DNA of 20,485 nucleotides from Candidatus Heimdallarchaeota archaeon (lineage in GTDB: Archaea; Asgardarchaeota; Heimdallarchaeia; Heimdallarchaeales; Heimdallarchaeaceae): the NCBI GenBank assembly GCA_018238545.1, contig JABCTC010000054.1:1-20485 (forward strand). The letters run 5' to 3'. The notes beneath the pieces were generated by a model that worked only from the letters and a program-made list of their open reading frames with translations, did no database searches and was not told where the DNA came from. The stretch's first letter is position 1. The number at the start of each line of letters is the position of its first letter. Positions 1-20,485 of this stretch are shown here, piece by piece. A program made the position numbers and the translations under genes.

Positions 1-120
1 TCCTTGCATGTATGCTGCTATGCCAATTCTTACTAACATAGTTCTAATTTTACTGCTCTTACGAAAAATTTTCTGTTTTTTGGCAAGATTGAGCAATATT
101 TCTTCAGCTGTTGCTTACAG
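1..120 (-). mobile_element. End of an IS-like element (terminal inverted repeat 81-120), element extends out of the window to the left
   Basis: Reverse complement of 81-120 (CTGTAAGCAACAGCTGAAGAAATATTGCTCAATCTTGCCA) matches 20181-20221 (CCGTTAGCAACAGCTGATTAAAATCTTATTCAATCTTGCCA) at 33/41 aligned positions. An open minus-strand frame from ATG at 39 (MLVRIGIAAYMQG...) runs off the window. No transposase motif visible. Confidence 0.55.
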
Positions 121-159
121 TTAATCTTGTTAACTTCTAGAATCTTGTACTTGGAAAGA

Positions 160-184
160 GTGTGAAAGAAGAAAAAGGGAAAAT
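160..184 (-). terminator. Oligo-T archaeal terminator of the small-protein operon
   Basis: Minus strand reads TTTTCCCTTTTTCTTCTTTCAC just after the stop at 190. Confidence 0.5.
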
Positions 185-189
185 ACTAA

Positions 190-417
190 CTAATATGTAC
201 CAAATATTGTTAAAGTGTTATTAAGAACATCTGTGCGATTTCTTTCAACTTGTTCCTCTAAGCTAAATAAATTGAGAGAACTTTCCTTTTCTGTTGAGGT
301 GATACTACTATTTTGGATGCCCTTTGAAATTTGTTGGAGATATCTCTGTATTAGCTCTCCTTCGAAAGTAACTACTTGTTCAATCATCTTTGTTTTTTGA
401 GATATTGCTGTTGTCAT
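190..417 (-). CDS. Small protein (75 aa) of the wHTH-associated family
   Basis: ATG at 417 is preceded by GAGGTG SD. Resembles the 13259 and 13637 ORFs (FxxELIxxxLxQI; LEEQVERNR...IFGTY). Confidence 0.7.
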   Translation of the reverse strand: MTTAISQKTKMIEQVVTFEGELIQRYLQQISKGIQNSSITSTEKESSLNLFSLEEQVERNRTDVLNNTLTIFGTY

Positions 418-439
418 TTTTAAGCACCTCATGAACAGA

Positions 440-544
440 TTAGAAGAAAGCTCCTCTTAACATTAGATAGGTTTGAAGATTCTTAGTTCTTAATTCAGTC
501 TGCTTGATTTTGTCCTTGTGATTGGTTGGTTTTTTTACGTTCAT
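440..544 (-). CDS. 34-aa small protein MNVKKPTNHKDKIKQTELRTKNLQTYLMLRGAFF (not in ORF track)
   Basis: Manual translation from ATG 544 to TAA 440. AGTGA SD-like motif upstream, lies just downstream of the operator, 22 bp from the next small gene, and the C-terminus resembles LYRGS / LLTGTLF. Confidence 0.6.
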   Translation of the reverse strand: MNVKKPTNHKDKIKQTELRTKNLQTYLMLRGAFF

Positions 545-554
545 TTTAATCACT

Positions 555-571
555 TTCTCTTTCGTTAAGAA
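555..571. promoter_or_regulatory. Operator-like palindrome TTCTC-N7-AAGAA, cassette 1
   Basis: TTCTCTTTCGTTAAGAA; the match to 1817-1841 extends through -ACTATTT. Confidence 0.65.
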
Positions 572-691
572 CACTATTTCAATATATGTTAATAAAGATT
601 TCTTTTTATGTAATTAAAACTAACAACTAGTGAAATTATTAATATCTGTGAATGATAAACCTTATAACAACATATGAAAATATTAGCATGG

Positions 692-1375
692 ATGAGTTTT
701 ACTAACGCTATTGATGAAAATTACAAACCTGAGGCAATAAGAATTATTAGGGCTGAGGCGGTTCATAAGATTCTTGAAGATCCAAATTTTGAGCCAATTA
801 TTGTATCTTTACGCGAAGGTCCTATGACTATAGAAGAAATAACTCGTAGATATAACGCATATGTTGAAGTGATAGGTAGCTCAAATGATTTAACTGACTC
901 TGAAATAAGAAAGAGACAGAAATCTGAGATGACTATTTATCGATATATTAAGGATTTAGAAAATGCAAATATCGTAGTTCAAGCTGGTAGACAAATTGAA
1001 TCTGGAAAAACAACAACAAAGGCATTGTACGGTCGTTCGGCTACTCTTTTCTATCCTTTGCTAAAAACATCTGAATGGTGGGAATCCACAGAAGCTGAAG
1101 AATTTGTGGATGTACAAGTAGAATTACTAAAACTGTATCTTCCTGAATCAAAAGTTTCCAAAACAAAATTAAAACAATTGTTGATCCAACTAGATGCTGA
1201 CGGTGATGCTGTAGGTGCTAAAATCTTTGAAGAGAATAAGGAAAAAGTTTCCAAAATAATCAAGGATCTTACCTTCAAAGAAATTGACAAACATCTGCAA
1301 CGTTTTAGTTACTTAATCACTCTTTTTGAATCTGAACGGTATCTTAAAGATCTTAAAGACTGTTGTGGGGAATAA
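692..1375 (+). CDS. Winged-helix (ArsR/TrmB-like) transcriptional regulator with helical C-terminal domain, paralog 1
   Basis: LREGPMT...TIYRYIKDL...AGRQIESGKT...LYGRSA motif shared with four paralogs. Start moved from 674 to 692: TTATAA at 662-667 fits a leaderless start and the N-terminus aligns with the paralogs. Confidence 0.85.
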   Translation: MSFTNAIDENYKPEAIRIIRAEAVHKILEDPNFEPIIVSLREGPMTIEEITRRYNAYVEVIGSSNDLTDSEIRKRQKSEMTIYRYIKDLENANIVVQAGRQIESGKTTTKALYGRSATLFYPLLKTSEWWESTEAEEFVDVQVELLKLYLPESKVSKTKLKQLLIQLDADGDAVGAKIFEENKEKVSKIIKDLTFKEIDKHLQRFSYLITLFESERYLKDLKDCCGE

Positions 1376-1480
1376 TTTCTCGAAATTCTAATTACTGTGA
1401 AGAAAAAAAGGAAAAGAAATTTTGAAGAAAACAGTATTTTTTGGGGTTTTTGGTGATATCTTTCCCTGTAACCATAATTT

Positions 1481-1738
1481 CTATGTGATGAGAGAAAAAA
1501 CAGTTCCTTTTACGTGACATATGTCACACGGAACCTCTCTTTCTCTCGGGGGTATTTTTCTCTTCACTTGTCTTTTGCTGTGAGTAGTTGTCGCAGAGAT
1601 AGACCGCTCTTTAGCGCGAAGAGACCTTCCATTATTTTTTGAGGAAAAATAAGCATCAGATTCAACAAGATAGAATACGTTAGAAACGTTATCTATCAGA
1701 CTTGTTTCCTGGTTTTTCCGCGATTTGCTCACTGCCAT
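1481..1738 (-). CDS. Small basic protein (85 aa) divergent from the wHTH pair; near-terminal KGTVF and a CxxCH motif
   Basis: AGGTGG SD before ATG 1738, TATA at about 1851-1857 on the minus strand with the operator downstream, T-rich terminator near 1400-1420. Confidence 0.55.
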   Translation of the reverse strand: MAVSKSRKNQETSLIDNVSNVFYLVESDAYFSSKNNGRSLRAKERSISATTTHSKRQVKRKIPPREREVPCDICHVKGTVFSLIT

Positions 1739-1816
1739 ATTTTCCACCTATAACTCAAACATACTGAAGAGTTAGCAAACACAATTTGCTTCCACTGTGT
1801 AAGCTCCTGTGAGATA

Positions 1817-1833
1817 TTCTCATAGGTTAAGAA
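1817..1833. promoter_or_regulatory. Operator-like palindrome TTCTC-N7-AAGAA, cassette 2
   Basis: TTCTCATAGGTTAAGAA, downstream of the minus-strand TATA box (TTATATA at 1857-1851). Confidence 0.65.
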
Positions 1834-1990
1834 TACTATTTATTAAATAATATATAAGGTTTTTGCAAAAAATATGCTTTCTTTCTATAAATTATATCTT
1901 TCAATTCATAATAAAACAATAAATCTTTTAAATGTTTGAGAAAGATAAAAATACATAGAGCAGATTCAGTAGTTAGACAAAGGTTTTATC

Positions 1991-2647
1991 ATGGAAACTC
2001 GCGATTTGATTAGCTTCACTCCAAAAGCTGTTATAGTAATCGATCAGAAGAAGCAGTTCGATTTACTATATCTACCTAAAAATGCGAAGAAGTATAGTCC
2101 TATTCTTTATGTTTTACGTGATGGACCTTTAACCCTTAAGGAACTTGAGTATAAGTACAATACAATTGCTGATGAACCCAAAAAGAAGAACACCATTTAC
2201 AGTTATGTTCAAGATTTAGAAAAAGGTGGATTAGTCACTAAAGCTGGTCAACGTATTTCTCCTGGTCATACTTTTTGTGAATTGTTGTACGATCGCACTG
2301 CTACAATCTTCTATCCTGTTCTTGTTACGGATGAATTCTTCAAATCAAAGGAAGCAACTGCTGCTTTAGAGCAAACACGTAATCTACTTTCTCTCTATCT
2401 GGAGCAACCTGCACCAAATTTCAACAAACTTAAGGATGTCGTTTTTAAAACTTATCAGCATGCTCAAAGATCTGTTGGAGATATTTTCTCGGAGCATAGT
2501 GAAGAAGTTTCAGAAATAACCGCGGATCTCACTTTTTTACAATTAGACAAAATCTGTGGTATTTTTGAAACGTTGATGGCTGTTCTTCATTTTAATGATA
2601 ACTCTGAAGAATTACTGAGTGAACTTAAACTTGGAGGTAAGACATGA
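1991..2647 (+). CDS. Winged-helix transcriptional regulator, paralog 2
   Basis: LRDGPLT...TIYSYVQDL...AGQRISPGHT...LYDRTA. Confidence 0.85.
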   Translation: METRDLISFTPKAVIVIDQKKQFDLLYLPKNAKKYSPILYVLRDGPLTLKELEYKYNTIADEPKKKNTIYSYVQDLEKGGLVTKAGQRISPGHTFCELLYDRTATIFYPVLVTDEFFKSKEATAALEQTRNLLSLYLEQPAPNFNKLKDVVFKTYQHAQRSVGDIFSEHSEEVSEITADLTFLQLDKICGIFETLMAVLHFNDNSEELLSELKLGGKT

Positions 2648-3279
2648 CTACAAAGGATTTTTTAGATGAGAATTACAAAGTTAAACCTTTACAAGTTATT
2701 GATGATAAAGCTCTCATCAACTTATTGAATGATCCCAAATATGCTCCTCTCATGGGAATATTAAGGGAGAAACCATTTACTATTAAAGAGATTCGTAAAA
2801 GATATAATGCTGGTAGAAAAAAGCCAAAAGAAGAGGTTACTATCCGACAATATGTTAAAATTCTAATCGATTCAGGTTTGATAATTAAGGCAGGTCAAAG
2901 CATGACTGCAGGCAAAATAGCTGCAGAGAACCTATATGGTAGTTCTGCTAGATGTTACTTTCCAGTAGTTTTGGCTGAGGATTTTTGGGAATCAGGTGAT
3001 AATCAATTTATCACTGAAAAAGTTCTTCAGTTACTTAATCTTGTAGATACAAAGAAAAAACCTACTATCGAATCCCTTCGAATATTACTTCACTCCATAT
3101 ATTCCAAAACTGAGTTAGAGATTGCTCAAGTTTTTGAAAAATATGAGAAAGAAATAGCTGAAAATCTTTCTAATAGTCCTTTTAACGAGATTCAATATAT
3201 CTCAAACTTCATGATGTTGCTTGTTATGTTAACTAATTCTAGTATCTATAAAAAAGATTTAGAGGATAACTTTTATTAA
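2644..3279 (+). CDS. Winged-helix transcriptional regulator, paralog 3 (translationally coupled to paralog 2)
   Basis: ATGA overlap; LREKPFT...TIRQYVKIL...AGQSMTAGK...LYGSSA. Confidence 0.85.
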   Translation: MTTKDFLDENYKVKPLQVIDDKALINLLNDPKYAPLMGILREKPFTIKEIRKRYNAGRKKPKEEVTIRQYVKILIDSGLIIKAGQSMTAGKIAAENLYGSSARCYFPVVLAEDFWESGDNQFITEKVLQLLNLVDTKKKPTIESLRILLHSIYSKTELEIAQVFEKYEKEIAENLSNSPFNEIQYISNFMMLLVMLTNSSIYKKDLEDNFY

Positions 3280-3343
3280 AGCTATGAGAACTCTTACTCA
3301 AGTCGTTTCTGTATAACGATAAACCATAAAGGATTTGAAGTTT

Positions 3344-4390
3344 ATGAATATTAAACCGTTCGAAGCAAGAAAATTACAAGAGTCTCAATTTCAAGAACTC
3401 TATGATTTGGAATGCTCTGTACATGAAGAAATATTTCCGAACGATCAACACCCAACTTTCAAACTCTGGAAAAATCTCATGCTCCATCCAAACCCTCTGT
3501 ATTCTGTCCACAGATGGATAGCCGTAGCTGATAGAAAAGAGAGAATCCTTGGCTATAGTCGTTTAAGTTATCCTAATGAGAACTCTCCTATGTTTGAAAT
3601 CATGAAAAATACAGCTGATTTTAATATTCTAGTTAAGGAAGATGAACGAAGAAAGGGCGTTGGGAAATCTTTACTCACTCAAATTACAGCTAAATCTGAT
3701 AGTTTGAATCGATTAGTGCTCCAAAATGTGATAAACCACAGCTCTGGAAAAGCTTTTTGTGACCACTTTAACTGTACTGTTGCGTCAGAACGTTCAATTA
3801 ACCGGCTTCATCTTGAAGATGTTAATTGGAAGAAAATGAGAGAATGGGTTGAGCTAGGAAAAATCAAAGCGCCTAATGTCAAGATGAGAACATTTGAAGC
3901 TGTTCCTAAAGATCTTCTAGATGAGTTTTGCATGGTATATACTGTTACTGAGAACCAAGCACCGGATTATGAAACTGGAGATTATCAAGCACTAAGGGTT
4001 ACTCCTGAAAGTAGACGCCTTGATGAGAAGATGTACAAAGATAAGGGGTATGTCTGGACTACAAAATTAGCAGTTGAAGAAAATGGTTCTGTTAGTGGTT
4101 TAACTGAAATATTCTATAATTCCGAAATTCCACATATGGTCGAACAAGAACTAACTGGAGTTATGCCAGAATATAGAGAGAGGGGATTAGGGAAATGGTT
4201 AAAATCCTCTATGGCTTTTTACGTTAAAACAAACTATCCTTCTGTTAAATTCATTCAGACTGGGAATGCCAAAAACAATGAAACAATGAATGCAATAAAC
4301 AAAAGAATGGGTTTCAAACACGTTTGTGACCAATATCTAGTCAAACTAGAATCTAACCTTATAAAAGAAAAATTAAATGTGAAAAAATAG
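3344..4390 (+). CDS. Tandem (two-domain) GNAT family acetyltransferase
   Basis: Two acetyl-CoA binding motif A copies (RRKGVGKSLL; YRERGLGKWLK) and the C-terminal N..M.AINKRMGF motif. Start at ATG 3344 or TTG 3335. Confidence 0.9.
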   Translation: MNIKPFEARKLQESQFQELYDLECSVHEEIFPNDQHPTFKLWKNLMLHPNPLYSVHRWIAVADRKERILGYSRLSYPNENSPMFEIMKNTADFNILVKEDERRKGVGKSLLTQITAKSDSLNRLVLQNVINHSSGKAFCDHFNCTVASERSINRLHLEDVNWKKMREWVELGKIKAPNVKMRTFEAVPKDLLDEFCMVYTVTENQAPDYETGDYQALRVTPESRRLDEKMYKDKGYVWTTKLAVEENGSVSGLTEIFYNSEIPHMVEQELTGVMPEYRERGLGKWLKSSMAFYVKTNYPSVKFIQTGNAKNNETMNAINKRMGFKHVCDQYLVKLESNLIKEKLNVKK

Positions 4391-4393
4391 CTT

Positions 4394-5485
4394 TTAAAGA
4401 TGCTTCTTTAGCCATTCCAGAGGTTGATCAAACACTTCATTTTTTGATGCTTTCCATTCCTTCTTTTGAGAATCATATGAATCACCATAAAAATAGTACA
4501 ACTTGCTCGTATAGTGATCTAATCTGTAAAAATTGAGTTTTTCTGAGATCGACCACAAGAAGTTGCTAAATAGAGATGTATATGATGGCGGTATATTCAT
4601 CCTCCAAATATACCCATCTGAGAGCAAATTGAATCCTGTATCAAATGGTATAGGTGTTTTTTTCAAAGTGTTAAACAGCTTAGTTCTGTTGATTTCTGAG
4701 CACTTTCCTCTAAATAAAACTAGATCCACTGGTTGAACTTTTGCTCTTTTATAAAGCAGAACATAATCATTTACATTTTCATTTAGAAAAGTCATTCTTC
4801 TTGAAATTCTTACAGGTGTAACTTGGAATTTTTCTGCTAGATCATTATGTGCTTGTTTAGCATTAATCGTCATTTCTCTTAATAATTTCAAATCTAGATT
4901 CTGGATCTTATCAAGTACATTTATCTCTTGTTTATTTTCAGCAATAACGGTATCCGAAGCTTTTTCGTAATTTTCTTTCCATGGTTGAATATCCCAAATC
5001 CATTCTCCTTTCTCATTATCATAAAACTCAAATTCAGGAGCAGAACTCGCTTTGAAATCATTTCCTTGAATTTTCTCAAACCCTTCAATTAAGTTTATGT
5101 TTTTTAATTTTATGAATAATGCTTCTAGATATCGAATCGAGTTGTTTGGAATGTTAAATTGTAGAAATAAGCCTTGAGATGCTCCTAAGATTCTATTTCG
5201 ATAGATTGTGAAATCATGGAAGTCAGCAAGTTTTTCAAGTATTTTTAATTTTCTCATTTCTGAAACTTCAACTATAAACGAGACTGTTTCAAGACCAAGC
5301 GTTTCAGGTTTAAATTTAGCTCTGATCCCCTCAATATATCCATTCTTCACTAGATACTGATAATGAGCTTTTGCTGTTTTATCAGTGATGTCTAAAGCTT
5401 CAGCTATCTTTGAGAAGTTAGCTTTTGGATGTTTCTGCAAGAATTGAAAAAGGGAATAATAGGGGATCATAAACCTCAACTGCAT
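4394..5485 (-). CDS. Lrp/AsnC-like regulator with two HTH-RAM-type repeats, paralog A
   Basis: N-terminal HTH (FSKIAEALDITDKTAK), KPETLGL linker, second HTH (DLKLLREM...LAEKFQVTPVRISRR); clearly paralogous to 7478-8584. Confidence 0.8.
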   Translation of the reverse strand: MQLRFMIPYYSLFQFLQKHPKANFSKIAEALDITDKTAKAHYQYLVKNGYIEGIRAKFKPETLGLETVSFIVEVSEMRKLKILEKLADFHDFTIYRNRILGASQGLFLQFNIPNNSIRYLEALFIKLKNINLIEGFEKIQGNDFKASSAPEFEFYDNEKGEWIWDIQPWKENYEKASDTVIAENKQEINVLDKIQNLDLKLLREMTINAKQAHNDLAEKFQVTPVRISRRMTFLNENVNDYVLLYKRAKVQPVDLVLFRGKCSEINRTKLFNTLKKTPIPFDTGFNLLSDGYIWRMNIPPSYTSLFSNFLWSISEKLNFYRLDHYTSKLYYFYGDSYDSQKKEWKASKNEVFDQPLEWLKKHL

Positions 5486-5486
5486 T

Positions 5487-5942
5487 TTATGGAATTGTTA
5501 TTCCAATATAGGGATCTCCTTCACTTCCACCTGGTGGATCAAATACTACCACATCATTTACCGCAAACCAACCATTGTCATTTGTAATTAGAGTTGCTTC
5601 AATTGAATAATCTCCAGGTTCAGTAGCATAATTGTAAAATGTTATTTCTATTGTAACTGTCTTTAGTGATGTTATGATATGCAGAACTATTTCCTCTTGT
5701 TCCCCTATTGGGTTTGTTAGACAGACTTTGAGATAATAGTGTTTTATGTTTGAATCCGTATCGATTGCTATTGTAATTGAAGTAAAGATGTCATATCCTA
5801 TATAGAATGCATCATTGATTGTTACAGAGTGAATCTCGGTTCTCAGTGAGCGATTAGCTTGAACTGAGCTCACTGAATGTGAAATGAATAGTATTGATGT
5901 GAAAAGAAATATCATTGAAATTAAACGAAATTTTTTCATCAT
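5487..5942 (-). CDS. Secreted beta-sandwich (Ig-like) protein with C-terminal FDPPGG motif, paralog A
   Basis: Signal peptide (MMKKFR + hydrophobic + VQA), alternating beta pattern, LTxPxG, NxATExGxY and VFDPPGG shared with 8665-9138. Confidence 0.8.
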   Translation of the reverse strand: MMKKFRLISMIFLFTSILFISHSVSSVQANRSLRTEIHSVTINDAFYIGYDIFTSITIAIDTDSNIKHYYLKVCLTNPIGEQEEIVLHIITSLKTVTIEITFYNYATEPGDYSIEATLITNDNGWFAVNDVVVFDPPGGSEGDPYIGITIP

Positions 5943-6023
5943 AGAAATTTTCCCTAATTCTATTTAAATTTATCTCCGAAATATTTCAAAAAAAAAGAAG
6001 TAGAGAAAACTCTACATAGGTGA

Positions 6024-6824
6024 TTAAAGATAGAAGTCAATCGCAGTATTACCATCAAACTCTTGAGGTGTATCTCCACCATCGAAAGGATAAACAGATG
6101 ATGCATAATCAAATGTTGCTTCCATTGATGCAGTTCCACCTAATTGTCCAATGAGTGTATATTCTAGGAAATAATATGTCCATGCGCCATTTTCGTAAGC
6201 TGTCATATCATATCCATACCCATCATCAGTACAGGTAGTTGTTAAGTAGACTTTGGCTGCGTTTGCATTTAGCATCACTTCATTCATTCCTCCTGCATAG
6301 CAGTGATCTAGAAAGATGAAAGTATTGCTGATTGATGGAGCCATCATACTTTGGAATTCTGAATCATAGATTAATCCATCTTCACCATTTTCTCCTCCAG
6401 AAGTGTCCCACATACACAATACTTGAACATAAATTCTGTCTCTTCTTCGACGAGCACCTATGTTCACTTGAGATCCATGTCCTGAACTTATAAACGCAAC
6501 AATGTCATTTTCATCTGCTTGTGCTATGATTGTTGCCCAAGCGATTTTCACGTTGTATTCAGTTGCTAAACCATCATGTTGAGGATAGTTTGCATGATTT
6601 GAATCTCCTAAAAGTGTAATGTCATATCCTAATGGATTCAAATAGTTATACCAGTCAGTGGCATCCTCATCACAGAAAGAAAGATCACTAATAGCTTTAT
6701 AATCACTAATTCCAATAATTAGTGCGTATTTGTCTACTGGATCTTCCAGACCTTGAACCGATGCTACAGTTGTGACTAATATGACTAAAGTAATGATTCC
6801 AAATAAAAATGCTTTTTTCTTCAT
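6024..6824 (-). CDS. Secreted caspase/metacaspase-like cysteine peptidase (clan CD, C14-like)
   Basis: KYALIIGISDY, SGHG (catalytic His), LDHCYAGG (catalytic Cys), GAWTYY, N-terminal signal peptide. Start at ATG 6824 or GTG 6833. Confidence 0.88.
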   Translation of the reverse strand: MKKKAFLFGIITLVILVTTVASVQGLEDPVDKYALIIGISDYKAISDLSFCDEDATDWYNYLNPLGYDITLLGDSNHANYPQHDGLATEYNVKIAWATIIAQADENDIVAFISSGHGSQVNIGARRRRDRIYVQVLCMWDTSGGENGEDGLIYDSEFQSMMAPSISNTFIFLDHCYAGGMNEVMLNANAAKVYLTTTCTDDGYGYDMTAYENGAWTYYFLEYTLIGQLGGTASMEATFDYASSVYPFDGGDTPQEFDGNTAIDFYL

Positions 6825-6840
6825 TTTACTCACTTTTGTC

Positions 6841-6898
6841 GGGTAAATTTACCCAATTGATAAAATCAGAATATAGCTTATAAGTTTTTTGCAAAAAA
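6841..6898 (-). promoter_or_regulatory. Promoter of the peptidase operon: TATA (6877-6884) with perfect palindromes GGGTAAATTTACCC (6841-6854) and TTTTTTGCAAAAAA (6885-6898)
   Basis: Read directly from sequence; spacing fits BRE-TATA with an operator at the start site. Confidence 0.55.
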
Positions 6899-7195
6899 TC
6901 GGAATATTTCTTGCCCATTCTCCGAAACTTTTCTCATATCTACATGCGCAAAATATCCCCCTACCCTCCTTTGTTTTACTTTCACTACCTTTTCTCAGGA
7001 TCTTCTTAGTTTAGAGTTTCTCCTCTTTTTACGCAATATCGTTGTAAACTTCAATTTTACGTTCTCCTGCAATAATTGACACATATTCACAGTAAGATTG
7101 ACTTGGAACAAATGGAAAATATTTTTATATACGTTTTATAATTGTTCCATAAGAGTGTTTGTCTGTTGTTATCAGTGAAGCGGAGAGCAAGAAAT

Positions 7196-7465
7196 ATGCC
7201 ATCTAAATATATCGTTCCTGTTGATTCTGAAAAAGAAAAGATTGAATACGTCAAAAAGATGTATTGCGAAAATTGCAAAGCGAAAGGAGCGGTAGAGATT
7301 GAGTTTTTCAATGATGTTATTAAAGAAGGATACCATTATGAAGTTGCAAGGTGTATATGTGACCAATGCAATAGTAGTTTTGATGTTAGATTTTTCCCTA
7401 CATCTTCTTGTATCAACAAAAAAATCAAAACTCAAAACGCTAATCTGTCAAACTATTCTTTGTAA
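7196..7465 (+). CDS. Small zinc-ribbon protein (CxxC...CxCxxC)
   Basis: CENC and CICDQC; ATG at 7196 follows GGAG. Confidence 0.7.
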   Translation: MPSKYIVPVDSEKEKIEYVKKMYCENCKAKGAVEIEFFNDVIKEGYHYEVARCICDQCNSSFDVRFFPTSSCINKKIKTQNANLSNYSL

Positions 7466-7477
7466 AAATAGCTTATT

Positions 7478-8584
7478 TTAGATTTCTAATCCAAGTTTTG
7501 AGAGAGGTTCTTTTATCATATATTCTCTTGAGGTTTTCCAGTTTTTATTCTTGAAATCATAGTTCTCATCGTAAAACCAATACTTTCGTGATCCCCTTTC
7601 TTTTGTGTCTAATACATAAACCTCTACATTCTGTAATGTGTTCCAAATTGAAAATGCAAATTCAGATGCTTGTGAAGCGCTCATATTTCCCCACATAAAC
7701 AGATTTGTTCCTTTTAGAATGTCCATTGAAACATGAAATGGTGGAGGGATATCTTTCATAAGATTGTATACCTGATTCTTCCTTTCTGGAGTTACTGATG
7801 ATGCGACGGCTATATATGTCTCAGTCAGATTGAATGATTTTCTGTCAATGAGTAATCTAACTTTATCTACATAGTGATCCATAACATAGTTGTAATGCCG
7901 GTGAGCATCAGTTTTACTAAGATTAAATTTCTCTTTCAACTCGCTTTGTTTCTTTGTAGCATTGGTTGCATTTGACGTAAGCTCTCTTAATATTTTGAAC
8001 TGAATGGGTTTGTAATTGGTATAGGTGCTCTTATCTTCAGTAGTTTTTTCATAAGTAGTGGGATACCTTTTTAATTTTTTGAACCAATTATCCCATGAAA
8101 AATTCCAGGATAAAGTCTCAGAATTAAACCTTTCAAGGTCTGGATAAGAGATTTGTCTCAAACCTGAACTTTCATAAATTCTGAAAGTATTGATATATTT
8201 CTTCTGTTTCAGTACTTGGAAAAATTCTTTTAGTAAATCTAGTGTGTTTGGTGGGATCTCGAATTGCATGTATAAACCAAATGTTCCCCCAAATGTTCTT
8301 GCTCGATATACTGTATATGGATGTGTATCACATGACTCTTCCACTAATTTGATGGAATCTTTTGAGGATATTTCTACTAAAACATGTTTTCTCTCCAACC
8401 CTAAAGTTTCAGGCTTATATAACGCAATTGGTTTTCTAATCATCCCTCTTTCTTTAAGATTATCGAGTCTAACTTTAACAGTAGGTCTAGATAGCTTAAG
8501 TTTTTCAGCAAGTTCTGAGATAGATATGGTAGGATCTTCTATTAATGCTAAAAGCAGCTCCATATCTTTTATATTCATGCCCAT
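7478..8584 (-). CDS. Lrp/AsnC-like regulator with two HTH-RAM-type repeats, paralog B
   Basis: DMELLLALIEDPTISISELAEKLKLSRPTVKVRL is an AsnC-type HTH; KPETLGL linker; second HTH-like repeat. Confidence 0.85.
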   Translation of the reverse strand: MGMNIKDMELLLALIEDPTISISELAEKLKLSRPTVKVRLDNLKERGMIRKPIALYKPETLGLERKHVLVEISSKDSIKLVEESCDTHPYTVYRARTFGGTFGLYMQFEIPPNTLDLLKEFFQVLKQKKYINTFRIYESSGLRQISYPDLERFNSETLSWNFSWDNWFKKLKRYPTTYEKTTEDKSTYTNYKPIQFKILRELTSNATNATKKQSELKEKFNLSKTDAHRHYNYVMDHYVDKVRLLIDRKSFNLTETYIAVASSVTPERKNQVYNLMKDIPPPFHVSMDILKGTNLFMWGNMSASQASEFAFSIWNTLQNVEVYVLDTKERGSRKYWFYDENYDFKNKNWKTSREYMIKEPLSKLGLEI

Positions 8585-8664
8585 AACTCTAACCTACATC
8601 TTCTAAATCATTTATTCAAATAATCAACCAATTTGTTACGTACTTCTTTAATAAAGACATTTTG

Positions 8665-9138
8665 TTAATAATACAAACCTATGTTAGGGACCTCTCCATT
8701 GTCTCCACCAGGTGGATCAAAAACACATCTATCATATGCTGTTATTCCCCATGCAACTATGGTTCCTCTTATTGAAGTTGTATACCATCCAGATTCTGTC
8801 GCATGATTGAAGTAAACTAACATCGCATCTGTTTCTTCATCAATAAGTTTCATTTTCAATTTGTAAACATATGTTAGTCCTGAAGGGAGTGTTAATTCTA
8901 CTTCTAGAGAGAGGATTATGGTTGCAGAATCAGAAAAATCATCTTCAAATTCCACTTCAAATTCAACAATAACGTCATTCTCTCCTCCTGAATTGTCAAA
9001 ATCCATGTAGTATGTTTTTTCAATGTCTATATCCAACTCTGCATCAACATCACCCGCCATAACTCCCGCAGAGCTTGCTGTTAACACAAATAAGAAAATT
9101 GTACCAAACAGGTATTTTAATTTCTTACTGTTGTTCAT
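8665..9138 (-). CDS. Secreted acidic beta-sandwich protein with FDPPGG motif, paralog B
   Basis: Signal peptide, DFDNSGGEND Ca-loop-like motif, LTLPSG, NHATESGWY, VFDPPGG. Confidence 0.8.
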   Translation of the reverse strand: MNNSKKLKYLFGTIFLFVLTASSAGVMAGDVDAELDIDIEKTYYMDFDNSGGENDVIVEFEVEFEDDFSDSATIILSLEVELTLPSGLTYVYKLKMKLIDEETDAMLVYFNHATESGWYTTSIRGTIVAWGITAYDRCVFDPPGGDNGEVPNIGLYY

Positions 9139-9181
9139 TATAGAACAATAAGTAACATGTTTATTAAAAGTTGGGAAAAAA

Positions 9182-9193
9182 GGTAAATTTATC
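9182..9193. promoter_or_regulatory. Near-palindrome GGTAAATTTATC upstream of the TATA box of 8665-9138
   Basis: 11/12 match to GGTAAATTTACC at 6842-6853. Confidence 0.4.
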
Positions 9194-9501
9194 GCATATT
9201 TGTTTTCATTAATTTCAATTTTGCATTATGATTTAATGCAGTGAACTTAATGTCATCTATCTTTAACCATTTAAAACCCCTTTAAACGTCCTTCTATTGA
9301 ATTTTATCTAGCTTTCCTTTTCCCTTGTATTTTCCGCCTTCACTGGTTTATGTACTGCAACACAATACCCTTGTATTACATTTTTAATGAAATTTCTCAA
9401 AAAACCTCAGTTTTTTCAAGCGACCTCGTGGGTTTTTGTTCAAACATTGAATTTATTATCCTCAAGGCAAAATATCGATTAAGAGTATTTTTGGTGATAA
9501 T

Positions 9502-10377
9502 ATGTTTAGTGTTGCTAGTTTCCTAATCACATTGAGAGAAACAATTGAAGTTGCTTTGATTATAGGTATAATTTTAACTTATGTCATCAAAGTGAAGCAA
9601 GATAGACTTAAGCGAGATATCTGGATAGGAACAGTTCTGGGAATTGTTCTTTCGATCGGATTTGGTATTCTATTCAGTTTTGTATTAGGTAGTTTTGAAG
9701 ATTATGAAAATATTATTGAAGGTTTTTCAATGATTCTAGCAGCTATTTTAATGACTTGGATGATCATTTGGATGAGAGAAACTGGTAGAGATTACCAAAA
9801 GAACCTTGAATCAAAAATTGAAGTAACTATTAAAAATGAACATCGCTTTGGATTAATAGCTTTAGCTTTTATTTCAGTTCTGCGAGAAGGCATAGAAACA
9901 GTAATTTTTCTTACAGGTGTTGAATCAGTAGATGAAACTCCTATGGATATTCTATGGTCTGGTCTAATTGGAATTTTTGTAGCACTTATTTTGGCATTGA
10001 TTCTTTTCTTAAGTAGTAAAAAAATAAACCTAAAACTTTTCTTTAGTGTTACAGGTATATTTCTAATATTATTTGCAGCTGGAATGCTTTCACATGGTTT
10101 CCACGAACTTCAAGATATCGGATGGTTTGGTAATGAAAATAATTTCTTACAAACAATTGTTTGGGATACAAGTTCATTATTAAATGACAAAACCTCGGAA
10201 TTAGGGAAGTTTCTTAGAACACTCTTTGGGTATCAGGATCAGCCAACATGGTTAGAAGTCATCTCATATTTCGGCTACTACTTTTTACTGACTATTCTTT
10301 TCTTACTAGTGAAAATATTGAAGAAGAATAAACAAAACAAAGATAAAACAACAATGTTGAAAACTGAATCTGTTTAG
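9502..10377 (+). CDS. FTR1/EfeU family high-affinity iron permease
   Basis: Two RExxE motifs (RETIE, REGIE), multiple TM helices, HELQ and LFGY...P motifs; GGTGA SD. Confidence 0.93.
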   Translation: MFSVASFLITLRETIEVALIIGIILTYVIKVKQDRLKRDIWIGTVLGIVLSIGFGILFSFVLGSFEDYENIIEGFSMILAAILMTWMIIWMRETGRDYQKNLESKIEVTIKNEHRFGLIALAFISVLREGIETVIFLTGVESVDETPMDILWSGLIGIFVALILALILFLSSKKINLKLFFSVTGIFLILFAAGMLSHGFHELQDIGWFGNENNFLQTIVWDTSSLLNDKTSELGKFLRTLFGYQDQPTWLEVISYFGYYFLLTILFLLVKILKKNKQNKDKTTMLKTESV

Positions 10378-10697
10378 TAATTCCTGCGGTAGATGCTAGT
10401 ATATTTTGTTTTATACGTCCCTTCATCCAATTTGTCTGATTCTTTTGGCCATTGATAAACTTCTAAAGGAGTTTCACATTTTCCACAAACTATCTCTGTT
10501 TGTTCTGGTAGACCTTTGTCATTGTACAAAAAATTAATTTTAATTGAATGATCACAGATATAATCAGTCTTACAAAAAGGGCAATGATGATAATCGTAGT
10601 TGTTCAAAACTGTAGGTTTGAGTATTGCTACTGGACAGTAGCAGGCATTCACCGTTTTTTTACAATCACAAAGCAAATGGTGCGCTATTTCTGTCAT
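10374..10697 (-). CDS. Small Cys/His-rich putative metal-binding protein
   Basis: CxC, CxC, HHCPFC, CxH and CxxC motifs. Confidence 0.65.
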   Translation of the reverse strand: MTEIAHHLLCDCKKTVNACYCPVAILKPTVLNNYDYHHCPFCKTDYICDHSIKINFLYNDKGLPEQTEIVCGKCETPLEVYQWPKESDKLDEGTYKTKYTSIYRRNY

Positions 10698-10814
10698 CGA
10701 AACGTCTAGAATGTACCTATATTTATATTTAACTTAAAAATAAACACTTTTCTAGAGAATTTTGGGTTCCTAAGCAATATTATTAGTTCGTTTTTATGTT
10801 TATTTACCTTAAAT

Positions 10815-11390
10815 CTACAACTCGAAAGCATTTATTTCATCAAGAAGCTCATAAGTTTTGCCAACTGCTTCATGTACTTGTTTCTCACTTTTTCCACCTG
10901 TACAAACTAAATTTCCAGATTGAAATAATAGTAGAACATTCTTAGGTTCTTGTAATCGAAAAATAAGTCCTGGGAACTGTTCAGGTTCATACATGCTATT
11001 GTCTAGCCAAAGTGCTATTAGTTCAAGATTCAATCTTTTATTGTTGAAATTACCTGAAGCAACAATGTTTTGGATAACAATTTCAGGTTCCTCTGTAATT
11101 ATTACGCCCACTTTTTTCAATATTTTAGATATAACTTCTACTCCAATTCTTACATTTTCAGTAGATTTTGCCCCAGTCAATACGAGTTTTCCTGAACTAA
11201 ATACCAGACTTGAAACTTTAGGTTTCTTAATTTTTAAAATCACTCCTGGAAATTTGTCCGGATAAAAACTTATGTCAACTGCATCATCATCTATTAGATT
11301 CTGATACATTTCTACTAATTCAATCGTTGTAAACAAATTTATTGAAGCAACAATATTTTGAACTGTTATATCAAATTCAGGTTTTTTCAT
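10815..11390 (-). CDS. tbp: TATA-box binding protein
   Basis: Two repeats: QNIVAS...FPG...LVFSSGKLVLTGAKS and QNIVAS...YEPEQFPGLIFR...LFQSGNLVCTGGKS. Confidence 0.97.
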   Translation of the reverse strand: MKKPEFDITVQNIVASINLFTTIELVEMYQNLIDDDAVDISFYPDKFPGVILKIKKPKVSSLVFSSGKLVLTGAKSTENVRIGVEVISKILKKVGVIITEEPEIVIQNIVASGNFNNKRLNLELIALWLDNSMYEPEQFPGLIFRLQEPKNVLLLFQSGNLVCTGGKSEKQVHEAVGKTYELLDEINAFEL

Positions 11391-11558
11391 GTTATCTCTG
11401 TGTCCTTGTACCTATAAATTCAAATATTCCTTATTTTTGAGCATGTAAGTATTTTGATATATCATCTATTTTAACCTTTGATGATTTGCTTAAGAATACC
11501 CCTAACAACTGATTAACATTCAAGCTCTTGGAACCAAAAAAAAGATCACAAATCTTTT

Positions 11559-12245
11559 TTATCGTTTGCTAATTACTTTGTCTACCATTTCTTTATATTT
11601 TCCAGAATTTAGTGCCAAATATAAGATTCGAAATATATAGAGAATTCTATCTGAATCTGTAAAGGTAATGTCGCTAAATATTTCTTGAACTTCTTCTTTT
11701 TTTTCTTCGAACACTCGAAAGAGTTCAGATTCAGAATCAGCTTCAATTTTAGCCATAATTTCTGCTAGTTTTTCTGGTTTTGGTGGTTTTATATCTCTAG
11801 ATAGCGATAACAATTCTGATGCTTTTGATAAATGTTTCATACAGATGTTGCATCTCCAATTGTCATCTTCCAAATTTTTAAGGTAAAAAATTTTAGCTGT
11901 TCTTACATATAGAATTTCGGTTGCTGTCTTTCCCATGACAACCCTATGACCAGCAGGCGCAACTAAACCTATTTTTGTTAATTCTTTGATATACCTGTAA
12001 ATTGATTTATCGGAACGTTCTAGATTTTCTAACTCTTTCTTACTCAATCCTCTCTCTGACCCTTTTGTTTTCACTATTTCATTGTATTTATTTTCTATAT
12101 CCTTTACTGTCATAGGTCCAGATCGAAGAACCCAGAAAATGGGCGCATAGCTCTCATCATAAAAAATTTTCACTAATTTTGGATCTCGTACAACTCTTAC
12201 TTCCTCTTGCTTAATACTTTCATCAAGTATATCTTTGTGTCCCAT
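11559..12245 (-). CDS. Winged-helix transcriptional regulator, paralog 4
   Basis: LRSGPMT...SIYRYIKEL...AGHRVVMGKTATEILYVRTA; AGGTGA SD before ATG 12245. Confidence 0.85.
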   Translation of the reverse strand: MGHKDILDESIKQEEVRVVRDPKLVKIFYDESYAPIFWVLRSGPMTVKDIENKYNEIVKTKGSERGLSKKELENLERSDKSIYRYIKELTKIGLVAPAGHRVVMGKTATEILYVRTAKIFYLKNLEDDNWRCNICMKHLSKASELLSLSRDIKPPKPEKLAEIMAKIEADSESELFRVFEEKKEEVQEIFSDITFTDSDRILYIFRILYLALNSGKYKEMVDKVISKR

Positions 12246-12377
12246 ATTATAATTCACCTATTTTTGTCGAATGAAACTTGTGGTGTGTAGTTAAGGATAC
12301 TCTAATTGAATTTGAGTTTTGAACAGAAAATACAGGAGAATAATTGAAAAACGTATTAAATAGCTCTTCCTCAATTA

Positions 12378-13055
12378 TCATTCTTCAAAACACTCCCCGA
12401 GATTCTTTTTGCTTTGCTCTGAATAAAGCATTGATGCAATATTAATAATGCTTAATAGTTTCTTAGATTCCTCAAATCCTCCCTCTGTAAGGATTTTTGA
12501 AACTTCATCATATTTCTTATTAAGTGCTTCATAAAGATAGTTGTTTCCGGAATTAAGTAGCTCTATCATTCGTTTACTGAAGCAATTAAGATCTAATTTT
12601 TGAACCCCTTCTACAGCTTGTATAATTCTCGCTGATCTTTGAATTATCGTCTCTCCGTCACTCTCTTCCCACCATCTATCTTCGATGTTAAGTAAGAAAA
12701 CTTTAGCGGCACGACTGTAGAGATTTTCAGTAGCGGTCTTACCTATCACTAACCTTTGTCCTGACAGTACAACTAATTCCAAATCAGTTAGTTCTTTGAT
12801 ATACCGATAAATGGTTTTCTCTGAACGTTTCATTTTCTCAAACGCATCTTTAGGTATATCCATTTTTATTGCTCTCTTTTTTACAATCTCGTTATACTGT
12901 TTTGTAATTTGCTTAACTGTCATTGGTCCTTCCTTGAGGGCAGATATAACTGGAAAATAGGCCATATCTGAAAATACCTTAATTAATTCTTTATCTTCAA
13001 TAACCCAAACATCTTTTTGTTTAATTTCATCGTTCATTATATCTTGATATCCCAT
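12378..13055 (-). CDS. Winged-helix transcriptional regulator, paralog 5
   Basis: LKEGPMT...TIYRYIKEL...SGQRLVIGKTATENLYSRAA; ATG 13055 follows GGTGA and aligns with the paralog 4 start (MGYQDI / MGHKDI). Confidence 0.85.
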   Translation of the reverse strand: MGYQDIMNDEIKQKDVWVIEDKELIKVFSDMAYFPVISALKEGPMTVKQITKQYNEIVKKRAIKMDIPKDAFEKMKRSEKTIYRYIKELTDLELVVLSGQRLVIGKTATENLYSRAAKVFLLNIEDRWWEESDGETIIQRSARIIQAVEGVQKLDLNCFSKRMIELLNSGNNYLYEALNKKYDEVSKILTEGGFEESKKLLSIINIASMLYSEQSKKNLGECFEE

Positions 13056-13154
13056 ACTCACTTTCACCAATTTCGTTGTCACTAATATTTAACTCACAAC
13101 CTTTAATAAACGTTTCCGTCTATCAAAGAAGGCGTTCTCATGATTTGGAACTCA

Positions 13155-13237
13155 TTCTCGCTTTAAGAGATATGTTTATATATTGATGAGAGAGAATATT
13201 CTCGGACACAGAGAAACAGTGTCTCACTCAATAAGAA
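13155..13237. promoter_or_regulatory. Operator array of cassette 3 (three TCTC-N7-RAGA sites) around the TATA box at 13175-13182
   Basis: TTCTCGCTTTAAGAGAT (13155-13171), TTCTCGGACACAGAGAA (13199-13215), GTCTCACTCAATAAGAA (13221-13237). Confidence 0.7.
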
Positions 13238-13258
13238 AAACCAAGAGGTAAAATCAAA

Positions 13259-13519
13259 ATGGCAGTAAAATTAGAACAAAAAAATGAACTGTTAAAAAAT
13301 TTCAATGCTCTGAAAGCATTGTATAATCTCGAATTTGTTGAAGAAGAGGACTTAAGCGACCTCTTAAACCAGCTAGCAGAGAACATGTATAACAATAACA
13401 CAGATCTCAGCAAAGTGTATCCTGATATGAAACATTATCAAAACTATCGCCTTAAGCAATCCGTAGAAAACGATAGAAATCGTTCTCTCTCGAAACTCGT
13501 ATTGTACAGAGGTTCTTAA
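13259..13519 (+). CDS. Small protein (86 aa) of the wHTH-associated family
   Basis: GAGGT SD; paralogous to 13637-13900 (KxELxxxFxxL...F.EE...LL.QLA...); ends LYRGS. Confidence 0.8.
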   Translation: MAVKLEQKNELLKNFNALKALYNLEFVEEEDLSDLLNQLAENMYNNNTDLSKVYPDMKHYQNYRLKQSVENDRNRSLSKLVLYRGS

Positions 13520-13636
13520 CTTTAACTTATTCTTTTTCATACAATGAAATCAGTAGGACGAACATCACAACTTGTGTTAACAAGTAGTGAGTAACTATTA
13601 ATAAATCTCAAGTGAGAAAAAATATGAGGTGGTTTC

Positions 13637-13900
13637 ATGATTAATAAAACCGATAAAAAAGAAGAGTTGATAAGATCTTTCCAAAATCTTACAAAAATCA
13701 AACATTACACCTTTAAGGATGAAGAGTTAATCCTATCCCTCTTAGATAAGTTAGCATCATCCTTGTTTGGGTCAAAATATGATTATTGTTCAACACCTGA
13801 ATACAATGAACACTGTAAAAATATCATCAAAGAAGATCTAAAAAGAGAGAAAGAAAAATATCTTGTTACAAAAGTATTATTGACTGGAACATTATTCTGA
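13637..13900 (+). CDS. Small protein (87 aa) of the wHTH-associated family
   Basis: GAGGTGG SD; ends LLTGTLF; T-rich tract follows. Confidence 0.8.
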   Translation: MINKTDKKEELIRSFQNLTKIKHYTFKDEELILSLLDKLASSLFGSKYDYCSTPEYNEHCKNIIKEDLKREKEKYLVTKVLLTGTLF

Positions 13901-14079
13901 TTCAGTCATCTTTCTCTCTTTTAATCTCTCTTTTGTATTTCATGCACGATACCAATAGTTTATTGTTAGTAAACAATAGAAATTTATCTGCTTTCTTTCT
14001 TCTTTTCTCTTTTCCCCTTAAGTAATCTTTAAAATCACTCTTATCCAAAGTAAAGAGTATACTTCATAGGTGAATTATT

Positions 14080-14856
14080 GTGGGTAAGAAAAAATCTACT
14101 GAGCAACTTGACAGAGACATACAAAACCTAGTGAAAAAAATTTCAGTTATTGAAAAATTCGTTAATGTAGAGAAGAATCAGCAAGATACTCGGGTCAACA
14201 AACTTGAAAAATCCTCTGAGTCGATAGATAATTCCCTCAAAGCTCTTCGCATCGAAGTGCAAGCTTTGAATCAGAATTTTGAAAAGGATTTCAATGAATA
14301 TGATGAAAAACTTACTAATATAATCGAGGATTTTAGTTCATTCCAAAATACTTTGGATGTTGAACTGGAAAAAGTAGTTGAAAAAGATAAAGTTATGGAA
14401 GAACTTCGATCTACCGTCAAAGCCAAGACCGCTTTGCTTGAAGAAAGAGAGAAAAACCTAGCAAATATGGAAGAGAAGTATTCTAATGCTTTGGAGAAAA
14501 TTGCTAAACTTGAATCAGATCTAGCAAATGTTGAAATAAACTATGAACAGGTTAAAACCCTTCAAGAAGAAATGAAGAAGAATTTAGAATCAGTTGAAGG
14601 AGAATATGGTGATTTCAAGTCGAAAGAAGAACCTATCCGAGCACAAAATGAGAGTATTCGACGAATATTAAACGCTCATGATCAAGGAAAGATATTTCTA
14701 GCTCTTGTTTCAGCCTCACCAAATAGTTTATCGCTTGATGAATTAGCCGATATGATCGGTTCTACTACCGTTATGATTAAACCTTCCTTACTAGCATTGG
14801 AAGATTTAGAGGTCGTGGAGTTCAATCCGAGTACGAGAGAAATTAAACTAATATAA
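14080..14856 (+). CDS. Long coiled-coil protein with C-terminal winged-helix domain
   Basis: Heptad-rich E/K/L stretch of about 190 aa followed by LSLDELADMIGSTTVMIKPSLLALEDLEVVEF; AGGTGA SD and GTG start. Confidence 0.8.
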   Translation: MGKKKSTEQLDRDIQNLVKKISVIEKFVNVEKNQQDTRVNKLEKSSESIDNSLKALRIEVQALNQNFEKDFNEYDEKLTNIIEDFSSFQNTLDVELEKVVEKDKVMEELRSTVKAKTALLEEREKNLANMEEKYSNALEKIAKLESDLANVEINYEQVKTLQEEMKKNLESVEGEYGDFKSKEEPIRAQNESIRRILNAHDQGKIFLALVSASPNSLSLDELADMIGSTTVMIKPSLLALEDLEVVEFNPSTREIKLI

Positions 14857-14880
14857 TTTTCACTTTTCTCTTTTTTTGTC
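14857..14880 (+). terminator. Oligo-T terminator
   Basis: TTTTCACTTTTCTCTTTTTTTGTC directly after the stop. Confidence 0.5.
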
Positions 14881-14983
14881 ATTGAAAAGAAGTACTGGGT
14901 ATTATCGTTTTAGAGATACTGACAAAATCTCAAAAAAACACCCGACAAAAAGGTTAAAAACCCTATCTAACTCTTAGTATTAC

Positions 14984-15002
14984 AATCACTTTTTAAGTGA
15001 TT
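14984..15002. promoter_or_regulatory. Inverted repeat AATCACTT-TTT-AAGTGATT upstream of the parB operon
   Basis: Perfect 8-bp arms with a 3-bp spacer, adjacent to TTTATAAA at 15001-15008. Confidence 0.45.
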
Positions 15003-15061
15003 TATAAATGAATTAAGTGAAAACAACAGAATCGACTAAACTACGAATACAGGTGATCTAT

Positions 15062-15283
15062 TTGAAATTAGATGAAAATATATTCTATTTATTGGATGCT
15101 GGCGAAAATAAATGGATTTTCACCAATAAAACAGAAGCAATTACTCAAATGAAAGCTGTTGTTAAAGATGGTAATAGTGATGCTATCAAACTTCTGAGTA
15201 TTAATGCTGAAGATGACAACTGGGTTATACAACAGTACCCATGGAAAGAGATAGCTTTCGAGTTAATAAAAGAACAGGGGTGA
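15062..15283 (+). CDS. Hypothetical small protein (73 aa) likely co-transcribed with parB
   Basis: AGGTGA SD before TTG at 15062 (ORF track start 15017); 6 bp from the parB start. Confidence 0.7.
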   Translation: MKLDENIFYLLDAGENKWIFTNKTEAITQMKAVVKDGNSDAIKLLSINAEDDNWVIQQYPWKEIAFELIKEQG

Positions 15284-15289
15284 GTTTGA

Positions 15290-16390
15290 ATGGAGATAGT
15301 TCAACTTCCAATAAACAAAATAAGTCCAAGTCCCTTCCAACCTAGAGAAACATTTGATAAAGATGCAATAGAAGAATTAGCAGCTTCAATTAAGGAATTT
15401 GATCTTCTTAATCCTATATTAGTTAGATCAACTGGTGACGATAGTTACCAGATTGTTGCTGGTGAAAGAAGATGGAGAGCTGCCCAATTTGCAGGTTTAA
15501 GCAATATTTATGCTATTGTAAAAGATATAGATGAAAGTAGACAACGTGTTGAATCTTTAATAGAAAACATTCATCGAAAAGATCTTTACATGATTGAAAA
15601 AGGACGAGGAGTTTTGGAAATATTTAGAGCAGAAGGTATAATACAAAGTCCAAAAAGTTTAGCAAATATTATTAATAGTATTGAAAGGAAGAAATCTAAA
15701 AATCTTTCACTTATTCCAACAGAAGATAGAATTGATGAGATTTGCCAGAAAATTCATATCAAATCTAACACCATCAGGCTTTGGTTAGAAGCTGCTTCAG
15801 TTAGTGAGGATATCATCAGTGAGGAATTCTCAAAACCTGAAGAAGATAGGATTCCTGAAAGAATTTTATCAAGATTATCTACAATTGCAGATCCTGATTT
15901 ACAAAGGAAAACTTATTCTAAAATAGTCAATCAAGACATGGGTAAAGACGAAGCTAGTAAGTTTGTTTCTCAAATTAAAAAAGTTCCTAGGGCTGAACAA
16001 GAAGCCATCTTGACTACTGGAATCCCAATAGAAGTAATAGGAGATGCAAAAGAAGGCTACAGTATTGAAATTCCTAAAGAGGAAATTGAATCTGTGAAGA
16101 AGGCAGTTGAAGTTGGCAAAAAGAAAGCAGCTGCAATACTAACCAAACCCATAATTGAAGAAAGAGGAAAACATCGAAGGAATCAACAGGCTCATAGTAA
16201 ACTTCTTGATTTACTTGACGATCTCTTCTGTCCTTGGTGTGGTAAACCCGCTTCTACTCATCTTCGTTGGACCTGTCATTCCGATGAAACTTTAGCTGAG
16301 GCAAAAGAACAAGCTAAAGAAAACTATTCTGAAGCGAATAAACGAGAAGAAGTTGATTCTCGATTTATGAAGAAGAAGAAGAAAAAATGA
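15290..16390 (+). CDS. parB: ParB/RepB/Spo0J family protein with C-terminal CxxC...CH putative zinc finger
   Basis: PSPFQPRETF...ELAASIKE...LLNPILVR...YQIVAGERRWRAA...LIENIHRKDL (ParB N-terminal CTPase motifs). Confidence 0.92.
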   Translation: MEIVQLPINKISPSPFQPRETFDKDAIEELAASIKEFDLLNPILVRSTGDDSYQIVAGERRWRAAQFAGLSNIYAIVKDIDESRQRVESLIENIHRKDLYMIEKGRGVLEIFRAEGIIQSPKSLANIINSIERKKSKNLSLIPTEDRIDEICQKIHIKSNTIRLWLEAASVSEDIISEEFSKPEEDRIPERILSRLSTIADPDLQRKTYSKIVNQDMGKDEASKFVSQIKKVPRAEQEAILTTGIPIEVIGDAKEGYSIEIPKEEIESVKKAVEVGKKKAAAILTKPIIEERGKHRRNQQAHSKLLDLLDDLFCPWCGKPASTHLRWTCHSDETLAEAKEQAKENYSEANKREEVDSRFMKKKKKK

Positions 16391-16474
16391 TTTATTCCTA
16401 TTCTTTCTTTTTATTTTATTTCTTGATGTTAATAGCTAATCTCTTAAATACATTTTAGAAGATTTAGCTTTGAT

Positions 16475-17683
16475 ATGGTTGAAATCAAAGCGGTTTACGG
16501 TGCCACTTGGTGTCCTGGATGTGCAAGATTAATAGCTTACCTAGATGAACAAAAGGTAACCTATAAGTGGATTAACATAGACGCTAACCCAGAAGCTCTA
16601 AAAATTGTTGAAAGAATTAACGATGGTAAGAAACGTGTTCCCACGGTTGAGTTTACAGATGGATCTTTTATGGTACATCCAACTCAAGAGGAAATTGCTA
16701 AAAAAATTGGTTTAATCAAAGATATGGGTTTAGATTTTCATGATTTAATTATTATTGGAGGAGGATTAGCTGGTTTAAATTGCGCTTTACATGCAGCAAG
16801 AGAAGGACATGACATCGTCGTAGTCGAAAAAAGCGGAATAGGAAGCCCTAACGCATATATTGAGGTTCTAGATGATTATCCAGGGTTTATTGACGCAATA
16901 GACGGAGTAGAGCTAACAAAAAGATTTTCCAAACAAGCAAAAGCAATTGGTGTTGAATTCCTTACATCCACGGAAGTAGTTGATATCCTCTTCAGAGGTT
17001 CTCATCTCATGATTAGAACTACAGCTGGAAGAACTATTGGTGGTAAGGCAGTTTTGTCCGCAACTGGCAGAAAATATAGAATGCTTCACATTCCTGGTGA
17101 AAAAGAATTACTTGGATATAGCGTTCATTATTGTGCAACTTGCGATGGAGTATTCTATAAAGACAAAGAAATAGTGATTATTGGTGGTGGAGTAAAGGCT
17201 CACGAAGATGCTATCTTTCTTTCTCGTTTTGCTAGCAAAGTTACGATAGTAGGTAGATCTGATGTTTGGAAAGCTCCCTATGAATTGAGGCGTTTAGTTT
17301 CAGAAAAAGAGAATATCAAGTTGATAAAAAACCATGAAGCTATAGAATTCGTATATAAGGATAAACACGTTCTTAGTGGCATTAAATTCTATGACAAAAA
17401 ATTGGATAAAGAAGTTATGTTCAAGGCTGAAGGAGTTTTTGTTTCAATAGGTTATACACCCGATGTCGATTTTGCAGTTGGGTTGTTTAACTATAATGAT
17501 GATGGTTTCATTGAAACCAATACGAATTTGATGACAAAAACTCCTGGTTTATTCGCTGCTGGAGACTGTAGAACATGCTGTACTCATCAACCAATTTTAG
17601 CTGCGGGTGATGGAATTGCGGCTGCGGTTATAATCCACGAATATCTATTAAATAAGAAGAAGGAACAAGGATTGAAGGTTTAA
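16475..17683 (+). CDS. trxB: Glutaredoxin/NrdH-like domain fused to a thioredoxin reductase-like flavoprotein
   Basis: N-terminal WCPGC...VPTV; GGGLAG FAD motif, ATG, HYCATCDG active site, FAAGD. Confidence 0.88.
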   Translation: MVEIKAVYGATWCPGCARLIAYLDEQKVTYKWINIDANPEALKIVERINDGKKRVPTVEFTDGSFMVHPTQEEIAKKIGLIKDMGLDFHDLIIIGGGLAGLNCALHAAREGHDIVVVEKSGIGSPNAYIEVLDDYPGFIDAIDGVELTKRFSKQAKAIGVEFLTSTEVVDILFRGSHLMIRTTAGRTIGGKAVLSATGRKYRMLHIPGEKELLGYSVHYCATCDGVFYKDKEIVIIGGGVKAHEDAIFLSRFASKVTIVGRSDVWKAPYELRRLVSEKENIKLIKNHEAIEFVYKDKHVLSGIKFYDKKLDKEVMFKAEGVFVSIGYTPDVDFAVGLFNYNDDGFIETNTNLMTKTPGLFAAGDCRTCCTHQPILAAGDGIAAAVIIHEYLLNKKKEQGLKV

Positions 17684-17744
17684 CAACACATAAATTATTA
17701 CTTTCCTTGAGAATATTCATATATTATTAAGAATTGAGTAAAAT

Positions 17745-19742
17745 GTGGAATCCAATTGTTCTCCCCATTCTAAATTAAAAGAAGTACATTTTTCAAAAAT
17801 TACTATTACTGATAAATTCTGGAAAACAAGACAAGAAACAAATCGAAACTCAGCTATTTTACATCAATGGGAGCAATTAGAAAAATCCAAAACAATTGAT
17901 AATTTTAGGTATGTTTCCGGAGAAAAGGAAGGATATAGAACTGGATATATTTACACTGATTCTGATTCACATAAATGGGCGGAGGCTGCTTCTTTAATTC
18001 TAATTAATTTTAAATCTAAAAAGCTTGAAAAATTAGTTGAAGATTATTTTAACTTAATTAGTAAAGTGCAAGAAAATGATGGTTATATTTTTACTTACAA
18101 TCAATTTCACTTTCCAGAACAAAGGTGGATAAATTTCCAAATTGAGCATGAGCTTTACTCATTAGGACATCTAATAGAAGCTACGTGTGCTTATTACTCA
18201 GCGACTGGAAATGGAAAAATACTTGAAATTGGAGAAAAAGCTGCTACGCTTGTAGTTAATGATTTATCAGATTTCAAAGCCAAACATACTCCTGGACATC
18301 CTGAAATTGAAATAGCTTTAATCAAACTTTTTAGAATAACAAAAAAGAAGTTATATCTAGAATTAGCAGAAAAAATACTTGAAGAAAGAGGTAGAATGAA
18401 ATTCTTTGCTTTACAAATTCTTAAGGAGAATTTTTCACAATCAAAACGAACAAAAATAGTAGAAAAACAGAGAAAAGCAGCGTTTACTGATAGATTGGTT
18501 GATGAAACAAAGGTTATGTCGGATTTATCAAAAGATGGCCCTCCTGGTCTATTTATAAGAACTTATTTACAATTTCTGTCTGGTAAGTACTTCCAACAGA
18601 ATGTACCCATAAGAAAACTATACAAACCAATTGGTCATGGCGTAAGATGGGGATATCTTGCAACTTCTATTACGATGTTATACCAAGAAACGGGAGATGA
18701 AAGTTTACTAAATACTCTCGAGGAATCATGGGATCATATGGTTTGTAGAAGAATGTATGTAACAGGGGGAATAGGATCTTTACCTTTGTTGGAAGGATTT
18801 GGAAGAGACTATGAGTTGAACAATAAATATGCATATAATGAGACTTGTGCCGCCATAAGTTCAATCTTTTGGAGTTGGGAAATGCTTCTTGCAACAGGCC
18901 AAGCCAAGTACGCCGATTTGATTGAATGGCAATTGTATAACGCCTTTTTGGTTGGGATGTCAACAGATGGAAAAAGCTACTTCTATAGAAATCCGCTAGA
19001 AACCAGAGGAAATTTTGAAAGAAAATCCTGGTACAAAACCGCTTGTTGCCCCTCAAATATATCTAGAACTTTAGCTAAGTTAGGTCAATATATCTATTCA
19101 ATTAATGATTTCACTCTGTGGATACATCAGTATATAGGCAGCTCTTTCAATTATGATTCAAAAGATGGGAAAACAATTTCTGTATCAATGAAATCTGAAT
19201 TTCCTTGGAAGGGGAGTGTCAAAATAACTATAGAGAATGGATCGGAGAAGAAATTTGCTATCAAATTAAGAATTCCTAGTTGGACAAGAAAAGCAATAAT
19301 ACTTGTTAATGGAAAAGAAGAAACTATCCCTAAATTCTGTGAGCTAGACGAGAGCACAGCTTCTGGATACTCTCCATACGATTCCTATTATCTTCCAGTA
19401 GAATTAGAAACAGGGAAATCTGAGATTGAAATGAGTCTGCCAATGGAAACTTTCCTAAGAAAATCTGATAGAAAGGTAAAATGCAATCGAGGGAAAATCG
19501 CTCTAACTAGGGGACCTTTAGTGTATTGTTTTGAAAGCACAGATAATCTAGATTTGAATGTCCCGGATTCTAAAATGAAATCAAGTATGGTTATCAAACA
19601 GTTAATTTCTGATACAGAAGAGAAATTAGTAACTTTAAGAGCAGAAGAGCCAAGCGGAAAGATTCTGAAAGCAATCCCATACTTTAGCTGGGGGAATAGA
19701 GGAAAATCAGCTATGCAGGTATGGATTGACTATGAAGAATAA
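17745..19742 (+). CDS. GH127 family glycoside hydrolase (beta-L-arabinofuranosidase-like)
   Basis: HELY, GHPEIE, GHGVR, MYVTGGIG, YNETCA, YFYRNPL, ACCPSN, RGPLVYC, IPYFSWGNRG motifs. Confidence 0.93.
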   Translation: MESNCSPHSKLKEVHFSKITITDKFWKTRQETNRNSAILHQWEQLEKSKTIDNFRYVSGEKEGYRTGYIYTDSDSHKWAEAASLILINFKSKKLEKLVEDYFNLISKVQENDGYIFTYNQFHFPEQRWINFQIEHELYSLGHLIEATCAYYSATGNGKILEIGEKAATLVVNDLSDFKAKHTPGHPEIEIALIKLFRITKKKLYLELAEKILEERGRMKFFALQILKENFSQSKRTKIVEKQRKAAFTDRLVDETKVMSDLSKDGPPGLFIRTYLQFLSGKYFQQNVPIRKLYKPIGHGVRWGYLATSITMLYQETGDESLLNTLEESWDHMVCRRMYVTGGIGSLPLLEGFGRDYELNNKYAYNETCAAISSIFWSWEMLLATGQAKYADLIEWQLYNAFLVGMSTDGKSYFYRNPLETRGNFERKSWYKTACCPSNISRTLAKLGQYIYSINDFTLWIHQYIGSSFNYDSKDGKTISVSMKSEFPWKGSVKITIENGSEKKFAIKLRIPSWTRKAIILVNGKEETIPKFCELDESTASGYSPYDSYYLPVELETGKSEIEMSLPMETFLRKSDRKVKCNRGKIALTRGPLVYCFESTDNLDLNVPDSKMKSSMVIKQLISDTEEKLVTLRAEEPSGKILKAIPYFSWGNRGKSAMQVWIDYEE

Positions 19743-19805
19743 TTACAGGAAACTTCATGGTTAACTTTAAAAGAAAAATTCCATAATAGGTTGAAAGTGA
19801 TTTTT

Positions 19806-20197
19806 ATGAAAAAGAAAATAATTATCTTAATATTAATGATACTCAGTTTTTTGATTCCAACTGCTATCAAAGGTTTAGAATTAAGTGATAACAGTGTCAC
19901 TATTTTAAACAACAAACCAACATATAGAAGCAGTTCCCTTAATGTTCTTTCTGACCATGGAGAGATTTCTATACTTTTTGATAGTGATTTTGGTCCTTCA
20001 AAATACAATTTCAATGGATCTGGTACTATTGGAGATCTTATCGAATTGAGAACTTCAATATAACAGTTACAGCAGAATATGCGATAATCATTAGAAATTC
20101 CAATGTGTATTTTGTTATACAAAATTGCTATATTGATGGCAACAGTGGTGGTATAACAGTTGTTAACGCTGCTTCGGGAGCCGTTAGCAACAGCTGA
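19806..20197 (+). pseudogene. Frameshifted and truncated secreted right-handed beta-helix (NosD/pectin-lyase-like) protein
   Basis: Signal peptide, then H..I.I..D.DF...GSGTIGD; restoring one base at about 20037 gives GD[P]YRIENFNITVTAEYAIIIRNSNVYFVIQNCYIDGNSGGITVVNAASG, which runs into the inverted repeat at 20181. Confidence 0.7.
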
Positions 20198-20485
20198 TTA
20201 AAATCTTATTCAATCTTGCCAGAAGTCTCTGAGTTGTCCCTCATTGCATGTTGAGGTGGTGGTGGTTAATATCTCTCCAATTTTCTCCCATTTTTCTACG
20301 AGTTTATATAGGAAAGTGCTGATATATGGGTAGTGCTTGGCGAAAACTCGCCATATTTATGGTTCGCAAGTGTTTGAACACTTGTCCCTCAGTTAATAAA
20401 GTTTGAACCATACAGCACGATGCGCAATGGCAGGAATGTTGTCGGAGTAAATGCGCACTCCCTCCCTCCCTTCCTTCCCCAATCA
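20181..20485 (-). mobile_element. Opposite end of the same IS-like element family (inverted repeat 20181-20221) with a probably decayed 3' ORF
   Basis: IR match to 81-120; interrupts a gene; higher GC than the flank; a minus-strand frame with internal stops ends ...KLVEKWEKIGEIL...GQLRDFWQD* inside the IR (stop at 20210-20212). Confidence 0.55.

Follow-up and report, generated by a model that had tools for sequence, protein, structure and literature searches.

Repressors of the PadR, MarR and ArsR types are one-component regulators that stand divergently to the efflux and detoxification genes they control. Archaeal ArsR regulators resembling PH1932 dimerize through their C-terminal domain and have a possible effector cavity. 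Regulators with linked short peptide genes include the RRNPP sensors (Rgg/SHP, PlcR/PapR and Rap/Phr), in which a TPR-type domain binds an exported and processed pro-peptide. In Bacillus the repressor SinR is encoded beside the small protein SinI, an antagonist homologous to its oligomerization domain. PH1932 itself comes from Pyrococcus horikoshii (PDB codes 1ULY and 2CWE; Itou et al. 2008, PMID 18076033, cited in PMC4486848). Our searches of the accessible literature returned no operator, target or ligand for PH1932, and almost nothing on the regulons of Asgard archaea.

The locus described here lies in a window of 20,485 nucleotides, which is the entire contig C56 of a 3.6-Mb Candidatus Heimdallarchaeota genome. 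Five regulator genes and five small genes, named below by their first coordinate, were verified at the coordinates and strands of Table 1, so that the three divergent cassettes of the original prediction are all present. The ratio of regulators to small genes varies between the units (1:2, 2:1 and 2:2).

Table 1. Coordinates of the regulators, small-protein genes and promoter elements of the three divergent units.
Feature	Position	Strand	Remarks
Small protein type C, 75 aa	190..417	-	Helix-Gly family; evolves fast
Small protein type D, 34 aa	440..544	-	Basic C-terminal helix-Gly module only
Putative operator palindrome, 440/190 unit	555..571	.	25 nt past TATA-like box 589-596 (minus strand)
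Regulator 1, PH1932-like wHTH	692..1375	+	
Small protein type E, 85 aa	1481..1738	-	Most divergent member
Putative operator palindrome, 1481	1817..1833	.	25 nt past TATA box 1851-1858 (minus strand)
Regulator 2, PH1932-like	1991..2647	+	Recognition helix altered
Regulator 3, PH1932-like	2644..3279	+	Start overlaps regulator 2 stop
Regulator 4, PH1932-like	11559..12245	-	Structure modeled
Regulator 5, PH1932-like	12378..13055	-	
Promoter of 13259	13155..13237	.	Four elements: weak site 13155-13171; TATA 13175-13182; putative main operator 13199-13215; second site 13221-13237
Small protein type A, 86 aa	13259..13519	+	Acidic N-terminal helical hairpin and C-terminal helix-Gly module
Second regulatory motif CACAAnTTGTG, doubled, 13-bp period	13566..13589	+	Directly upstream of TATA-like box
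Small protein type B, 87 aa	13637..13900	+	Paralog of 13259

Several other genes share the window. A second paralog of TBP (10815-11390, minus strand; the genome has two TBPs) sits directly downstream of the regulator pair 12378/11559 on the same strand and is possibly co-transcribed with it; found in three close species and missing at that spot in others, it looks like a recent insertion. A two-gene unit is duplicated on the minus strand (4394-5942 and 7478-9138) and comprises a protein of 150-160 aa with a signal-like N-terminus followed by an AsnC-type double-HTH regulator of 363-368 aa. A caspase-domain protein (Peptidase_C14), also with a signal-like N-terminus, is encoded at 6024-6833 (minus strand), and two Cys-rich proteins, each about 100 aa long and unmatched in Pfam, at 7142-7465 (plus strand) and 10374-10697 (minus strand), the latter adjoining the regulator cluster throughout the genus.

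The five regulators are paralogs, with 29-32% identity to 692. A conserved winged helix-turn-helix (wHTH) followed by a more variable, all-helical C-terminal domain had been read from the sequence, and both the alignment and the structure model of 11559 (pLDDT 93) bear this out. The model retrieves PH1932 with a Foldseek E-value of 1.5e-9 and a VIA Z-score of 13.8 over 183 residues (model residues 13-227), the next chain having a Z-score of 9.1. The regulator HMM matches PH1932 with an E-value of 2e-11, positions 12-206 of the profile covering residues 3-185 and hence both domains. Model and fold matches place an ArsR-type winged helix at the N-terminus, and the HMM span and the VIA alignment establish homology of the C-terminal helical domain with that of PH1932. 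The five proteins are full-length PH1932 homologs, one-component regulators with an ArsR-type wHTH and a helical C-terminal domain. This homology refutes the view that no described family has such an architecture, and novelty is limited to the wiring and the family of small proteins. Likeness in fold and full-length homology notwithstanding, the Asgard regulators differ from PH1932 in sequence (about 20% identity), in an insertion before the recognition helix and in their expansion into paralogs. The invariant and 90%-conserved columns of 52 regulators contain no Cys or His; with the conserved metal sites of ArsR/SmtB proteins missing, these are not classical metal-sensing ArsR proteins. The recognition helices of 1991 and 2644 are altered, and these two regulators may not bind the site shared by the others. 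Seven regulators are encoded in this genome, five of them in the window, and some genomes of the genus have 7-13. The family is widespread in Asgard archaea, with matches in 181 of 300 genomes, many of them weak, and strong matches in several families. One clade is longer (270-310 aa, against the usual 210-230; L035:5946-6776 and its orthologs).

The small ORFs appear mostly to be real coding genes. They are preceded by Shine-Dalgarno-like sites (weak for 440) and have orthologs in other species in which the frame is kept. The dN/dS values of 0.12-0.57 for 13259, 13637, 440 and 1481, against 0.10-0.39 for the regulators, point to purifying selection on four of the five; that of 190 is 0.95 in a single comparison. 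The values leave aside one pair for a 32-aa orphan gene, whose coordinates were wrong. By profile alignment, type A (13259) joins type B (13637) at 99.7% and type C (190) at 97.7%, type D (440) aligns through its C-terminus at 60-74%, and type E (1481) aligns only weakly. The last is the weakest member; both the N-terminal hairpin and the Gly tail are retained in its orthologs in other species. Together the five small proteins belong to one new, lineage-restricted family of 32-90 residues. Its common element is an amphipathic, usually basic C-terminal helix ending in hydrophobic-x-Gly-(S/T)-hydrophobic, in which the Gly is invariant in 36 aligned proteins and is followed by a variable tail of 0-7 residues. 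Long forms add an acidic helical hairpin, members of 32-40 aa retain the helix-Gly module only, and the two modules also occur separately. The modeled structure is all-helical. The 36 members share no consistent Pfam family, no sequence match was found in the PDB, and searches of structures and of a feature atlas gave no usable match. Comparison with HbYX proteasome tails, WH2, ArfA, the PIP box and IQ motifs was likewise abandoned, as spacing and tail variability do not fit and Pfam gives no support. Helix-Gly genes share operons with another family of small proteins, about 50 aa long, which have a zipper-like helix, then an Arg-rich stretch and often a Gly end (L049:4713-4868; L156:2508-2675; L160:1524-1718).

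The prediction that all three divergent promoters carry one motif is upheld by an exact match in each gap. Each of the three divergent gaps holds one copy of the palindrome TTCTYR-N5-YRAGAA, which is found nowhere else in the window, and the looser pattern TTCTY-N7-RAGAA has exactly three matches in the 20.5 kb, at the same places; the chance mean is 0.6 and three matches were reached in 1 of 100 shuffles, for a pattern derived partly from the three sites on which it was counted. The consensus from relatives is TTCTCA-N5-TGAGAA. The palindrome lies 24-25 nt downstream of the TATA box of the small gene, a distance at which a site in archaea covers the transcription start, and this indicates the geometry of a repressor. 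A composite of TATA box and palindrome occurs 48 times in 23 of 30 genomes, mostly beside regulator genes, against 7 reversed controls, a count that is partly circular given that the pattern was taken from these same genomes. Alone, the motif shows no genome-wide enrichment (48 matches, 57-58 in shuffles), so its significance rests on position and conservation. The length of its spacer follows the recognition helix of the regulator: where that helix carries YRY, 5 bp is the usual length, 6 bp prevails in the YKY clade, and the YRH clade has 7 bp. This covariation is the best evidence that the regulators read the palindrome, to which they would bind. The palindrome also stands upstream of members of the regulator family in distant lineages and outgroup families that have no small genes. 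Its presence where small genes are missing, together with the match between spacer and recognition helix, makes it the probable operator of the entire PH1932-like regulator family. With the palindrome over the predicted start site and conserved across two genera, the proposal that the regulators control the small genes is supported. In all likelihood the duplicated regulators act on the small genes through one shared palindromic operator.

The small-protein family has a much narrower distribution than the regulators. In two genera, both with multiple regulator paralogs, it is present in 20 of 21 and in 2 of 2 genomes; the search of other genera, which took in two single-contig genomes from the same taxonomic family, found no member. 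A search of a representative library gave 44 matches, all but one to short proteins. This genome has at least nine small genes, three of the nine not beside a regulator. Among 139 regulator sequences, whose neighbor counts are not independent, a small gene stands opposite 51 and a large gene, in some cases an MFS pump, opposite 32; a further 29 are second in a tandem, and the remainder are truncated or have no divergent gene. At 20 further regulator loci from four other Asgard families no small gene of this family is a neighbor. The linkage is strong, though not exclusive, and most sampled Asgard regulators have no partner. The cassettes are stably syntenic on chromosomes across the genus; in two species the type-E promoter and its regulators persist although the small gene is missing. 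In a quick regulator tree with a weak backbone, the small-protein subtype (A, C, E and a 34-aa MFS-linked type) follows the regulator clade, as joint duplication predicts. Regulators of the clades linked to small genes show no residue signature (184 of 500 permutations were as strong) and no clear charge difference. In a third genus, short Lys-rich ORFs lie under the same combination of TATA box and operator. In another Heimdallarchaeia family, a regulator pair faces a protein of 77-88 aa that resembles a small HTH protein and not a helix-Gly gene (L210:2007-2273; L211:2055-2309; L213:2098-2331).

Small genes are also found under two other promoter systems. A doubled CACAAnTTGTG is common to the upstream regions of 13637 and of orphan small genes of 32-40 aa; its 72 occurrences, spread over 24 of 30 genomes, compare with 1 control. 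It ends about 10 nt short of a TATA-like box, which is the geometry of an activator site. A search with this DNA motif alone recovered new small genes. With an upstream element of its own, 13637 is probably more than a second gene in the 13259 unit, contrary to what had been assumed. Of 20 such sites read, 9 precede small genes, 7 a bactofilin-domain gene, 3 an intact MFS pump and one apparently the remnant of an MFS pump. An S9 peptidase seemed at one point to be co-regulated, but what is conserved at those sites is the bactofilin-domain gene on the divergent side; the link is an artifact of its promoter, and the peptide-processing reading drawn from it was dropped. On contig C29 of the same genome (L162:3063-4666) a bactofilin-domain gene and then a 100-aa HTH_45 gene lie under CACAAnTTGTG, and the latter may encode the factor recognizing this motif. 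Just downstream of a 32-aa orphan on contig C38 is a gene that by eye resembles a cold-shock protein (L165:2454-2657). In the third context, A-type genes belong to small-gene operons that face an unrelated zinc-finger family of about 150 aa (CxxC-HxC) and carry other promoter repeats. This family is undescribed; an example is on contig C115 of the same genome (L049:3703-5152), and lineage-specific repeats flank the TATA box.

We propose that the small proteins are the regulated output of these circuits, docking on a shared partner, and are not feedback elements, a reading to which we assign a probability of roughly 0.55. Phylogenetic footprinting strongly suggests that PH1932-type regulators bind TTCTCA-N5-TGAGAA; positioned over the predicted transcription start, they would repress the divergent small genes, and additional sites lying immediately before the TATA box could have a modulating or activating effect. 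The inducer is probably a small molecule or a stress cue, as in sister clades that stand opposite large genes, MFS pumps included; the variable C-terminal domain would read it, and derepression would follow. The small proteins would serve as modular adaptors whose conserved, mostly basic amphipathic C-terminal helix and Gly cap dock on one partner in the cell. As the family appears to be wired also to the factor behind CACAAnTTGTG and to the zinc-finger family, several signals may converge on it. The co-regulated pumps and oxidoreductases give only a hint of a stress or xenobiotic response. Output fits best since one module stands under three promoter systems, is dispensable at some regulators and is absent from most lineages that bear regulators. 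Two points speak against it, both of which feedback would predict as well: several separate regulator clades have a small-gene neighbor, and the regulators and the small proteins have expanded in the same genera. In layout the units resemble divergent PadR, MarR or ArsR-type repressors, with a wHTH facing its target, a palindrome over the start and sister clades facing MFS pumps; they differ in that the first target in many clades is a tiny protein of a new family.

Feedback of the small proteins on the regulators across the family is a possibility that we hold doubtful, kept in play by the recurrence of the pairing in several clades and by the Lys-rich ORFs of the third genus under the same operator. 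A network of intracellular peptide switches, in which cis-linked and orphan helical proteins alike bind the regulator C-terminal domain and release the DNA, is an equally tentative idea. In the specific form of family-wide anti-repressors or co-regulators, which seems rather unlikely, the C-terminal helix would bind a conserved surface of any PH1932-type paralog and free the operator; this would imply positive feedback and make the CACAAnTTGTG-driven orphans inputs of cross-talk. Such anti-repressors would suit the confinement of the small family to genera with multiple regulator paralogs, as well as the two points just given. They sit poorly with the partnerless regulators of four other sampled Asgard families, the missing residue signature in partnered clades, the loss of the partner in some species and the lack of similarity between the small proteins and the regulator C-terminal domain. 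Described systems offer partial analogies. Like SinI, the small proteins are encoded beside a repressor, but the layout here is divergent, the fold is different and no mimicry of the C-terminal domain is detectable; a SinI-like resemblance suggested by eye was rejected, with HHalign probabilities below 1%, E-values of 0.07-0.36 and 2 of 40 shuffles scoring as high. Linked and orphan short peptide genes recall RRNPP systems, but no TPR domain is among the fold matches, PH1932 homology accounts for the C-terminal domain, and the peptides are charged helices in which inspection revealed no secretion signal and no hydrophobic signal segment, and nothing points to their export or re-import.

The original prediction had favored paralog-specific anti-repressor or ligand pairs, and these are so far unsupported: the conserved small-protein element is common to all partners, the small proteins also occur under two other promoter systems, most sampled regulators have no partner, and a partner was lost twice while the promoter was retained. 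Strict cognate pairs, in which each small protein binds the variable C-terminal domain of its neighbor, would explain why subtype follows clade, but joint duplication of the cassette does so as well, and gene counts per unit vary. Since one operator is common to all paralogs and leaves little room for independent switches, cognate pairing is the least favored form of feedback and quite improbable.

The invariant Gly with its variable tail could also mark precursors cut after this residue, as Pup- or ubiquitin-like tags or processed peptide signals. We consider this very improbable: the model is all-helical, the single Gly is followed by a tail whose S/T-hydrophobic pattern is itself conserved, in keeping with a helix cap, there is no C-terminal GG, GGE or GG[EQ], inspection shows no signal peptide, genes for a ligase or protease do not recur next to the small genes, and no conjugation enzyme was noted in the small-gene loci read. 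Toxin-antitoxin-like or mobile modules, suggested by small genes beside an autoregulator and a nearby ParB gene, are the most improbable of all, given the divergent and not co-transcribed genes (type II systems differ in this), the stable chromosomal synteny across the genus, the free-standing copies, the absence of a recognizable toxin family and the lack of relatives of the small family in viral contigs.

A divergent wHTH with its operator over the target start is ordinary logic, and the regulator fold is known. In the searchable literature we found no description of the operator, of the second motif or of the small-protein family. The analysis supplies archaeal regulators of the PH1932 class with a specific operator, open to testing, whose spacer varies with residues of the recognition helix, and it brings to light a second Asgard promoter motif with a small regulon of its own. 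It also adds a new small-protein family whose members of 32-40 residues are easily missed by gene callers; orphans of 33 residues can be synthesized, so that a search for the partner is a direct experiment. Should the partner be the regulator, this would be a new kind of archaeal peptide switch. It would give a protein ligand to a regulator family for which we found none described, and would place the logic of Rap/Phr or SinI on an unrelated fold in archaea.
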